A DNA stretch of 64,000 nucleotides, from the IMG/VR virus record IMGVR_UViG_3300050821_003907, positions 1 through 64,000 of that record; one strand, given 5' to 3'. Made by a program: the position numbers and the translations under genes. The notes under the pieces are model-generated. The model saw only the letters and a program-made list of their open reading frames with translations, was not told the origin of the DNA and searched no databases. This DNA is from a virus. Below are positions 1 to 64,000 of this stretch, in pieces. Each line of letters begins with the position of its first letter. Within the stretch, counting starts at the first letter, position 1.

Positions 1-50
1 TGACGCAAATCTCTCCCCACGTTTAAAAACCCAAAAATTGAGAACACAAA

Positions 51-66
51 AATGTGATATCACATT
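51..66. repeat. Perfect 16 bp palindrome AATGTGATATCACATT in AT-rich non-coding region
   Basis: Read directly; region 1-240 is AT-rich and lacks a credible ORF. Confidence 0.8.
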
Positions 67-108
67 CCGAAAACGCTGATTTTACTGGGTTTTACGTTAA
101 AAACTTGA

Positions 109-163
109 AAAAACTGTTCAGACGGTGCAAAATTGTGCGATTTGGAGATTCTGAACAGTTTTT
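109..163. repeat. 14 bp inverted repeat AAAAACTGTTCAGA / TCTGAACAGTTTTT, 27 nt spacer
   Basis: Arms 109-122 and 150-163 are exact reverse complements. Confidence 0.8.
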
Positions 164-249
164 CGCGCTTTCCGGCAGTTTTAAGGGCTTTTTTCGGCTA
201 GGATTCGCTCCCAGGAAGATTAAAGCGCTTATTGAAGGAGATATTAAGC

Positions 250-870
250 ATGGTGACGGTTGTCGCAGAAGCCACAGATGATGCCCTTGTGCTGTTTGAT
301 TACAGCGTAGAGCCGCTGAAGAAGACGCACCCTCAGTTGGATAGTTGGTTTCATCGCGTGGTAGTGGAACCAAGTCTTCAGCGATACGTGTATAAGTTGG
401 AGCTGTTTGAGCGTGATGGTGAGCCGTGGTTGCGTATTTTCAGGTACGACACTACTGCTGACGGACGCCGTTATCACGCGCGAGTGATGCTTCAGGCTAC
501 TTCCGGCGAAATTATCACCGGTGCAGCTGTTAAGGAACCCGTAGAACTTTCGCTGGAGAACTCCGTCGTAGGACGAAAGCTGGCGCGAGCACTACTGGAC
601 AGGGAGCAGTACGGTGCTGTGGACCTTGCGGCGGTAGCTGATACGGTAGACCCTCCGCTTGTAGGCGCCACTCCTGAAGAGAATGTAGTGGCCCTGAAGA
701 ATTACGTGGACTTCTTGCACGGTATTGAAATGCCGTGGGATGAAGCGGCGCACTACAAGCGTTGCATTAACTCTGCACTTATCTATATCGAGCAGGAGTC
801 AAGGTCACTATCGAGCGAAGCACTTAAGTACTACCTGGACAGGGTTGCAGAGTTCGTGGAGAAGCTCTAA
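250..870 (+). CDS. Hypothetical protein
   Basis: ORF; GAAGGAG RBS before ATG 250. Confidence 0.7.
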   Translation: MVTVVAEATDDALVLFDYSVEPLKKTHPQLDSWFHRVVVEPSLQRYVYKLELFERDGEPWLRIFRYDTTADGRRYHARVMLQATSGEIITGAAVKEPVELSLENSVVGRKLARALLDREQYGAVDLAAVADTVDPPLVGATPEENVVALKNYVDFLHGIEMPWDEAAHYKRCINSALIYIEQESRSLSSEALKYYLDRVAEFVEKL

Positions 871-1433
871 CGCTCTGAATGAGAATCCGGAGCTTGCCTT
901 GGGTATACCGCGCGAATTTCAATGCGCTCACTGCCCTTAGCTACAGACACTTGGGATATCAAGCGCGCCCACGCAGGCTTGGCGTACAGAGCGTCTAGCA
1001 AGTGACGGAAGTCTTGAGGTGCGCTTACCCACGTGAGCTTCTTGTCGGCATCTTCAACCACTGATTTCATCAGGTCAGCAGGGACTGTGCCTGCTTGCGC
1101 GATTAGGTGCAGTGGAAGCGGCTCGTCTTTAGCTAGCTTGCGGACATGGATTACGTTCAGGACAGAAGCGCTGGGGGTTGTGGTGTTCTGACCCTCGTAG
1201 AAGTGCGCTGTTCCGTTGTTGCTGACGGAGTAATGGTCGCCTTCCACAAGCATGGTGTCCTTGACCGCGACCGAATCGTAGTACCAGTCTCGGCCGTAGA
1301 CCATAGGCTCGCGTGCCTTAAGGGCCTTGGTGAGTTCTGCGCGAATCTCAGCGGCCTGGGCCGCAGGCACTTCAATTTCCGAGTTACGGAAAGACGGACT
1401 GATGGCCTGGTAGGTGACCTCATACGTGTTCAT
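867..1433 (-). CDS. Hypothetical protein
   Basis: ORF; AGGAG RBS before ATG at 1433. Confidence 0.7.
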   Translation of the reverse strand: MNTYEVTYQAISPSFRNSEIEVPAAQAAEIRAELTKALKAREPMVYGRDWYYDSVAVKDTMLVEGDHYSVSNNGTAHFYEGQNTTTPSASVLNVIHVRKLAKDEPLPLHLIAQAGTVPADLMKSVVEDADKKLTWVSAPQDFRHLLDALYAKPAWARLISQVSVAKGSERIEIRAVYPRQAPDSHSER

Positions 1434-1492
1434 TTTTAACTCCTGTGCGTTAGTGTGTTTGCTCAATCCTATCACAGGGTTAAACTAAGAAT

Positions 1493-1771
1493 ATGAGCGC
1501 TACAGGAACAGTGTCTTGCGACACTACAGCAACCAGTATCCTTACTCCGCTGGACTACCAAGGTGCCCGTTTTAAGAACCTAGGCCCTGCGAACGTGTGG
1601 GTAGGTCCCTCTTCGAGCATCACTGCCGACCAATCCTCAACTAGCGGTTACCCTCTAGCTCCGGGTGAGTCTGTGGAGATTGCGGCTCGAACATCAAACG
1701 ATACCGGTAGTGAGACCTGGTACGGCATTACGGACGAGGGCACCGCTGACGTAGCCTACATTGTCCATTAA
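1493..1771 (+). CDS. Hypothetical protein (small beta-rich, possibly virion-associated)
   Basis: ORF; TAAACT 6 nt before ATG. Confidence 0.65.
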   Translation: MSATGTVSCDTTATSILTPLDYQGARFKNLGPANVWVGPSSSITADQSSTSGYPLAPGESVEIAARTSNDTGSETWYGITDEGTADVAYIVH

Positions 1772-2393
1772 AGCTGCTCACTTCTACCACATATGGGCTG
1801 ACGGTGCGTGGCAGACGCCAACTATTGAGCATATTGCGGCTATTACTGAATTTTGCGGTGACGTGTTTCTAGGTGTTGTAGGGTCGCCGGAGAATCGCCA
1901 AGACGCCATCGCCTTGTTCAAGCGAAGTATTAGCGATATTCAGGTTATAGTCGAGGCTGATTCAGGTTTTGAACAAGTTACGCTTGAAGCCATGCACGGA
2001 TGGGCGAAAGAGCAGCCTGCTGGCATGCCTGTGTTCTATGCACACACCAAGGGTGCGGATAACAATAATGTTCGCCATGACTGGTGGCGCAGGTACATGA
2101 CGCATACACTGACCAAGAACGCCACAACTTGTATAGAACTGCTAGAAGACGTTGACGCTGTGGGCTGTCACTGGCAAGCTGACGGTAAGTTCTTTGCTGG
2201 CAACTTTTGGTGGGCTACTTCTGGTTTTCTGGCATCGCTGAACGCGCCTTCTACTAAAACCAGGTTTCACGCTGAAGCTTGGCTAGGGCATGGTAACCCT
2301 GCTATAGCTGACCTTAATCCTCGTGACCCGGAGCCTATTAACTGGGGCGTGCACTGGGATTCGATGACTCGAAAGCTTGTGCAGGAACTCTAA
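1761..2393 (+). CDS. Putative glycosyltransferase-like protein (YAHTKG / GNFWW motif family)
   Basis: Motifs FYHIW, FYAHTKG, FAGNFWWAT resemble a recurrent viral GT-like family; function inferred. Confidence 0.45.
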   Translation: MSIKAAHFYHIWADGAWQTPTIEHIAAITEFCGDVFLGVVGSPENRQDAIALFKRSISDIQVIVEADSGFEQVTLEAMHGWAKEQPAGMPVFYAHTKGADNNNVRHDWWRRYMTHTLTKNATTCIELLEDVDAVGCHWQADGKFFAGNFWWATSGFLASLNAPSTKTRFHAEAWLGHGNPAIADLNPRDPEPINWGVHWDSMTRKLVQEL

Positions 2394-2431
2394 GGTTTGC
2401 TCAAACTTACCATAACGGCTAGGCTTGCGGC

Positions 2432-2752
2432 ATGAGCGACCTAAAATATTTGCTAACAGAAGATGATGTGGCACAGGAGCTGTTCAAGTGGGAAGCACCG
2501 GTTACTCCTGAACGCTGGACGTGGCTTGAAGGACTGGGCATTCCGGACCTCAAGCAGTTCGTGTACCGTATCGACTTCGTGCAGATGTATGGTGAGGCTG
2601 AAGGTAACGCCATGAGATTGCACCGGTATGCCACAAATAACGAGAACAGCAGGTTCATTACCGCATGTCCGCACGGGGAACAGCATGCTGCTAGGATTAG
2701 GCCGTATCTGGTGCCATTGGCTGAACTTCCCCCGGAGGAATATCGTGATTAA
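2432..2752 (+). CDS. Hypothetical protein
   Basis: ORF; TAGGCT-N6-ATG. Confidence 0.65.
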   Translation: MSDLKYLLTEDDVAQELFKWEAPVTPERWTWLEGLGIPDLKQFVYRIDFVQMYGEAEGNAMRLHRYATNNENSRFITACPHGEQHAARIRPYLVPLAELPPEEYRD

Positions 2753-3089
2753 GGAACTTGCCTTCCTGTTCGAAGGACGCAATGATGGTCCTAAGGAAGA
2801 GTTTTGCACACAAGGAAATAACCGGATTGAGTTCAGAAAGGTTACTGTGCCCGCGCTAGGCGAGATGTTCTATTGCCTGGTCAAGGAAGAAACAGAGCCG
2901 GGAGTGTGGAAGATTACTCATCACACCTGGGGATGCACCAAGCTTGATGCTTTCATCGCTTACATGAACGAGGTAAGTAATCAGGCAGTAACGCGCATGC
3001 GAGCACAGGACCCGCCATCCATGACAGAAGCTGACCCTGTACGCGCGGAAGATTACCTGCCTCCGGGAGTCAGCCGCCTGATGTTCTAG
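2745..3089 (+). CDS. Hypothetical protein
   Basis: GTG start overlapping upstream stop, GGAGG RBS. Confidence 0.6.
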   Translation: MIKELAFLFEGRNDGPKEEFCTQGNNRIEFRKVTVPALGEMFYCLVKEETEPGVWKITHHTWGCTKLDAFIAYMNEVSNQAVTRMRAQDPPSMTEADPVRAEDYLPPGVSRLMF

Positions 3090-3099
3090 AATGGTAGGA

Positions 3100-3366
3100 A
3101 TGAGCTTCGATAAACTACTAGGTGGCGCAGCCTACCTAACACAGAACCAGGCTTTTCACGCGCTAGGCAAGCTGGGGCTAGAGTGGGAAATAGCTCAATA
3201 CCTTATTCTGCGGTCAATCGAGATACATAACTCGGATAGTTACGATGCGCGCTTTGTGTCATTCGCTACCAAGAACGGTACTGCGTACTGGCTTAGGTAT
3301 CACGTCAGGCTGAGCATGTGGTCACTGGCCAAGGACACCATACCGCCCGAAAACTTGCTAGCGTAG
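3100..3366 (+). CDS. Hypothetical protein
   Basis: ORF; TAGAAT-N7-ATG. Confidence 0.55.
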   Translation: MSFDKLLGGAAYLTQNQAFHALGKLGLEWEIAQYLILRSIEIHNSDSYDARFVSFATKNGTAYWLRYHVRLSMWSLAKDTIPPENLLA

Positions 3367-3370
3367 AAGC

Positions 3371-3679
3371 ATGAGTGAAGAAACTGAGCGCCTGGCAAGT
3401 ACGCACACCGAACTAGGTCCGGCTCCGTTGTGGAAGCGGACTCATCCCGTCGAGCACCTGCCCGACTACGTTGAGAACATTGCCGCTGCACTCCAGCGTA
3501 ACGGCATGGATGAATCTGAAGCCATTGCGACGGCCATCAACAGCGTTAAGCGCTGGCAGCATCCGGGCGAAAAAATAGGCCACGGCCACGTGCACCCGGA
3601 AGTTGTCCAAGCGTCAGGCGAGGCCGTGGCCGAATGGGAGCGGCTAAAGGCGGCTAAGCAGAGTAAGGATGAGAAGTAA
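3371..3679 (+). CDS. Conserved actinophage-type hypothetical protein
   Basis: LPDYVENIAAAL...SEAIATAINSVKRW pattern; TAGCGT-N6-ATG. Confidence 0.65.
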   Translation: MSEETERLASTHTELGPAPLWKRTHPVEHLPDYVENIAAALQRNGMDESEAIATAINSVKRWQHPGEKIGHGHVHPEVVQASGEAVAEWERLKAAKQSKDEK

Positions 3680-4159
3680 CTAGCAAACGCCCGGGTCCCA
3701 GCCCGCTTCAAACAGGTTGCTGAACTTCTCTTTCATGTAGTCATGTTGCTGCTGGGCTTGGCTAGCGACGTTTGGGTCAGGCTCTTCAACGCGCCCTGCG
3801 TCAGAAATTATCTTAAGGTCACCGGCTACACCGACAAATTTTCGCAAGATGTCCTGTACGCAGCCGTCTAGAGCTACTTCCATGCCTGCCATGCCGCGTT
3901 GCCCGTTAGCCCAAGAACGGTAGGACATGACGTTAGACTTTAGCAACTTCATCAGTTTCCGGTACGCTGCTGTGTATTCTCGCGGGTCAGGCCAGCGGTC
4001 CTTTTGTGCATGAACCCATTGCCACTCCAGGTCATTTCGCCGTACGCGAGCCATTTGCTCGTTTTCGGTGACGATTACCCGCTTTTCGGGGTTTTCCAGG
4101 AACCACTCGCATACACGGTAAGACTTGCCGTATTGTCGTGGCCAGATGAGCCAGCGCAT
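3680..4159 (-). CDS. Short terminase-like P-loop protein (Walker A PRQYGKS)
   Basis: MRWLIWPRQYGKS start resembles the TerL ATPase N-terminus; only 159 aa. Confidence 0.55.
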   Translation of the reverse strand: MRWLIWPRQYGKSYRVCEWFLENPEKRVIVTENEQMARVRRNDLEWQWVHAQKDRWPDPREYTAAYRKLMKLLKSNVMSYRSWANGQRGMAGMEVALDGCVQDILRKFVGVAGDLKIISDAGRVEEPDPNVASQAQQQHDYMKEKFSNLFEAGWDPGVC

Positions 4160-4222
4160 CTTGCATTCCCTTCTCCAGGAGACTGTGTTGACCACGCTAC
4201 CACACGTGGTAGGCTGTTCGGC

Positions 4223-4564
4223 ATGGGATGGAACGAAGCAGACGTATACGGCCAGCCAGAGAAGTTCGGGCTAAAGACTGTGACCGAGGTAAGCCCGTAC
4301 CTGAGCTACGAGTTCGACATGCTCGTGTTCTGGCAAGACATCGCTACAGGCGAGTTGTACTACGGCAGGGACAGCGGTTGCTCGTGCCCGTCGCCGTTCG
4401 AGACCTTCACGAGCCGGGACGACCTTGACGGTCCAGTTGACAAGAACCGTGCATACGAGCTGTTGGATGAGTTTGCGGCGGGATGGGTTCCAGGTCGCTA
4501 CGAGAAGTTCGAAGAGGTTCCGGTTCAGATTGCTGAGGCTAAGTCCGCGATTGCGGCACTATGA
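4223..4564 (+). CDS. Conserved actinophage-type hypothetical protein
   Basis: YEFDMLVFWQD...YYGRDSGCSCPSPFE motif; TAGGCT-N7-ATG. Confidence 0.65.
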   Translation: MGWNEADVYGQPEKFGLKTVTEVSPYLSYEFDMLVFWQDIATGELYYGRDSGCSCPSPFETFTSRDDLDGPVDKNRAYELLDEFAAGWVPGRYEKFEEVPVQIAEAKSAIAAL

Positions 4565-5314
4565 GCCTCTTTAAGGACCTCATCGGGTTTCTGAACGATA
4601 AGCGGTCTGAGCTAGGGAACGTGCTTGACGGTACTGCACGAGACGTAGACATCCTGGCTAAGCTTGACCTGCTTGACGAGATAGACGCTTTCCTGGAGGA
4701 GTGTTACTTATGATTTCTGAGTGTGACGCTATGCAGTACGGCGGTGCACCTTCGATGTTTGACGGGCAGTGTCGTTGCCTGGTGTGTGCTCGTTGTGGGC
4801 ATCACACGGGGAACAGCCATCAGGGGCACTTCTGGTCGATGTGCAAGGCTACGCGCTCCCTACGGGACTTTCACTTCTGCTGCCCGGATACGGAGCACGG
4901 TTGCGAACTAGAAAGCAAGTAAGCACTTACTCATCACCGTTCCTGGTTAACCCGATGTGCATGGATTCCGGTACGCTAGCCTGGTTTTACGCACGTGAGG
5001 CGTTCGTGAGCACCGGAGACCCGGAAGCTTACGATAAGCTGCTGGGGTACGTGACGCTGGACAACCCGCTTCCTGCTTAGGAGTAGCTTGTGTTTATTCA
5101 CTGCATGGACGGCTGGCGCATGGTTTTTTGCTGGCTTGACAACCTTGTCCCGCACAAGGACACCGAAGATGGTGCTATGGTAGGGCGGCTAGGTTTCGGG
5201 TGGGTGTGCCGCTTGCACGATGCCGTAGGGTACTACGGGGAATAGCCTGCGGCTGCGCTGTGTTGTGAGGGGTGAGGCGACCCTAGACGATAACAGCAAG
5301 AAAAAGAGGTACCC

Positions 5315-6502
5315 ATGCCGCAGCAGTACGGGAAGAACCGGTTGCTCTACTGGGCAACAGACATCGAAGGTGACACGCTTGAGCAGGCTGCTCGCGCGTC
5401 CCGCTTGCCATTCGTGGAGAGTCACGTTGCCCTGATGCCTGACGCTCACGTCGGCATGGGCGCTACCGTTGGCTCGGTCATCCCCACCAAGGGCGCAATC
5501 ATTCCTGCTGCGGTAGGCGTGGACATCGGGTGCGGGATGATTGCCACCGAGACAGGTTACACGGCGCATGACCTGCCGGATGACCTTAGCCCGCTGATGT
5601 CGCTGATTGAGCAGCGAATCCCGGCAGGTGTAGGCGCGGGACACGGCACTAACGACAACGTTGACCTGAACCTGTTTCCTGGATGGGGTCCGCTGGGCCT
5701 CACGTCGGCTCAGGAGCACACGCTTTGCTCTCAGTTCGGGTCGCTAGGCTCGGGAAACCACTTCGTTGAGGTGGGACTTGACCCTAACGGGTTCGTGTGG
5801 ACGGTACTTCACTCCGGAAGTCGTGGCATTGGCAACCAGCTAGCCAGTGGCCACATCAAGAAGGCAAAGGGGCTGATGAAGCAACTTTCAGTTAGCCTCG
5901 AAGACCCTGACCTGGCGTACTTCCTTGAAGGTACACCTGAGTTCCAGGAATATATGCGAGACCTTCTATGGGCACAGAATTACGCTTACGGTAACCGTCA
6001 GGCGATGAACCAAGCCCTGCTGAAGTCCTTGTTCGAAGTTGTAGGCATGCCTGCGGTGTGGGAAACCATTGACGACGGCATCGTTGAAGTCATCAACTGC
6101 CATCACAACTACACTGCGCGGGAAACTCACAACGGCAAGGAACTGTGGATTACCCGCAAGGGCGCAATTCGGGCTGACGTAAATGACCTGGGCGTCGTTC
6201 CTGGCTCCATGGGCACGAGCACGTTCATCACCCGTGGCCTGGGCAACCCGGAGTCTTTCAATAGCAGCTCTCACGGAGCGGGCCGCAAGATGAGCCGTTC
6301 CAGGGCTAAGCGTGAGCTTGACCGCGCTGCGTTCACCGAGCACATGTCTCGCGCGGGAATAACCTGGAATGCTGAACGCGTTGATGCGCTCATAGATGAG
6401 GCTCCTCTGGCGTACAAGGATATTCATAATGTGATGGCCGACCAGGCTGACTTGTGCGAGGTAGTCACAGAGATTAGCCAGGTTTTCAATTACAAGGGGT
6501 AG
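5315..6502 (+). CDS. rtcB: RtcB-family RNA ligase
   Basis: MPDAHVG, VGVDIGCG, GSLGSGNHF, LHSGSRG, HHNY, TRKGA, PGSMG, SHGAGR, DEAPLAYKDI motifs. Confidence 0.95.
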   Translation: MPQQYGKNRLLYWATDIEGDTLEQAARASRLPFVESHVALMPDAHVGMGATVGSVIPTKGAIIPAAVGVDIGCGMIATETGYTAHDLPDDLSPLMSLIEQRIPAGVGAGHGTNDNVDLNLFPGWGPLGLTSAQEHTLCSQFGSLGSGNHFVEVGLDPNGFVWTVLHSGSRGIGNQLASGHIKKAKGLMKQLSVSLEDPDLAYFLEGTPEFQEYMRDLLWAQNYAYGNRQAMNQALLKSLFEVVGMPAVWETIDDGIVEVINCHHNYTARETHNGKELWITRKGAIRADVNDLGVVPGSMGTSTFITRGLGNPESFNSSSHGAGRKMSRSRAKRELDRAAFTEHMSRAGITWNAERVDALIDEAPLAYKDIHNVMADQADLCEVVTEISQVFNYKG

Positions 6503-6632
6503 TAGTGTTCGAGTACACGTCGTACTTTTCCGGGGATTGCACGTGTGGGCATGAACCGGAAGAGCACGGCTGGGGTAGTTGCGGTGCCGATAACGAAGAC
6601 GGTCCTTGTGACTGTGAATCAGGGTGGGAAGA

Positions 6633-6881
6633 ATGACTGACGTTTACGTAGTGCTAATTCAAGACCGGCATGCTGACCCGGATGTTGAAGTATTCGCGGA
6701 CCCGGTAGACGCTATCGAGTATGCCGAAAAGGAAGTGCGAGACGGAGCTCGCGGTAACATTGACGACATCGAATACTACGAAATTACCGACAGCATGCGA
6801 CGAGACGGCTGCCTGATGTTTGCTACTTACAGCTGTGAAGGTGACAGCGTTCGCGTTACGAAGCACCAGGTGTCCGAATGA
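6633..6881 (+). CDS. Hypothetical protein
   Basis: ORF, acidic. Confidence 0.55.
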   Translation: MTDVYVVLIQDRHADPDVEVFADPVDAIEYAEKEVRDGARGNIDDIEYYEITDSMRRDGCLMFATYSCEGDSVRVTKHQVSE

Positions 6882-7138
6882 GTTATGTGCTCTGCAATGA
6901 AAAGTCCGATGTTTACTTGCTGGAAGTCATGCATAACACTTCTAAGGTGCTACAGTGCGTTGAGTGCAAGTTCGTTCCTGAAGATGAAAACGGGAACAGG
7001 CTAGAGCCGGACCCTGTCTTTCATTATTGCAAGTTCATCGACCAGCACCTTAAGCTGCACTGCTTTGCGGGCCACAAGGTACCGGCGAGCATGTTCACCA
7101 GTATCCGGCGCAGTAGCAACACGTGGCTTAAGGACTAG
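6878..7138 (+). CDS. Hypothetical protein (Cys/His, possible Zn-binding)
   Basis: Overlapping start/stop; CxxC and HxxxH. Confidence 0.55.
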   Translation: MSYVLCNEKSDVYLLEVMHNTSKVLQCVECKFVPEDENGNRLEPDPVFHYCKFIDQHLKLHCFAGHKVPASMFTSIRRSSNTWLKD

Positions 7139-7141
7139 CAG

Positions 7142-7399
7142 ATGGCTGACGCGACTTCCCTGATTCAGTTCCTTGAGGGCATTGACCTGGAGGGTGCGCC
7201 TCCATGCGAGATATACGACGAAGAAGGGGTTACCAAGTGCGGTAACCCCTCTATCGCCCGTGTAGTAGTGGACTGTGCTAATTGCAGTAAAACTACCAGA
7301 CCGCGTTTTGTTTGTCACGAGTGCCTGCCGTACTTCCAGGACAAGGCAGTAAACCACATTCCTTGCGGGACGCTTATAACAAATTGGAAGCGCATTTAA
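7142..7399 (+). CDS. Cys-rich hypothetical protein
   Basis: ORF with CxxC pairs. Confidence 0.55.
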   Translation: MADATSLIQFLEGIDLEGAPPCEIYDEEGVTKCGNPSIARVVVDCANCSKTTRPRFVCHECLPYFQDKAVNHIPCGTLITNWKRI

Positions 7400-8166
7400 G
7401 GATTCAGGGTGTACTTCTGGTAGAGGAACGTCAGCGTATGACCTTGCGTGCCGTGTACTTCAGACCCGAATTGCACACCGTAGAGCCGTGCGCTAGGTGG
7501 AACCGTTTCAGACGTGCGATGGTCCTTCTGAAGTGCGTGGAGCAAGTCAGCTACGTGAATAGTTCCCGAAGTACTGTTTTTTGGCAGTACAAGGTCCACG
7601 CGGCGGCAGCCAAGGCAGCCAAACAGGTTCCACTTCTGGCCGTCAACGGTGATGGTTCCCTCGGCAGCGCTACCGGTACTTTGCCCGTGCGTGTACACCC
7701 AGAACATGACTTCATTAGAGCCATTAGCGACTTCACCGTTGATGCCGATGTCGTAGGCTACATTCCACTGCCCGTAATTGCTGGGAACGCTGACGTTGTA
7801 AGTGCTGATAAGGGTTTTGACAGAGCTAACTGCTTCTCCGTTATAGTCCTTTTCCTCGTTAGCGTAAGGCCAGCCACCGTAAGGGTCAGAATTAGCACAA
7901 AAGCCCCACTCACCTTTAGTGGTAGTAGTGAACATGGTGAACTTATCGGAACTGTCAGTGCCCCACTGATTGGCGTTGAGGGCGTACGTGCTTCCGTCAG
8001 TTCCAGTGAACGACCGGGAAGTCCACGAGCCGGTGGACGACCAGTTAGTCCCGTTAGGCGGGCACTTCTGGTTAGGCGCAGTAGAGGCCATTGCCGCAGA
8101 AGCGGGAAGCATGAACAGTCCGGCCGCGAGGACGGCCATTATCGCGAATATCTTGTACAGAATCAT
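7396..8166 (-). CDS. Secreted glycoside hydrolase family 12 (endoglucanase/xyloglucanase-like)
   Basis: Signal peptide; NANQWG, WNVAYDI, NEVMFWV and GVQFGSE motifs with both catalytic Glu; start reassigned to ATG 8166. Confidence 0.8.
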   Translation of the reverse strand: MILYKIFAIMAVLAAGLFMLPASAAMASTAPNQKCPPNGTNWSSTGSWTSRSFTGTDGSTYALNANQWGTDSSDKFTMFTTTTKGEWGFCANSDPYGGWPYANEEKDYNGEAVSSVKTLISTYNVSVPSNYGQWNVAYDIGINGEVANGSNEVMFWVYTHGQSTGSAAEGTITVDGQKWNLFGCLGCRRVDLVLPKNSTSGTIHVADLLHALQKDHRTSETVPPSARLYGVQFGSEVHGTQGHTLTFLYQKYTLNP

Positions 8167-8217
8167 GTATAAGAGGCTAGCCGGAATAAGCGAACTGCAC
8201 TGGGTGTTAGAGGGGTA

Positions 8218-8787
8218 ATGACGACGTGGAAATTCTGGAAGCGGCCTGACTGGCCTGAGTACTTTCTCGACATGGCTGAGACTGTCAGCGAGAGAGCAGA
8301 CTGCACGCGCCGCAACGTCGGCGCTGTCATCGCCAAGGACAACCGCATTGTCGCGACGGGCTACAACGGAGCGCCCTCCGGTGAAGGTTCTTGCCTTGAG
8401 GGAGACTGCCCGCGCGGAAAGCATTACAAGGTCTCCTACACAAATCACCATGACTTTGATTCAGTAGGGTGCGGTACATGCGGAAACCTAGGCTGGCCAT
8501 GCAATGCTTCGGTGGAACCGGGTTCTAGCTATGACACAGGCGCAGGGTCGTGCATTGCCGTTCATGCTGAACTTAACGCGCTCTTGTATGCCGACCGTGA
8601 TAAGTGCGAAGGTGCATCGATTTACGTTACGGCTGTCGCCGCTGACATTCGTGATGGCAAGAGGTACAACAACCGCCGTGTCAGTGGCGAGCCGTGTGGT
8701 GGCTGCATGAGGGCCATCAAGGGAGCGGGAATAGCTCACGCGGTGTGGACGTTGGACTATGACAAGACCGGCACGTGGGATAGGTAG
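8218..8787 (+). CDS. dCMP/cytidine deaminase
   Basis: RRNVGAVI, ATGYNG, HAELNAL and PCGGC zinc motifs. Confidence 0.9.
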   Translation: MTTWKFWKRPDWPEYFLDMAETVSERADCTRRNVGAVIAKDNRIVATGYNGAPSGEGSCLEGDCPRGKHYKVSYTNHHDFDSVGCGTCGNLGWPCNASVEPGSSYDTGAGSCIAVHAELNALLYADRDKCEGASIYVTAVAADIRDGKRYNNRRVSGEPCGGCMRAIKGAGIAHAVWTLDYDKTGTWDR

Positions 8788-8792
8788 GGGAC

Positions 8793-9062
8793 ATGGTCGA
8801 AATCGCTCGCAAGTCCACGGTAAGCTTCACTATGTCTGACCAGGACGCTCGCGACCTGTGGATGACGCTAGACGAAGCGCTATGGGCCACAGCTCAGCCG
8901 CTGGCTCAGGACGGTATGCCCTTCAACTGGCGAGGTAACCCCGGACTCCTGGCAGCGCTGCGCGACCAGCTAGGTACGCTGTACGCTCCGCCTGCGACCA
9001 TGATGCCTACTGCACCACTCAACCCCGCCATCATGGCCCCGGCTCCTGTCCCGCAGTACTAA
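8793..9062 (+). CDS. Hypothetical protein
   Basis: ORF with GGGG RBS. Confidence 0.55.
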   Translation: MVEIARKSTVSFTMSDQDARDLWMTLDEALWATAQPLAQDGMPFNWRGNPGLLAALRDQLGTLYAPPATMMPTAPLNPAIMAPAPVPQY

Positions 9063-9120
9063 TTTAGAAGTTTTTGCTCAAGATGGTTTGAGCACTCCGA
9101 AAGCGTGGTAAGGTAGAAGC

Positions 9121-9228
9121 ATGATGACGAAGACCTCCGCACTGAGCGGCACCGGACGAGCCTACTGGCACTGCCAGCGGGTCATCCGCTGTGCCTTCAG
9201 CGCACCGAAGCTGGGCAACCCTGGTTAG
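9121..9228 (+). CDS. Possible 35 aa leaderless peptide
   Basis: TAAGGT-N6-ATG; followed by a terminator hairpin. Confidence 0.35.
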   Translation: MMTKTSALSGTGRAYWHCQRVIRCAFSAPKLGNPG

Positions 9229-9252
9229 GGGCATAATCTCGGAAAATCGAGA

Positions 9253-9300
9253 GACCGCCCCGGAATAAACCGGAGGCGGTCTTCGTTGTTAGAGGGTACA
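9253..9300 (+). terminator. Intrinsic terminator-like hairpin
   Basis: GACCGCC-CCGG...CCGG-A-GGCGGTC then TTCGTTGTT. Confidence 0.65.
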
Positions 9301-9331
9301 AGCGCAAAACAACTAAATAAGAAAAACGTAT

Positions 9332-9402
9332 AGGTCACTGGTGTACCGGAAGCACACGAGGCTCCAACCCTCTTAGACAGAGTTCGACTCTCTGGTGGCC
9401 TG
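9332..9402 (+). tRNA. tRNA-Trp(CCA)
   Basis: AGGTCAC/GTGGCCT acceptor; loop CTCCAAC; TTCGA T-loop. Confidence 0.85.
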
Positions 9403-9428
9403 CACGGACTTCGCTACGGCGAGTGTCC

Positions 9429-9451
9429 TGTTATTTGACAACTCAACAGTG
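9429..9451 (+). promoter_or_regulatory. rrn-leader boxA-like antitermination element
   Basis: TGTTATTTGACAACTCAACAGTG resembles actinobacterial rrn leader TGTTGTTTGAGAACTCAA. Confidence 0.6.
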
Positions 9452-9538
9452 ATAAGCAAGATGACCTGAGCAGGGACGTGTGCCTAGAATCCCGGCTTCC
9501 GGGAATAGCTAGACATATTTCTTTGTTCAGGTCACCAT

Positions 9539-9613
9539 GGGCCATTAGCTCCAATTTGGTAGAGCAACACCTTTGCACGGTGAAGGTTGTCGGTTCGAAT
9601 CCGACATGGTCCA
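9539..9613 (+). tRNA. tRNA-Ala(TGC)
   Basis: G3.U70 acceptor pair; loop TTTGCAC. Confidence 0.9.
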
Positions 9614-9795
9614 CTTGCCAGGAGGCGCAAGTTCGAATCTTGCCTGGGTGACGGTGAAGCGTATGAGAGTGCGTGGAGTTGCCCGGTGTTGTATGGAGGG
9701 AGCATACCTGGCCATAGGTCACGGAGGTCGCCGTTTGAATCGGCACTCGCCCCAACAGGGGCAGGATGGTGTAGAACGACTAGCACACCGTGCTT
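9614..9795 (+). pseudogene. Degenerate tRNA fragments (isolated T-arms and a 5' half)
   Basis: GCAAG-TTCGAAT-CTTGC and GCCG-TTTGAAT-CGGC T-arms; TGGTGTAGAACGACTAGCAC D-arm; no complete cloverleaf found. Confidence 0.5.
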
Positions 9796-9798
9796 TAT

Positions 9799-9873
9799 CA
9801 GGTTGTAGCTCAGCTTGGACAGAGTGCTCCCCCCGGACGGGAGAAGTCGAAGGTTCGAATCCTTCCAGCCTGA
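9799..9873 (+). tRNA. tRNA-Pro(CGG), atypical loop C33/A37
   Basis: CAGGTTG/CAGCCTG; CTCCC-CCCGGAC-GGGAG. Confidence 0.8.
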
Positions 9874-9892
9874 CTAGCTCAGTGATGAGCGA

Positions 9893-9934
9893 ATTGTCGT
9901 GATTTCCGAGGCAATCAAAATAAATCGGGCTCCA
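9893..9934 (+). ncRNA. 42 nt putative pseudoknot, copy 1
   Basis: Near-identical to 10073-10114 with compensatory stem changes. Confidence 0.6.
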
Positions 9935-10009
9935 CAGGGTGTAGCGCAGCTTGGTTAGCGTGCCTGCTCGGGATGCAGGAGGTCGTGGGTTCGAATCCCA
10001 CCACTCTGA
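9935..10009 (+). tRNA. tRNA-Pro(GGG), atypical loop C33/A37
   Basis: CAGGGTG/CACTCTG; CCTGC-TCGGGAT-GCAGG. Confidence 0.8.
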
Positions 10010-10072
10010 CGCAAACAAGAAACCTCGGTTCAATTCCGGGCTTGTAGTTCAGTGGAAGAACGCTTGTGACGT

Positions 10073-10114
10073 GTTGTTGTGATTTCCGAGACAACCAAAA
10101 TAAATCGGACTCCA
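10073..10114 (+). ncRNA. 42 nt putative pseudoknot, copy 2
   Basis: See copy 1. Confidence 0.6.
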
Positions 10115-10189
10115 CGGGATATAGCTCAGCTTGGTCAGAGCGCCTGGTTTGGGGCCAGGAAGTCGAGTGTTCGAATCACTCTATCCCGA
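10115..10189 (+). tRNA. tRNA-Pro(TGG)
   Basis: CCTGG-TTTGGGG-CCAGG. Confidence 0.9.
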
Positions 10190-10277
10190 CGCGGAGAACT
10201 GCGTGGTGTACGTTACTAGGACATGGGGGCCTAGGGCGTCAGTAGCTGGCTTTGGCCTGATAAGCACCACACATTAT

Positions 10278-10349
10278 GGCTCTCTAGCTCATACGGTAGA
10301 GCACTCGGTTGAAGCCCGAGATAAAGAGGTTCAAGTCCTCTGGGAGCCA
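10278..10349 (+). tRNA. tRNA-Phe(GAA)
   Basis: CTCGG-TTGAAGC-CCGAG (G37). Confidence 0.9.
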
Positions 10350-10443
10350 CGCGGCCGAAGTACAAGGCTGAAAACGCGGGACAACGGTTCTCTAGTCTTT
10401 CGCCCGCTCGGTAGACCTCATGCCCTACTGATTAGATGACAAT

Positions 10444-10515
10444 GCGAGTGTTGGTTAATGGTTAAACTCCCACTCTTCCAAAGTGGCACTGCGGGTTCGA
10501 ATCCCGTCACTCGCT
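10444..10515 (+). tRNA. tRNA-Gly(TCC)
   Basis: CCACT-CTTCCAA-AGTGG; U73. Confidence 0.9.
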
Positions 10516-10519
10516 CTTT

Positions 10520-10591
10520 GCCCCGTTAGCATAACGGTAGTGCAGCTGGCTCTTACCCAGCGTTGTCAGGGTTCGAATCCCTGGCGGGGTA
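10520..10591 (+). tRNA. tRNA-Lys(CTT)
   Basis: GCTGG-CTCTTAC-CCAGC. Confidence 0.9.
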
Positions 10592-10607
10592 CTGCTAAAC
10601 TGTAGTC

Positions 10608-10808
10608 ATGAAGAAACTCTTTGTAGCCATATTCACGATTGCAGCGATAGCGTTGGGCAGCAGTTCAGCCCTAGCCTCACAGTCTCACCCGGCTCCGAAC
10701 ACTTCCTGTTCGCGACTCGGTACAAGGGCTGTGTATCACAGTTACTGGTTCTTGCGTTGCGAGCGTTACCACAGTCAGACTATCTGGAGGATTGTGGGAC
10801 ACTTTTAA
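10608..10808 (+). CDS. Small secreted protein inside the tRNA array
   Basis: MKK + hydrophobic signal peptide + ALA site; TAAACT-N6-ATG. Confidence 0.7.
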   Translation: MKKLFVAIFTIAAIALGSSSALASQSHPAPNTSCSRLGTRAVYHSYWFLRCERYHSQTIWRIVGHF

Positions 10809-10815
10809 AAGGTTT

Positions 10816-10890
10816 GCCCGACTAGGCCAATTGGGTAGAGTCGCCGGTCTCAAAAATCGGATGTTCGGGGTTCGAGTCCCCGGTCGGGCA
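10816..10890 (+). tRNA. tRNA-Leu(CAA), short variable loop
   Basis: CCGGT-CTCAAAA-ATCGG; A73. Confidence 0.85.
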
Positions 10891-10891
10891 C

Positions 10892-10968
10892 TGCGGGTTG
10901 GAGAAGCTAGGTATCTCGCCAGGCCCATAATCTGGAGAACCCCGGTTCAAATCCGGGACCCGCCCCCA
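10892..10968 (+). tRNA. tRNA-Met(CAT), initiator-like
   Basis: U1:C72 mismatch; loop CCCATAA; encoded CCA. Confidence 0.8.
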
Positions 10969-10971
10969 CTT

Positions 10972-11042
10972 GCCTGGGTAGTTCAATGGGAGAACACTGG
11001 TCTCATAAGCCAGACACGAGGGTTCGATTCCCTCCCTAGGTA
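10972..11042 (+). tRNA. tRNA-Met(CAT) elongator (Ile2 not excluded)
   Basis: CTGGT-CTCATAA-GCCAG. Confidence 0.8.
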
Positions 11043-11078
11043 CTGGTACACTTAGGTGTACCCGCGCGAAAGCGCTAA

Positions 11079-11150
11079 TCCTCAATAACTCAACGGCAGA
11101 GTGTCCGCCTGTTAAGCGGAGAGTTGCTGGTTCGAATCCAGCTTGAGGAG
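11079..11150 (+). tRNA. tRNA-Asn(GTT)
   Basis: TCCGC-CTGTTAA-GCGGA; G73. Confidence 0.9.
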
Positions 11151-11169
11151 CTTCCTCGCAAGAGGATAT

Positions 11170-11244
11170 GGCTCTATAGCTCAACTTGGTCAGAGCACCG
11201 TCCTGTCACGACGGAGGTTACGGGTTCAAATCCCGTTAGGGTCG
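11170..11244 (+). tRNA. tRNA-Asp(GTC)
   Basis: CCGTC-CTGTCAC-GACGG; G73. Confidence 0.9.
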
Positions 11245-11245
11245 C

Positions 11246-11319
11246 GCACCAGTAGCACAACGGAATAATGCACTTGACTACGAATCAAGAGACTGGGGGT
11301 TCGAATCCCTCCTGGTGTA
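11246..11319 (+). tRNA. tRNA-Arg(ACG)
   Basis: CTTGA-CTACGAA-TCAAG. Confidence 0.9.
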
Positions 11320-11338
11320 CTGCGCAGAAATGCGCTAA

Positions 11339-11410
11339 GCCCACTTAGCTCAGCGGAAGAGCGGCTGGCCTACACCCAGCGGGTCGGGAGTTCAAATCTC
11401 TCAGTGGGTA
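11339..11410 (+). tRNA. tRNA-Val(TAC), C33
   Basis: GCTGG-CCTACAC-CCAGC. Confidence 0.85.
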
Positions 11411-11411
11411 C

Positions 11412-11487
11412 GGTGACCGTGGTGTAATGGTTAACACGCTAGTTTGTGAAACTAGCCATCTGGGTTCAATTCCCAGCGGTCACACCA
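11412..11487 (+). tRNA. tRNA-His(GTG), G-1 opposite A73
   Basis: CTAGT-TTGTGAA-ACTAG; encoded CCA. Confidence 0.9.
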
Positions 11488-11488
11488 T

Positions 11489-11566
11489 GCCGGATACCAC
11501 GTGGAGTGGAAGCAGTCTGTAAAACTGTTGCCTTTGGCACCGGGGGTTCGATTCCCTCATCCGGCA
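11489..11566 (+). tRNA. tRNA-Tyr(GTA)
   Basis: GCAGT-CTGTAAA-ACTGT; variable arm TGCC-TTT-GGCA; short D-arm. Confidence 0.85.
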
Positions 11567-11583
11567 CTGCGCGAAAGCGCTAT

Positions 11584-11654
11584 TCCGGGGTCGTCTAACG
11601 GCAGGACGATAGGCTCTGAACCTGTTAATTGGAGTTCGAATCTCTGCCCCGGAG
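11584..11654 (+). tRNA. tRNA-Gln(CTG)
   Basis: ATAGG-CTCTGAA-CCTGT; U1-A72, G73. Confidence 0.9.
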
Positions 11655-11658
11655 CTTT

Positions 11659-11726
11659 GCCTCATGTACTGGGTACACAGCCCCTTCGTACGGGGATGTC
11701 GCGGAGTTCAATCCTCCGATGAGGCT
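11659..11726 (+). tRNA. tRNA-Thr(CGT), reduced D-arm
   Basis: GCCTCAT/ATGAGGC; CCCC-TTCGTAC-GGGG. Confidence 0.75.
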
Positions 11727-11745
11727 CTGTTCCGAAAGGAACTAT

Positions 11746-11830
11746 GCGCGGATGGTGAAATGGCAGACACGCTGGAATGAGAGTCCAGTGACTCGGAAGA
11801 GTCGTGAGGGTTCAAGTCCCTCTTCGCGCA
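11746..11830 (+). tRNA. tRNA-Leu(GAG), long variable arm
   Basis: CTGGA-ATGAGAG-TCCAG; GACTC-GGAA-GAGTC. Confidence 0.9.
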
Positions 11831-11894
11831 CGAATGCCGGGTAGGGTACGTTCCGACTTAAGCGGTAAGCGTCCGGTGAAGAAAACCCAGAAAT

Positions 11895-11966
11895 GCCTCG
11901 TTAGCTCAGTGGAAGAGCAGTGCCCTTGTAAGGCGAAGGTCGCGGGTTCAAATCCTGCACGAGGCT
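11895..11966 (+). tRNA. tRNA-Thr(TGT)
   Basis: Loop CTTGTAA. Confidence 0.9.
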
Positions 11967-11979
11967 CGTAGTACATTAA

Positions 11980-12050
11980 TGCGGTATCGTCTAACGGCAG
12001 GACGACGGGTTTTGGTCCCGTCTATCGAGGTTCGAATCCTTGTACCGCAG
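11980..12050 (+). tRNA. tRNA-Gln(TTG)
   Basis: ACGGG-TTTTGGT-CCCGT. Confidence 0.9.
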
Positions 12051-12126
12051 CGATGGTGGTTTCCCGATAGGGAACGTAAGATGGGGAGTGCCTTATTAGG
12101 TGCCACTGAGAAAAGCTCCCCGTTAT

Positions 12127-12199
12127 GCCTATATAGCTCCAATGGCAGAGCAGTTCCATGGTAAGGAACAGGTTTCCGGTTCGAGTCCGGATATAGGCT
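12127..12199 (+). tRNA. tRNA-Thr(GGT)
   Basis: GTTCC-ATGGTAA-GGAAC. Confidence 0.9.
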
Positions 12200-12218
12200 C
12201 TGAGATGAAAGTCTCTGT

Positions 12219-12290
12219 GTGGATGTGGCGCAACGGTAGCGTATCACCTTGCCAAGGTGATGGTTGCGGGTTCGAATCCCGTCATCCACT
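12219..12290 (+). tRNA. tRNA-Gly(GCC)
   Basis: TCACC-TTGCCAA-GGTGA. Confidence 0.9.
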
Positions 12291-12374
12291 CTCGGAGTCC
12301 AGGAGAAGGTGCCTAGGTCTGACACTTCAGTCAGGCGGGGCTGGATTAAGCGAAAGCCTGATAACCCTTCTTAT

Positions 12375-12449
12375 GCCGCTCTAGTCCAATTAGGTAGAGG
12401 CGCTGGCCTCAGAAGCCAGATGTTCGGGGTTCGAATCCCCGGAGCGGCA
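12375..12449 (+). tRNA. tRNA-Leu(CAG), short variable loop
   Basis: CTGGC-CTCAGAA-GCCAG. Confidence 0.85.
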
Positions 12450-12535
12450 CGGTCTGTGGAAGTCCCGGTTTAGGCGTCCGGGTGGCGATTGCCGTCATAG
12501 GATAAAGCTTTTAAGTCCGTCACAGAAACCCCCTT

Positions 12536-12620
12536 GGAAGATTAACCAGATAGGTTCTGGGCCTCGCTGCTAACGAGTGCGGTGTCGAGAGGCACTGGGA
12601 TTCGAGTTCTCAATCTTCCG
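12536..12620 (+). tRNA. tRNA-Ser(GCT)
   Basis: CTCG-CTGCTAA-CGAG; long arm; G73. Confidence 0.85.
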
Positions 12621-12624
12621 CTTT

Positions 12625-12699
12625 GGCCGCCTAGCCCAATTTGGCAGAGGCGCAGGCTTTAGGTGCCTGAGGTTGTGGGTTCGAGTCCCATGGCGGCTA
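12625..12699 (+). tRNA. tRNA-Leu(TAG), short variable loop
   Basis: CAGGC-TTTAGGT-GCCTG. Confidence 0.85.
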
Positions 12700-12710
12700 C
12701 GCAGTAACAT

Positions 12711-12794
12711 GGAGAGTGAACCTAGCAGGGCTGGGCACTCGCTGGAAACGAGCTGGGCGTCGTAGACGCTGGGATTCGAGTTCTCCGCTCTCCG
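12711..12794 (+). tRNA. tRNA-Ser(GGA)
   Basis: CTCG-CTGGAAA-CGAG; long arm. Confidence 0.85.
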
Positions 12795-12867
12795 CTTGGG
12801 TGCACGGCTCTCAGCTCCTCTCTGACCCTACCGTGAAGCTCTGTCAGTCCAATAAACGAGAGCGCCT

Positions 12868-12951
12868 GGAAGATGAACCCGTAAGGCTACGGGCGCTGCC
12901 TCGAAAACAGATGGGCCTGAAAGGGCTGGGTTTCGAATACTCCGTCTTCCG
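12868..12951 (+). tRNA. tRNA-Ser(CGA)
   Basis: Loop CTCGAAA; long arm; GGAAGAT/GTCTTCC. Confidence 0.8.
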
Positions 12952-13024
12952 CGCTGCGATGGTCACTATCGCGTTCAGGGCACCCTGCCGTGCCGTCAGC
13001 TTGGCTGAACAAAAGCGACACCGT

Positions 13025-13105
13025 GGGAGGTTAGCCAGCGGCCTGGCAATCCGGTTTGAACCCGGATGCACCGAAAGGTGCGGGGGTCGGCACCTCAACC
13101 TTCCG
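13025..13105 (+). tRNA. tRNA-Ser(TGA), aberrant T-loop
   Basis: TCCGG-TTTGAAC-CCGGA; T-loop GTCGGCA. Confidence 0.75.
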
Positions 13106-13109
13106 CTTT

Positions 13110-13183
13110 GGCTCACAGTCCACCTGGTGGGTGGAACTACCCTGATAAGGTAGACGGGCTGGGTTCAATTCCCAGGTGAGCTA
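13110..13183 (+). tRNA. tRNA-Ile(GAT)
   Basis: CTACC-CTGATAA-GGTAG. Confidence 0.85.
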
Positions 13184-13184
13184 C

Positions 13185-13262
13185 GGGACCGTGGCCAAGT
13201 TGGTGAAGGCTCCTGTCTTATAAACAGGTAATGCGTGGGTTCAAACCCCACCGGTCCTACCA
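13185..13262 (+). tRNA. tRNA-Ile(TAT)
   Basis: CCTGT-CTTATAA-ACAGG; encoded CCA. Confidence 0.85.
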
Positions 13263-13263
13263 T

Positions 13264-13339
13264 GCCTCTCTATGTCTCAAAAGAGTAGAGCAACCGACTT
13301 TTAATCGGAGGGTTCAGGGTTCGAGTCCCTGGGGAGGCA
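13264..13339 (+). tRNA. tRNA-Lys(TTT)
   Basis: CCGA-CTTTTAA-TCGG; irregular D-arm. Confidence 0.8.
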
Positions 13340-13343
13340 CTGT

Positions 13344-13415
13344 GCGGCAGCTGACGTACTCAGACGGGAATCTTCTAAATTCCTAGGCAGGGTTAGACTC
13401 CCTGGTGCCGCGCCA
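13344..13415 (+). tRNA. tRNA-Arg(TCT), atypical
   Basis: GGAAT-CTTCTAA-ATTCC; T-loop TTAGACT; encoded CCA. Confidence 0.7.
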
Positions 13416-13428
13416 AATGTAATAGCTA

Positions 13429-13503
13429 GCCCGTATGGACAAATAGGTTAAAGTCGCTGGCCTCTCAAGCCAGAGTTTCGGGGTTCGATTCCCCGTACGG
13501 GCA
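13429..13503 (+). tRNA. tRNA-Glu(CTC)
   Basis: CTGGC-CTCTCAA-GCCAG. Confidence 0.9.
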
Positions 13504-13575
13504 CGCACCAGAGCTTGCGGGAGAGTACTCCGGGAAACCGGAAGCGCAGAAGATGCTCAGTAGACAAGCACCCAT

Positions 13576-13651
13576 GGCCCCATGGACAAATTGGTTAAAG
13601 TCACCTGCCTTTCAAGCAGGAGTTTTCAGGGTTCAAGTCCCTGTGGGGTCA
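13576..13651 (+). tRNA. tRNA-Glu(TTC)
   Basis: CCTGC-CTTTCAA-GCAGG. Confidence 0.9.
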
Positions 13652-13655
13652 CTGT

Positions 13656-13727
13656 GCTTCCGGTAGTGGACCTACCGCATTCCCTCCGAAGGAAAGCTGC
13701 TCGGTTCGATTCCGAGCGGAAGTGCCA
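13656..13727 (+). tRNA. tRNA-Arg(CCG), reduced D-arm
   Basis: TTCC-CTCCGAA-GGAA; GCTTCCG/CGGAAGT; encoded CCA. Confidence 0.75.
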
Positions 13728-13728
13728 T

Positions 13729-13800
13729 GGCAGAATGGGCAAATGGTTAAGTCACGCGGCTGCAACCCGCGAGTTTCGGGTTCGATTCCCGGTTCTGCCT
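13729..13800 (+). tRNA. tRNA-Cys(GCA)
   Basis: CGCGG-CTGCAAC-CCGCG; U73. Confidence 0.9.
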
Positions 13801-13988
13801 CTGGAGAAGCGTGGAGGCTATAGTCAGGTACTAGGGCAAGTCTCCTAAACGTGCTGGCAGGCGGAAAGCTGGGTGATGCCGAGAAGTAAGGCAGGTAAAA
13901 CTGAACCACTTCTGGCGGAGAACCGCATTCTAGCTATAGCTTAAGAACGAGGCGACGCTACGCGCCTACTCCACCTTCTCTTTAAAAT

Positions 13989-14057
13989 GCCCTCGCTGGC
14001 GGATTCAGCGCCGAGCCTCCTAAGCTTGGCTACCCGGTTCGACTCCGGGCGAGGGCA
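13989..14057 (+). tRNA. tRNA-Arg(CCT), reduced D-arm
   Basis: CGAGC-CTCCTAA-GCTTG; GCCCTCG/CGAGGGC. Confidence 0.75.
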
Positions 14058-14163
14058 CTTATTGCTTATCACTGTTGAGTTCACTTATGCGTGTGTGATA
14101 ATATTTGCGGTGAATGCTCGTTTAAGCCTTCGCAAATCCTCACGCATAGTAAGAGAGAACGTA

Positions 14164-14898
14164 ATGGGTACGCGTCTGAAGACGTACTGGTGGAACGAGC
14201 ACCCTAATTTTGGTGATGCGCTTGCCCCGCTTTTGCTTAAGAGATTCGCGGGTACCGACAGCAAGTGGGACACCATCTGCCGAGCTGACGTTATCGTGAC
14301 TGGCTCCATACTGGAGCACGTGCCGCCGCTTTGGAGTGGTCACGTAATAGGGGTAGGCCAGCTTTATGAAGACTCTCGCCTGCACCTGCACACGAAGACG
14401 GCAAAGGTATGGGCCATCCGAGGTCCCCTGTCGGCTCGTAGTGTTCCCGGAGACTATGCCCTGGGAGACCCCGGCTTGCTGGCTGACGAGCTCGTCTACG
14501 TTCATCACAGGGACGTAGCGCTAGGTGTGGTGCCACACTGGACAGATACCTCCCTCGCGAAGAATCCACTCTGGTACAGCCCGAACTGGCAGACGCTGGT
14601 AATTGACCCCGCTGGCGACCCGCTAGACGTTGTACGTTCGATTGGGCGCTGCCAGAAGATTGTGACAAGCTCCCTTCACGGCATGATTGTCGCAGATGCT
14701 TTTGGCATTCCGCGCCGCTATGAGCTTAATCCGGGTGCCAGTAAGTACGAAGGTGGCTTGTTCAAGTTTCGTGACTACAGTCAGTCAATAGGCGCTTCCT
14801 TTGAGCCGGGGAAGGTAATTGAAGCTTCACGATTCAAGGTGGAAGACCGTAAGCACGAATTGTACGACGCTTTCAAGGCGCTAGGGAGCACACTGTGA
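14164..14898 (+). CDS. Polysaccharide pyruvyl transferase family protein (ExoV-like)
   Basis: NFGDAL, GSIL, AIRGPLS, LGDPGLL, LGVVPH, VTSSLHGMIVADAFGIP motifs. Confidence 0.8.
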   Translation: MGTRLKTYWWNEHPNFGDALAPLLLKRFAGTDSKWDTICRADVIVTGSILEHVPPLWSGHVIGVGQLYEDSRLHLHTKTAKVWAIRGPLSARSVPGDYALGDPGLLADELVYVHHRDVALGVVPHWTDTSLAKNPLWYSPNWQTLVIDPAGDPLDVVRSIGRCQKIVTSSLHGMIVADAFGIPRRYELNPGASKYEGGLFKFRDYSQSIGASFEPGKVIEASRFKVEDRKHELYDAFKALGSTL

Positions 14899-15722
14899 AG
14901 CTAATCCAGCAATTTTTCCGGTGGTTGCTAAGGCAGGTGCCTTTTTTCAGGCGAAAAGGTTATGGGATTAGCCTGCTGATGCCATTCAGGTCAGACGGTG
15001 CAGAACGTGAAGCCGCTTATCAGTGGCTAGTTAAGTACTGGAAAGCGCATTTGCCGTTCGCGCAGTTCATTACAGGTACTGATGACCAGGTTCCCTTTAG
15101 TAAGACTAGCGCTTTTAATGACGCGTTTAGCCGGTCAAAGGGTGACATTCTTGTCCTTATTGACGCTGACTGCTATATCGACGCTCAGATTGTGGTTAAC
15201 TGCGCGGAGGAAATTCGCACGGCGCGCAAGGCAGGCCATAAGCTCTGGCATATTCCGTATCGTCAGTTCTACCGGCTTACTGACCTAGCCACTAGCCATG
15301 TTCTGGCGTCCAACCCCGCACACCCACTCCGGTTTTCAGCTTCTCCCAACCCTCGCGATACAGAAGACACGGGAAGTTCCAGTTTTGGTCACTGGTGGGG
15401 CGCGCTCATCCAGGTGATGCCTCGCGAAGCTTATGAACTTGTTGGTGGCTGTGACCCTCGTTTTCGCGGCTGGGGTGGTGAGGATGTCGCTTTCATGAGG
15501 GCTATTGACACGCTGTACGGTAAGCATAAGACTACTGATAATCAGGTTATTCATCTCTGGCATCCCACAATCAAGACCGTTCACAAGCTTAAGTTGTGGG
15601 ATGGCCAGATTAGCCCACAGGATAATGTGACGCTCACCGGCCGGTACTACGCAGCTTTCGGAGACCCCCGTCGCATGCGACGGCTAGTTAACGAATACCA
15701 AGACGGTGAGCGTCCCAAGTAG
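14895..15722 (+). CDS. Glycosyltransferase (GT2/GT7-like)
   Basis: LMPFR, AFNDA, DADC (DxD), GGCDPRFRGWGGED motifs. Confidence 0.85.
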   Translation: MKLIQQFFRWLLRQVPFFRRKGYGISLLMPFRSDGAEREAAYQWLVKYWKAHLPFAQFITGTDDQVPFSKTSAFNDAFSRSKGDILVLIDADCYIDAQIVVNCAEEIRTARKAGHKLWHIPYRQFYRLTDLATSHVLASNPAHPLRFSASPNPRDTEDTGSSSFGHWWGALIQVMPREAYELVGGCDPRFRGWGGEDVAFMRAIDTLYGKHKTTDNQVIHLWHPTIKTVHKLKLWDGQISPQDNVTLTGRYYAAFGDPRRMRRLVNEYQDGERPK

Positions 15723-15727
15723 GGCTG

Positions 15728-16240
15728 CTAGTACAGGACGCCGCCGACTAGCTTGTGCAGTTGGGTGATGGTGATGTCGAAGCCGTCAAGAGTGTCATAC
15801 GGTGCCTTGCTGTCACCCAGTGCCATGAGCTGCATGGGGAACGAGCCGGGCGCGGAGAATCCTAGCGTCCACTCACCGATGTAGTCGCCATTCTCATTAG
15901 GCGTAGTAGCGATGGTCAGGGGGTCGCAGTCGCCCCAGGCATATCCAGCCGGGTCCTGAACCGGCTCAATGCCCGTACCGGGAGCGATGCGCACGTTGAT
16001 GGTGCCGTGATATGAAGTGAACTGATAAGCAGCGCGAACCAGGTACGTACCCGGAACTACGTGAAGGGTGTAGCCATTCGGGTCCAGGGTTATGTCAGAA
16101 CCGACATTGCCGCCCCAGTTCATGTAAGCGCCAGTGTCCTTGCCAACGGTTAGCCAGGTGCCATTCGGCATGGGAGTGCCGCTGGTGGGCATGAGCCAGC
16201 GTGCGCGGGACTTAGCAACGGGGCCTGTGGGTGTAGTCAT
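15728..16240 (-). CDS. Hypothetical beta-rich protein
   Basis: ORF with AAGGA RBS. Confidence 0.6.
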   Translation of the reverse strand: MTTPTGPVAKSRARWLMPTSGTPMPNGTWLTVGKDTGAYMNWGGNVGSDITLDPNGYTLHVVPGTYLVRAAYQFTSYHGTINVRIAPGTGIEPVQDPAGYAWGDCDPLTIATTPNENGDYIGEWTLGFSAPGSFPMQLMALGDSKAPYDTLDGFDITITQLHKLVGGVLY

Positions 16241-16381
16241 TGCTCAATTTCCTTACTGCGAGTGTTTGAGATATCACTGTAAGGATACCGTTAATGGCGT
16301 TGTCCGATGCACGGTAAAATACGACTTTCCGCAATTAGTCGCTATACTCGGGAGGGTGAACCCTTAGCGAGAGGCGGCAGA

Positions 16382-18520
16382 ATGACGAACAATATAACTG
16401 TCATCTGTGACCTTCACAACGGCGATGGAAGCTATAACAGCTCAGGTGGTTACCTCTACTTCACGCCTAATGAAGTACTTACGGATTCGTCTAGTCACGC
16501 ACTACTATCGGCAGTCCCTATTGGCGCGCACTTCACTGGCGGCTCTGACCCTAGCGTATCTCTTGCGGCTACAGACAACACTAATATTCTTCCATCAGGC
16601 TGGACTTGGGTAGCAACTTCTAGTGCTAACCTGCAAGGTGCCCCCAGCTCTTTTTCGTTTTACCTGCCCGCAGGACCCGCCTCATTTACGGCACCTATGT
16701 CCACGCCAGCACAATTCGCCTGGACGCCTACTACCGAGCTGACAACATTGCCTAACGGTACAGGTATTCAGCTAACTGGAGGGTCACTACCGGGTGGATT
16801 CAGCGTCGCTACTACTTACTACGTAGTGCAGGCGTGGGGTACAGCATTCGGCCTTTCCACCATCCAGGGTGGTCCGGCTATAATCGCCACAAGTTCTGGT
16901 TCAGGCACACTGACTGTGGTAAGCATGCACATGTCGGCGCTGGCCAAGCTGGCACCTCCTTCCCCCTCCCTGGCTTACTTGCCTACGCTTACAGCTAACA
17001 GCACCGTGACGTCATCGGGTGCCCTTGTTGCTAACGTGCTTACCGAAGCGGACGCCACCAGTGGCGCGCTGACGATGACTTTTCCCGTTACCACGATTAA
17101 CGGAACGCTAGTTAATGTCGAGAAGTATGACAGCAGTGCAAACTCTGTTACTCTTTCAGGCAGTATTCGCGGTCAGGCATCTTCCAGCTACTCGCTAACT
17201 AATCAGTATCAGGCTGTTACGCTGATTTACTTTAACGGTTCCTGGTGGCCGGTTGCCTCAGGCGGCAGTACTAGCGGGTCTAGCGCAGTTTTCGCGCCTA
17301 CAGGACTGACTGGCGCTACTACGGCAAGCAGGTACGTAGGCGCAACCGCTAGCGGTGCGCCCGGTTCAGGCACGTTCGTAAAGGGCGACTTCATTGTTGA
17401 CCAGACGGGCGCTTTCTGGGTATGCACTACAGCAGGCTCACCTGGTACCTGGACAGAAGTAGTGACTCCGGGAGCCGCAGCAGATTATGCTCCTACGGGA
17501 TTGACTGGTGCTACATCGGCCAGCAGGTACGTAGGAGCTACTGCGAGTGGAGCACCCGGCTCGGGTACGTTCGTAACCGGAGACTTCGTTATAGACCAGA
17601 CTGGCGCGTTTTGGATATGCACCACAGGAGGTTCGCCGGGAACGTGGACAGAAGTAGTTACTGGTAAAATTCCTGACATTCAATGGTTCACCACGCCAGG
17701 CACCGCTACCTGGAATAAGCCTACGGGTGCTCAGGTTGTTCAAGTAGTTGTGTGCGGCGGGGGCGGTGCCGGAGGTAGTGGCGCTATAAATACCGCAAGT
17801 ACTCCTAGTGGTGGTAATGGAGGCGCAGGTGGTGGTGTAACTCAGCGCGTATTTACAGCCGCAGACCTCACCTCTATGGTTACAGTAACCGTAGGTGCAG
17901 GCGGGACTGGCGCAGCGGCTATAACCGGAACTAGTTCTACCGTAGGTAATCCGACTGGTTCTTCTTATCCGGCAGGTGTAGGCGGTTCTTCCTCATTTGG
18001 GGCCTATACTATCGCTACGGGTGGCGGTCAAGGACACGGCGGCGGCATATCAAGTGCTAACGGTCTTGCTACGGTAATAGGCGTAGGTACCGTGCCTGGC
18101 GGTGCCGGAGCATTTAGCACTACTTCTGGTGCCGGACTTGATTCTGTTATAGCCGGAGGTCCTACTGGCGGTGGAGGAGGTGGTTACTGTAACGTAGGTA
18201 CCACTACCGCGTTTAACGGTGGTAACGGTCAATACACCGCTATGGGTTCTTCTTCAAATATCGGTACTGCGGGTACTGTAGCGGGTCCTGTATTGCCGGG
18301 TACGGGTTCGTCAACTCCTGCGAAGGGCACGCCAGGCTGCGGTGGAGGTGGCGGCGCAGGTGCTTATGGCGCAGGTGTTACTGCTCAAACCGGAGCCACA
18401 CCTTATTTCGGTGGAGGTGGCGGAGGCGGTGGTGCGGCTGGCGGTTCGGGTACACTTACATCAGGGGCCGGTGGCAGTGGTGGTTCTGGTTTCGTGCTCG
18501 TGATAAGTTACTTCCAGTAA
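16382..18520 (+). CDS. Ser/Thr/Gly-rich fibre-like protein with C-terminal glycine-rich domain
   Basis: Composition; WFTTPGTATWNKP...VVCGGGGAGG glycine-rich tail-fibre pattern; internal duplication. Confidence 0.7.
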   Translation: MTNNITVICDLHNGDGSYNSSGGYLYFTPNEVLTDSSSHALLSAVPIGAHFTGGSDPSVSLAATDNTNILPSGWTWVATSSANLQGAPSSFSFYLPAGPASFTAPMSTPAQFAWTPTTELTTLPNGTGIQLTGGSLPGGFSVATTYYVVQAWGTAFGLSTIQGGPAIIATSSGSGTLTVVSMHMSALAKLAPPSPSLAYLPTLTANSTVTSSGALVANVLTEADATSGALTMTFPVTTINGTLVNVEKYDSSANSVTLSGSIRGQASSSYSLTNQYQAVTLIYFNGSWWPVASGGSTSGSSAVFAPTGLTGATTASRYVGATASGAPGSGTFVKGDFIVDQTGAFWVCTTAGSPGTWTEVVTPGAAADYAPTGLTGATSASRYVGATASGAPGSGTFVTGDFVIDQTGAFWICTTGGSPGTWTEVVTGKIPDIQWFTTPGTATWNKPTGAQVVQVVVCGGGGAGGSGAINTASTPSGGNGGAGGGVTQRVFTAADLTSMVTVTVGAGGTGAAAITGTSSTVGNPTGSSYPAGVGGSSSFGAYTIATGGGQGHGGGISSANGLATVIGVGTVPGGAGAFSTTSGAGLDSVIAGGPTGGGGGGYCNVGTTTAFNGGNGQYTAMGSSSNIGTAGTVAGPVLPGTGSSTPAKGTPGCGGGGGAGAYGAGVTAQTGATPYFGGGGGGGGAAGGSGTLTSGAGGSGGSGFVLVISYFQ
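17291..17665 (+). repeat. Tandem 195 bp (65 aa) intragenic duplication
   Basis: APTGLTGAT(T/S)ASRYVGATASGAPGSGTFV.GDF..DQTGAFW.CTT.GSPGTWTEVVT twice. Confidence 0.9.
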
Positions 18521-18539
18521 ACGAACGATAGGAATAGTC

Positions 18540-18995
18540 ATGACTACTCTTCAGGTTAGCCTCGGCCTTAGTGTCGCCGATGTCAGTCCTACAGCTGATG
18601 AAACAGTTACCGTTATTTCATTCGACCCGCAGACCAGCACTCCCGGTGATTCTTCGTCAGTTCCTTGCGTTAGCTTTAACGTTGCCGGAGATTATGCAGC
18701 AGCCGGGTCAGGAACTGCTACTACAGGCACGCTAACAGTGCTGGGTGAAGCTATTGACGTATCTCAGTCCGCTTCAGGACTAGCGTATACTTTCGTCGGT
18801 TCAGGTCACGCATACCTGCACACGGATGGTTACTGGCGAGGTTCCGTAGTATTCACTATCACCTACTCAAGTGGCGTAATCTACACCAAGGTATACCCGA
18901 TAGTAACTAACGCCGCACCGCCGCTGACAGTGACGCTGTATTCCACTAGCTCTTCACCGGTGGTTTCTGGCGCTAACATCACGCGCCTTACGTAA
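18540..18995 (+). CDS. Hypothetical protein, paralog of 43430-43887
   Basis: Shared SPTADETVT, AYLHTDGYW.GSVVFT, ANITRLT. Confidence 0.75.
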   Translation: MTTLQVSLGLSVADVSPTADETVTVISFDPQTSTPGDSSSVPCVSFNVAGDYAAAGSGTATTGTLTVLGEAIDVSQSASGLAYTFVGSGHAYLHTDGYWRGSVVFTITYSSGVIYTKVYPIVTNAAPPLTVTLYSTSSSPVVSGANITRLT

Positions 18996-18996
18996 G

Positions 18997-19075
18997 TGGA
19001 GCCGTGGGGAATCGAACCCCAGTCCTGCCTCCGGCCGCGTGCGGATTTAAGAGACAGTCGAACCCTTCCGGCCCC
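18997..19075 (-). ncRNA. Mini-tmRNA: tRNA-like domain only, no tag reading frame
   Basis: GGGGCCG/CGGCTCC-A with G3.U70; D-loop GAAGGGTTCGAC; P2 TGTCTC/GAGGCA; GGAC-TGGGG-TTCGATT-CCCCA. Confidence 0.8.
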
Positions 19076-19088
19076 GCACCTTAGTTTA

Positions 19089-19655
19089 TCACAACCGGTG
19101 CACTGTAAACGAAGTGGGCGAGTCCTTGACGATGGACGTTCCAGCGAACGGAAACTTATAAAGCTGCTGGAACGTCCCGGATGCGTGGGAGAAGGATGCC
19201 GCCGTGAATCCTGGCAGCGGTTGCCCAAAAGCCTCTGCAATTGCTTCTCCGCTATTCTCATGAGAACCGTACTCCGCATGTACGGTGTCGGTCCAGTGAC
19301 GCGTAAGGTCGAATACCTGGAGAACGTAGTCGTCACCTGTGTGCGCTACGTAGAACTTCATGTGGTCACCGGCTTTTACGGTACCTGGAAGAGCATGAGC
19401 CTCAGCAGGCCACATCTCATACCAAGGACTGCACCCGCCGAAACCATTCAGTTCGCCACACTCAAGGCCGTCTTGCTGGATGCCGGGGTTGCCCTTGCCG
19501 AAGCCAGCCCAGAACGCTACAGCGCCGTTTGGGGGCCGTACAGTAGGCACTGTGAACTCAGCGAAAACCTTGGACGTGCTGACAGGCCAGGAGTAGCCCT
19601 CCCAGCCTGTCGGATTGAACATGCTTGCTGTTAGTGCTAGTCCGGGAATAATCAT
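19089..19655 (-). CDS. G1-family glutamic peptidase (eqolisin-like)
   Basis: GWEGYS, FWAGFG..IQQDG, PWYEMWP, SGEAIAE match G1 motifs with catalytic Gln/Glu; TATACT-N6-ATG. Confidence 0.75.
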   Translation of the reverse strand: MIIPGLALTASMFNPTGWEGYSWPVSTSKVFAEFTVPTVRPPNGAVAFWAGFGKGNPGIQQDGLECGELNGFGGCSPWYEMWPAEAHALPGTVKAGDHMKFYVAHTGDDYVLQVFDLTRHWTDTVHAEYGSHENSGEAIAEAFGQPLPGFTAASFSHASGTFQQLYKFPFAGTSIVKDSPTSFTVHRL

Positions 19656-20083
19656 GTAACCAGTATATGACCTAGCGTAATCAGCTCGGGAAGAACGTAA
19701 TCGCTAAGGCATGAAGTATTCCAGTACTTCATGAAGTCCCCGAACGCCCAAACGGGCAGTCCCAGCGCCTGGTGGCAGGCTATCTCAGATTTAGTGCCCA
19801 TTGAGCGGGGCCAGTCAGGGCCTACAACGCACCCATCGCTGTTAGCGGCAATCCAAGCCCAGTCCAGTCCTAGAGTTCGCCTGCGGTCGAATCCGCGCGC
19901 TATAGCCTCATCCTCGTTACCCGCAAGGCCCTTGGCATCGAAGCCATACTTACGGTCCTCTTCAGCGGGGTTAAACACGTCCGTAACTAGCGGGATGCTG
20001 CGCAACGAAGCTGCGGCGGCGTCAAACCACGGGAAGTTAAACTCCGGAAGCCCTGCCATTTTATTGGCTAGATACATGCGCAT
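19652..20083 (-). CDS. DUF4406 / nucleoside deoxyribosyltransferase-like protein
   Basis: YLANKMAGLPEFNFPWFD, VFNPAE, W..S.G...E motifs. Confidence 0.75.
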   Translation of the reverse strand: MRMYLANKMAGLPEFNFPWFDAAAASLRSIPLVTDVFNPAEEDRKYGFDAKGLAGNEDEAIARGFDRRRTLGLDWAWIAANSDGCVVGPDWPRSMGTKSEIACHQALGLPVWAFGDFMKYWNTSCLSDYVLPELITLGHILVT

Positions 20084-20085
20084 CG

Positions 20086-20508
20086 TTACTTAACCTCAAT
20101 AAGGCCGTTGGGGTGAATGACGAACACGGGGTGCTTCGCTGCCTTCCCGTACCGGATAGTTGTCCAAGTACCAGAACGCATTTGTTCTTGCGGTTGTTCC
20201 GGCGTGGCCACCAGCAGCCACGTAGCCCTGACGATGGCCATGTTCCGCTTCAGGTAAGGCTCAGGCGGACGCACGACACCAGATAGCCGGATGGCTTCCG
20301 CAGATATTAGCTTGTCATCGTCAGGTGGGTACGCTATTACACCTTCAGGCGGAAGGAAGTAGCGTATGGCGATAACGGCTTGCTCGTCAGCGCCAATACA
20401 GGCACCATGATGAAACCTAGCTGGCGCTATAGCCTGAACTATGCGTTGAAAGGTTTGCATCTGGTCTAGAGTCATGCCGTTACGACTGCCGGTGAATCCT
20501 AGGTTCAC
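20086..20508 (-). CDS. SLOG-superfamily protein
   Basis: GFTGSR, HHGACIGAD, YLKRN, SGTWTTIRY motifs. Confidence 0.7.
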   Translation of the reverse strand: MNLGFTGSRNGMTLDQMQTFQRIVQAIAPARFHHGACIGADEQAVIAIRYFLPPEGVIAYPPDDDKLISAEAIRLSGVVRPPEPYLKRNMAIVRATWLLVATPEQPQEQMRSGTWTTIRYGKAAKHPVFVIHPNGLIEVK

Positions 20509-20686
20509 TTAACCTTCTTAGCCACGTTGAGGATTCTCTGGGCTTCGTGCCGTAGTGTCACGCTAGACGATGTGCGAACTACGAAATCAAGGTGCTCCCT
20601 GGCAGCTTCTCGCTCTACATGAGACCCTGTACGCATTAGTTCTGCTGCGTAACGCAGCTTCTCAAACTCTTCTTTCATTGCCATGA

Positions 20687-21277
20687 CTACTCCTTGCAGT
20701 TACATGCACCTGGCTTGTAGTTGTTCTTGGACGCACAGAAAGCGTCATGACGGGTACGCTCCCAGTGCTCTGTGGCGGGATTGAACCACCAATTGTGCAG
20801 TGAAGGAGCCAGAAGTCCTGTAGCTATGTCTGATTGAGCTGCATAGGCATCCATCATCTTGTTATAGGCTTCCTCTACCGTTTCAGTTTCTGGCAAGGGA
20901 AACTCCTGAGGCGCTTCTTTTTGCTTAGCCTTGATGTTACGCCGCGTCAGGTCAATGGCTATCGCATTCCACATCACGGCAGCGCCATGGTCTTCACCAT
21001 CCTCCACTACCATGAGAAACTTGAAGACGTGACGCAAGAACGCATCCTCATGATGCGCTAGGGATTCCTCGGTAGAAGACTTCTCGTGATTCCTGGCTCC
21101 GTACTTCTCAGCTCCGCGTGCATACAGCGCTGCCAAGCGTGTAATCATTTGTTCCTCATAGGGAACCCCTTTAGGGAACATAAGCGAGAACATCGGCTTG
21201 CCTGTGGTGTCGTCTCGACGCATGCCATCTTCATACTCGCTCATGGAGCCAGAATCGTGAGTTACGTAATCAGGCAT
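20687..21277 (-). CDS. dATP/dGTP diphosphohydrolase-domain protein (DUF5664-like)
   Basis: GKPMFSL, GAEKYGARN.EK, AFLRH, EDHGAAVMWN motifs. Confidence 0.75.
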   Translation of the reverse strand: MPDYVTHDSGSMSEYEDGMRRDDTTGKPMFSLMFPKGVPYEEQMITRLAALYARGAEKYGARNHEKSSTEESLAHHEDAFLRHVFKFLMVVEDGEDHGAAVMWNAIAIDLTRRNIKAKQKEAPQEFPLPETETVEEAYNKMMDAYAAQSDIATGLLAPSLHNWWFNPATEHWERTRHDAFCASKNNYKPGACNCKE

Positions 21278-21779
21278 CCTTCACCAGCTTAAGTTCCGCA
21301 CCTTCATCAAGGTAGCCCCACGAATATTTCATGATTGCGTCTGGCGCATAAGGCGTAATGCGCCCTTTATGCAAAAGAAGTAGCGTGTATTTCCCTGATA
21401 GGTTCATTTGCTTAGCAGCACAATCAGCTACTGTTTGTGCTCGGTCACTGCCTGCGATTTGAACTGACGCTAGCTTCTCGGTGAAAATGTCTCCGCCTCC
21501 GGGCTTGTACTGAACATACACTGCGCGAACACCAACATCTTTGAAGCCTGTAGGAAGTTCTTGCTCTTTCTTGCGGTTATCTATCTCACGCTTAAGGTAC
21601 CACGCGGCCTTTTCCAGGTCTTGCAGGACTGCGTCAGGGTCTTTCTTTCCAGCCCTGGAGATGTACTTGACGGTGTTACCAAGGCAGAAGCTCAGCTCCC
21701 ACGCTTCAATTACCTTAATGGCTTCGTACGGATTGTCTTCGCCGCCGTAGTGGGCAGGGTGGTGCACAGATTCTGGCAT
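21270..21779 (-). CDS. DUF3310-domain protein (putative nucleotide kinase)
   Basis: VHHPAHY, FCLGNTVKYISRAGKK, DLEKAAWYL motifs. Confidence 0.85.
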   Translation of the reverse strand: MPESVHHPAHYGGEDNPYEAIKVIEAWELSFCLGNTVKYISRAGKKDPDAVLQDLEKAAWYLKREIDNRKKEQELPTGFKDVGVRAVYVQYKPGGGDIFTEKLASVQIAGSDRAQTVADCAAKQMNLSGKYTLLLLHKGRITPYAPDAIMKYSWGYLDEGAELKLVKDA

Positions 21780-22194
21780 GACTACTCCAACAACTAGAGC
21801 CTGCGGGGTATTCCGAGGGTACCATGAGCTTGTGAGTTCCTGGCGCGTGGCACACCCCTACCTCTCATGTGAGAGTTGTGGTGGTAGCATCCATGAGGGT
21901 GCATACCTCACAACGTCACCGAGCGGTGATGGCGTGCTGTGCTCTGACTGTGGAAGTGGAGAAAACTGCGTTGGTAAGTAACGGAAACCCGTTCACCATC
22001 ACCGTGAGCGAGCCTGAGCCGATTTACCCCCCTGTCAAGGTCATCCTGCGGCACCCGCAGAATCACCCCTGGCACCTGACGGAGGCCGATGCCTTCGAGT
22101 TGTACGACCTGCTCGGGAAGATTCTCGCGGAACGCACACGTCCCGCTCACCTGTAAACTCGTAGGGACAGTGTCCGCACTTCCCTAGGAGTAGT

Positions 22195-22539
22195 ATGACA
22201 GTCCCTCAGGAATGGCTTTCACGAGGCGTTAGCTACAACGTTAACCGTCCTGCTCAGACTATCTGGGATGACGGAATGGCTATAGGCGTGGTTCCCAGTT
22301 TCGTAGAGTGCTACCTGGAGAACGTGCCTTTCAGTGATTTCGAGAAGACGGTGTTCGAGCAAACAGGGTCAGGCAGGGTGCATGAATTCTTGCCGGACGG
22401 CTGTTACGGTGAATACCGGCTTTACACGCACTGGGGTACCGTGAACCTCGAATGGACGCGGTTGTACTTGACTGGGCACTGGATTGAAGAGTTCCTTACT
22501 GAGATAGGTAACCGGCGTGCCCGTCAAGAAGCTTTCTGA
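22195..22539 (+). CDS. Hypothetical protein
   Basis: ORF; AGGAG RBS. Confidence 0.6.
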   Translation: MTVPQEWLSRGVSYNVNRPAQTIWDDGMAIGVVPSFVECYLENVPFSDFEKTVFEQTGSGRVHEFLPDGCYGEYRLYTHWGTVNLEWTRLYLTGHWIEEFLTEIGNRRARQEAF

Positions 22540-22675
22540 CCTGGATGTGGAGCATATTCGCCTGCTTAAAAGGATTGGCTACAGTCAGGCGTCCATAGCT
22601 CGTGCCTTTAACGTGTCTGAATCCGCTATCAGCCTTATCATTAACGAGAAGGTTCACAAGAAGCGGGTGAAGTAA
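22517..22675 (+). CDS. Small helix-turn-helix protein (52 aa, not in ORF track)
   Basis: MPVKKLSDLDVEHIRLL...YSQASIARAFNVSESAISLII. Confidence 0.65.
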   Translation: MPVKKLSDLDVEHIRLLKRIGYSQASIARAFNVSESAISLIINEKVHKKRVK

Positions 22676-23098
22676 ATGGGTTCCTGGTTTGAGGCTAAGA
22701 GAGACGGAAATTGCGGTAAGTGCGGTGCGCCTGTAGTTACCGGCGAGCCTATGTACGCTGTGCGCAAAGGCATGTACGTGTGCCAGCAGTGCGGTCAGAT
22801 AGCTGAAGAACTGCCGCCTGACAGTGGTCCGATGGTTACCTCAGTGCTGTCGAACCTGGACGAGTTTCCTCCTGAAGTGCGCGAGGGTTCTCTAGCGCAG
22901 TCGATGCTGTACATGGCTCGGCAGCTAGACATGGGTGAAGTCGCCGCGCGAGACGTTGCTCCCTTCATCAAGGAAATAAGGCAGAGCTACATGCAGTTGA
23001 GGGCTTTGTACCCGCCTGCGGGCGACGAAGACGAGACCGACGTGATGGCGAAGCGCCGAGAGGAACGGTTCAGGTATGACGAAGACCGTGACCGATAG
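22676..23098 (+). CDS. Probable terminase small subunit with N-terminal Zn ribbon
   Basis: CxxC...CxxC, then MARQLD..AARDVAPFIKEIRQ..L..DE.D...RR pattern of actinophage TerS. Confidence 0.5.
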   Translation: MGSWFEAKRDGNCGKCGAPVVTGEPMYAVRKGMYVCQQCGQIAEELPPDSGPMVTSVLSNLDEFPPEVREGSLAQSMLYMARQLDMGEVAARDVAPFIKEIRQSYMQLRALYPPAGDEDETDVMAKRREERFRYDEDRDR

Positions 23099-23239
23099 TA
23101 AGCTAGAACCTGAGCCCCTCAAGACGTATTACATACTGAGCATGATTAAAGCCACTTCAATGCTGGAAGCCAGGAACCTGGCTAGCGTTATGCTGCGTGC
23201 AGGGTACGCAGACAAGATTCAGGCAATCCGGGAGGCAAA

Positions 23240-23518
23240 GTGAACACGCCAAGCAACATGATGCAGAAGTACAACGTTAGTGAGGAGTCCTGGAAGCTGG
23301 GCTTGTGGGGTCGTCGCGTCCCTGGCTTCGGTTACTACGGCGCGCTCACTCCCCCGTTCACGGGACTGCACGTAGAGGTCAACTCTGAACTCGCATACCG
23401 GATGGCGGACAACCATCCTCGACCACAGCGCGCACGAGAGCTGATGGCGGACATCGAACGCACCAACATCGGCAAGTTCCCGTGGCAAGAGGTGCGCATC
23501 GCCATGGCAGCTGCCTAG
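23240..23518 (+). CDS. Hypothetical protein
   Basis: GGAGG RBS, GTG start. Confidence 0.6.
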   Translation: MNTPSNMMQKYNVSEESWKLGLWGRRVPGFGYYGALTPPFTGLHVEVNSELAYRMADNHPRPQRARELMADIERTNIGKFPWQEVRIAMAAA

Positions 23519-23552
23519 GAATACCCGGCTCTGAAGGAGTGTTAACCTCTTC

Positions 23553-24356
23553 ATGGACGATGCTCGTAGCCTAGAGCTAACCGCGCTACGCGACAAGCGG
23601 CTAGAAGTGTGGCGCACGCTCAAGGATACGCTGGACAGCTTTCAGACGCGCGTCGGTACCATAGATTCTTACGAGGTAAGTACTTATCAGAACATGCATG
23701 AGTACCTAGGCTATCTGGACAAGCAGATTCTAATGCTGCACAGCATTCCGTCTCACACCATGGGACCTGCTTACACGAATACATACGCTAGTGACCTGGT
23801 AGACACAGACCCCGTGCCTAGCGGAATCAACCCTCCGTTGTGTGCTGACCCTGCCTGGAATGCTATGTATTTCGGAGGCGGTGGTACACGGATAAGCGGA
23901 CCTAACAGGACTGTATGGCAGCCTAAAGCACCGCCTTTTGTGTACACGGGACCTGTTCCTAGTGGTGGCCCTGTAGAAGATGGTCCTCATGTACGCTATC
24001 GCAAGCTTGTAGCAGAACGCGAGCGCATGATTTTTGCGTTTTGCTCAGACATTAAACACGGTCGGCCTGAGCAACCAGGGCTTAGTGACGCCATTACGCA
24101 GGCTGATAAAGAAATTGAACAGCTATGCGAACAACTAGGCTACGAGTACTTGCAATGGACGTGTCAATGGAGTGAGTACGCTGACCCTGAGATTAGGTAT
24201 CAGCCCCCACCACCTAAGCCACGCGAGATTGTCGATAAGCTTTTCACGGAAATAACGGGCCTCAATCCAGAAGACACCTATGATGGCTGGAGAGAGGCAT
24301 TTATGAAAACGGGGCTAGTGTCAGCCCTAGAGCACATGAAGGAGCACGTGCGATGA
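23553..24356 (+). CDS. Hypothetical protein
   Basis: 267 aa ORF. Confidence 0.65.
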   Translation: MDDARSLELTALRDKRLEVWRTLKDTLDSFQTRVGTIDSYEVSTYQNMHEYLGYLDKQILMLHSIPSHTMGPAYTNTYASDLVDTDPVPSGINPPLCADPAWNAMYFGGGGTRISGPNRTVWQPKAPPFVYTGPVPSGGPVEDGPHVRYRKLVAERERMIFAFCSDIKHGRPEQPGLSDAITQADKEIEQLCEQLGYEYLQWTCQWSEYADPEIRYQPPPPKPREIVDKLFTEITGLNPEDTYDGWREAFMKTGLVSALEHMKEHVR

Positions 24357-24625
24357 AAATCCCTGGAAAAGCGGGCTGGCGGGGCTGGATAGCAGTGGGG
24401 TTGGTAGTGGCGGCAGCAGAAGCTCTTGACCACACTACTATGAGCGAAGTATTTACTGACTGGTCTCGCACGCCTGTAGGTTGCGTAATAAGTGTGGTCT
24501 CCTGGACCACGCTTACCGCTCACTTGTTCGGGCTTATCCCTGAGCAGTATGACCCTATAGTTTTGTTCGCGGAATATAGCAAGATTCCTCACCGCACTCG
24601 CATTACGATTAAGGCGATTAATTAA
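24353..24625 (+). CDS. Small membrane protein
   Basis: Two hydrophobic segments. Confidence 0.65.
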   Translation: MKIPGKAGWRGWIAVGLVVAAAEALDHTTMSEVFTDWSRTPVGCVISVVSWTTLTAHLFGLIPEQYDPIVLFAEYSKIPHRTRITIKAIN

Positions 24626-25152
24626 TGCCCGTAGGTAGACCCTGGACAGACGAAGAAGTCCAGATAATTAAAGACAACCCTAGCGTTGAAACATCTGTCC
24701 TGGCAGATAAACTCGGACGAACTAAAAGTGCTATTGAGGCTAGACGCTGGAAAATTGCCCCGTCTACTAGACGCGGCAAGGGAATGGCCTGGATGCCTGA
24801 CGATATTGCTTTCGTCAGGGAATACAGGGGGGAAAGCACAAAGCTGCTAGCAGAGATGCTAAGTCGTTCACCGCACGCTATTGCGCAGCTAAAGACTAAA
24901 TTCAACAAGGAAGAGAACACCACGCCCGAACTAGCGGATTTGGACTTGCGTCCGACAGGCTGGTACGAAGATACTATTGGCATCTTGCTTCTCAGCTTTC
25001 CTGATGTCATGGCAACATGGAGGCACTTCCACAAGTATGTTAAAGTCGAGTACGTAGAGACCCAGAAGACAGGCTGGGTTACAGTTAAGTGCTACCGTGA
25101 ATCCGATTGTGCTATGACTGAGGAGGAATTCCTTGAGCTACCGTATTCCTGA
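24625..25152 (+). CDS. Tandem Myb/HTH-like DNA-binding protein
   Basis: Two W(T/M)..(E/D)...L..LA..L.R...AI repeats. Confidence 0.6.
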   Translation: MPVGRPWTDEEVQIIKDNPSVETSVLADKLGRTKSAIEARRWKIAPSTRRGKGMAWMPDDIAFVREYRGESTKLLAEMLSRSPHAIAQLKTKFNKEENTTPELADLDLRPTGWYEDTIGILLLSFPDVMATWRHFHKYVKVEYVETQKTGWVTVKCYRESDCAMTEEEFLELPYS

Positions 25153-25429
25153 GGGTAGCCGTAACGGGGAATGGCGAATTAACCATCAGTACAAGGCTAT
25201 CTGGTGGCAGCTTGAAGCCTCTGATGTGGACCCTGAACTCTGGTACTGGAAACTGCTCAAGGGTGACGAGCCAGTTAATGGCGGGATGGCACCCTCAGTA
25301 GACCGGTGCAAGGGAGAAGCTAACTGGGCATTCAATCGCATCATTGAAGGTACTTTCTGCGCCATAGAGCATTTTGACACGGAACTAGGACGTACTGTGA
25401 CGAGGCTTAAGAGGCCCGATGTTCAGTAA
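25133..25429 (+). CDS. Hypothetical protein
   Basis: ORF. Confidence 0.55.
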   Translation: MSYRIPEGSRNGEWRINHQYKAIWWQLEASDVDPELWYWKLLKGDEPVNGGMAPSVDRCKGEANWAFNRIIEGTFCAIEHFDTELGRTVTRLKRPDVQ

Positions 25430-25611
25430 GCCTGACAAGTATGCTCTTAGCGACGAGCAGTGGGAGCTTGTACTGTACTACGCCAAGCTCGGCATAGAAG
25501 GTTGTTCGTATTGTGACCCAGACGCGCATCCTATAGCGCGCGGAGCTGTCAGGAAGTTCGAAGAATGGCTATTGCGTCAACGGTATCGCAAGTAGTGGTA
25601 AGATTCAGGCT

Positions 25612-25899
25612 ATGGAATTCCCAAAGGCCCTTACCACCGAAGCTTACCGTGTGCCTGCGGCAGGCTTGCTTCCTCATCGCCAGCTAATCCGGTACGTCCG
25701 TGACGGCAAGATTCACGTTGTCCGCGTAATGGCTCGTCCCGAGCAAGTACAGAGCATGGCAAAGGCAGGAACGTACACCCGAATCATGACCGATGCAGGC
25801 TGGACCGACTTTGAATCTGGCGAAATGGTTGGTCAGCTAATAACTGACGAAGGTATCGAAACTCCCTTTAGTACAGACATTCCGCGCAACCTTAAGTAA
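25612..25899 (+). CDS. Hypothetical protein
   Basis: ORF; TAAGAT-N7-ATG. Confidence 0.6.
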   Translation: MEFPKALTTEAYRVPAAGLLPHRQLIRYVRDGKIHVVRVMARPEQVQSMAKAGTYTRIMTDAGWTDFESGEMVGQLITDEGIETPFSTDIPRNLK

Positions 25900-25908
25900 A
25901 ATGGGGGC

Positions 25909-27594
25909 GTGGCCAGCCCCTATTACGACGAAGAGCTTATCGACCTGCCTGATGGCACAACCATAGGTGTCGATGAGCTTATTGGTGCGCAACGGCCCAG
26001 ACTGTGGACAGTACCTCCGCGTCATCGCGTAAAGCAAGACGGTTGCCGTGCATGTGCTAATCCTAACTACCCTACGCTGGGCTGCGGTGATTATGTTTCC
26101 CGCGATATGCTCGACTGGAGCCGGGGCATTGGATACGAACTTGACGACTGGCAAGAATGGTGCATAACTGAGGCTAACGGTGTTAAGCCTAACGGTAAGT
26201 GGGCTGCCATGGAAGCGTGCGTTATCTGCACGCGACAGAATGGCAAGGGCACCATTCTTGAAGTACGGGAGCTAGCAGGGCTCTTCGTACTTAAAGAAGA
26301 GATGATTATCCACACGGCTCACGAATTCAAGACTTCCCGTGTGCATTTCGAGCGCGTGCGGCGCACGATTGAAGGTAATGCCAGCCTTTCCCGCCGTGTT
26401 AGAGAGGTTCGTACTTCACACGGCGAAGAGGGCATCAAGCTAATACGTCGTCGTACTCTCATCATGGGGTCTGACAAGAAATACGTTTACCGTGACGTTG
26501 CTCCTGAACTGAAGTTCCTGGCGCGTTCTCGTTCAGCCGGTCGTGGTTTTACCTGCAACTGCCTTGTGTACGACGAGGCAATGATTCTCACTGAAGAGCA
26601 AGTAGAAGCCTCTGTGCCTACTATGTCTTCGGTTCCTAACTCGCAGATGTTCTACATGGGGTCTTCCGGCATGAAGGACTCCTACCAGCTAGCTAAGATT
26701 CACCGTCGTATTGAGCACGACGAGAAGTCATTGTTCGGTGCAGACTGGAGTATTGACCCTCACCTTGCAACGTGCCCGCGAGATGAGCAGCGAGGTCGCA
26801 AGGCTAACCACTACATCGTGTGTAACCGTCATGATGACCGCGACGACCCGCGTAACTGGGCTAAGGCTAATCCGGCTTTCGGCAAGCGGCTTAGTTATGA
26901 CTTCACGAACAACGTTGAGTTCAAGGGCATGGCTCCTGTCGGTTTTGACCGAGAACGCCTAGGCGTTGGAGAATGGCCTGTAGCTGAGTCTCCCTGGCTC
27001 GTGATAAGTGAAGACTCCTGGCGTGAGCGTACTTGCACCGAGCCTGGCGGTGCCACCAAGCCTATCGTGTTCGGCCTGGACGTAGAGCCGGACGGTAACG
27101 CCGCCACGATTACTGCTGCTTGGCTCATGAAGGACGGACGCAAGGAAGTCACGGTCATCGAAATGCCCGCTGACTGCTACCGGCAGGGAACTGCGTGGGC
27201 TATTCCGCGTCTTAAGGAGCTAATTAAGGCTCACCGTCCAGCGGCAATCGTAATTCCGTCAACCGGTGCCGCTGCGGACCTCAAGGACGAGGCTATTGCT
27301 AACGGCATAGACGTAATGGTGGCAGGACCTACGCATGAAGCCGCTGCATTTGCTCACTTCCGTAACTCTGTGAAGGAAAAGCAGCTAGCTCACCTAGGAG
27401 AAAACAGCCCAAACGGTTCCGCTATCTGGAAAGCCATGGGCAGTGCTGACACGCGCACGACTGGCGACGGTGGTAAAGCCTGGTCGCGCACTAATAGCAA
27501 TTGTGATATTTCTCCGGTAACTTCCGCAACTTTGGCTGCGTGGGGCTTGCACCAGAAGCGCCGTAGTTATGATGTGATGAAGTCTATTGCGTAA
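25909..27594 (+). CDS. terL: Terminase large subunit
   Basis: Walker A TRQNGKG, HTAHEF, VYDEA Walker B, FGLDVE and DISPV nuclease motifs. Confidence 0.95.
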   Translation: MASPYYDEELIDLPDGTTIGVDELIGAQRPRLWTVPPRHRVKQDGCRACANPNYPTLGCGDYVSRDMLDWSRGIGYELDDWQEWCITEANGVKPNGKWAAMEACVICTRQNGKGTILEVRELAGLFVLKEEMIIHTAHEFKTSRVHFERVRRTIEGNASLSRRVREVRTSHGEEGIKLIRRRTLIMGSDKKYVYRDVAPELKFLARSRSAGRGFTCNCLVYDEAMILTEEQVEASVPTMSSVPNSQMFYMGSSGMKDSYQLAKIHRRIEHDEKSLFGADWSIDPHLATCPRDEQRGRKANHYIVCNRHDDRDDPRNWAKANPAFGKRLSYDFTNNVEFKGMAPVGFDRERLGVGEWPVAESPWLVISEDSWRERTCTEPGGATKPIVFGLDVEPDGNAATITAAWLMKDGRKEVTVIEMPADCYRQGTAWAIPRLKELIKAHRPAAIVIPSTGAAADLKDEAIANGIDVMVAGPTHEAAAFAHFRNSVKEKQLAHLGENSPNGSAIWKAMGSADTRTTGDGGKAWSRTNSNCDISPVTSATLAAWGLHQKRRSYDVMKSIA

Positions 27595-27741
27595 ATCTCT
27601 GGTTGATGTGCGAGTAACGAGTAGCAGCACTCGGTTTCACCCGGCATATGTCAAGTATGCAGTCGGGAAGCAGAAGGCACATGGACCGGCTACTGACCAG
27701 AGCATTTAGAATAGCGATAATAGGGAAAGGGCACAAAAAGC

Positions 27742-28020
27742 ATGTCGCAACTATGGATGGACGCCACTCACGATGACAAAGGACCGGCTGAAGGAAATGA
27801 GCACTGGTACCTTCAGCAGCGTACTCACGAAGCAGCATTGTGCTGCGAGCGCGTTGCACAGTCTGAAACGTTGCTAGGTTATGCAGACTCAGCGCAAACT
27901 TACATGGACCTGGCCGCTGAAATCCGGGAAGCCGGAGCCTGGTGGCTAAGCTTGCGCAGTGATGTAGAAAGGTACCACGGAATGTTCGTGCCCGCACCGT
28001 TGAGAGGAGCAGTGGCTTAA
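27742..28020 (+). CDS. Hypothetical protein
   Basis: ORF. Confidence 0.5.
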   Translation: MSQLWMDATHDDKGPAEGNEHWYLQQRTHEAALCCERVAQSETLLGYADSAQTYMDLAAEIREAGAWWLSLRSDVERYHGMFVPAPLRGAVA

Positions 28021-28355
28021 TGACGACTACAGTAGCCGAAATCCAGGAGAAGGTGGTTCAGGCTAACCCTAAGCGGGTTGCCGCCACAACAGCGCTAGGC
28101 GCGCTATCAGTAATCGGCTGGATAATCGGGGTAATTTCCGTAAGTGCCCTCAAGGCTGTAACAACTGTCGGCTGGTGCGTCGGCATTGTAGCCCGGATTG
28201 CCATTAACTGCTGGACTGCGCTAGCGTACGGATTCTGCAAGGGCGCAGGAATAAAGAGCATCAGGAAAGCAGATTTGCAGGCTCCGGCAGGCCCTCCGCA
28301 CATGATTCCCCCTAATAGTTCACCCGGAACCTTCCCCGGAACCTTTATTCAGTAG
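28020..28355 (+). CDS. Membrane protein preceding portal
   Basis: Hydrophobic helices; position. Confidence 0.6.
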   Translation: MTTTVAEIQEKVVQANPKRVAATTALGALSVIGWIIGVISVSALKAVTTVGWCVGIVARIAINCWTALAYGFCKGAGIKSIRKADLQAPAGPPHMIPPNSSPGTFPGTFIQ

Positions 28356-28379
28356 TAAAATGCCTGTACTCTGATATGC

Positions 28380-29927
28380 ATGGGCTATCTAGAAAACCTC
28401 CGGAGCTTCCGGGACGAAGAGCAGCGCGTCATTGGTGGCGTGCCGTGGCGTCCTTGGGATAATCCGTACTGGCGTTTTGACGCTGGTGGCCCAGTTCACC
28501 CTACCCGGCAGTTTTACGGTGTAGACGATGCAATGGGCCTCCCGGCTCTTTACTCTGCTGTTAAGCTGCTGTCTGACAATGCCGCCAGCCTTCCCATTCG
28601 GGTGTACCAGAATTACCGTGACAATAACGGTGACTGGCGGCATTCCCGCTGGATGGGACCGACCCTGTTTGACCATCCCTCTCAAGTAGGCACGCCGTTT
28701 GACTGGATTGCGACTTGCATGGTGTCGTTGCTGCTCCAGGGTAATGCGTGGGGCTTCATCACGAACAGGGACGATTACGAATACCCCACAGGTATTGAGT
28801 GGATACCGCCTGACGACATTTACGTTGAAGACGATGAGCAACAGCCCTGGAATCCTCTTCGCGCTCGCGTTTTCCTGTACGGACGGCAAGTTGACGACTG
28901 GCAGCATGAGCTATTCCACCTTAAGGCTGTCCCTCTTCCCGGTCGTATTGAAGGCATTTCACCTCTGCGTGCATTCGCGGACACTATCTTGACCGGAAAG
29001 ATGACGCAGAAGTACGGCACTGACTGGTTCATGGGTGGCGGTTTTCCTCCTGGCGTGTTCAAGAACTCTGAAATTGAGATTGACAAGGCCCAGGCAGACG
29101 AAGTTCGTGACCAGCTCGTACGTACGCAGCGTCGTCGTGAGCCTCTTGTGGTTGGCCGGGACTGGGATTACAAGCCCATTACCGTTCCGCCTAACGAAGC
29201 TCAGTTCATTGAGGCCATGCAACTTTCGGCTACGCAAATAGCTGCCGTGTACGGCGTTCCTGCGGCACGTGTAGGAGGACTTCCGGCTGGTGGACTGCAC
29301 TACAGTAGCCAGGCACAGGATGCGTTGCAGATTATTGAGTCGCTGCGACCGTGGCTAAAGCGCATGGAATTCTCGTTCTTTGACTGCTTGCCCAAGAAGC
29401 GCTTCACGAAATTCTACACTGACGCATTGCTGGACACTGACCCGAAGACGCGCATGGAAATGTACGTTCAGGAACGTCAGGTTGGCGTGCGTACTGCTGA
29501 CGAGATTCGTGAGCTAATGGACTTGCCGCCACTGCCGAAGAAGATTGGTGAAGAGGCATTGCCGCTTGCCTTGATGCAGGAGATGGCAGCTCGTGCGGGC
29601 GTCATTCCGAAGTCAATCTTGAGTTCCGTGGAATTCGAAATGGACATTGCGGCAGCGCGCCTTGAGCAATATGCCAAGGAGCACCCGAACCTCATGCAGC
29701 CAAAACCACCTCAAGTACAAGATGCGGGCTCGTACTATGCGAGCCTTGTAAGCGCCACCAACCGGGGTAGTGCAGAGGCTGAAGCACAGCTAAGTCGTAT
29801 ATCAGAACGTGCTGTAATACTGGATAAGCACCCTGAATACGTAGGCCCGTGGATTCCGGAGGACCCACTAATAGCGTCACGTAAGCAGAGCAAGGTTAAG
29901 GACCTTGTACTAGACCGTATCGGATAG
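28380..29927 (+). CDS. Portal protein (HK97 family)
   Basis: LLQGNA, GISPL, GGFPPGV, QIAAVYGVP motifs; synteny. Confidence 0.92.
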   Translation: MGYLENLRSFRDEEQRVIGGVPWRPWDNPYWRFDAGGPVHPTRQFYGVDDAMGLPALYSAVKLLSDNAASLPIRVYQNYRDNNGDWRHSRWMGPTLFDHPSQVGTPFDWIATCMVSLLLQGNAWGFITNRDDYEYPTGIEWIPPDDIYVEDDEQQPWNPLRARVFLYGRQVDDWQHELFHLKAVPLPGRIEGISPLRAFADTILTGKMTQKYGTDWFMGGGFPPGVFKNSEIEIDKAQADEVRDQLVRTQRRREPLVVGRDWDYKPITVPPNEAQFIEAMQLSATQIAAVYGVPAARVGGLPAGGLHYSSQAQDALQIIESLRPWLKRMEFSFFDCLPKKRFTKFYTDALLDTDPKTRMEMYVQERQVGVRTADEIRELMDLPPLPKKIGEEALPLALMQEMAARAGVIPKSILSSVEFEMDIAAARLEQYAKEHPNLMQPKPPQVQDAGSYYASLVSATNRGSAEAEAQLSRISERAVILDKHPEYVGPWIPEDPLIASRKQSKVKDLVLDRIG

Positions 29928-30028
29928 CACGTAAAATGAGTATTGTCCAGTTGTCTTGTATAACCTACTATTATGATGAAGAGGGTCAGCAGAACCCTGT
30001 CTGGCAGCCTAAGGAAAGGGTCAGTTAA

Positions 30029-31087
30029 ATGGCTGTTCTTGGTACCCAGGAAGAGAACAACCTTCCTGACTCCGCTTTTGCTTTCATTGAGCCAGGCGGT
30101 CGCAAGGATTCAAGTGGTAAGACCACTCCTCGCAGCCTCCGTCATTTCCCTGTACACGATGAAGCACACGCACGTAACGCTCTTTCCCGGGCTCCTCAGT
30201 CCCCGTACGGCAAGAAGGCCATGCCGAAGATTCTTGCGGCATGCCGTAAGTACGGGGTTACGGTTGACGGACACTCACGGGCGATGTTCGGTGACGACAT
30301 CAGCGACTACTCAGGTGCGCCTGAGCGCCGGTTCGTTCAGTTCCCGCCTGAGATTCGTTCTTCGGCTGCATTCGGTGACCCGAACGCGAAGCACATTTAC
30401 GGTTATGCGAGTGTCTTCAACAAGATGTCCCGCAAGCTGGGCGGCTTCCACGAGCAGGTTCGCTCTACTGCTTTCGATGAGTCCAAGGCTAGCGGCTGGC
30501 CGAACGTGGTCTGCCGTTACAACCACAAGGACGACCAGCTTCTGGGCACCACGCATGCGAGGACCCTTGAGCTGCACATTGACGGACAGGGCCTGCTGTA
30601 CGACGTTATCCCGCCGAACTCTCGCGCGGATGTCCTTGAGTATGTTCAGCGTGGAGACGTTCGCCACAGCTCCTTCGCATTCCGGGTTTACCCCGGTGGT
30701 GACGAATGGGGCCTAAGCGAGTACAACTACCCGCTGCGTACCCTGCACTCCGTTGAGCTGGTGGACGTTGCACCGGTTCTTGACCCGGCTTACCCCGACG
30801 CAACAGCTGGTTCTCGCTCCATGATGCAGGAGCGCGCAATGTCTGGTGCTCTTGAGTCCCTGGCTCAGTGGGTACAGGCTGATGCCGAGGAAGTTCGCTA
30901 CTACCTGGATGAGGGACGTGCAATTGAGTTCTTCAAGCGCACTGACCGCATCATGGGACCGAAGATTAGCAAGACGGACGCTGCTAGCGCATCTCGCGCT
31001 TCCAAGCCTCGTCTATCTGGTGCTCAGGCAATGCTTGCAGCCATGGAGAACATGCGCGACCCGTTCGCGGATGAGGACTTCTCCTAA
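30029..31087 (+). CDS. HK97-family prohead protease with N-terminal extension
   Basis: GYASVF, YNH, SSFAF, VDVAPVLDPAYP; extra LPDSAFAFIEPGG domain. Confidence 0.9.
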   Translation: MAVLGTQEENNLPDSAFAFIEPGGRKDSSGKTTPRSLRHFPVHDEAHARNALSRAPQSPYGKKAMPKILAACRKYGVTVDGHSRAMFGDDISDYSGAPERRFVQFPPEIRSSAAFGDPNAKHIYGYASVFNKMSRKLGGFHEQVRSTAFDESKASGWPNVVCRYNHKDDQLLGTTHARTLELHIDGQGLLYDVIPPNSRADVLEYVQRGDVRHSSFAFRVYPGGDEWGLSEYNYPLRTLHSVELVDVAPVLDPAYPDATAGSRSMMQERAMSGALESLAQWVQADAEEVRYYLDEGRAIEFFKRTDRIMGPKISKTDAASASRASKPRLSGAQAMLAAMENMRDPFADEDFS

Positions 31088-31103
31088 TAACTACTAACCT
31101 CTG

Positions 31104-31139
31104 ATAGGCTAGGTTACGGTAAAACGTAACCTAGCCTAT
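31104..31139 (+). terminator. Perfect 15 bp hairpin after protease gene
   Basis: ATAGGCTAGGTTACG-GTAAAA-CGTAACCTAGCCTAT; no U-tract. Confidence 0.55.
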
Positions 31140-31149
31140 GGAGTTTAAG

Positions 31150-31428
31150 ATGCCTAATGTCGGTCTCGGTATTCAAACAGTAACGCAGACGGCTACTATT
31201 ACGTCTACGTCAATAATCGACCTAGATATTCCGTCTGGCACGGCAGTTATATCATCCGGAATTCAGGTTGCAGGATTTGGGAATGCTCTCATGACAGCAG
31301 ACGGTCCTCACCCTACCGATGACACTAAGTGGCGGTTCCAGGCTTCTGTGGCGGAGCAGAGCGGAGGCAACGGATACAGCGTTAGCGTGACATGCTGGAT
31401 GATTGTCGCTAACGACACAGGGTACTAA
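31150..31428 (+). CDS. Small beta-rich hypothetical protein
   Basis: GGAG RBS before ATG 31150. Confidence 0.6.
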   Translation: MPNVGLGIQTVTQTATITSTSIIDLDIPSGTAVISSGIQVAGFGNALMTADGPHPTDDTKWRFQASVAEQSGGNGYSVSVTCWMIVANDTGY

Positions 31429-31433
31429 GTGAT

Positions 31434-32075
31434 TTGCTCATGAGGCCGCTAGTATCAGTCATAACTCCAACCTGGCAGCGTCACGATGTGCTGCTGCATA
31501 AGTGCGTGCCTACAGTTCAGGCGCAACAAGTGCCTCATGAGCACATCATTATTTCAGACGGTCCTGATACTGCACTAAGTCAGTACGGATGGCCTGCTAG
31601 TGTCCGCTACGCAGAATTGCCACGGCATGACTACGAAAAGCACTGGGGGCACCATGCGCGTCCTTATGGCCTAAGTATGGCACGCGGAGATTTCATTGCT
31701 TACCTGGATGACGATGACCTGTGGGAGCCTGACCATCTTCAGGTGCTGCTATCTGCTCTTCTAGAAGATGAGGAAGCGCAATTTGCTTACACACGTGCAG
31801 AAGTGCACATGACTAAAGGTACCGTACGGATAGGCGACGGTTCTCCCGCGCATGGTCGCGTGCAGACATCTATGCTCATGCATCGCCGTGACCTGCTTAA
31901 CGTAGCCTCTTGGGGGCCAGCTCACCCTGCGGAAGACTGGGAACTAGTTCTATCGTGGCTTAAGGCTGACGTTAAGTACCTATCTATCGACGCTCTTACA
32001 GTTCACTATTACCCGTCAGTGCCTATTGACCCGGAAAAGCGCATACCGGTAACACTCCCTCCGCCAGAACTTTAG
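31434..32075 (+). CDS. Glycosyltransferase family 2
   Basis: VSVITPTW, IIISDG, IAYLDDDD, EDW motifs. Confidence 0.9.
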   Translation: MLMRPLVSVITPTWQRHDVLLHKCVPTVQAQQVPHEHIIISDGPDTALSQYGWPASVRYAELPRHDYEKHWGHHARPYGLSMARGDFIAYLDDDDLWEPDHLQVLLSALLEDEEAQFAYTRAEVHMTKGTVRIGDGSPAHGRVQTSMLMHRRDLLNVASWGPAHPAEDWELVLSWLKADVKYLSIDALTVHYYPSVPIDPEKRIPVTLPPPEL

Positions 32076-32104
32076 AAAAATCTGTGTAGTTTTTCATTTA
32101 GGGG

Positions 32105-32132
32105 TTGTCAATACCCAGTAGCTAGGTACTAT
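32105..32132 (+). promoter_or_regulatory. SigA-like promoter for capsid gene
   Basis: TTGTCA-N16-TACTAT. Confidence 0.5.
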
Positions 32133-32202
32133 GGATAGTGAAATGCCGTGGCCGTAAAAGCCGGAGCCGGTGCCAGCAATTAAACCTAGAAAGGTTAAGC
32201 TA

Positions 32203-33480
32203 GTGGCATCTGAAGTCGCAAAGAGGCTTCGTGACCGGCGCTTGAACGTCTGGAACGAGGCCAAGGGCATTGCAGAGAGCGCTGCTGATGAGAACCGCTC
32301 CTTTACCCCGGATGAGCAGGGTAAGTGGGAGGCTCTTCAGGAAGAGCTTGGCAACATTGACACTCGCCTCAAGGCCGTTCTCGACACCGAGAAGCGCGCC
32401 AAGGAAGCTGACGACGCTTACGACGAGCTGAGTGGCCGTAAGGCTGAGCGCAGCGTGCAGCAGGCGGGTGGTCCTCAGTACGTTGAGGAGCTGCGCCGTT
32501 GGGCACGCGGCGAAGAGGGCAGCAAGTCTGTCTTCGAAGTTCGCCGTCAGGCACCGGGACCGGTTAACTACCGTGTTCTGACCACGGCAGGCGCTGGTTC
32601 CGGAACTAACGCTTCCGGTATCATCCCGACTGACTTCTACGACCAGCTCATCGCGTACCTGATTGAAGTTTCCGGCATCATGCAGTGTGGGCCCACGGTC
32701 CTTAACACTGGCGGTGGCGAGACTCTCCAGATTCCGAAGGCCCTGACTCACACCACGGCAACGTCCGCTGGCCAGAACGCAAGCCTTCCGACCGCTGACC
32801 CGACCTTCACGCTCACCACCCTTGGTGCGCAGAAGTTCGGTGTCCTGATTCAGGTCGCTCGCGAACTGATTGACGACACTGCGGTTGACCTGCTCGGCTA
32901 CCTCGCAATGAGTGCTGGCCGTGCGCTGGGTAACTCCTTCGGTACCTCCCTGGTTAACGGCACCAACGGCATCTCCGGTGGCCTTACGTCCCTCGCGGGC
33001 GCAACCCCGGCTGTCACTGGTGGCCTGACCTCTGCTATCTCCGGTAACGGCGTGGCAACCGGTGGCGCAACATACGCCAACCTGGTTGACATGGAGTACT
33101 CGGTTATCGCTCCCTACCGTCAGTCCCGTAGCTGCTACTGGCTCGCTGCTGACAAGACTGTTGGTTCCTTCCGCAAGCTGACCGACAACAACGGTCGCCC
33201 TGTCTGGGAGCCTTCCGCAGTCCTCGGTGCGCCGGACCTGCTTCTGGGCAAGCCGCTAGTTGCAGACCCGTACATGCCTGCAATCGGCACAAGCGCGCTG
33301 TCCATCGCGTTCGGTGACTTCGCTCAGTACTTCATCCGCCTTGTCGGTGGAGTTCGATTCGAGCGTAGCGACGACTTCGCATTCGGGTCTGACCTGGTGA
33401 CCTTCCGTGCACTACTCCGTGGTGACGGTACACTGGTAGACACCAACGCAATCAAGATGTTCAAGGGCGGCGCAAGCTAA
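32203..33480 (+). CDS. Major capsid protein (HK97 fold, with delta domain)
   Basis: Coiled-coil N-terminus, IIPTDF, ELIDD, LLGKPLV, FGDF, FERS motifs; GTG 32203 after GAAAGG. Confidence 0.92.
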   Translation: MASEVAKRLRDRRLNVWNEAKGIAESAADENRSFTPDEQGKWEALQEELGNIDTRLKAVLDTEKRAKEADDAYDELSGRKAERSVQQAGGPQYVEELRRWARGEEGSKSVFEVRRQAPGPVNYRVLTTAGAGSGTNASGIIPTDFYDQLIAYLIEVSGIMQCGPTVLNTGGGETLQIPKALTHTTATSAGQNASLPTADPTFTLTTLGAQKFGVLIQVARELIDDTAVDLLGYLAMSAGRALGNSFGTSLVNGTNGISGGLTSLAGATPAVTGGLTSAISGNGVATGGATYANLVDMEYSVIAPYRQSRSCYWLAADKTVGSFRKLTDNNGRPVWEPSAVLGAPDLLLGKPLVADPYMPAIGTSALSIAFGDFAQYFIRLVGGVRFERSDDFAFGSDLVTFRALLRGDGTLVDTNAIKMFKGGAS

Positions 33481-33495
33481 CCTGCTGGACCTTGA

Positions 33496-33535
33496 GAAAA
33501 AGGCCGGTAGCCGGTATCGGCTGCCGGTCTTTTTC
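33496..33535. terminator. Bidirectional intrinsic terminator
   Basis: GAAAAAGGCCGGTAGCC-GGTATC-GGCTGCCGGTCTTTTTC. Confidence 0.85.
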
Positions 33536-33559
33536 ATTCGTCACGAACTAGGAGATAAA

Positions 33560-34054
33560 ATGAGCGACGAACGCTCGGTCTGGATTAAGCTCATCGGCCA
33601 GCGTACTGGCTCTCGTTATGATGGCCGCGACTGGCCTGCGCCGGGAGTTCCGTTTGAGGTCCCGGAATGGGAGGGTACTGCTCTCACTAAAATCAAGGAT
33701 GCTATCTACACTTCTGACGAAGAAGTGGCGGACATTTCTCAGCCGAAGGTTGATTCCGACGTAGTGCCGCTGGAAGAGCCAGTTGAGCGTGAGTATCACG
33801 GTGGCGAGCCTGTTTCTTCTCCGAAGGTAGATGAAGAGGTAGCTCCCGTTGAGGAAAACCTTGAAGTAGCTGAGGAGCCTACTGAGGAAGTTGCGGTTGA
33901 GGAAGACACAGCAGAAGAGGCTCCCAAGCCTCCGGCCCCTTACGCTTCCAAGGCCGACTGGGTGAATTACGCAGTAAATCAGGGACATAACGCAGACGAC
34001 GCGTCATCTTTGACGAAGTCAGACCTACAGAGCCGCTATGGTGGACGCCTTTAA
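33560..34054 (+). CDS. Acidic hypothetical protein (post-capsid)
   Basis: AGGAG RBS; C-terminal SKADWVNYA...LTKSDL motif. Confidence 0.7.
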   Translation: MSDERSVWIKLIGQRTGSRYDGRDWPAPGVPFEVPEWEGTALTKIKDAIYTSDEEVADISQPKVDSDVVPLEEPVEREYHGGEPVSSPKVDEEVAPVEENLEVAEEPTEEVAVEEDTAEEAPKPPAPYASKADWVNYAVNQGHNADDASSLTKSDLQSRYGGRL

Positions 34055-34101
34055 TGGCTTACACTGAATAAGACGGCACCGTAACGAAAGGTGTAATAAA
34101 A

Positions 34102-34641
34102 ATGGCTGTTAACCCTAAGGAAGGTCAGGCCCTGGCTTCGACCACGGTGCCTGCCCGTGAGCAGATGGTTGGCCGTGCTGGTCGCGCTGGCGGCGAGGAC
34201 GTAACCAACGAGCCGGGTCAGTACCCGGCTGACCTATTCGGCGTGGCCCTGCCTCAGGGTACCGGTGCTCCCGGTACTGCTGGGTCTAGCCCGACCGATG
34301 TAGCAGCAGATGCCACCAACATGCCCGGTCAGCTTGACGAAGACTTCTCAGGTCTTGGTCCGAATGACACGGCTGAAACTGGCTCGCCTGGCACGCAGGG
34401 CGTAGTTAACGCTTCTGGTGGCGACACTGTTACCTACACTCCTCCCGGTTACCTTGATGGCGGACCTTTCCGTGAGGCAACTGCACAGGGTCACGTGGAT
34501 GGCATGGGCGACTGGTCCCAGGCCAATACTGACGGCTATGCGGGTGGACCCACCCTTCCCGGTCTTGAGGGCAACCGCCCGACGAGCACCGGTGCAGGCT
34601 CTGGCCGTACCCTGCGTGGCGGACGTGCGGTAAAGCCGTAA
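34102..34641 (+). CDS. Gly/Pro-rich low-complexity protein
   Basis: ORF, AAAGG RBS. Confidence 0.7.
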   Translation: MAVNPKEGQALASTTVPAREQMVGRAGRAGGEDVTNEPGQYPADLFGVALPQGTGAPGTAGSSPTDVAADATNMPGQLDEDFSGLGPNDTAETGSPGTQGVVNASGGDTVTYTPPGYLDGGPFREATAQGHVDGMGDWSQANTDGYAGGPTLPGLEGNRPTSTGAGSGRTLRGGRAVKP

Positions 34642-34651
34642 GGCTTAGCCG

Positions 34652-34861
34652 ATGAAGGATTTGTCAAGCGTGCCCTGGGCATCGATGCCGGTTTACGGTA
34701 GCCCGCGTGCCCAGAGCAGCTTGATGAAAGACGACATTCTCGGAGCAGGCACGCCGCCAGAAGACCCGAGCGAGGATGTTGTCCCTGACGGTACCGATGA
34801 TGATGCCGTTCCTGATGACACACCAGGAACTTCTGAACCGGAAAGTGACGAGCAGCCTTAA
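34652..34861 (+). CDS. Acidic hypothetical protein
   Basis: ORF. Confidence 0.55.
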   Translation: MKDLSSVPWASMPVYGSPRAQSSLMKDDILGAGTPPEDPSEDVVPDGTDDDAVPDDTPGTSEPESDEQP

Positions 34862-34876
34862 AGGAGGCGAACGCAA

Positions 34877-35158
34877 GTGGAAGACCTTAGCCACATGCCC
34901 CTGGCCAAGCACGCGCTTGTCGCTGGAAGCTCAATGGCAGCGGGTAACACCGTTAACACAACTGCGGAGAAGTACGCTATGACTTCACCCGGCAGTGCGC
35001 CTGTAGACCCTTTGCCTGCCAAGGAAGAGCTAGACGACCCGAATATCGAAGACAGTCCTATGGACAAGGACCCGCGCGCAACAGTGATGGAGCGTGCTGG
35101 ACGAGGCAGTGACTACTCCGCGCCTACACTGGAATGGAAGGAATGCGCCAATGGCTAG
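34877..35158 (+). CDS. Hypothetical protein
   Basis: AGGAGG RBS. Confidence 0.6.
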   Translation: MEDLSHMPLAKHALVAGSSMAAGNTVNTTAEKYAMTSPGSAPVDPLPAKEELDDPNIEDSPMDKDPRATVMERAGRGSDYSAPTLEWKECANG

Positions 35159-35396
35159 CAACTGGGGTCCTACCGAGCACCCGGTAGAGCATGACCACGT
35201 AGAAGACGGCCCGGATGTTTACATGGGCACGCCGGACGACGAGCTTAACAAGTACAAGTACGACGAGACTGACGGTCGTGAGACTGGCGGTGCAGGCGTA
35301 TGGAAGAAGGTTGACCACTGCTCAGGTGAGGCTGGCGCTAATGGGACTGCAACTAGCGGATTCCCTGACGGCCCCGGTCCTTGGAAGCAGACCTAG
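35151..35396 (+). CDS. Hypothetical protein
   Basis: AAGGA RBS. Confidence 0.55.
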   Translation: MASNWGPTEHPVEHDHVEDGPDVYMGTPDDELNKYKYDETDGRETGGAGVWKKVDHCSGEAGANGTATSGFPDGPGPWKQT

Positions 35397-35417
35397 GTCT
35401 AAAGAGCCTGATGCCCC

Positions 35418-35663
35418 GTGAGTATAGAAGCTACAGCGAGGGCACTAGCGCGCATAGAGGGCACGAGCTTTGCGCATCGTTGCCGTAATGGCAGTATGCG
35501 CAATGAAATAGTGACCTTCGCATCCAGTAACGTCGGGTGGGTTCTCCTGCCTCGCACCCAGTATTCAGTGCCGTCAATCGAATGCCCAGGCTGTCACAAC
35601 GTGGCGGTCTGGGTAGACGAAACTAGCGCATGGCGCGTACTGGCGGAGGGATTCCTCCAGTAA
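35418..35663 (+). CDS. Small Zn-ribbon protein
   Basis: HRC and CPGC motifs. Confidence 0.5.
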   Translation: MSIEATARALARIEGTSFAHRCRNGSMRNEIVTFASSNVGWVLLPRTQYSVPSIECPGCHNVAVWVDETSAWRVLAEGFLQ

Positions 35664-36118
35664 TGAGCCGCTTCCAGGACCACTTTCGGCCAACCATATT
35701 TGGCTTGGCTGACGGAATGATGTCCCTCCTGGGAGTAATACTTTACCTGCTAGGACATCAAGACCTCATATTCCTGACTGCTGTATCCGGAGCTATAACT
35801 TCAGCTCTGTCGATGGGCGGCAGTGAATTCTTGTCGGATAGTGATAATGGCCTTAGAGCCTCTGCAATCATGGGCGGTGCCACCGGCATCGGGGCAATAC
35901 TGCCCGCTCTCCCGTTCGCTTTCATGCACGGAACACCCGCGTTTGTGCTAATGATTGCCATTTCATTCGTAATTGCCGTAGGCGTAGGGTGCATACGAGC
36001 TAAGGCTAGGGGCAAGAAGATAACGGTATTTACTGTCGGCAGTACTGTATTGCTGTTTGCCATTATCATAGCTGTAGGAAGCTTGGTCACCGTGTTCCTT
36101 CCTGGAGGCGCTGGTTAA
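35663..36118 (+). CDS. VIT1/CCC1-family membrane transporter (minimal)
   Basis: FRPTIFGLADG, ALSMGGSEFLS, GAILPALPF; about 5 TM helices. Confidence 0.75.
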   Translation: MSRFQDHFRPTIFGLADGMMSLLGVILYLLGHQDLIFLTAVSGAITSALSMGGSEFLSDSDNGLRASAIMGGATGIGAILPALPFAFMHGTPAFVLMIAISFVIAVGVGCIRAKARGKKITVFTVGSTVLLFAIIIAVGSLVTVFLPGGAG

Positions 36119-36326
36119 AATGTCCCCTTGGCGTGCAGGCTACGGGTCCGCATCTAAAGTTCATATCCGGATACGCAAGGAAAGCGCCTACTGGGTGTGG
36201 AGAGTGGTGGTTAACGCAAACGACCACTGCGGGGACATCGGAGCATCGGGTGAACGCCTTACGTGGGCTGAGGCTTTTTCAGCAGCAAGGGAAGAGTGCA
36301 TGTGGTGGGTGCGGTAGACTGTCCGC

Positions 36327-37382
36327 ATGCGAATACTGGCCATTCATGACAGCTCAGGCTGTGCTTGGTATCGAATCATCCAGCCTCTGCTAGAATTTCG
36401 TAAGCACGGATATGACGTTACCTTCGTTACTGCTCACAACGAGTGCACGCCTTACGACGAGAAACAGGGTTTTGAGCTGACCCGGAACTTCTCAGGCTTT
36501 GACCTGGTAGTAGGGCAGCGAGTCAACAAGTACGACGGTCTTAGCGTGTGGCGCAGGGGACGCACCCCGTTCAGCCGCCTGGTTTACGAGAATGACGACG
36601 ACCTGTTCAACGTGACGCAGGAAAACTGGCAGGCGTTCCAGCACTACCAGCGCACAGACGTGCGTGAAGCTGTTATCGCGGCATGTGAGGTTTCAGACCT
36701 CGTCACAGTGTCTACCGACCGCCTTAAGGCGATTCACGATGAGTTCAACCCGAACACCATCGTGCTGCAAAATCTTATCCCGGCATATGTCCTCAATCAG
36801 GTGCGTACTGAACGCAAGCGTCCCAGGGTTGGCTGGGTAGGTGGTGCCTCGCACGGGCGCGACGTGCATCTTGCGACGCCTTCTGTGAGGCGATTCCTGA
36901 AGCGCTTTCCGGAGTGGGACCTTTACCTCGGTGGCGTGGACTTCCGGCCTAGCTTTAAGGTTGCACGGGACCGCGCGTTCCATGAGCCGTGGATTAAGGT
37001 AACCGACAAGCCCGGCGCGTATTACGAGAGCATCGACTTTGACATCGGCATCTGCCCGCTGATTGACACAGAATTCGCCAAGTCCAAGAGCTACATCAAG
37101 GCACTGGAGTACATGGCACGCGGCATTCCCGTGGTAGCCAGTGACTGCGCCCCCTATAACGAGATAGTGGTACATGGCGAGAATGGCTTCCTGGTAAGGC
37201 GTGACCATGAATGGCTGGAAACCCTTTCCACCTTGGCGGGCGATAGTGACTTGCGGCACAAGATGGGCGAGGCGGGCAAGGCTACTGCTGCTGAGCACAC
37301 TATCGATGAGCACTGGACTCGGTGGGAACAGGCATACAGTAAGCTGTATCCAGCCAACTGGACTTTCGGAAGAAATGTGTAA
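36327..37382 (+). CDS. Glycosyltransferase family 4 (GT-B)
   Basis: YENDDD, VGWVGGASH, DIGICPL, KSYIKALEYMARGIPVVASD. Confidence 0.9.
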   Translation: MRILAIHDSSGCAWYRIIQPLLEFRKHGYDVTFVTAHNECTPYDEKQGFELTRNFSGFDLVVGQRVNKYDGLSVWRRGRTPFSRLVYENDDDLFNVTQENWQAFQHYQRTDVREAVIAACEVSDLVTVSTDRLKAIHDEFNPNTIVLQNLIPAYVLNQVRTERKRPRVGWVGGASHGRDVHLATPSVRRFLKRFPEWDLYLGGVDFRPSFKVARDRAFHEPWIKVTDKPGAYYESIDFDIGICPLIDTEFAKSKSYIKALEYMARGIPVVASDCAPYNEIVVHGENGFLVRRDHEWLETLSTLAGDSDLRHKMGEAGKATAAEHTIDEHWTRWEQAYSKLYPANWTFGRNV

Positions 37383-37386
37383 ACCT

Positions 37387-38115
37387 GTGAGTGAGAGTAC
37401 GTCACCCCTGTTCTCGTGCTTCCTGCTGTCCCACAATAAGGGACCATATGCCGTTCAAGCTATTCAGAGCGTGCTCAACCAGACGTTTCAGGACTGGGAG
37501 TGCTGGATTATCGAGAACAGCACGGACACTACGACGCGTCCTCTGCTCAAGCAGCGCATGCCTGAAATCCTTACGGACCCTCGTTTTCACTATGAGGAGC
37601 TGACAGTTCCCCAGAACATCCGGGAAACCAAGTACGTGCCTTCATGGCTCCTGAACGTCTACCACCCTGAGGCTAACGGCAAGTGGATTTTCTACCTCAG
37701 TGATGATGACCTGTTCATGGAAGACTGCTTTGAGGTTTGTGCAGAGCACATCCGTGCCGAAAGCAATCAGCACTGGGAAGTGGCCTGGTTTGGCCTCAAG
37801 GGAATTCGTGCCGTTGACCACCGAGTGGTAAAAGGCATGCCTATCTTCATGATTCCTGCTAATGGCCCGCGAGGTAAAGGCTGTGGTAACTGGAATATCG
37901 ACGGTTACATTGATGGTGGTCAGGTCATTTACCGTAAGGGATGCCTTGAGCAGCTTGAGAAGCCGAGGTTCCCGGAGACTTACGCAGGAGACCTCGCACG
38001 CCATTCTGACGGGCTGTTCCTTAATAAGCTTGCTGAGCACTACACGTTCCAGCCCATTTACCGCACACTGGCCATTCATCGCTTCACGCCTGTGTCCACT
38101 TGGAGTAAAGCGTAA
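37387..38115 (+). CDS. Glycosyltransferase family 2
   Basis: AIQSVLNQTFQDWE, IENS, YLSDDD; GTG start. Confidence 0.85.
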   Translation: MSESTSPLFSCFLLSHNKGPYAVQAIQSVLNQTFQDWECWIIENSTDTTTRPLLKQRMPEILTDPRFHYEELTVPQNIRETKYVPSWLLNVYHPEANGKWIFYLSDDDLFMEDCFEVCAEHIRAESNQHWEVAWFGLKGIRAVDHRVVKGMPIFMIPANGPRGKGCGNWNIDGYIDGGQVIYRKGCLEQLEKPRFPETYAGDLARHSDGLFLNKLAEHYTFQPIYRTLAIHRFTPVSTWSKA

Positions 38116-38582
38116 TGGAAGTACAGCTAGAGAAGTTGCATTACGCGTTGCTTGAAGCTGTTCGCGTGTGGCGCAATAGTAACGCTGAGTTCTTCGGAGA
38201 TACGCAGCCTATCTCTCGTAACATGCAGCAAGAGTGGTTTGACGATTACATCGTTAATCCCTCGGACCACATGTACGCTGTTGTCGTAGATGACATCCTT
38301 CCTGTGGGAACTATAGGCATTCGTTCAGACACGCGTGAAATACAGCGTGTGATGCTAGGGGATAAAGACTACGCTCGTACAGGCGTGATGTCGCAAGCAC
38401 TTAGCTTGCTCATGAAAGCTTACGGGCCTGGTGACTTCTTCTTGTACGTTAAGCAGGACAATGATAAGGCCATTGATTTCTACCGGAAGAATGGCTTTAA
38501 CCGCACGGTATCCGTAAGGCCGCGCCCAGGGATGATTTCCATGCACCGTTACGTGCCCTACACAGAAATGATTGCATCATGA
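38115..38582 (+). CDS. GNAT N-acetyltransferase (PseH/WecD-like amino-sugar acetylase)
   Basis: VRVWRN, QQEWF, VGTIG, YARTGVM, N.KAIDFYRKNGF. Confidence 0.8.
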   Translation: MEVQLEKLHYALLEAVRVWRNSNAEFFGDTQPISRNMQQEWFDDYIVNPSDHMYAVVVDDILPVGTIGIRSDTREIQRVMLGDKDYARTGVMSQALSLLMKAYGPGDFFLYVKQDNDKAIDFYRKNGFNRTVSVRPRPGMISMHRYVPYTEMIAS

Positions 38583-39739
38583 TACCTTTGTTCCGGCCGT
38601 CAGTAACTGACCGGGAAATTGAAGCGGTAACTCGCGTTCTCAAGTCCGGATGGTGGGCCCTGGGTCCGGAGGTAGAAGCATTCGAGAATGACTTCGCGGA
38701 GTACTTGCGAGTTCAGGCGCACGCTGCTGGAACTAAGCATCAGTTTGCCGCCGCTCCTTACGCTGTCGGAGTTAACTCATGCACTTCCGCACTAGAACTG
38801 GCTGCCCGGTCTCTAGGTGTTGAGAAGGGAACGGTAGTAGTTCCTGCACTGACGTTCGTGTCCACCGGCCAGGCGATGCTGCATGCAGGCAACAACGTGG
38901 TTTTCGCTGACATTGACGAGACTACGATGTGCCTTGACTGGAACGACGCTCTTAACACGCTAGAACGCGCCACAGCACGGCGCAAGGACGCCCCCAAGGC
39001 GATTGTCCCCGTATGGTACGCAGGACGTGTATCGCTGCCTCCGGCCCTCCCAGGGGGCATTACGGTCATCGAGGACTGTGCGCATGCCGCAGGCTCTCGC
39101 CTGGCAGGCACTGTGGGTAATGCCGCTGCCTGGTCGTTCCAAGCTGTCAAGAACCTCGCAGTGGGAGATGGCGGCATGGTCACCACCACAGACCCGCTGG
39201 CTTACGCTAAGCTCAAGCCACTTCGTTGGTGCGGGATTGACCGCTCTACGTGGGAGCGAGACAACAAGAAGGGCTATAACTGGGATTACGACATCCCAGC
39301 TGACGGTGAGAAAGCCCATCTTAATGACATCGCAGCAGCACTGGGGCGCGTCCAGCTATCCCGGCTGAATGAGATGAATGACCAGCGCTTCCAGATTCTC
39401 AAGCAGTACAAGTCTGGCTTTGACGGCCTGAGCTGGCTTAAGATGCGAGAAGACTTCAGCCCGTATGAGTCCAATCACCTGATGACTGTTCGCATCAATG
39501 CCGCTAACCGTGACAGGTTCATTGACCACATGCTGGCGCATGGTATTTCTGCTGGCGTTCACTACAAGCCCATTACTTACTACAAGGGCGTTTTCCCGAA
39601 CGCACGTAACTTGCCTGTTACGGAAAAGGTATGGCGTGAGCTAGTCACCTTGCCGCTTTATCCTGACCTCGTGTGGGATGACGTAGATAAGGTTATCGGT
39701 GTAGTGCGAGCATTCAGCCCGGTACGCGAGGGGGTCTAA
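38579..39739 (+). CDS. DegT/DnrJ/EryC1/StrS PLP sugar aminotransferase
   Basis: GPEVEAFE, NSCTSAL, IEDCAHA, SFQAVKNL (PLP Lys), LPLYP. Confidence 0.93.
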   Translation: MIPLFRPSVTDREIEAVTRVLKSGWWALGPEVEAFENDFAEYLRVQAHAAGTKHQFAAAPYAVGVNSCTSALELAARSLGVEKGTVVVPALTFVSTGQAMLHAGNNVVFADIDETTMCLDWNDALNTLERATARRKDAPKAIVPVWYAGRVSLPPALPGGITVIEDCAHAAGSRLAGTVGNAAAWSFQAVKNLAVGDGGMVTTTDPLAYAKLKPLRWCGIDRSTWERDNKKGYNWDYDIPADGEKAHLNDIAAALGRVQLSRLNEMNDQRFQILKQYKSGFDGLSWLKMREDFSPYESNHLMTVRINAANRDRFIDHMLAHGISAGVHYKPITYYKGVFPNARNLPVTEKVWRELVTLPLYPDLVWDDVDKVIGVVRAFSPVREGV

Positions 39740-40335
39740 TGTATACCGATAAGGACACGCTAAATTACGCTCCTTTGTACAAGGAGCTGTTCACGAAACT
39801 GCCTGAGTCACCTCGTATTCTTGAGGTAGGCGTGTACTGCGGTGACTCCCTTCGCATGTGGAAAGAATGGTTTCCGGAATCGGTTATCTGCGGAGTCGAG
39901 AAATACACAGAATTCAAGCAGCTCTGGCCACATGACATTCCGGTGGTAGTTACTGACCAGTGCGACCAGGCTCTGGCTGCTAGGGTGCTCTTTTACTCTA
40001 ATGACGGCTACGACATGGTGATTGATGACGCTTCTCACTTCGGGATGCTATCGGCTGAGACTTTCCGCCTTTTGTGGCCTGTTGTACGTCCCGGTGGATG
40101 GTACGTACTGGAAGACTGGACTGTAGGCTTGCCTGTTAGCCCTCATTACCCTAACTTCGGTGGAATCAGCATGCTGCAACTAGCTCAGGAGTTCATTACT
40201 AATCTACGGCCTTCTACTTCAATTCACGACATGGGTAAGCACGTTGAAGAGGCAGGAGATGTAGACAGCGTTGTAGAATTGCGTTACATCTACGGAATGG
40301 CGTGTATTAAGAAGCAGGGAATCCATGAATCGTAA
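39739..40335 (+). CDS. Class I SAM methyltransferase (sugar O-methyltransferase-like)
   Basis: ILEVGV..GDSL..W, DMVIDDASH, RPGGWYVLED. Confidence 0.85.
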   Translation: MYTDKDTLNYAPLYKELFTKLPESPRILEVGVYCGDSLRMWKEWFPESVICGVEKYTEFKQLWPHDIPVVVTDQCDQALAARVLFYSNDGYDMVIDDASHFGMLSAETFRLLWPVVRPGGWYVLEDWTVGLPVSPHYPNFGGISMLQLAQEFITNLRPSTSIHDMGKHVEEAGDVDSVVELRYIYGMACIKKQGIHES

Positions 40336-40912
40336 TCATGAAGTATGGCACGATACTGTTATCAACGCTGAAGTAATAAGCCATCTTGAAGGTAATATCT
40401 ATGAGGCCATTCATCGTCAGCATTTGCGTAATTGGTGCCTGGAAGAGTTTGCCCCTTACAGTTCTGTGCTAGAAGTAGGTTGCGGTCCTGGCTTGGTGGC
40501 CGAAGAATTGATGCCTCATTTCCTGTACACAGGCGTGGATAATTCCAGGTTGATGCTAGATTATGCGCAAGAAAAGAATCCTGACTTCAATTTGGCTTTT
40601 GGTGACGCCTATGATTTGGTGTTTGCCGATAACTTTTTTGACCACGTAATATCTTTTGCGGTACTAGGTCATCTTCCCGCTGATAGCATAAATCAGCCCC
40701 TGGCGGAAATGTGCCGGGTAGCTCGCAATAGTGTGTTGTTCACAGCCTGGGACAGACCGCTGAATGACGGGCACCAAGACGTGGGAAATGCCATTCATAA
40801 CGCGTACTCCGAAGATTACCTCCGCGCACAGTGCCCTTCAGGCACGATACTTTCATTCGTAAAAGACTTCGGGGTCGATACTTTCGGCTACCGGATAGGA
40901 GTAAACTCTTAG
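40325..40912 (+). CDS. Class I SAM methyltransferase
   Basis: VLEVGCGPG, TGVDNS, GDAYDL, FDHV..FAVLGH. Confidence 0.85.
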   Translation: MNRNHEVWHDTVINAEVISHLEGNIYEAIHRQHLRNWCLEEFAPYSSVLEVGCGPGLVAEELMPHFLYTGVDNSRLMLDYAQEKNPDFNLAFGDAYDLVFADNFFDHVISFAVLGHLPADSINQPLAEMCRVARNSVLFTAWDRPLNDGHQDVGNAIHNAYSEDYLRAQCPSGTILSFVKDFGVDTFGYRIGVNS

Positions 40913-40914
40913 CC

Positions 40915-41973
40915 ATGAGGTACCTAGTTACGGGTGCAGGCGGTTTTGCTGGTCACCATCTCCTGGAGCATGTGCTAGCTAGCACAGATGCCTACGTGAT
41001 AGCTACGGACAGTTTCCGGCACAAGGGCAAGATGAGTCGCATCACGCAAGTCCTTGACGCACGCCCGGAGTTCACTTCGCGTACTGAAATCATCACGCAT
41101 GACTTGAATAAGCCATTCAGTCGCAAGCACGAACTGTGCATGAAGGACAGCGTTGACTACATCATCGCGTACGCCTCAGAGAGCCACGTAGACAGGTCTA
41201 TCGATGACCCTGTGCCGTTCGTCCAGAACAACGTCAACGTAGCTCTACAGACCATGGAGCTAGCTCGTGCGATTAATCCTAAGGCTGTCGTTTGGGTTAG
41301 CACTGATGAAGTATACGGTCCCGTAACACGGCGTAGCGTGAAGGGGGTAGCCGAATGGGCACCCGCCATTCCGTCTAACCCCTACTCGGCCAGTAAGGCA
41401 GCGCAAGAAGCAATTTGCATCTCTTACTGGCGTACATACGGCGTTCCGCTAATTATTCTTAACTGCATGAACATGATTGGCGAACGCCAGGACGCCGAAA
41501 AGTTCGTGCCCTTCGTTGTGAAGAGCCTGATGGCAGGCGAGGAAGTGCCTATTCACACTACGAACGAGCCTGTAGCAGACCCTACAGGGTCCAGGCATTA
41601 CCTGCACGCCCGTAACCTGGCTCATGCCATTACGTTCCTGCTAGCGCGTGACAAGATAGGCATGTACCCTCACTGGGCGCAAGGTAGCCTCGGCCATGTT
41701 CGCACAGGAAGGCCAGACCGCTATAACGTAGCGACAGAAACGCGGCTTTCTAATTTCAAGATGGCTTCACTGATAGCAGATTATGCTGGGTATGAACTTA
41801 AGTACAGGCTTGTGGATGCCCACACGATTAGGCCAGGACATGACGCGCACTACGGACTGGACGCTTCAAAGCTCCAGAAGCTCGGCTGGGAACCGCCTGT
41901 GCCTTTTGAGGAGAGCCTGAAGCGCACTATTTCATGGACCGTAAATAATCCTGAATGGCTATTGCCTGATTAG
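40915..41973 (+). CDS. rmlB: dTDP-glucose 4,6-dehydratase-like SDR
   Basis: TGAGGFAG, ASESHVDRSI, STDEVYG, PYSASKA. Confidence 0.88.
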   Translation: MRYLVTGAGGFAGHHLLEHVLASTDAYVIATDSFRHKGKMSRITQVLDARPEFTSRTEIITHDLNKPFSRKHELCMKDSVDYIIAYASESHVDRSIDDPVPFVQNNVNVALQTMELARAINPKAVVWVSTDEVYGPVTRRSVKGVAEWAPAIPSNPYSASKAAQEAICISYWRTYGVPLIILNCMNMIGERQDAEKFVPFVVKSLMAGEEVPIHTTNEPVADPTGSRHYLHARNLAHAITFLLARDKIGMYPHWAQGSLGHVRTGRPDRYNVATETRLSNFKMASLIADYAGYELKYRLVDAHTIRPGHDAHYGLDASKLQKLGWEPPVPFEESLKRTISWTVNNPEWLLPD

Positions 41974-41997
41974 GACTGTCCCGGTAGGCTCGCAAAC

Positions 41998-42153
41998 ATG
42001 TGTGAGAACCCAGATAACAAGAAGAACCCCTTGCGGGGAAAGCCTGAAGTGCGCGGTGGAGAGTCTGAAGAAGACTTCACCGGAGTTGAAGAGGCCCTAC
42101 AGGCTACGCTGCCTTACAGCGATTGCCCCGACGACGTGAATCCGGATGCCTAA
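41998..42153 (+). CDS. Small acidic hypothetical peptide (51 aa)
   Basis: TAGGCT-N7-ATG; stop overlaps next start. Confidence 0.45.
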   Translation: MCENPDNKKNPLRGKPEVRGGESEEDFTGVEEALQATLPYSDCPDDVNPDA

Positions 42154-42719
42154 TGCGACTCGTTAATGGTGACCTAGAACAGTCACGCCCGTGGCGCATC
42201 AGGCGTCTCATGCAGCAAGTAGAAGAGATGGAGCCTGAATGGCTGACTCACGGTAATCGTCACGATGACAAGTACCTGCCGTGGATGCCCTTCCAGCCGT
42301 CTAACTTCATCGCGATGGTAGCAGAATGCATCACCTATACCGAGGGTTTTACATTCCTTGACGTAGGTTGCGGCATTGGCACTAAGGTAGCCCTGGCTAG
42401 TGAAGTGTTTGGCCTGGAGGCGGACGGCATTGAAGTTGACGCAGAGATGGCAGTAGAAGCACGCAAGTGGAAAACAGGTGAAATACTTGTGCAAGACGCA
42501 CTAGAATTGCCTGGCTTGTACGAGAACTATGACATCATCTGGTTGTACCGGCCATTCCGCGACATTCCTTCAGAGCGTGCGCTTGAGGAAATGATTCACA
42601 AGAACATGAAGTCCGGTGCCATCCTGGCAGGCGGAGCTTGGGAGCTGCACCCGCCAGGAAACTGGCCTATCGTAATTGATGACTGGGAAATCCGTCGCGG
42701 AGCGTGGATTAAGCCGTAA
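42153..42719 (+). CDS. Class I SAM methyltransferase
   Basis: YLPWMP, FLDVGCGIG, GIEVD, VQDAL, YDIIWLYRPF. Confidence 0.8.
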   Translation: MRLVNGDLEQSRPWRIRRLMQQVEEMEPEWLTHGNRHDDKYLPWMPFQPSNFIAMVAECITYTEGFTFLDVGCGIGTKVALASEVFGLEADGIEVDAEMAVEARKWKTGEILVQDALELPGLYENYDIIWLYRPFRDIPSERALEEMIHKNMKSGAILAGGAWELHPPGNWPIVIDDWEIRRGAWIKP

Positions 42720-42740
42720 CTCCTGTGCTACACTTACGAT

Positions 42741-43433
42741 ATGAGCAGACACCCCGAAGCCGTACCTGAGTTTATAGGTGAAATACAAATTCTAGCTGTA
42801 GAGCTAGTGTCGGGGCGGCGGCGTGCTGCGCAGCGTATGCTCACTTTGTGTACAGGATGCACTGCTGAACGGTGGACCACTAAACGGCAACTACTTAAAA
42901 GCCTTACTTGTCGTGTTTGCGCTAACGAAAGTAGAGCTCTCCATACCGCACGTCTATCTCCGGGTCAGCAAGTAGGATTTTACACCGTACTTTCCATAAA
43001 ACGACGTGCATATGCTGGGTTTATGTATGAGGTACAAGATAACAGGTGTGGACACGTGAATGAGGTGAACGACGCTGTACGTCATGAGTTCAAGGGTAAG
43101 AAATCTCTATGTGAGTGTCCCCTTCGTTATACGGAGAAATCCGGTTACATTAGATGGCAGTGGCGCATGCCTGACGGACGGCGCGTAATCCTACTTGAAC
43201 ATCGTATGGTCATGGCAGGAATGCTTAAACGAGAACTATATGCGCATGAAAACCCTCATCACAAAAATGGCGTTAAGGATGATAACTGTCCTGAAAACCT
43301 AGAACTGTGGAGCACTTTTCAACCTGCTGGACAACGTATAGAAGATAAAACCGCCTGGGCAATAAAATGGCTTGAGCAATATCTGTCTCCGGAAGAGAAA
43401 AACAGTATTGCTCAAGCCTGGATTAAGTCTTAG
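42741..43433 (+). CDS. HNH endonuclease (probable homing endonuclease)
   Basis: LEHRMVM...HHKNGVKDDNCPENLE; CxxC pairs. Confidence 0.88.
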   Translation: MSRHPEAVPEFIGEIQILAVELVSGRRRAAQRMLTLCTGCTAERWTTKRQLLKSLTCRVCANESRALHTARLSPGQQVGFYTVLSIKRRAYAGFMYEVQDNRCGHVNEVNDAVRHEFKGKKSLCECPLRYTEKSGYIRWQWRMPDGRRVILLEHRMVMAGMLKRELYAHENPHHKNGVKDDNCPENLELWSTFQPAGQRIEDKTAWAIKWLEQYLSPEEKNSIAQAWIKS

Positions 43434-43887
43434 GTAAGGCGTGTGATATTAGCGGCCGAGATTGCTGGCCACGAGCTGCTAGTGGAATATAGCTTAGCTG
43501 TTAGCGGCGGTGATACTTCCGAATCGATGAGCACGACCTTGGTAGTACTCGTGCCGCCGCTATCAGTAGTGGTGAATACCACTGAACCCCACCAATAGCC
43601 ATCCGTGTGAAGGTAAGCATTTCCTACAGCGTGGAAGTTAAACGCGAGTCCGGAAGATGCCTGTGATATGTCGATAGAAGCACCTAGAACAGTCAGTGTC
43701 GCTGTAGTGGCTGTACCCCCACCTGCGTATGCGTAGTCACCAAAGATGCTAATGCTTACGTAGGGTACTGAAGACAGGTCTCCGGGTGTACTTGCCTGGG
43801 GTCGAATGAAATAAAGGTTACGGTTTCATCGGCTGTCGGGCTTGTAACGCCTATGCTCAGGCCGCCATACATTTGTCCTGTAGTCAT
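43430..43887 (-). pseudogene. Frameshifted paralog of 18540-18995
   Basis: 458 nt; one C missing in run at 43798-43801; both halves align with the paralog. Confidence 0.75.
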
Positions 43888-43934
43888 ACTTAAAGGCTAG
43901 CACAGCCCTTACTTAATTTAAGTACTCTAGGGGT

Positions 43935-44465
43935 ATGTGCGATAACTATAACTGCGCAGTAGAGCTTGCCCGACTTGCCGAGAAGATAGCTGCTGCTGAC
44001 AGATTTAATGCTCAAGCCCGTGCTGACATGATGCGATTGCTTGATGAACGTCAGGCGTCTAATCAAGAGGCTATGAGTACTGCCTTTGAGGCTGCCGAAA
44101 AAGCCGTCAGTGCTGCTCTTGAGGCGTCAAAACAAGCCACTACTAAGGCAGAAACAGCAGCGGAAAAGCGATTTGAGTCTGTTAACGAGTTCCGTGGCCA
44201 GCTTAGTGACCAAGCCCGAACTTTCTTGCCTCGTGGTGAGTACGATGAAGCACAAAAATATCTTGTGCAGAAGGTAGAAGAGACCTCTAAGCACGTAGCT
44301 GACCTCGAACTCCGGCTTAGCAGTCGCCTGGACGTAACTCAAGGTGGTAATGTCGCAAACGCTGTAACAGGCCGTACTAGGCGCGAGAATCTTCTGCTTA
44401 TAGCGACAATTATTTCCTTCCTGGTGGCTATAGCCAGTATTATCACAGGCGTGATTATCCACTAG
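43935..44465 (+). CDS. Coiled-coil protein with C-terminal TM helix
   Basis: AEKAV..A..A...A..KAE.A.EKRFESVNEFR pattern; TACTCT-N6-ATG. Confidence 0.7.
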   Translation: MCDNYNCAVELARLAEKIAAADRFNAQARADMMRLLDERQASNQEAMSTAFEAAEKAVSAALEASKQATTKAETAAEKRFESVNEFRGQLSDQARTFLPRGEYDEAQKYLVQKVEETSKHVADLELRLSSRLDVTQGGNVANAVTGRTRRENLLLIATIISFLVAIASIITGVIIH

Positions 44466-44490
44466 CTGATTAAGCGCTTACAATGAGTGC

Positions 44491-45027
44491 ATGACAGCAG
44501 TATTCCCGTCTCCAGGACTTATCGGGCTTACCTCCATATCAGGAGAGGTCGGCGCGGGTATCAGGCTGGGCCAGTTTCTTAACGGAGATGGCTTCAGCAC
44601 GTTCGAGCATGCTTTTGTCTGCCTTGGCGGTGGCCAGATTCTTGAGGCTGAACCGGGTGGTGCAAGGATAGTTCCCTTGCATTACGCGCCTAAGTCCATC
44701 TACTGGTGCAGCAATATATACAAGATGCTCGGAGATGACCCCTGGCACGCAGGCTGGATTACGCGCATTAATAGCCTGGGGAAGAGCTACAAAGGCGTTC
44801 CGTATTCTTTCCTGGATTACGATGCGCTGATAGCTCACCGCCTGCACCTGCCGATTCCTGGGCTAGAGCACTTCATTGCAGACACAGGTCACATGATTTG
44901 CTCGCAAATTGCTGACGATTTCTACCTGAAGCTAGGCGTTGAGATATTCACGGACAAGCGCTGGACGGGCTACGTTACTCCGGGGTCGCTGTGGAAGCGT
45001 GACCTTGAGCTGGCGAAGGTAGTGTAA
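44491..45027 (+). CDS. Permuted papain-like NlpC/P60 (YiiX-like) enzyme
   Basis: FEHAF..ILEAEPGG, GVPYSF, HMICSQ (His before Cys). Confidence 0.7.
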   Translation: MTAVFPSPGLIGLTSISGEVGAGIRLGQFLNGDGFSTFEHAFVCLGGGQILEAEPGGARIVPLHYAPKSIYWCSNIYKMLGDDPWHAGWITRINSLGKSYKGVPYSFLDYDALIAHRLHLPIPGLEHFIADTGHMICSQIADDFYLKLGVEIFTDKRWTGYVTPGSLWKRDLELAKVV

Positions 45028-45395
45028 CCGTGAGTCCTTCAGAGCGAGTGCCCCTATCTCAGGAAGAGTTGCGCTCTTGGATGGACATCATTGAGCACGA
45101 AACTTTTCCTGACTTCAGGCGTCAGGTCTCAGATGCGCTAGGACGCACCGCCCATCCGCTAGGACTCTACGTTACAGACGCAATTTTGCGCCGATGTGCC
45201 ATGATGTGGCGAGTACACTGATAAGCTGAAATCAATGAAGGCTCCTAGGCGAGGAGGTGGTAGCTGTGAAAAGTAATCACTGCGCCCTAGGAGGTGGTCT
45301 TTAAATCTCGCCACAAGCCCTCCACTCAGGAGATTCCCTCTTGGGTCGAGGGCTTTTGGTGTATTCTGAGTAGGGAAAAGCTACTAGGAGGCATC

Positions 45396-46400
45396 GTGAC
45401 AAGTGCAGTTTATTATGACCTGTCCGGGTCAGTGGTGCCTGTCACCATTACGTTTACTGACCCTAGTAACCACCCTGTAGACCCCGGTACCATCCAGTTT
45501 GTGACTACAGACCCTCAGGGCCTGCAAACAAACTACACGTACACAGGCGGCTCAGGGCGCAATGTAATCACCAAGCTCGCCATCGGCGAATACCAGTTCA
45601 ATTTGCAGGCATCTGTACTGTACTCACCTAACCCGGTACCTACGGGCCTGTGGTCAGCCATGTGGATTGGCGTCGGAAATACAGGTGGACCTGGCGGCAC
45701 GACGGTACAGGCAAATACTTTCCGCATCCTGCCTTACAGCAGTGAGCCAGGGACTTCTCAAGTTCAGTGGTACTGCGGCTTGGACGAGCTGAAGTCACGA
45801 CTTAGCATCACAGACACTGCAAGTGACTATGAGATGACTACGGCAATTCAAGCAGCGACGAACTGGATTACTGAGTACTGCGCTCAGCATTTTTTCCAGA
45901 TTACAGAAAGCCGCACGTTTGCGCCTAGTGATATCTGGCTGCTCGATATAGACCCTATAGTCAGCGTGAGTTCTCTTCTCCTGGACTATGACGGCGATGG
46001 TACATTTGAAACTTCCTGGACGCAGAACGTCAACTACCAGCTACGCCGTGGATTTGAGTTGTACAACTCTAACTATCTCGGCGTTCCGCGTCCGTACCGG
46101 CAGGTGCAAGTACTCCTGGGTAGCGAAGGTGCTCCCTCTGGCGGCCAGTTCTTCCCGTTCATCTGGCCCTTCACGCACCTGGACCGGATTAAGATAACCG
46201 GTGTGTGGGGCTGGCCTGTCATCCCTCCAGCAGTATCTCAGGCTTGCCTTATGCTGTCAGCTGAATACTTCAAGCTGAAGGACGCTACCTTTGGCGTGCT
46301 AGGCGTTTCTGACCTGGGAATAGCCAAGGTTGGGTCTAACTCGTGGATTGTAGAACTTTTGCGGCCTTATATCCGGAGTAATCGCAAGGTTGGGATGTAG
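45396..46400 (+). CDS. Head-tail connector (gp6-like) with N-terminal Ig-like domain
   Basis: YCGLDELKSRL, IKITGVWGWPVIPPAVSQACL, ELLRPY; GGAGG RBS. Confidence 0.8.
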   Translation: MTSAVYYDLSGSVVPVTITFTDPSNHPVDPGTIQFVTTDPQGLQTNYTYTGGSGRNVITKLAIGEYQFNLQASVLYSPNPVPTGLWSAMWIGVGNTGGPGGTTVQANTFRILPYSSEPGTSQVQWYCGLDELKSRLSITDTASDYEMTTAIQAATNWITEYCAQHFFQITESRTFAPSDIWLLDIDPIVSVSSLLLDYDGDGTFETSWTQNVNYQLRRGFELYNSNYLGVPRPYRQVQVLLGSEGAPSGGQFFPFIWPFTHLDRIKITGVWGWPVIPPAVSQACLMLSAEYFKLKDATFGVLGVSDLGIAKVGSNSWIVELLRPYIRSNRKVGM

Positions 46401-46409
46401 GATTAGGCC

Positions 46410-46658
46410 ATGCATATCGTTCTTGAGATGTTTGGGCGGCGTTTTGAGATGGCTTCCGCATACCGAAAGGTAGAAGAAGCTGAGTTTGAGGAAGGTGGCG
46501 CAGAAGAGCATCTAGCTCACGACCCGCACTCAGTTCCTCACGCTAGCGCTGAACGAGCCTACCCTCCATTTGAGCACGCAGGAGTAAATGAGCTGCCAGC
46601 ACGCCTGCCGTTTGGCTTCGCTAGTCAGGTCATGGAGACCGTGGACCCAGAGGAGTAA
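46410..46658 (+). CDS. Hypothetical protein
   Basis: TAGGAT-N6-ATG. Confidence 0.55.
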   Translation: MHIVLEMFGRRFEMASAYRKVEEAEFEEGGAEEHLAHDPHSVPHASAERAYPPFEHAGVNELPARLPFGFASQVMETVDPEE

Positions 46659-46660
46659 CC

Positions 46661-47560
46661 TTGGCAGCTAAAGCCGGTGTTTCCAAGACCCCTTTCGTTG
46701 TACCCAAGAAAACTGCTGCACAGGCAGCGCCTAATGCACTACCGGCTTACACCACTGCGCAAATGAACGCTTACAACCGGGTGGTCAACCGCAAGTTCAT
46801 TCAGCAGCTAGGCCAGCAAGTGGGTAAGACAGCTCCATTCCCTCCGGGTTCAGCTCCTCAGCCAGCTTCTATACAAGGCAATGCCGGTACTCAGGTGGTA
46901 GGCGGTAAGCTGAGTGCTGTTCAGTTCGCGAGTGCGGCAAGGGCGGCAGCCCGTAAGGCCGCAGTCCGTTCCATGGCGATTAACGCCAGTGCAGCTCAGG
47001 CAAAGCGCGGGGGACTCTCAAAGAGCATGCAGAGTCAAACAGGCAGCGCGGCATTTTATGCCCGGACACAGGCCAGCGCAGCAGCGCAGGTAGCAGCCGG
47101 AGCTAATGCCGCCGCAACTATCCCCTCAAGTCCCAAGACTGCGGTAGGCGTAAAGAAGTCAGAAGGTCCGTGGATTACCGCAGGCAATGACGAAAAGTAT
47201 GATTGCTGCATAGCTGTGGCTATAGCTAATCATCTTTGGATTAGCACAGGATTGCGCCTGACAGACGAGCAAGTATGGATGCTTCACGCGGTGGGTGGTG
47301 GCGAAGATGTTGAGCAAACCCTGGAAGCCGCTTCGTCTGGGGAATTGTGGGACAATGTGCATCTTGAGGACTACGCAAAGCTAGAAACAGGCGAACCACT
47401 TGAAGGAGCATTGCTTATCTCGTTCCCTACGGATAATGGGGACCATGTAGCGCTACTGCTACCTGATGGTAAGATGGCTTCCTGGGGTGAGTCTTATCCC
47501 GTACCTGACCACGTAGAGGAAGCTTGGGCATTGAAATGGCAGATGACGACAACGAGCTAA
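46661..47560 (+). CDS. Ala/Lys-rich N-terminus fused to putative Cys-His papain-like domain
   Basis: YDCCIAVAIANH ... GDHVALL ... SWGE. Confidence 0.5.
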   Translation: MAAKAGVSKTPFVVPKKTAAQAAPNALPAYTTAQMNAYNRVVNRKFIQQLGQQVGKTAPFPPGSAPQPASIQGNAGTQVVGGKLSAVQFASAARAAARKAAVRSMAINASAAQAKRGGLSKSMQSQTGSAAFYARTQASAAAQVAAGANAAATIPSSPKTAVGVKKSEGPWITAGNDEKYDCCIAVAIANHLWISTGLRLTDEQVWMLHAVGGGEDVEQTLEAASSGELWDNVHLEDYAKLETGEPLEGALLISFPTDNGDHVALLLPDGKMASWGESYPVPDHVEEAWALKWQMTTTS

Positions 47561-47769
47561 GCCCTGAAGAAGTTAACCAGATTGCTGAGAACCTGATGGC
47601 CGGAATCATGGGCGAGATGGACCCTCAAGAGTCCACGTGCTTTGCCTTGGCGACGTTCTACAACAAGCTGCAAGATGCGGGCTTCCCGGAATACCGGGCT
47701 TATGACATGGTCAAGTCGTGGTTCCTGGCCATCATGGTGACGGGTAACGACGAGGCAGAGTATGAATAA
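47536..47769 (+). CDS. Hypothetical protein
   Basis: FYNKLQDAGF..A pattern. Confidence 0.55.
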   Translation: MADDDNELSPEEVNQIAENLMAGIMGEMDPQESTCFALATFYNKLQDAGFPEYRAYDMVKSWFLAIMVTGNDEAEYE

Positions 47770-48328
47770 CAATGGCGGCAAGGGCATTCACACCGGACGG
47801 GGGCTGTGGAGAATGCACCCTCATGTGCGCACTGACAATCAGCTAACCTTCGGTGAGCGCGCTGCTGACATCATGCGTAACGCCTTCGGCTCCTGGATGT
47901 TCGTCGGCAGTTTCCTGGCGTTCATGGCAGTGTGGATGCTACTGAACACGGTAGTGCTTCACGGTGGATTTGACCGCTACCCCTACATCTTGCTGAACTT
48001 GTCACTATCCATGATGGCGGGCCTCCAGGGAGCACTAATTCTTATCGCCGCCAAGCGAGCTGACCGTGTAGCAGCAGAGCAGTCAATAGCGCACTATACG
48101 GAAACTTCCAAGATGGATAAGCTGCTTACCGAAAATAACGACATGACGGCGCAGATTAAAGAAGCCACAGCGCTTCTTGAAGACTTGCAAAGTGACGTTC
48201 ACGCTATCTTGCGCGCACTTAACCTTGAATCGGCAATACGAACTACCCCACCTGCACCTATGACAGCAATACTGGGAAAGGAAATAGAGCGTGGCAACGC
48301 TGACCCAAATCCGCCAAGCGCTAGCTAG
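47762..48328 (+). CDS. DUF1003-family membrane protein
   Basis: TFGERAAD..FGSW.F, FDRYPYILLNL.LS..A..Q. Confidence 0.85.
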   Translation: MNNNGGKGIHTGRGLWRMHPHVRTDNQLTFGERAADIMRNAFGSWMFVGSFLAFMAVWMLLNTVVLHGGFDRYPYILLNLSLSMMAGLQGALILIAAKRADRVAAEQSIAHYTETSKMDKLLTENNDMTAQIKEATALLEDLQSDVHAILRALNLESAIRTTPPAPMTAILGKEIERGNADPNPPSAS

Positions 48329-48749
48329 CCAGATACAGACTTACTGCGTTAATCCGCAATTGCGAGCGCAAGCTGAACCGCTGGACCAAGGTGTAGGACC
48401 TGTAGCCCTAATCGTGCCCGGAAGCCCTTACATCAAGTACGGCGACACTTTCGCTGACTCCTTTAACGACCTTGGGCAGATGCAATTTGGCGTTTGCGTA
48501 AACCTTTGCGTGCTAATCCTGGTGTCAGACAGCTCAACAGCTGACCGCGAGCAGCAGCAACTGGACGCGTTCCTTGACCTTGGCACTGCGGCTGACCAGA
48601 TTTCCGTTCCCATGGCTATCCAGATGGACCCCACGCTAGGCGGCATCGTAATGAGCACGATACCAATTCAGGTCGGTCACTATGGTAGGGTTCCCTATGG
48701 TGGACTAGAGTACTTCGGTGCTCGCCTTGAAGTTCAGGTATTGGCGTAA
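48291..48749 (+). CDS. Tail terminator / tail completion protein
   Basis: IRQALA, SVPMAIQMDPTLGGIV, YFGARLEVQV; synteny. Confidence 0.7.
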   Translation: MATLTQIRQALASQIQTYCVNPQLRAQAEPLDQGVGPVALIVPGSPYIKYGDTFADSFNDLGQMQFGVCVNLCVLILVSDSSTADREQQQLDAFLDLGTAADQISVPMAIQMDPTLGGIVMSTIPIQVGHYGRVPYGGLEYFGARLEVQVLA

Positions 48750-48765
48750 AGAAAGGTAGCGGATA

Positions 48766-49848
48766 GTGGCACCGCGTATTCTGCTGGTTCATCCTGGACC
48801 AGATTTTTCAGTAGCGGACGTGTTCAATGGCTGGAAGTACGGCCTGGAACGTCAAGGAGCAGTTGTAGCGACCTACAACACTAACGACCGCCTGTCGTTC
48901 TACTCTCAGGCTCAGCTACGTGACTGGGACCACAAGATTAAGTGCCAGGCTTGCGACCAGTACCGGTACAAGACAGCGCTAGACGGCGAGCAGGCAATGC
49001 TGCTCACAATGCAGGGCCTTTCCCACGCAGTATGGACTTTCATGCCTGACGTGATGGTGTTCATATCAGCTTTCTACACAACCGCAGGAATGTTTGAGCT
49101 GATGCGCTTGCGAGGGCGCAAGGTAGTTCTCATCCACACAGAATCGCCTTACCAGGATGGTGAGCAGTACCTTCGGGGCCAGTTCGCTGACCTTAACCTC
49201 ATCAACGACCCCATGAACCTGGACGAATGGGGGACGCTGGAAGCCCCGGCTCACTACATCCCTCACGCATACCACCCTCTTATGCACTACCCGCAGCCCG
49301 CAGGCGAGGTACATGAAGACCCATCCGATTTCGCTTTCGTGGGAACGGCGTTCCCGTCAAGGATTAAGTTCCTGGAGCGAATGGACTTCACAGACGTGGA
49401 AGTCGCGCTAGGCGGAAGCGCCTGGGACACACTGGAGCCTGAGTCACCCTTGAGGAAATACCTGAGCCACGACCCTTCGCACTGCGTTGAGAATGCGGAA
49501 ACAGCTCGTGTCTACCGGGGTTCCCGGGCAGGAATTAACCTTTACCGCCGTGAAGGTGAGCAGCACAACGATTATGAGGGCTGGGCAATGGGTCCCAGGG
49601 AAGTCGAGATGGCTGCCTGCGGACTTCCGTTCTTGCGTGACCCTCGGGCTGAGAGCGACAAGCTCTTCCCGTTCCTGCCTACCTTCACGACCCCTGAAGA
49701 CGCCACGGAAAAGCTTCGCTGGCTGCTGGCTGACGAAGACAGGCGAGTAGGACTCGGTAACCAGGCCCGTGAAGCTATCGCTGACCGCAATTTTGACGTC
49801 CACGGGCAGTGGCTCATGCAGGAGATGGATGACTTGGGTTTCTTTTAA
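48766..49848 (+). CDS. Glycosyltransferase (CgeB/YkvP-like GT-B)
   Basis: FAFVGTAFPSR, YRGSRAGINL, PREVEMAACG. Confidence 0.8.
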   Translation: MAPRILLVHPGPDFSVADVFNGWKYGLERQGAVVATYNTNDRLSFYSQAQLRDWDHKIKCQACDQYRYKTALDGEQAMLLTMQGLSHAVWTFMPDVMVFISAFYTTAGMFELMRLRGRKVVLIHTESPYQDGEQYLRGQFADLNLINDPMNLDEWGTLEAPAHYIPHAYHPLMHYPQPAGEVHEDPSDFAFVGTAFPSRIKFLERMDFTDVEVALGGSAWDTLEPESPLRKYLSHDPSHCVENAETARVYRGSRAGINLYRREGEQHNDYEGWAMGPREVEMAACGLPFLRDPRAESDKLFPFLPTFTTPEDATEKLRWLLADEDRRVGLGNQAREAIADRNFDVHGQWLMQEMDDLGFF

Positions 49849-50122
49849 TGCACAAAGAATGGCTTGAGTGCGTGCATTGCGGCAGCTACTGGCGAGGAAT
49901 CCCCGACGAAGTGAACCTTTGCTCAAAGGCGTGCGCTGAAGCCTGCCTAGAAGACACGCTGAAGATTGCTCAAGATAAAGAAAGTCAAGCTAAGCCGGGT
50001 CGCTTGTAGAATTAGGGTAGCGCTACGAGAGTTTTTCCCTTACCCTTAAATCTGAGGGAGCCGTGTCCGCCGGATGCTCACGAGGCCCATCTGAACGTAC
50101 CTAGTTACGAGAGGGTGACCCC

Positions 50123-50557
50123 GTGTCGCGTATTCACGGCCGAAATGGGATTGTGTACCTCGGTGTAAACCCCGCCGACAGTGCATCCCCCATGGCATTT
50201 GTGTCCGACTGGACAATTAACTTCACTGTTGCCAAGGTCGATGTGACGGCACTTGGCGACTCCAACCTCATTTGGGTGTCTGGTCTTCCGGACGCTTCCG
50301 GTGACTTCAGCGGCTTCTACGACACCGCAACCGCGCAGACTTACATTGCTGCGAAGGACGGCCAGCCGCGTAACTTCTACCTGTACCCGAGCACCATCGG
50401 TGTTCAGGCCGCTAACCCCGGTCAGTACTTCTTCGGCACCATCCTGCCTGACTTCGCCGTAACTGGCGGCGTGGCAGCAGCTGTGACCATGAAGTCCACC
50501 TGGAATGCTGCATCTATCGTGCAGCGTTACCCTGTATCTGGAATATCGGGAACCTAA
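50123..50557 (+). CDS. Major tail (tube) protein
   Basis: RIHGRNG, DVTALGD, GLPDASGDFSGFYD; followed by terminator and chaperone. Confidence 0.8.
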   Translation: MSRIHGRNGIVYLGVNPADSASPMAFVSDWTINFTVAKVDVTALGDSNLIWVSGLPDASGDFSGFYDTATAQTYIAAKDGQPRNFYLYPSTIGVQAANPGQYFFGTILPDFAVTGGVAAAVTMKSTWNAASIVQRYPVSGISGT

Positions 50558-50568
50558 TCCTGAGGCAA

Positions 50569-50610
50569 ACAGCCCCAGAGTCGCGCCACACGACTCTGGG
50601 GCTGTATTTA
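50569..50610 (+). terminator. Intrinsic terminator after tail tube gene
   Basis: ACAGCCCCAGAGTCG / CGACTCTGGGGCTGT then ATTTA. Confidence 0.8.
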
Positions 50611-50716
50611 GTCACCCCTGAATGACTTGCAGAATTATTCTCCGATTGTGACACGAACAGCTTACTACCGACTAAGCTGTGACACGTCCAGTACTTCATG
50701 ATTCGGAGAAATTAAA

Positions 50717-51202
50717 GTGGCTTCTACGGAAGAGAACGAGCTCACTCAGATTCAGCTTGCAACAGCCGAAAAGGCAGCGCGAGCTAAGGGCAAGCCTGCG
50801 GCATTTGCCCGTGACGGTTCCAAGTTCGTTGAGTTTGACGGAGTTGAGTACCGGCTTGCCGACGAGATTGGCATCATCCCCCTTATGCGCTGGGCAGCCG
50901 CTGCTGACCTTAGCACGGACGACTCCGGTGCGATGGGTGCCATGTGGGCCATCCTCCAGGACATGATTGACGCCCCTGAATTCCCGGCCTGGGTAAAGCA
51001 CGCAACCCGCCTTAAGTCGGATGCAGAAGAAGTCCTGGACTTCGTGAATGTCTGCATGGAGGCTATCACCGGAAACCCTACCGAGCGGCCAAGTTCTTCC
51101 TCGGATACCTCGCCGTCAACCTCAGGCGAATCGAAGGAGAACTCCTCCGCAAACACGGTAAAGGCATCTCCTCGTTCACGCCGCGCGAAGTCTGCAACAT
51201 AG
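50717..51202 (+). CDS. Tail assembly chaperone (G)
   Basis: Between tail tube and tape measure; ends GNPT + low complexity. Confidence 0.8.
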   Translation: MASTEENELTQIQLATAEKAARAKGKPAAFARDGSKFVEFDGVEYRLADEIGIIPLMRWAAAADLSTDDSGAMGAMWAILQDMIDAPEFPAWVKHATRLKSDAEEVLDFVNVCMEAITGNPTERPSSSSDTSPSTSGESKENSSANTVKASPRSRRAKSAT

Positions 51203-51474
51203 TATTCAGCATTATCCAGGACAACTTCCGTAACGAGTGCGGTCACCTTGTTGAAGGTGACGAGTACATGCTTATGCTTGAAAAGATAGGCATGGAGACC
51301 GACAAGGAAGAAGAAGCCAAGCTGGCACTGGAGCACTGGCAGAAGATTCAGGGTATTGACACGGAAAACGTGGAAATCAGCCCGCAAATGCAGGCTATGA
51401 TGAACAACGCGTGGATGTACTCTGATAGAGACGAAGAAATCCCCGGAAACTTCATGGGGTCTGGACGCGAGTAA
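50717..51474 (+). CDS. Tail assembly chaperone G-T fusion via -1 frameshift
   Basis: A-AAC-CCT heptamer 51073-51079; -1 frame open to 51474. Confidence 0.7.
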
Positions 51475-51479
51475 GGAGA

Positions 51480-51845
51480 ATGTCAATGGCAGATTTCATG
51501 ACGCTAAAGCTGGATGATGTCGCCATTGACATTCTCCTTTCTGAAGCAGACGGGCCTGTAGGGCGTTACATGTACGACCTGAGCCAGAGGATGACAATCA
51601 TCGCCAAGGCTGCCGCGCCTGTGATGAAGGGCCGCAATTACTGGACATCCAGGTCCAATGCGATTCGGCCACCCGGCACCACACGTGCGTCAGTTCACTC
51701 AATCTGGGGATATGACGATGCAGGGCAGCCTTTCGCGGGAGTTAATGCCCTGGCTAATCCTTCCATATTCCTGGAAAGGCCAGCGGTTCAAATGCACAGG
51801 AGATACCCATTCCTGACCCTGGCATTGGACCCTGTGATACTGTAA
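51480..51845 (+). CDS. HK97 gp10-like neck/tail protein
   Basis: GPVGRYM...AKAAAPV...GTTRASV pattern. Confidence 0.55.
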   Translation: MSMADFMTLKLDDVAIDILLSEADGPVGRYMYDLSQRMTIIAKAAAPVMKGRNYWTSRSNAIRPPGTTRASVHSIWGYDDAGQPFAGVNALANPSIFLERPAVQMHRRYPFLTLALDPVIL

Positions 51846-51877
51846 ATAGACGTTAAATTCCTGCCCGGAGGTGAATA

Positions 51878-54800
51878 GTGACCCGGATACTCGGTGAAGC
51901 CGGTGTTGCTGTTGTCCCGATTACAGACGCTTTCCGGTCTCAGCTTGACGCGAAGGTTCGCGCGCAGATGGCAGGATTGCGTCCTGAACTTAACATCGGT
52001 GCTAACACTAAGCAAGTAGACGCAGCCGTAGCCAAGATTATGGCTACCGTAAAGGCCGCGAATCCGGCAATGCGCCTCCAGTTTGTTACAACTGAAGCTG
52101 TGGCAGAACTGGCACGCTTTGAAGCTGCTGTAAGGGCGCTAGGCCGTCCTACGGTTAAGTTCAACATGGACATGTCACAGGCTGACCGTCAGGTCGCCGT
52201 GATGCAGGGTTACCTGGACAAGCTCAAGGAAGCCATCATGCGTGGCGCTGAGCTTAACATTGACGATGTCAATGCCCTCAAGAAGCTCGGGACTGTGGGC
52301 GCATTCGTTGCCCGTCTTGACAAGCAGCTCAAGAGCCTTAAGGCTGACGCTGACGTGGCTCCGCTGATGGCTGAACTAGCCAAGGCTCGCGGCATGTTTG
52401 AGGACCTTTCCAAGGATTTGCGTAACCTGCACATAGGTGCAGATGCCACGCAACTTCAGGCTCAGATTGCCAAGGGTATCGCTGAAGCTAACATCCTTAA
52501 GGATGACCTTAAGGACATGGCGATGGACGTGGACGACTCATCGATGATGCGTAAATTCGCGGCCTCCATGACTGAAGTCGGCACGTTGCAAAGGCAGCTT
52601 AAGAACATGCCGATGGACGGGGATGTCACTCCGTTCTTGCTTAAGCTAGCGGCAGCGCGCAAGGAAGCTGACGCTGTCATGGAAACCATGACTCGTCCTG
52701 TGGTCATGAAGCTTGACATGAACCCGCTGTTGCAGGGACTAACTCGCGAGGAAGCGCTTGTTAATGCCCTTCAGCAAAAGCTCAGGCTGCGTACAGACAT
52801 TAACGACCAGGACGTGGAAGACTTCCTGGTTAAGACAGTTTCCCAAACTGAGGCTATGCGTCAGCTATTGCTGAACCTGCGAGCTAATGTCAGCGACTCT
52901 GAAGCCAAGGTCGCCCTGGATGACCTGATGGCGCGTGTTCTCGCTATTCAGGAGCGCATGTCCAACCTGTCTCCGCACGCCAGCCTTAGTAATTTGCTGA
53001 ATGACTTCGCTACTCTTGAGAATGTCGTAGGCAAGGCATCCCATGAATTTGGCACCATGGATGAGGGCACTAAGAGCGTCTTCAGGGACATGACTGGCCT
53101 GTCAGGTGCAGTAGGCCGTTTTGGAGACCGCGTAGTAGGCGCTGGCCGAGACGGTACTAACAGCATTAACATGATGACGGGTGCCGTAGGTGGCTTCCTT
53201 AAGGGCATGGGCCACGTCACCTTGTTCGGCGGGATGTTCAATAACCTGAATAAGTACCTGCTTAGCTTTGTAAGTGGCTGGCATCTGCTAGCTGACGCTA
53301 TTTTTGAAGTGATAGCTGTATGGGTGCCAGCAACTATTGCATTCGCAGCATGGGGTGCGGCAGCCGCTCCTGACGTTAAGAACGTAGTTACTCAGTTCCA
53401 GAACATGGGAACGGCTGTCGCCGCAACAGGCCAGAAGCTAAATAACTTCCAAGGGGCAACCAAGCTGTTTGGTGACTCTATGCAGATGGCTGTCCGCCCT
53501 GCTGTGTGGAACCTTGTCGGTGACGCTATTCAAGTAGTGAATGCTCGTTCTGGTGCATTCGTTGGCTTCCTGAAGCAGATGAACCCGCTAGTAGAGAGCC
53601 TTGGCGCTCGCGCTACTGTTGCACTTAAGAACGGGTTCGGAAACTTCTTGTCCAATGGCGCGAAGATGTTCTACCAGCTGGGAACAGCCATCGGGAACTT
53701 CTTGGGAATCCTGGGTAACCTAGGCAAGGTAGTTCCTCACTACGCTGAAATTCTTCTCGGCTTGGGAACAGCGTTCCTTAAGGTTGTTGAAGACATTACG
53801 GCATCTCCGTTGTTCCAGTCAATTATTGGCTTCGGCCTGAAGATGCACGGTGCTGCGGTTTACATTGGCGTCTTCATCACACTGCTAGCTACCCTGGGCC
53901 GAAGCCTGCTGGGTGGTTTCTTGCAAGGATTTGCCTCAGCTCGCAATAAGATGCAGGACTTCGCGGATTCTGAACGTGCGGCAGCGGAAGCTACTAATAA
54001 CCTGGCAGAGGCTACTAACACGGCGGGCGCAAAGCTAAAGAATGGCGCAGAGGACGCTACCAACTTGTCCGCAAGCATGAGTAACCTAGGACAACACACT
54101 CAGGAAGGTGAAGCTGCCCTTAAGGATGCAGGAGCTGCATCGGAGGATACTCGTGGCAAGTTCCAGAAGCTAGGTTCAGGGCTAGGCGGCCTCGTTGGCA
54201 ACATAAGCAACCTGGGAACCAAGAGCGTAGGCACCTGGAATTCCATGGACAAGGGCGCGTCTACCTTGTCCAGGATGGGCGGCTTCGCCAAGAAAGCAGG
54301 AGTCGGCGCGCTCGGCATGATTTCGTCCTTTACAGGACTAGGCCCGGTTGGCTTGGCGATAGGTGGCGTGGCAGCGGCAATCGGCATCGGACTGTACTTC
54401 GCCTTGAAGAAGTCTACTGACGCTACTCAAAGTTTCGTTAACGCTCAACTTAGCATGGCGGATAACGCCACCATCGGAACTTTCACGCAAGACATGACGC
54501 GTGGAATCAGCCTAATGCAGTTGAAGCTTGTTGCCACCAGTAACCAGATGGTTACCATGGCGCGGTCTTCCAACGTAATGGGTACCGTAGGCAAGCAGGA
54601 CGTGGATGTCTGGTCCGGAGCTTGGGGCAACGCTAAGTGGAAGCTAATAGCAGCTCAGGCCATTCTTACTGAATTCGTCCAGAAGACGAAGGATAACCCC
54701 AATCCCTTTGCGGCATGGAAGACCAGTGCTCCTCAGGCTCAAGCTCAGGCGCTTCTCAGTTCTTACGGTGAGCTGTCAAACGGAATCGCTGCTGCAAAAG

Positions 54801-57800
54801 AGCAGATGAATCAGTTTAACACTCACGTGGGTCAAGCACAGATGGCCATTAAGGGCATGACCGGGGAAAACCTGAATAGTGCTCAGGTAATGGGTGTTGC
54901 CACTAACGCAGGTATCAGCCTGAACTCCATGATTCATGACCAGGGCGGTGCATGGCAGCAGGACCTAGTACAGATTCTCGGTACCGTTCAGGGCTTCCAG
55001 GCAATGGGACCGGCAATTGGCGGAGCCAACACTGCCCTTAATGCTCTTAACATCACGACTTCCTCAACGTACCAGGAAATCCAGAAGGTAACCCAGGCTT
55101 ACCAGCAGTTCATCCAGATTGTAACCGGTTCAGAATCCGCGTATGCCACCTTTGCACAAGGCATGAACTCCCTGGCTACGGCAGTCGGCGCACCTAGTGC
55201 GGCTGCGGGTGGCGGCGCGGGCGGTGCAGGCGGCGGGGCTGCTGGAGGCGGAACTCTTACCTTCGCTAACGGCAAGATTAACTCCAGCGCTCCCGTAACT
55301 GGCAGCAGTGGTGTTATCGGTGGTGTGTCCTCTGGAGGCGTAGCTGCGCTGTCTGCGTACATTCAGCAGATTCAGCAGGCAGAAACCCTTCTTAACTCGC
55401 TCCAGACCCAGGCAGCCGTTTCGGGCAACAGCCCGCTAGCTAACACGGCGACAACCAAGGCAGGAAAGGACCTGGTAGCCCTCCTAGGCTCCGTTCCGGG
55501 CGTAGCCAATAATCCGGCTGCTGTACCGTCTCTGTCCGCTCTCGCGCAGACTGCGGGCTTTACAGGCAACACTGCGAGCTACCAGGACATCGTCAAGTGG
55601 GCGGGCAGCGCAAGCAATGCGCAAAGTGACCTGACTAAGCAGACTAACGCTCTCACGGCAGCTACTTCAGACCTGAACCGTGACGCTGCCGCGCTGAACA
55701 GCACAATGACTACGCAGATGCAGCAGTCTATGGCTTCTGCAATCCTAGGTGCCGAGGGCGCAACCCAGAAGTTCCAGCAGGCTGCACGGGCCGTAATAGC
55801 GTGGCAGAATGCAGGGTCTAACCTTAGCGGTTCTAACTATACTAAGCTGCTGAACAGCCTGCGACCGATGGCAGAGACGCTGCTGCGCACTACGCACAGT
55901 AGTAGCCTGGCTAAGCAGCAGCTTGAAGGCTTCCTGGAGCAGATGGGCATTGCACCGGGAGTAGCCGCCAAGATGGCTAATGCATTGCTGCGCAGCAATG
56001 CTGCTGCTAGTGCTAACGCCGCTGCTAACCGCAGTGTTTCCCTGTCCCTGGCTCAGGTGGCTAAGGCAACGCAAGCTACTATAACTAACGTCACGACTTC
56101 TCGTGCTGCCTGGGTTCACTTCGGTGAGTCCCTGGGAATGAGCGCTCAACAAGCTAACAAGCTGTGGGGCAAGCTAAAGGAGAATGGCCTTCAGAACCTG
56201 CTTCACCAGACCGCTGGCACGGAAACGGCATTTCAGAAGCTGGCACGTCAGTTCGGTATTAGCAAGACTCAGGCTGACGCATTGTGGAACAAGTTCCACG
56301 ATGGTTCCATGGACATGCTGAAGAACAAGGCTAACAGCACCTTCAGTGCGTTCATGAAGCTGGCGCATCAGTTCGGTGTTACGGCTGAAAGTGCCTCCAT
56401 GCTGTGGCAGCGCGCTCACCAGCAGCAGTTCGACATGCTGTCTGGCAAGTCCCGCATAACTGTACAACAGCTTCAGGGACTGGCACACGAGTTTGGCCTT
56501 AGCGGAACTCAGGCACAGACGCTGTGGGCCGTAATGCACAAGCAGTACCTTGATGCACTGGCAGGCAAGGCAGGCATTACTCACAACCAGTTCTCACGCC
56601 TGGCAACTATGCTGGACCTGAACAAGACTGAGGCTAACGCCCTGTGGGCAATGATGCGCCGTCAGTACCTTGACACTCTGACCAGCAAGGCGAATGTCAG
56701 CTACAGTGCATTCCTGCGCCTGGCTAAGGGCTTCGGCATCACTAATACCGCCGCTGCGCAAATGTGGGCGCAGGCACGCCAGCAGCAGTTCGACATGCTG
56801 TCTAACAAGTCGCGGATAACTAATAGCCAGCTTCAGAAACTGGCGCACCAGTTTGGCGTTAGCACTACCTCCGCTAGCCAGCTGTGGTCGATGATGCGCC
56901 AGCAGTACCTGGACGCGCTGACGAGCAAGACAGGCGTAAGCAAGAGCGCATTCGATGCCTGGGCACGTTCCGCGCACATCAGCACTGGTGAAGCTAACAC
57001 CCTGTGGAACATGCTGCACCAGCAGTACTTTGATGAGCTTACTGCAAAGGCTTCACGTAACAGGAGCCAGTTTGACGCTCTTAGCGAAGCATGGCACGTT
57101 AGCGCGGTAAAGGCTGACGCCCTGTGGCGCGTTCTTCAGCAGCAGTACCTTGACCAGATTACGCACAAGGCTACGATGTCTCACCAGGCATTCGACACCT
57201 TGGCCAAGAAGCTGGGTTACAGCAGCACCGAAGCTGACGCCATGTGGAACTCCCTTAAGAGGATGTCCGGAAACTACGGCGTGCACGTTCACACCAACGT
57301 AGATGGTGGCGGTAAGGTTGGCGCTGAGGTTACCGTTAGCGCGGCTATCGCTAACACCATGAAGGCTGCGGGTAACCTGGGCAGCACTGTGCTTAAGTCC
57401 CTTGGACTGGCGCAAGGTGGCTTGGTACCTTCTCACTTTGCAGGCGGCGGCAGTGTCCCCGGCTGGGGAAACCACGACTCCGTGCCTGCAATGCTCATGC
57501 CTGGTGAGCTTGTCATCCCGAAGAACCACGCAGCCGAATTCGCCTCCCAGGCTAAGCGCAAGGGAATCCCCGGTTTTGCCGGGGGTGGTATCGTCGGCGC
57601 TACTACTAGCCCGCTGGCAGGCGTCGGTGGCCTGGTTAACACGCAGACTAGCGGTAACGTGGCAGAAATGCCCGCCGAAGGTAACCAGCTGGCTACTATT
57701 CCCGCTAAGCTCATAGGTGAAGTGGGCAAGCTGGGACCGATGGTTACCCAGGAGCTTGTTGCCAGCATTCAGGCAGTACAGTCTGCCATCATGAATTCAG

Positions 57801-60409
57801 GCAGCAACGCTGCTGTCCCTGGTGGAGTCGTAGCTGGCAATGCCATGGGCAACCTGATGGAAATCGGCAAGTACCTTATGTCACAGGGAGCTTCGGCTGC
57901 TGCGGCTGCTGGTATCGCATCTGTTGTTTACGGTGAGTCTGCGGGTAACCCGGAATCTGTAGGCTCTGGTGGTTACGGCCTTATCGGATGGACTGGAAAC
58001 AGCATCGGCCTTCCCGCTGGCTATCACGGCCCGACAGGCAATGCGTCTAAGGACCTTGCAATCCAGATGGCCGGACTTGTGGGTTACGGTAAGGCAAATG
58101 GCCCATGGGGCTCGCTTATCAAGATGACAGACCCGGTTGCCGCTGGCGACATGTGGTCTAGCGTGTTCGAGCGCCCCGCTGTTCACCTTTCTGACACACG
58201 GCCTAGCCTGGCTACCCAGCTTTACGCTTCCCTCAGGGGATTCAAGGGAATGGGGCCAGTTGCGCCTGGAGCTGCGGGCGTAGGAAGTACCCCGTCTTCT
58301 AGCGCTGGCCGCATCCTGTCCGATGCAGAACGCTACGTCGGCCACCCTTACCGCTTTGGCGGTTCTTCTAACCCGTCCACCGGATGGGACTGCTCCTCAT
58401 TCGCCTCATGGGTACTTGGTCACGACCTGGGCCTGGCACTCCCTGGCGGCTCGTGGGCATCTACCACCAACAGCGGTCAGTCACACGGTGATGTTGCCAG
58501 CATGTTCGCGAACCTGCCCGGCGCACATCCTGTAGGCAGCAACCCTGCCCAGATTATGCCGGGCGACGTTCTAGTGTGGCCTGACCACGTTGGATTTGGC
58601 GTTGGCCCTAATAAGATGTTCTCTGCCTACGGCACGAACTTCGGCACTATTTTCTCTAACGCGCAGGCTTCAGGCGGCCTTACCATCATGCGTTACGGTG
58701 CAGGAGCTCAGTTCGGTGGCGGCTCGGCAATGCCCGGACCCCAGCAGGACACGGGAGCTTTCACCTTTAACTTCGCTGAAGGCGGTACTGTCGGTAACCT
58801 TGGTGCCGGTGGCCTTAAGGGCGCTAAGGCCGCGCTGTCCAGGGGTGCAAAGCCCCTGACGCGTACCGGTCACCCAACGCACAAGCCCAAGCCTAAGCTT
58901 CCTACAGAGGCTCAGGATATCGCTGCCTACAACTCCCTGCTCAAGCAGGTAGTGCACTACTACGACCAGGCAATGGTGCTGGCAGATGCTTCTGAGAAGC
59001 AAGCTGTCACTAAGGCTCCTACGGCTGCGCAGAAGGCTGCGGACATTGCAGCGGCCAGTCACCTTACTTCTGAGGCTGACCAGCGGAGTGCTAAGACTGC
59101 AAAAGACCGTAGCCTGCTCAACAAGGCTAACAAGCTAAGCGCGCAGGCTCACGCATACTCTCACACTGAATCAGAGCGCAGGAACCTGCTGGCCCTGGCT
59201 AATAACGACGCGTTTGCCGCTAATCACGCAAGCATCAAGCCTGCCGCTAAGAAGGCCCTCATGCGTGAGGCAGCACTGCTCACCACTGAGGCTAACCGGC
59301 CTAAGTACGGTAAGGGACAGAAGGACAGGCTACTGCACGAGGCTGCTGTTGACCGCAGCAAGGTGTCCTACTCCCACACGGGAGCACAAAGGAAGACCCT
59401 GCTTGCAGAAGCTGCACGTGACCGGGCTGCGACGCACACCAAGAACGGAAGCCTAGCGCAGGCAGAGCACTACCTGGCACTGGCAGCGGCTGCTGACAAG
59501 AAAATGGCTGCGCTTGACCACAAGGACAATGGCCGTCTAAGCAAGCTAATTGCCCCGTCTAAGCTCAAGACCCTTGTGGCAGACGCACAGGAACTAGCGG
59601 ACCTCGGACTACTAGGCGACGACCCGTTGCTGCGCACCATGCGTTCTTACACAGGCGTGATTAGCAGTCCTAAGCTGAAGAACGCAATGAAGACTGCTAG
59701 TGGCTCTGTGCACTCAGACGTGGTTGCACGGGCGGCGGCAGCTAGCTCAGCCGCTTCTCCTATCAAGGGAGTTAACACGGGGCTAGGCCAGAACGTTACC
59801 CGCTGGGCACCGGACGTAAGCAAGGTACTCGCAATGGAGGGCCTGCCTCAGAGCCTGCTGAACCAGGTCCTGTACCAGATTAGCACTGAAAGCTCTGGTA
59901 ATCCGACTGCCATTAACCTCTGGGACAGCAATGCAAAGGCAGGACATCCTTCTCAGGGTCTTCTCCAGACAATCCCGTCTACATTCAAGGCGTTCCACTG
60001 GCCCGGAACTAGCAATAACATTGACGACCCGATGGCTAACATCGCGGCTGCGGTCAATTACGCTAAGCACACTTACGGCGACCGCTTGATGACTAACGGA
60101 ACAGGTCTTGGGTCAGGTCGTGGATACGCTCTGGGCGGTATTATTCCTGAGCCGGTATTCGGTGTAGGTGCTTCTGGTCGTCGTTATTCTTTCGGAGAGC
60201 GCGGGCCTGAGCGCATCCTGCCAGGCACTACGCCTAATGGCGGCGGCGCGGGCGGACCCGGAATGACAACGTACCAGGCGAACACAATGCTTCAGTTGCT
60301 AGGACAGCTAGTCACCATTAATCGTCAGCAGCCTCAACAACTGGCGCAAGCACAATCACGTGGTTCTGGACATTCTGCCATGTCAGGGTTTACGCAGCTC
60401 GGTCGTTAG
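51878..60409 (+). CDS. Tape measure protein with tail lysozyme, NlpC/P60 and SLT domains
   Basis: 2843 aa helical; ESAGNP..GYGLIGWT; YRFGG..WDCSS..HVG; ESSGNP..SQGLLQ. Confidence 0.93.
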   Translation: MTRILGEAGVAVVPITDAFRSQLDAKVRAQMAGLRPELNIGANTKQVDAAVAKIMATVKAANPAMRLQFVTTEAVAELARFEAAVRALGRPTVKFNMDMSQADRQVAVMQGYLDKLKEAIMRGAELNIDDVNALKKLGTVGAFVARLDKQLKSLKADADVAPLMAELAKARGMFEDLSKDLRNLHIGADATQLQAQIAKGIAEANILKDDLKDMAMDVDDSSMMRKFAASMTEVGTLQRQLKNMPMDGDVTPFLLKLAAARKEADAVMETMTRPVVMKLDMNPLLQGLTREEALVNALQQKLRLRTDINDQDVEDFLVKTVSQTEAMRQLLLNLRANVSDSEAKVALDDLMARVLAIQERMSNLSPHASLSNLLNDFATLENVVGKASHEFGTMDEGTKSVFRDMTGLSGAVGRFGDRVVGAGRDGTNSINMMTGAVGGFLKGMGHVTLFGGMFNNLNKYLLSFVSGWHLLADAIFEVIAVWVPATIAFAAWGAAAAPDVKNVVTQFQNMGTAVAATGQKLNNFQGATKLFGDSMQMAVRPAVWNLVGDAIQVVNARSGAFVGFLKQMNPLVESLGARATVALKNGFGNFLSNGAKMFYQLGTAIGNFLGILGNLGKVVPHYAEILLGLGTAFLKVVEDITASPLFQSIIGFGLKMHGAAVYIGVFITLLATLGRSLLGGFLQGFASARNKMQDFADSERAAAEATNNLAEATNTAGAKLKNGAEDATNLSASMSNLGQHTQEGEAALKDAGAASEDTRGKFQKLGSGLGGLVGNISNLGTKSVGTWNSMDKGASTLSRMGGFAKKAGVGALGMISSFTGLGPVGLAIGGVAAAIGIGLYFALKKSTDATQSFVNAQLSMADNATIGTFTQDMTRGISLMQLKLVATSNQMVTMARSSNVMGTVGKQDVDVWSGAWGNAKWKLIAAQAILTEFVQKTKDNPNPFAAWKTSAPQAQAQALLSSYGELSNGIAAAKEQMNQFNTHVGQAQMAIKGMTGENLNSAQVMGVATNAGISLNSMIHDQGGAWQQDLVQILGTVQGFQAMGPAIGGANTALNALNITTSSTYQEIQKVTQAYQQFIQIVTGSESAYATFAQGMNSLATAVGAPSAAAGGGAGGAGGGAAGGGTLTFANGKINSSAPVTGSSGVIGGVSSGGVAALSAYIQQIQQAETLLNSLQTQAAVSGNSPLANTATTKAGKDLVALLGSVPGVANNPAAVPSLSALAQTAGFTGNTASYQDIVKWAGSASNAQSDLTKQTNALTAATSDLNRDAAALNSTMTTQMQQSMASAILGAEGATQKFQQAARAVIAWQNAGSNLSGSNYTKLLNSLRPMAETLLRTTHSSSLAKQQLEGFLEQMGIAPGVAAKMANALLRSNAAASANAAANRSVSLSLAQVAKATQATITNVTTSRAAWVHFGESLGMSAQQANKLWGKLKENGLQNLLHQTAGTETAFQKLARQFGISKTQADALWNKFHDGSMDMLKNKANSTFSAFMKLAHQFGVTAESASMLWQRAHQQQFDMLSGKSRITVQQLQGLAHEFGLSGTQAQTLWAVMHKQYLDALAGKAGITHNQFSRLATMLDLNKTEANALWAMMRRQYLDTLTSKANVSYSAFLRLAKGFGITNTAAAQMWAQARQQQFDMLSNKSRITNSQLQKLAHQFGVSTTSASQLWSMMRQQYLDALTSKTGVSKSAFDAWARSAHISTGEANTLWNMLHQQYFDELTAKASRNRSQFDALSEAWHVSAVKADALWRVLQQQYLDQITHKATMSHQAFDTLAKKLGYSSTEADAMWNSLKRMSGNYGVHVHTNVDGGGKVGAEVTVSAAIANTMKAAGNLGSTVLKSLGLAQGGLVPSHFAGGGSVPGWGNHDSVPAMLMPGELVIPKNHAAEFASQAKRKGIPGFAGGGIVGATTSPLAGVGGLVNTQTSGNVAEMPAEGNQLATIPAKLIGEVGKLGPMVTQELVASIQAVQSAIMNSGSNAAVPGGVVAGNAMGNLMEIGKYLMSQGASAAAAAGIASVVYGESAGNPESVGSGGYGLIGWTGNSIGLPAGYHGPTGNASKDLAIQMAGLVGYGKANGPWGSLIKMTDPVAAGDMWSSVFERPAVHLSDTRPSLATQLYASLRGFKGMGPVAPGAAGVGSTPSSSAGRILSDAERYVGHPYRFGGSSNPSTGWDCSSFASWVLGHDLGLALPGGSWASTTNSGQSHGDVASMFANLPGAHPVGSNPAQIMPGDVLVWPDHVGFGVGPNKMFSAYGTNFGTIFSNAQASGGLTIMRYGAGAQFGGGSAMPGPQQDTGAFTFNFAEGGTVGNLGAGGLKGAKAALSRGAKPLTRTGHPTHKPKPKLPTEAQDIAAYNSLLKQVVHYYDQAMVLADASEKQAVTKAPTAAQKAADIAAASHLTSEADQRSAKTAKDRSLLNKANKLSAQAHAYSHTESERRNLLALANNDAFAANHASIKPAAKKALMREAALLTTEANRPKYGKGQKDRLLHEAAVDRSKVSYSHTGAQRKTLLAEAARDRAATHTKNGSLAQAEHYLALAAAADKKMAALDHKDNGRLSKLIAPSKLKTLVADAQELADLGLLGDDPLLRTMRSYTGVISSPKLKNAMKTASGSVHSDVVARAAAASSAASPIKGVNTGLGQNVTRWAPDVSKVLAMEGLPQSLLNQVLYQISTESSGNPTAINLWDSNAKAGHPSQGLLQTIPSTFKAFHWPGTSNNIDDPMANIAAAVNYAKHTYGDRLMTNGTGLGSGRGYALGGIIPEPVFGVGASGRRYSFGERGPERILPGTTPNGGGAGGPGMTTYQANTMLQLLGQLVTINRQQPQQLAQAQSRGSGHSAMSGFTQLGR
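56220..57260 (+). repeat. Nine ~120 bp (40 aa) tape-measure repeats
   Basis: (A/Q)F..LA..FG.....A..LW....QQ..D.L..K units at 120 nt period. Confidence 0.8.
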
Positions 60410-60445
60410 ACTAGACTGTGCCATAGGAATTGAGAAGGGACTTTC

Positions 60446-63400
60446 ATGCCTGTATACACCGGTAGCACCAAGTACCCCTATGCGATGACCGTTAATGCGC
60501 AAGCGGGTGCCGCTACCGTCGTATCCGAGAACGTTCAGCCTATTTATGTTGACAGTTTCACCACGTACCAGTTCACGGTAATCTGCAAGACAAGTGCTAC
60601 CTGGTCTTCCGGTGTCACCATTACCGTGAACTACTTCAATTCCTCGAATGTGTCTGTAGGAACTGTTACTGCCACGCAGACTTCCATGGTAGCCAACAAC
60701 CTGTACACCATTTCCACGACAGCCGGGACTGCTCCTGCCGCTACGTCTTATGCCACGCTTACCATTCAGTTCAACGGTTCCCCGGCCCTGACTAACACCC
60801 TGTCCATCGTGCAAGCAGGGCTTTACAATACTAACAACCCCAATCTTGACTATGAGATTAACCAGAATGCCGCGTTTGCAAACGGCACGCAACCTTGGAG
60901 CCAGTCTAACAACAGCGCCCTTATAGGGTGGGACTGGACCCCGCTAGCCGTGGGTGACGGTAACTACGACAGCTTGCTCATCAGCGGTGTTGTTGAGCTT
61001 ATCGGAGGACCCGCAGGAGTTCCTTCTGACATTCCTGAACTTATAGACAGCAACGGCGTAGGGGCTACTTTCCGGCTTCTTGCGCCTCCCTCTACTAACT
61101 CAGTAGCTTTTGGCTTTCAGAACTCTTACGACCTAGGTGCTCCCCAGCCTACTTCAGATGTAGTTGAGTCACTGCTGCTGGACGGTGAGCGTCCCTTTGG
61201 CTACAGGGCTTCTAACCGGACTATCACGCTACCTATCCTTATTGAGGGCACTTCACAGGCAATCGTGCAAGCCGCACGAGAGTACATGATGTACCTAATT
61301 GACCAGCAGTTGTGGAAGCTTACCTGGACTCCCGCAAGCAATGGCCTGCCCCTTGTATTTGACTGCTTCAGGGCGCAGCCAACAGTTCTTTCTTACGGTT
61401 TTGACTACAACCGTGACCCCACGGCTGGAAGCGGCGGTACCGCCTACACCTCCATGACATTGACTTTCCAGGCGATGCCTTACGGTCATAGTGGAATAGA
61501 TGGCACCAAGGACCTGGCGTTTTCCAGCTTCCTCATTAACGGTCAGGCATCAGCCGGTGCGGTCACCATGGATGGCTACATTGGTGCGGGCGGTAACGCT
61601 AACTGGCAATGGGACACTCGCTGGTCAACCCTTAACTACCAGTTTCACGACTTTGAGACCAGCACTAGCGGCACCACGATTTCCACAGGAAACCTGGCAC
61701 CTACCAGCACAGACCCGTACGTCACTGCAAACGCAAGTCCCCACACAGCAGGCACCGGAACGGCAGTTTACTCAAATGCGCATGCTGCGCATGGCTCCTT
61801 GTCTTCTCTTTATAATTCAGGTGCCTCTGCTGGAACTGCCTACGTCGAAATAACTACGACACTTTCAGCGCAAACAGCTTATGCGCGAGCTTCTTATTAC
61901 CTCCCGGCACTCCCGGCTGCGGCAACGCAAGTTAGCCTGATGCAGGTCAATAATGCCGCTAACACGCAAGCTGTTGGAAAAGTATTTCTTAATCCTAGCG
62001 GTACGCTTAACTTTGTTACAGGCGCAGGTAACCAATACGCTATGGCGGTTGCCCTTCCCACAAGTCAGTGGGTGCGCATTGAGCTTAGCGTCAGTCCTAA
62101 CATCGTTAATAGCGCAGCAAACGCTAGTGCGACTGTAACGTGGTACCTAGGGGATAGCACTACACCCCAGGAATCAAAGACTTTTACCGGAATGTCGATA
62201 GGAACCGGTCCCGCTTCAGCCCCCGCTAACTTCTACTTCGGACTACTGTCAGCAACAGGCAATAACAACTACCAGGCTTACGTTGACGATATTGCCTGCG
62301 GGCCTACTCAGATAGGTCCTTACCGTACGCCTTCGGCAACAAATGTCAGCTTGCCTGGCGGTGTAGGTAGTGCTGTTCACTACATGCCTCCGCGCCCTGT
62401 AAAGCAGCCGTACCCTGCCGCTGTATTCGCGCGCTCTAGCTTGGGCTTCAATCTTGTAGGACTTAACTCCTTGCAGTGGTGGTTCGGGCAAGCCTACGAT
62501 TACGATTACGCTTACGACCCCACCTTCAGGTCAACTATCGTGTTCCGCTGGACGCTGACGGACAACGCTAATAATACGCTTAAGTTCAGTAAGACCTTCA
62601 ATGAAGTTAAGTGGAGCAAGAATGCGTCCGCCCCAACCTGGAGCAGGCTTACCGTTCCTATTCCGCAGGGCAATAACGTATTCAATTACGCCAACGTAGC
62701 CAGCTATTCCCTGGCCTTCACCAATCACAGTAGTGGCGGCACTTCTGGTTTCGTGAAAATGCATGCGTGGCTAAGCGGCTTGCAAGCTCTTCCGACCACC
62801 ATCAACAATAACCCTGGAACGCCTCGCGCGAACCTCTTCAACATATTTGGCGCTCCGGGTTCCGCACGTTCACCTATTTCCGTGCAGGCCCAGCTGCCTT
62901 CTCAGACAGGCAACGTAGTTCAGGAGTTTACGCAAGTCGGTTCCTGGACTGTGCCTCAAGGCGTTTACAGTGTTCAGGCTGAATGCTGGGGTGCTGGCGG
63001 GGCAGGCTCATCGTACAACACAGGCACTAACTACGCAGGCGGTGGCGGCGGCGGTGGCGAGTATGCCATGGAACCCGCGCTTACCGTAGTTCCCGGTACT
63101 AAGATTCCGTATTTCGTAGGAGCAGGCGGAGTCAGTGGTGAGCTGACTAATACCGTTCAATCGTGGAACTCATCAGGAATTGGCCACTGGCTGTGCCCGG
63201 CAAATGTAAGTTCCATACAGATTGAAGTGTGGGGCGGCGGTGCTGCTGGTTCCGCAGGCGGTGGCGGCGGCGGTGGCGGTGAATACGCCAAGGAAGCAAC
63301 GCTAGCGGTAACTCCCGGAAAGACTTACCAGTTTCAGGTAGGCCGGGCAGGTGTCCCTAACACGGGAACTAACACTGCCGCAACAGTAGCCCGAGACGGA

Positions 63401-64000
63401 ATCGCCTCATGGTTTATCGGTGACGCTGTAACGGTGCGTGCTAGTGGCGGAAGCTCTCCCGCTACAGGAGGTGCTAGTGGCGGCAGGGGCGGTCACGGCT
63501 CTGCTAACTCCACGCACTACAGTGGCGGCACGGGAGGCGCTTCTCCGGGGTCTGCGGGCGGCGGCGGTGCGGCTGGCGCTGGAAGCTCTAACAACGGTGC
63601 TAATGGCGCTGCGGGCGTGCGAGGAACTAACACCGGTCAAGGTGCTCACCTTACAGGCGGTGTTGGGGCTACAGGCACCAACGGTGGCGGTAATGGCGGG
63701 GCAGGTTCGAGTGTCCCTGGCTTCCCCGGAACAGGCATAACTCCAGGTGGTGGCGGGGGCGGTGGCTACAGCTCCAACGGAAAGAATTACAAGGGCGGCA
63801 CCGGAAGCACCGGTGAAGTAAAGATTACCTACCAGGTAAACCTGGGTTCACCTATTAATGGTGGCAGCACCGCTTTCGGTGCTTCGGGCCTTACCAGCGC
63901 TACAGTAACCGCTCACGGTGGCACATCAGTAGCCAATAACACCGCATCAGGCTCGGCTGGAGGAACTGGTTCTTCTAACTCTACACACTACAACGGCGGG
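60446..64000 (+). CDS. Large distal-tail (Dit)-like protein with extra beta and glycine-rich domains, runs off window
   Basis: Open frame from ATG 60446, hand-translated without a stop through ~63.4 kb and Gly-rich thereafter; YDLGAPQP..RTITLPILI..FDCFRA core; absent from ORF track presumably because no stop lies in window. Confidence 0.7.
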   Translation, partial: MPVYTGSTKYPYAMTVNAQAGAATVVSENVQPIYVDSFTTYQFTVICKTSATWSSGVTITVNYFNSSNVSVGTVTATQTSMVANNLYTISTTAGTAPAATSYATLTIQFNGSPALTNTLSIVQAGLYNTNNPNLDYEINQNAAFANGTQPWSQSNNSALIGWDWTPLAVGDGNYDSLLISGVVELIGGPAGVPSDIPELIDSNGVGATFRLLAPPSTNSVAFGFQNSYDLGAPQPTSDVVESLLLDGERPFGYRASNRTITLPILIEGTSQAIVQAAREYMMYLIDQQLWKLTWTPASNGLPLVFDCFRAQPTVLSYGFDYNRDPTAGSGGTAYTSMTLTFQAMPYGHSGIDGTKDLAFSSFLINGQASAGAVTMDGYIGAGGNANWQWDTRWSTLNYQFHDFETSTSGTTISTGNLAPTSTDPYVTANASPHTAGTGTAVYSNAHAAHGSLSSLYNSGASAGTAYVEITTTLSAQTAYARASYYLPALPAAATQVSLMQVNNAANTQAVGKVFLNPSGTLNFVTGAGNQYAMAVALPTSQWVRIELSVSPNIVNSAANASATVTWYLGDSTTPQESKTFTGMSIGTGPASAPANFYFGLLSATGNNNYQAYVDDIACGPTQIGPYRTPSATNVSLPGGVGSAVHYMPPRPVKQPYPAAVFARSSLGFNLVGLNSLQWWFGQAYDYDYAYDPTFRSTIVFRWTLTDNANNTLKFSKTFNEVKWSKNASAPTWSRLTVPIPQGNNVFNYANVASYSLAFTNHSSGGTSGFVKMHAWLSGLQALPTTINNNPGTPRANLFNIFGAPGSARSPISVQAQLPSQTGNVVQEFTQVGSWTVPQGVYSVQAECWGAGGAGSSYNTGTNYAGGGGGGGEYAMEPALTVVPGTKIPYFVGAGGVSGELTNTVQSWNSSGIGHWLCPANVSSIQIEVWGGGAAGSAGGGGGGGGEYAKEATLAVTPGKTYQFQVGRAGVPNTGTNTAATVARDGIASWFIGDAVTVRASGGSSPATGGASGGRGGHGSANSTHYSGGTGGASPGSAGGGGAAGAGSSNNGANGAAGVRGTNTGQGAHLTGGVGATGTNGGGNGGAGSSVPGFPGTGITPGGGGGGGYSSNGKNYKGGTGSTGEVKITYQVNLGSPINGGSTAFGASGLTSATVTAHGGTSVANNTASGSAGGTGSSNSTHYNGG

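Follow-up and report, generated by a model that had tools for sequence, protein, structure and literature searches.

The DNA analyzed here (the window) comprises the opening 64 kb of an uncultured virus record that is 181 kb long, 98% complete, and about 55% G+C; the sequencing runs that contain the window sequence are soil metagenomes. Upstream of a long tRNA array lie the genes for an RtcB RNA ligase and a dCMP deaminase (Table 1). The closest cellular RtcB proteins, at about 62% identity, belong to Streptosporangiales actinomycetes (Trebonia, Streptosporangium, Nonomuraea, and Microbispora), which provides a lead to the host. No Ro60 (TROVE domain), CCA-adding enzyme, or RNase P RNA was found in the phage genome, and a phage without its own copies of these must depend on the enzymes of its host.

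Most tRNA genes of the array encode only the C after the discriminator base. The full CCA is encoded by five of them (Met at 10892, His, Ile-tat, Arg-tct, and Arg-ccg), and in these cases one U follows and then the next tRNA. Since the CCA-encoding tRNAs adjoin the next tRNA in this way, "CCA, then tRNA" can be taken as the layout that this array uses for CCA-ended RNAs. A long and very stable hairpin at 9462-9534 (-42.9 kcal/mol, z = -6.7) sits just before tRNA-Ala and is followed by ACCA-U and then the tRNA, the layout seen after the CCA-encoding tRNAs. Structured leaders are the rule in the array, and GNRA-loop hairpins are found 3 to 4 nt upstream of tRNA-Asn, Asp, Val, Gln(ctg), Leu(gag), and Gly(gcc) (window 11064-12218). 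The tRNA-Pro region, judging from its sequences, has clearly been rearranged between related phages; tRNA-Pro(cgg) (window 9799-9874) shares its acceptor, D, and T arms with tRNA-Pro(tgg) of a related phage (L035:12167-12242), and the anticodon arm differs.

Within this region lie two copies of a short element, W1 and W2, each of which runs directly into a tRNA-Pro gene. The earlier note had reported two 42-nt copies that end in CCA immediately before the tRNA, and both their sequences and their positions are as it described, on the plus strand: CUCCA is followed at once by the first base of tRNA-Pro(ggg) at 9935 in W1 and of tRNA-Pro(tgg) at 10115 in W2. A 30-nt core pattern, searched with up to three mismatches, has two matches in the 64-kb window, W1 and W2 themselves, where shuffled sequence leads one to expect 0.00.

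Table 1. Features of the array and of the two pseudoknot copies, in window coordinates
Feature	Position	Strand	Basis or remarks
RtcB RNA ligase gene	5315-6502		Upstream of the array; 3.4 kb upstream of the element
dCMP deaminase gene	8218-8787		Upstream of the array
tRNA array	9332-14058	+	4.7 kb; 34-39 tRNA genes (ARAGORN)
D-arm-like hairpin (GCUC AGUGAU GAGC)	9875-9892	+	Spans the gap between tRNA-Pro(cgg) and W1; accessory, outside the conserved core
W1, pseudoknot copy	9893-9934	+	Sequence, pattern match, pair counts and covariation, covariance model R1 (67 bits)
W1 S1	9893-9898 with 9910-9915	+	
W1 L1 (GUGAUU)	9899-9904	+	
W1 S2	9905-9909 (UCCGA) with 9925-9929 (UCGGG)	+	
W1 L3, A-rich (CAAAAUAAA)	9916-9924	+	
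W1 single-stranded tail (CUCCA)	9930-9934	+	
tRNA-Pro(ggg)	9935-10010	+	ARAGORN and Rfam tRNA (60.6 bits); +1 base is C, directly after W1
Compact tRNA-elbow/YrlA-like module upstream of W2	10015-10067	+	Weak partial YrlA match, 21.9 bits
Module, possible closing stem	ACAAG 10015-10019 with CUUGU 10063-10067	+	
Module, T-arm	10024-10040	+	
Module, D-arm with GG loop	10047-10061	+	
W2, pseudoknot copy	10073-10114	+	Sequence, pattern match, pair counts and covariation, covariance model R1 (67.6 bits)
W2 S1	10073-10078 with 10090-10095	+	
W2 L1	10079-10084	+	
W2 S2	10085-10089 (UCCGA) with 10105-10109 (UCGGA)	+	
W2 L3	10096-10104	+	
W2 tail (CUCCA)	10110-10114	+	
tRNA-Pro(tgg)	10115-10190	+	ARAGORN and Rfam tRNA (65.3 bits); +1 base is C, directly after W2

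The architecture is that of an H-type pseudoknot. A stem of 5 to 6 bp (S1) is capped by an 11-nt loop, and the second helix (S2) is made by the five bases at the 3′ side of that loop (UCCGR) and by YCGGR, located after an A-rich linker (L3) of 7 to 9 nt. The D-arm-like hairpin that precedes W1 is also found before W2 and before the copy in a related phage, L004, there with a compensatory change (GUUC/GAAC); it is missing at the copy in a more distant relative, L037. In the hairpins at 9875-9892 and L004:9556-9573 there is a perfect C-box-like RUGAUGA, with CUGA just upstream in the 3′ end of the preceding tRNA. This C-box-like motif is probably a coincidence.

Homologs were sought by scanning with DNA patterns (four scans of IMG/VR, one of JGI metagenomes, and one of GTDB genomes) and by searches anchored on proteins, with the dCMP deaminase, an 89-aa ORF, and RtcB as queries. 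Across the IMG/VR, JGI metagenome, and GTDB scans, genuine matches were confined to window-type and L004-type phage. The other matches (L030, L033, L039, and L040-L057) were set aside as chance; they fall in coding DNA and have no nearby tRNA, stem, or A-rich linker. One sequence, L034, is a near-identical copy of the window. L004 is a 163.5-kb genome with the same tRNA order, an RtcB 92% identical to that of the window, and a single copy of the element, located ahead of tRNA-Pro(tgg). The protein searches added two more distant relatives, L035 and L037, which share the order Trp-Ala-Pro-Pro-Pro-Phe-Gly-Lys and have RtcB proteins 77% and 82% identical, respectively; the dCMP deaminase of L037 is 59% identical. 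By these protein searches, the known clade comprises four lineages only, and the element is present in three of them, twice in the window and once each in L004 and L037.

Before the tRNA-Pro genes of L035 and L037, no copy was found. A scan for the architecture, however, revealed a fourth copy at L037 11104-11141, which begins 2 bases after tRNA-Tyr and ends flush with the +1 base of tRNA-Gln(ctg). It reads GGACU GUGAUU UCCGA GGUCC UUAAAUA UCGGG CUCCA. Because this diverged copy adjoins a tRNA-Gln gene, the element is not specific to tRNA-Pro, which corrects the picture in the earlier note, where both copies adjoin tRNA-Pro genes. The L035 contig (of which L036 is a duplicate) has no copy among its 15 tRNAs and ends inside the array, and when covariance model R1 was run on the two complete genomes and on nine other loci, it detected no further copy. 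In L037, the spacer before tRNA-Pro(tgg) (8104-8144) can also form, over its full 41 nt, a knot of the element's architecture: the stem has 5 bp, the loop 11 nt, and the A-rich linker 8 nt, and ACCC pairs with the loop sequence GGGU. The letters of this knot are unrelated to the element, it lacks a CCA, and chance alone would produce such an architecture roughly once in every 45 kb.

The four copies hardly differ in the loop GUGAUU-UCCGR and in the tail YCGGR-CUCCA, and S1 is rewritten with its pairing kept. The earlier note had argued that the stem differences between the window copies preserve pairing. Indeed, all five W1-W2 differences fall in paired positions that still pair: from W1 to W2, A-U becomes G-C, U.G becomes U-A, and C-G becomes U.G, and in the loop-tail helix U.G becomes U-A. 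The S1 strands of L037 (GGACU/GGUCC) have almost no bases in common with those of the window and still pair, and GUGAUUUCCGA and UCGGGCUCCA are letter-identical. Between W2 and L004, seven of seven differences lie in paired columns; six of these make up three two-sided changes, one of which replaces U.G by C.A. If only the three full-length copies are compared, nine columns vary, and every one of them is among the 22 paired columns (hypergeometric P = 0.0011). Counted over 11 pairs and four copies, 97.7% of the cells are standard pairs and 5 of the 11 pairs have changed on both sides; column shuffles equaled the observed pairing in only 11 to 12 of 500 cases and slid partners gave 14 to 54% paired, statistics that are modest because there are only four sequences, three of them close relatives, a number below formal covariation significance.

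The H-type pseudoknot proposed in the earlier note has homologs, four copies in three phage lineages, and both of its helices covary among them. For the loop-tail helix, two registers had been offered. In the first (UCCGA/UCGGR), an A-U pair changes to G-C in L004, a sequence that was not used to define the structure. The second (GAUUU/AAAUC) is broken in L004 by an A.C mismatch and can be dropped; its longer version, UGAUUU/AAAUCG, is broken in L004 as well. Where S1 has 6 bp, L3 measures 9 nt, and where S1 has 5 bp, L3 measures 7 nt; this shortening fits a strand that spans the S1 groove. The junction of CUCCA with the tRNA +1 base is identical in all four copies, before three different tRNA sequences. 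The distance to the upstream tRNA varies (18, 62, 18, and 2 nt for W1, W2, L004, and L037), and the 3′ junction alone is fixed. The energies of nested folds do not stand out (z = +0.2 to +0.6), since the folding program cannot see knots; S1 and S2 contribute no more than about -3.4 to -5.5 kcal/mol apiece, and in L004 a nested helix, GGAGC/GCUCC, competes with the pseudoknot. At the level of sequence comparison, the existence of the element, its conservation, the covariation of both helices, and the fixed tRNA junction are all established, and they support an H-type pseudoknot of 38 to 42 nt that appears to be under selection.

The earlier note had considered the element undescribed, and our comparisons agree. 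Rfam yielded no match to the element at the gathering score in a search of the window and none at an E value of ≤10 in searches of the array or of 251 nt; on the element itself, no HDV-like/theta, pistol, preQ1, or other Rfam family matched at E ≤10. No tRNA was called on the element or in either spacer by ARAGORN (default, lowered threshold, intron, and mitochondrial modes) or by RF00005 at E ≤10. A T-armless tRNA using the acceptor strand of the preceding tRNA can be folded for W1 and not for W2, L004, or L037. The element contains no sigma-70-like promoter and no terminator. Weak SNORD matches, which might have suggested a C/D-box RNA, are explained by the UGAUGA of the D-arm-like hairpin. 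The YrlA model (RF02553) has weak matches that cover adjoining sequence and not the pseudoknot, and the phage genome has no TROVE domain. The preQ1-I and other pseudoknot riboswitch models do not match, and the element is located between tRNA genes.

Two families deserve closer comparison. The likeness to theta ribozymes raised in the earlier note does not carry over: theta ribozymes are placed 3′ of tRNAs and adopt the HDV fold, a nested double pseudoknot; in the element there are just two helices, and the 3′ junction alone is fixed. Theta ribozymes are recognized in part by their position relative to phage tRNAs (PMC10879173), within about 5 nt after the tRNA 3′ end and with a cut at their own 5′ end, a position that the element does not share. 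Read in HDV order, its helices could be P1 and P2, with nothing at P3, L3, or P1.1, and the fold as a whole (P1, P1.1, P2, P3, an optional P4, and the catalytic C in J4/2) is absent. The tymovirus tRNA-like structure (TLS; RF00233) is a different matter. Its full L-shape, with T-arm, anticodon arm, and D region, is not found here, as the element has no anticodon arm, and at E ≤10 the RF00233 model has no match on the element, its weak matches lying only on true tRNAs. The arrangement of the acceptor arm, however, appears to be present, namely a pseudoknot with a CCA sequence at its end, and CUCCA ends four of four copies.

Some information comes from transcripts. The array is covered by contigs from two soil metatranscriptome runs; these are assembled contigs, from which RNA starts, ends, and levels are not readable, and the stretches they leave bare, for example around W1, carry no information. 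One of them is a 132-nt insert between Illumina adapters (10059-10190) in which W2 is still joined to tRNA-Pro(tgg), and its 3′ end lies one base after the discriminator of that tRNA. This is a single, weak hint of an intermediate that was processed at its 3′ end and not yet at its 5′ end, and a leader that is slow to be processed accounts for it no less well than a released RNA does.

How might such an element act? The CCA end is its most telling feature, since the CUCCA-tRNA junction is fixed. We tentatively favor, with somewhat less than even confidence and by analogy with known systems, the reading that the element is a mimic of a tRNA acceptor arm that is released from the array as a CCA-ended RNA. 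We imagine that the element is transcribed as part of the phage's long tRNA array. With zero bases between S1 and S2, the two helices could stack end to end over about 11 bp, and the invariant CUCCA would leave this stack as a single strand. Host RNase P, in cutting the tRNA 5′ end, would then leave the element with a CCA-3′OH; the fixed tRNA junction and the variable upstream distance imply that RNase P cleavage would have this outcome, and in W1, where tRNA +1 follows directly, the RNase P site would define the 3′ end. The small CCA-ended RNA might be released alone or fused to the D-arm-like or T-arm-like modules upstream. Its partners would be sought among the readers of tRNA 3′ ends, such as RNase P, the CCA-adding enzyme, a synthetase, or a CCA-targeting host toxin. 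Release, a free CCA end, and any such partner are what we infer from the arrangement of the locus.

We favor the acceptor-arm mimic because its layout matches the tymovirus acceptor arm, because such knots are RNase P substrates, and because there is a precedent in Mycobacterium smegmatis. RNase P substrates include H-type pseudoknots with a 3′ RCCA, as well as the structure of turnip yellow mosaic virus (TYMV), and the model H-type pseudoknot with 3′ RCCA is cleaved in loop 1 (PMC12710915). Compared with those model substrates, L1 of the element ends with a U next to S2 and the tail ends in CCA, but the base before CCA is U and not a purine. In M. smegmatis, an actinobacterium, RNase P cleaves the tRNA-like Y RNA YrlA, which also acquires a CCA tail (PMC4201824). 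Consistent with mimicry, YrlA-like tRNA mimics occur in the neighboring spacers of the relatives, and a compact form lies directly upstream of W2. Several observations count against it: two bases (C and U), not one, separate S2 from CCA; the stacked helix would be 10 to 11 bp and would lack a T-loop at the opposite end; the Rfam tymovirus TLS model gives the element no score; and L035 lacks a copy in its 15 visible tRNAs. A further step, in which the freed mimic serves in trans as a decoy or sponge for host defenses acting on tRNA 3′ ends, or is itself aminoacylated, we regard as improbable. Actinobacterial toxins that act on tRNA 3′ ends include the CCA-pyrophosphorylating toxSAS/CapRel-type and the CCA-extending MenT-type.

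The element might instead act in cis, as a 5′ leader whose knot tunes the rate or accuracy of RNase P on tRNAs that start with a pyrimidine, or insulates the folding of similar neighbors, with the freed leader being degraded. We consider this possible, though on the doubtful side. All four copies precede a pyrimidine at +1 (C1 of tRNA-Pro in three cases, U1 of tRNA-Gln in one), structured leaders are common in the array, with GNRA hairpins 3 to 4 nt before at least six other tRNAs, and the contig from the RNA library has W2 attached to tRNA-Pro(tgg), with a processed-looking end at 10190. The L037 spacer knot has the same architecture before tRNA-Pro(tgg), with another sequence and no CCA, and would likewise suit a leader; chance would yield this architecture only once in about 45 kb. 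Insulation or slowing, however, leaves unexplained why, in distant phages, 21 unpaired or S2 bases are invariant and CUCCA abuts the tRNA exactly while S1 varies; other pyrimidine-start tRNAs of the window (Asn, two Gln, and Pro-cgg) do without the element, and the three tRNA-Pro cases may be a single event by descent. A sequence-invariant face on a variable scaffold would also suit a recognition surface, and one can envision a phage or host protein, for example RtcB (encoded 3.4 kb upstream) or another RNA repair or processing factor, that reads the invariant L1, S2, and tail. Yet RtcB requires cleaved ends and not a knot, and neither Ro60, a CCA-adding enzyme, nor RNase P RNA was found in this phage; a protein-binding site is, in our view, decidedly improbable.

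Other readings would make less of the tRNA-like end, or read it differently. The tail does resemble a tRNA 3′ end (acceptor strand, U73, and CCA), D-arm-like and T-arm-like hairpins adjoin the element, the tRNA-Pro region has been reshuffled (with the arms of tRNA-Pro(cgg) in the window being those of tRNA-Pro(tgg) in L035), and in W1 a cloverleaf lacking the T-arm can form if the tail pairs with the preceding tRNA's 3′ strand. All of this could be expected of a functionless relic, a collapsed tRNA or Y-RNA-like gene carried along as spacers and tRNA modules are shuffled. But two helices have been kept by compensatory change, together with 21 invariant bases, while other spacers of these phages no longer align; the T-armless cloverleaf exists in W1 only, and neither ARAGORN (bacterial, intron, and mitochondrial) nor the Rfam tRNA model calls anything, so that a relic seems very unlikely. 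A conserved knot exactly at a processing site, with RtcB, a sealer of ribozyme-type ends, encoded nearby, brings to mind a small self-cleaving ribozyme whose cut, at its own 3′ end, would generate the tRNA 5′ end with no need of RNase P, and theta ribozymes provide a precedent beside phage tRNAs (PMC10879173). We give this idea little credence: no Rfam ribozyme family matches at E ≤10, there are only two helices, with P3, P1.1, and J4/2 of HDV and P2/P3 of pistol missing, and a tRNA with a 5′-OH would be unusual. To our knowledge, moreover, an element of 38 nt is below the size of the natural self-cleavers. Scarcely credible is a preQ1-I-like ligand sensor that controls tRNA maturation. The earlier note had listed ligand sensing among the possible functions, and the short stem, 11-nt loop, A-rich linker, and loop-pairing 3′ end do resemble the smallest riboswitches; nothing supports the idea, however, as no Rfam riboswitch family matches at E ≤10, the long L1 and absent L2 are the reverse of preQ1-I, and there is neither an expression platform nor a regulated ORF. 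We know of no riboswitch that sits before a tRNA.

Phage tRNA arrays are usually read as plain lists of tRNAs. The present findings indicate that some of their spacers hold knotted RNAs that appear to be selected, and that the ends of such spacer knots may be set by the tRNA-processing machinery. If the element is an acceptor-arm mimic with a real CCA end, pseudoknot acceptor mimicry, until now characteristic of plant RNA viruses, would be found in DNA phages as well, and a model of some 40 nt would be at hand for how RNase P, the CCA-adding enzyme, synthetases, and CCA-targeting toxins read their substrates. Were the decoy or aminoacylated reading true, this would be the first known tRNA-like acceptor pseudoknot outside the RNA plant viruses and a new kind of anti-defense RNA. 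A leader tuning RNase P, if that is what the element is, would offer a compact natural case in which tRNA 5′ maturation is controlled by a structured leader. The significance of any of these is limited mainly by range, as the element has so far been seen in three uncultured phage lineages only.

The motif itself fits no described family, but structured RNAs other than tRNAs are a known theme in phage tRNA arrays. The phage T4 species 1 and 2 RNAs and the 3′ETS-leuZ spacer RNA of E. coli are stable or functional RNAs that lie between tRNAs and are freed by tRNA processing; they bear no likeness to the element in sequence or structure and are larger or pair with small RNAs. The preQ1-I riboswitch (RF00522) is like the element in size, about 34 to 42 nt for both, and in build: a stem of 5 to 6 bp carries a loop of 11 nt, and beyond an A-rich linker the 3′ end pairs back to that loop. 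The riboswitch is found in the 5′ UTR of queuosine genes, whereas the element is in a tRNA array and has the loop lengths reversed. Theta (minimal HDV-like) ribozymes are, like the element, small pseudoknotted RNAs adjoining tRNA genes of uncultured phages, but they come after the tRNA, cut at their own 5′ end, and belong to gut phages, whereas the element comes before the tRNA, in soil phages with probable actinobacterial hosts (PMC10879173).

YrlA (RF02553) is likewise a non-tRNA RNA made of tRNA parts (PMC4201824), and the presence of an RtcB gene near the element recalls the bacterial rsr-yrlA-rtcBA loci. That family is defined by a Ro60-binding helix that encloses a T-arm, an acceptor-like stem-loop, and a D-arm, with the Ro60 gene close by. 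The pseudoknot matches no part of the YrlA model, and the phage has no Ro60/TROVE gene. In the spacer between tRNA-Pro(cgg) and tRNA-Pro(ggg), though, two relatives have a YrlA-like tRNA mimic that matches the tRNA-like core of the model (L004:9357-9449, 30.2 bits; L037:7847-7961, 27.1 bits; the threshold is 69), with a closing stem, a T-arm, an acceptor-like stem-loop, and a D-arm.

The valine-accepting tymovirus TLS (RF00233; TYMV) differs from the element in its setting, the 3′ end of an RNA virus genome as opposed to the tRNA array of a DNA phage, and the element has no anticodon arm and, in three of four copies, no T-arm. Its S1 (5 to 6 bp) and A-rich L3 (7 to 9 nt) compare with about 3 bp and 3 nt in the tymovirus TLS, and two bases precede its CCA, compared to one. 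In both, however, the 3′ part of the loop of an H-type knot pairs with the sequence just before the 3′ CCA, zero bases separate the helices, so that they can stack, and a D-arm-like hairpin starting with UAGCUC comes before the knot. Even the letters of S2 are nearly the same, with the Rfam tymovirus consensus running UcccGa-ggG-UCA-uCgggA-cCa and the element having UCCGA/UCGGR and then CUCCA.

What the first reader, a model, noticed from the sequence alone, without database searches (positions are those of the whole stretch)
18997..19088. Tag-less mini-tmRNA: a 79 nt tRNA-like domain with the mRNA domain deleted
Seen (minus strand): GGGGCCG GAAGGGUUCGAC UGUCUC [19 nt loop] GAGGCA GGAC UGGGG UUCGAUU CCCCA CGGCUCC A. 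It keeps the tmRNA TLD hallmarks: G3.U70 and A73 alanine identity, stemless D-loop ending UUCGAC, P2 helix, GAC before the T-arm. Pseudoknots and tag ORF (normally ~280 nt) are replaced by 19 nt; CCA is not encoded; a TG-A-TAAACT extended -10 lies 7 nt upstream. Established: SmpB binds the TLD; TLD-only tmRNAs are known from protist mitochondria, while phage tmRNAs I know of are full length. Inference: SmpB/AlaRS decoy blocking trans-translation, or a rescue RNA that adds Ala without a degradation tag, or half of a trans-acting pair.
Basis: partly seen in the sequence, partly recalled or inferred. Interest (0 to 1): 0.9.

Follow-up and report, generated by a model that had tools for sequence, protein, structure and literature searches.

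The report
Phage tag-less mini-tmRNA, DS6A type
This soil phage carries a real 79-base gene for only the alanine-accepting, tRNA-like end of tmRNA, the bacterial ribosome-rescue RNA; one such RNA was already published from mycobacteriophage DS6A, so it is a new member of a known but barely charted family that probably steers stalled ribosomes away from tagging proteins for destruction.

Summary
Observation confirmed. Window 19075-18997 (minus) is a 79-nt tmRNA tRNA-like domain without the mRNA domain (Rfam tmRNA 61.5 bits, cut-off 47). Separately assembled contigs carry the same short form, so it is not a misassembly. The 181-kb actinophage-like genome has no smpB, full tmRNA or tag-like ORF. 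I recovered 140 distinct homologs, almost all from viral contigs and mostly 77-81 nt. All keep G3.U70 and A73, which were not search criteria. The '19-nt loop' is an A-rich bulge plus a covarying 3-bp hairpin. Two other phages of this lineage keep a different mini-tmRNA allele at the same site, one in each orientation; neither has a full tmRNA there. Likeliest mechanism (inferred): it is alanylated, loads host SmpB and EF-Tu, and competes with host tmRNA at non-stop ribosomes so no degradation tag is added. Expression was not shown. This scan has reported the family many times on other DNA (136 notes match the search words). New member of a known kind.

The parts
18997..19075 (-). Mini-tmRNA gene, 79 nt from G1 to discriminator A; CCA not encoded
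   Evidence: RF00023 61.5 bits; family model R1 87.1 bits, a training member; only match in the genome
19069..19075 (-). Acceptor stem 5' strand with G3 of the G3.U70 alanine identity pair
   Evidence: G3.U70 in 140/140 homologs
19057..19068 (-). Stemless 12-nt D-loop ending UUCGAC; SmpB-binding elbow by homology
   Evidence: 12 nt in 18/20 actinobacterial tmRNAs and 53/95 minis; SmpB contacts per PMC8363625
19026..19056 (-). Closed P2 arm: 6-7 bp helix, A-rich internal loop and capping hairpin; replaces pseudoknots and tag ORF
   Evidence: P2 96% of cells paired; 5 of 6 pairs change on both sides
19035..19044 (-). Capping hairpin CCG-CACG-CGG, identical to the one in the DS6A RNA
   Evidence: hairpin in 39/49 motif-unbiased homologs vs 10.3 +- 2.6 shuffled; 3 of 3 pairs change on both sides
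19005..19025 (-). GGAC plus T-arm (5-bp stem, 7-nt loop)
   Evidence: T-stem 100% paired
18997..19004 (-). Acceptor stem 3' strand (U70) and discriminator A73
19083..19091 (-). Putative -10 element (TG-A-TAAACT) 7 nt upstream of G1; its TGA is also the stop codon of the upstream gene
   Evidence: positional enrichment in homologs; matching hexamer in relatives; no sigma70 -35/-10 pair found
19089..19655 (-). Upstream co-directional gene: Peptidase_A4 (G1 glutamic peptidase-like), a synteny marker
   Evidence: PF01828, E 1.2e-13
18540..18995 (+). Convergent 151-aa gene of unknown function whose stop lies one base from the RNA's discriminator; end of a 5-kb cassette absent from the sister phage

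Best explanation
A phage-encoded, tag-less tmRNA of the DS6A family that works as an alanine-charged competitor of host tmRNA. Shown here: the gene, its structure, its conservation, and the absence of phage smpB or a tag ORF. Inferred steps: (1) it is transcribed from its own -10 element or as the tail of the upstream operon, trimmed, and given CCA by host enzymes; (2) host alanyl-tRNA synthetase charges it through G3.U70 and A73; (3) it binds host SmpB through the D-loop/GGAC elbow, then EF-Tu; (4) it enters ribosomes stalled on non-stop mRNA and accepts the nascent chain, adding one alanine; (5) with no reading frame to resume on, no degradation tag is made, and the chain is released by a tag-independent route (drop-off and hydrolysis by host factors, or in this lineage possibly the phage's stand-alone GGQ protein). 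It also drains SmpB from host tmRNA. The net effect is less ssrA tagging and proteolysis during infection. Step 5 is the weakest.
For: G3.U70 and A73 in 140/140 distinct homologs although neither was searched for or filtered on. Published work says a TLD-like molecule inhibits tmRNA 'whether or not chargeable' (PMC4131195), so strict conservation of chargeability points to a step that needs the alanine. Length is tight: 120 of 140 are 77-81 nt. All four helices covary (92.9% paired vs 69.9% shuffled and 37-54% when slid). The elbow covaries among allowed states, A/G 98, U/C 22, A/C 20, U/G 0. No smpB in this genome or 26 others, so the partner would be the host's. The DS6A-type RNA is reported to inhibit endogenous tmRNA in E. 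coli (PMC11915505). CDS-less tmRNAs co-occur with SmpB in mitochondria (same paper). Kept at one variable site in 3 of 3 phages of this lineage examined, as two alleles about 65% identical.
Against: No expression data: the one RNA run laid is contigs only and does not cover the gene. Charging, SmpB binding and ribosome entry are untested. The DS6A experiment (Mao et al. 2009) could not be read directly and is cited through two later papers. How a peptidyl-mini-tmRNA would be released is unknown, and the GGQ protein is missing from 35 other mini-tmRNA-bearing records, 17 of them at least 90% complete. Conserved alanine identity could also reflect a need for stability or EF-Tu protection rather than peptide transfer.
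Confidence: 0.5

Rival explanations
1. Pure sponge: the RNA binds SmpB (and perhaps AlaRS or EF-Tu) off the ribosome and so shuts down host trans-translation, without taking part in peptide transfer.
For: SmpB-contact elbow conserved. Inhibition by a TLD-like RNA is reported to be independent of chargeability and was proposed to act by SmpB titration (PMC4131195). No phage smpB.
Against: Does not explain 140/140 conservation of G3.U70 and A73, or the narrow arm length. One phage carries both a mini and a full-length tmRNA (G006), which a general sponge would also block.
Confidence: 0.22
2. Decoy or nuclease-resistant stand-in against host anti-phage systems that bind or cut tmRNA or tRNA, part of a translation-repair kit with the 34 tRNAs, RtcB and the GGQ protein.
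For: Genome carries 34 tRNAs, RtcB and a stand-alone GGQ protein. Defence systems with predicted tmRNA-binding SmpB-like domains are described (CoCoNuTs, PMC11090510). Allele and orientation turnover at the site, and three elbow variants, would fit an arms race.
Against: No target identified. Mini-tmRNAs also occur in 40-60 kb phages, and none of 35 other records tested has the GGQ protein. The tmRNA-binding role of CoCoNuTs is itself only predicted.
Confidence: 0.15
3. Acceptor half of a two-component tmRNA whose coding module is supplied in trans by a second phage RNA or by host tmRNA.
For: Two-piece tmRNAs exist (PMC11915505). One of 25 mini-bearing records also has a full tmRNA.
Against: P2 is closed on itself and capped, leaving no free strand of the kind that joins two-piece tmRNAs. 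No ORF ending in a tag-like xALAA-stop pattern in the 98% complete genome (0; shuffles 0-2), and no complement of 13 nt or more elsewhere. No other tmRNA hit above cut-off.
Confidence: 0.04
4. Non-functional relic: misassembly, a one-off deletion, or an attP copy left by integration into a host tmRNA gene.
For: Low-depth metagenome source; tmRNA genes are common integration sites (PMC11915505).
Against: Contigs from two runs bridge the whole RNA with 0 differences (one may be the source sample). A separate assembly has the same 93-bp intergenic gap. Both ends and a novel capping hairpin are present, whereas attP copies normally carry one end (own knowledge). No tyrosine integrase in this genome or its sister. 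140 covarying homologs.
Confidence: 0.03
5. Alanine donor or tRNA mimic for a process outside ribosome rescue, such as an aminoacyl-transferase or alanine tailing.
For: Strict alanine identity.
Against: The tmRNA-specific SmpB elbow is conserved, which such uses would not need. The phage has an ordinary tRNA-Ala. No partner gene is shared among the relatives' neighbourhoods.
Confidence: 0.06

Closest known systems
'TLD only' (standard form, no CDS) tmRNA of Mycobacterium phage DS6A (tmRNA Website tmID 11587; JN698994 28478-28557; PMC4131195, PMC11915505)
   Same: 80 vs 79 nt; same acceptor stem with G3.U70 and A73; stemless D-loop ending UCGAC; closed P2 with the identical CCG-CACG-CGG hairpin after an A-rich bulge; CCA not encoded; intergenic; 61 of 83 aligned columns identical.
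   Different: DS6A has GCAC where this RNA keeps the canonical GGAC. DS6A is a 60-kb integrase-bearing phage; this is a 181-kb phage with 34 tRNAs and no tyrosine integrase detected. Gene neighbours are unrelated.
Bacterial one-piece tmRNA (ssrA, Rfam RF00023) and full-length phage tmRNAs (cluster C mycobacteriophages, Streptomyces phage Faust)
   Same: TLD sequence and structure; passes the Rfam cut-off. Cluster C phages also carry the same stand-alone RF-1 family protein.
   Different: No pseudoknots, resume codon, tag ORF or stop; about 300 nt replaced by a bulged hairpin; cannot tag in cis.
CDS-less organellar tmRNAs (mitochondrial RF02544 form; about 65-nt Mallomonadaceae plastid form; PMC11915505)
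   Same: TLD without a tag frame; co-occur with SmpB in the mitochondrial case.
   Different: Mitochondrial ones are listed as permuted and are the organelle's only tmRNA; this one is one-piece and would coexist with a complete host tmRNA.

Membership tests
DS6A-type TLD-only phage tmRNA | One-piece TLD, 5' and 3' halves joined by a short closed P2 arm, no CDS | tested here: met
DS6A-type TLD-only phage tmRNA | Sequence and structure homology to the DS6A RNA | tested here: met
   61/83 identical columns and same capping hairpin; a model built without DS6A scores it 64.1 bits while tRNAs score at most about 34
DS6A-type TLD-only phage tmRNA | Phage-encoded, without a phage smpB | tested here: met
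   terminase, portal and capsid genes; smpB absent
DS6A-type TLD-only phage tmRNA | Inhibits host tmRNA tagging when expressed | not testable with these tools
   reported for the DS6A-type RNA only (PMC11915505, PMC4131195)
tmRNA (RF00023, standard form) | Acceptor stem with G3.U70 and discriminator A73 | tested here: met
tmRNA (RF00023, standard form) | Stemless D-loop, P2 helix, GGAC and T-arm | tested here: met
tmRNA (RF00023, standard form) | mRNA-like domain with resume codon, tag ORF and pseudoknots | tested here: not met
   about 300 model positions missing; no stop codon in frame 1 of the RNA; no tag-like ORF in the genome
tmRNA (RF00023, standard form) | Alanylation and SmpB binding | not testable with these tools
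   determinants present by sequence only
Two-piece (permuted) tmRNA | Permuted gene order with a coding piece held by an intermolecular P2 | tested here: not met
   standard 5'-3' order and self-closed P2; Rfam's best clan hit is RF00023
Canonical tRNA | D-stem and anticodon arm | tested here: not met
   not called by ARAGORN; D-loop has no stem
attP remnant of a tmRNA-integrating element | One-ended tmRNA fragment next to an integrase | tested here: not met
   both ends present; no tyrosine integrase in G000 or G001; serine integrase not tested

The most novel reading that the evidence does not exclude
Phage mini-tmRNAs are the acceptor of a tag-free ribosome-rescue pathway, not mere inhibitors. 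Ala-mini-tmRNA with host SmpB clears the non-stop mRNA and takes the nascent chain. In this lineage the phage's tail-less GGQ protein then releases it, so proteins made on cleaved mRNA escape proteolysis. That would be an undescribed rescue route and a tractable model for how CDS-less mitochondrial tmRNAs work.
Probability: 0.2. Interest if true: 0.8.

Novelty: new member of a known kind. Interest (0 to 1): 0.42.

Why it matters
The curated tmRNA database lists only 9 standard-form CDS-less sequences and 79 phage sequences (PMC11915505). The family gives natural, covarying variants for testing an open question: what a tmRNA without a reading frame does on the ribosome, which also bears on mitochondrial tmRNA. 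It may be a common way for phages to switch off host protein tagging. The kind itself is published, so this copy is not a surprise in principle.

Tried and rejected
Misassembly: rejected. Full tmRNA or smpB elsewhere in the genome: none; ARAGORN at lowered score gave only 103 permuted-form noise calls. Separate tag-coding piece: none. attP relic: no tyrosine integrase. Obligate pairing with the GGQ protein: rejected, 0 of 35 other mini-bearing records; conversely, of 12 GGQ-bearing viral records 3 have a full tmRNA and 2 a mini. My idea that the mRNA domain was lost by one deletion between two copies of a palindromic GCAYGC helix: not supported, the 20 actinobacterial tmRNAs inspected do not carry that motif on both strands. 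blastn against cultured phages found only T-arm matches. The sigma70 promoter and terminator scan found nothing. Minimum-energy folding was uninformative. Expression: RNA run X3 holds neighbouring pieces but not this gene; contigs cannot show absence, so no verdict. Mao et al. 2009 was not retrievable under the DOI I tried. No paper in the library uses 'mini-tmRNA' with 'phage'. No phage peptidyl-tRNA hydrolase or CCA-adding enzyme found. The 3' neighbours in the window and in relative L210 are not homologous.

Full report
Observation. Rfam's tmRNA model scores it at 61.5 bits (cut-off 47; E 1.3e-22) with about 300 model positions missing. ARAGORN lists 34 tRNAs at 9.3-14.1 kb but not this RNA. 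The window is the first 64 kb of a 181,160-bp, 98% complete virus record with terminase, portal and capsid genes. The terminase's best cultured matches are actinobacterial phages at about 33% identity, so an actinobacterial host is likely (inference).

Not an artefact. Contigs from soil runs X1 (18925-19331) and X4 (18911-19314) bridge the whole RNA with no differences; one of these may be the source sample. A separate ENA assembly has a 99% identical upstream protein and the same 93-bp gap to the convergent 151-aa gene, too short for a full tmRNA. The genome has no other tmRNA hit above cut-off, no smpB, no tyrosine integrase and no tag-like ORF.

Family. Pattern scans of viral contigs and of one genome collection gave 140 distinct RNAs with a 7-pair acceptor stem, almost all viral. 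All 140 have G3.U70 and A73, neither of which was in the patterns or filters; 120 are 77-81 nt, and 30 encode CCA. On an alignment of 96, 92.9% of cells pair, against 69.9% in shuffles and 37-54% when partners are slid, and 14 of 21 pairs change on both sides (related sequences inflate such counts). The '19-nt loop' is an A-rich bulge plus a 3-4 bp hairpin: present in 39 of 49 homologs found without using that motif, against 10.3 +- 2.6 shuffled, and in 22 of 31 that lack the commonest motif. A TANNNT hexamer lies 5-8 nt upstream in 30 of 140 (8.5 +- 2.7 expected). In the window its preceding TG is the stop codon of the Peptidase_A4 gene, so both an own promoter and read-through from the operon remain possible.

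Close relatives. Sister phage G001 (terminase 96% identical, about 84% at DNA level; G002 is a near-identical fragment) lacks the window's 14086-19098 cassette. In the 98 bp left there it carries a different mini-tmRNA on the opposite strand. A third relative (terminase 85%) has that same allele (78/81 identical) in the window's orientation, downstream of the peptidase operon. The window's allele is only 53/82 identical to theirs but about 81% identical to minis from other viral contigs and 61/83 to DS6A. So the lineage keeps a mini-tmRNA at one variable site through gene turnover, inversion and probably allele exchange (the last is inference). None of these relatives has a full tmRNA there.

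What is known. Hudson, Lau and Williams list 'Mycobacterium phage DS6A (TLD only)' and write that a similar molecule, chargeable or not, strongly inhibits tmRNA, perhaps by titrating SmpB (PMC4131195). Nawrocki, Petrov and Williams count 9 'standard, no CDS' sequences and say the DS6A form inhibits endogenous tmRNA in E. coli (PMC11915505). I located the DS6A RNA (JN698994 28478-28557, unannotated). It has the same architecture and the same CCG-CACG-CGG hairpin, and a model built without it scores it at 64.1 bits. The window's RNA is therefore a member of that kind. It is not a standard tmRNA, because the mRNA domain is absent. The scan's own notes report the family in many other genomes; I treated these as leads and tested the DS6A link and the family breadth myself.

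Mechanism. SmpB grips the TLD elbow (E. coli A15, U17, C18, G19, A334) and H2 points out between the subunits (PMC8363625); G3.U70 and A73 specify alanylation (PMC3968760). The RNA keeps these by homology and would need the host's SmpB, since none of 27 mini-bearing records tested encodes one. If inhibition does not need charging, as published, then invariant alanine identity points to a charged role. The likeliest is delivery by SmpB and EF-Tu to non-stop ribosomes, transfer of the chain onto alanine, and no tag (0.5). A pure SmpB sponge (0.22), a decoy or stand-in against RNA-targeting defence (0.15), a non-rescue alanine donor (0.06), a trans-acting pair (0.04) and a relic (0.03) are the rivals. 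All functional steps are inferred; nothing here shows expression.

A possible partner. The genome encodes a 117-aa stand-alone GGQ protein (PF00472, PHROG 3122, 47% identical to the RF-1 proteins of cluster C mycobacteriophages) that lacks an ArfB-like basic tail, and an RtcB. The sister phage has the GGQ gene too. It is absent from 35 other mini-bearing records, and GGQ-bearing phages carry a full tmRNA (3 of 12), a mini (2 of 12) or neither detectably. It is thus a candidate release factor in this lineage only, not a required part.

Verdict. Real, conserved, and a new member of the published DS6A-type TLD-only tmRNAs. The value lies in the family's size, the structured arm, the covarying elbow and the clear experimental question. 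Interest 0.42.

Noticed in passing
window 19089-19655 (-): Phage-encoded Peptidase_A4 / G1 glutamic peptidase-like gene (PF01828, E 1.2e-13). Few relatives found, those with context in this phage lineage; no match in cultured phages.
   Followed up: partly
G000:111806-112159 (-), locus L248 1360-1713: 117-aa stand-alone GGQ (RF-1 domain) protein without an ArfB-type basic tail; same family as in cluster C mycobacteriophages; also in sister G001.
   Followed up: yes
window 5315-6502 (+): RtcB RNA ligase upstream of the 34-gene tRNA cluster; DS6A also encodes an RtcB-like ligase.
   Followed up: partly
window 14086-19098: 5-kb cassette (polysaccharide pyruvyl transferase-like, GT2 glycosyltransferase, 737-aa glycine-rich protein, two unknown genes) absent from sister G001; relative L210 has other genes, including a beta-helix protein, at this site.
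   Followed up: partly
L099 3062-3142 and L210 7871-7951: Sister-phage allele with a UCGUC / GCAC elbow instead of UCGAC / GGAC; 22 such variants found, and no U/G combination. Could reflect altered SmpB specificity or nuclease escape.
   Followed up: partly
G006 (L515 289-680 and L516): One 123-kb phage carries both a mini-tmRNA and a full-length tmRNA, whose ARAGORN-predicted tag does not end in the usual AA.
   Followed up: no
L110 2897-2976, L113 3038-3115: Mini-tmRNAs inside an Acidimicrobiales MAG and a Mycobacterium MAG that each also hold a full-length tmRNA; probably prophage or binned phage contigs.
   Followed up: partly
L007 11908-12002, L010, L020 1828-1916: Longer (89-95 nt) tag-less variants with an extended inner arm.
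   Followed up: no
window 13185-13262 (+): tRNA called Ile with a TAT anticodon, rare in bacteria; also in relative L210.
   Followed up: no
window 13817-13940: About 120-nt non-coding stretch between tRNA-Cys and tRNA-Arg that looks structured and is absent from sister G001 at the same place; not examined.
   Followed up: no
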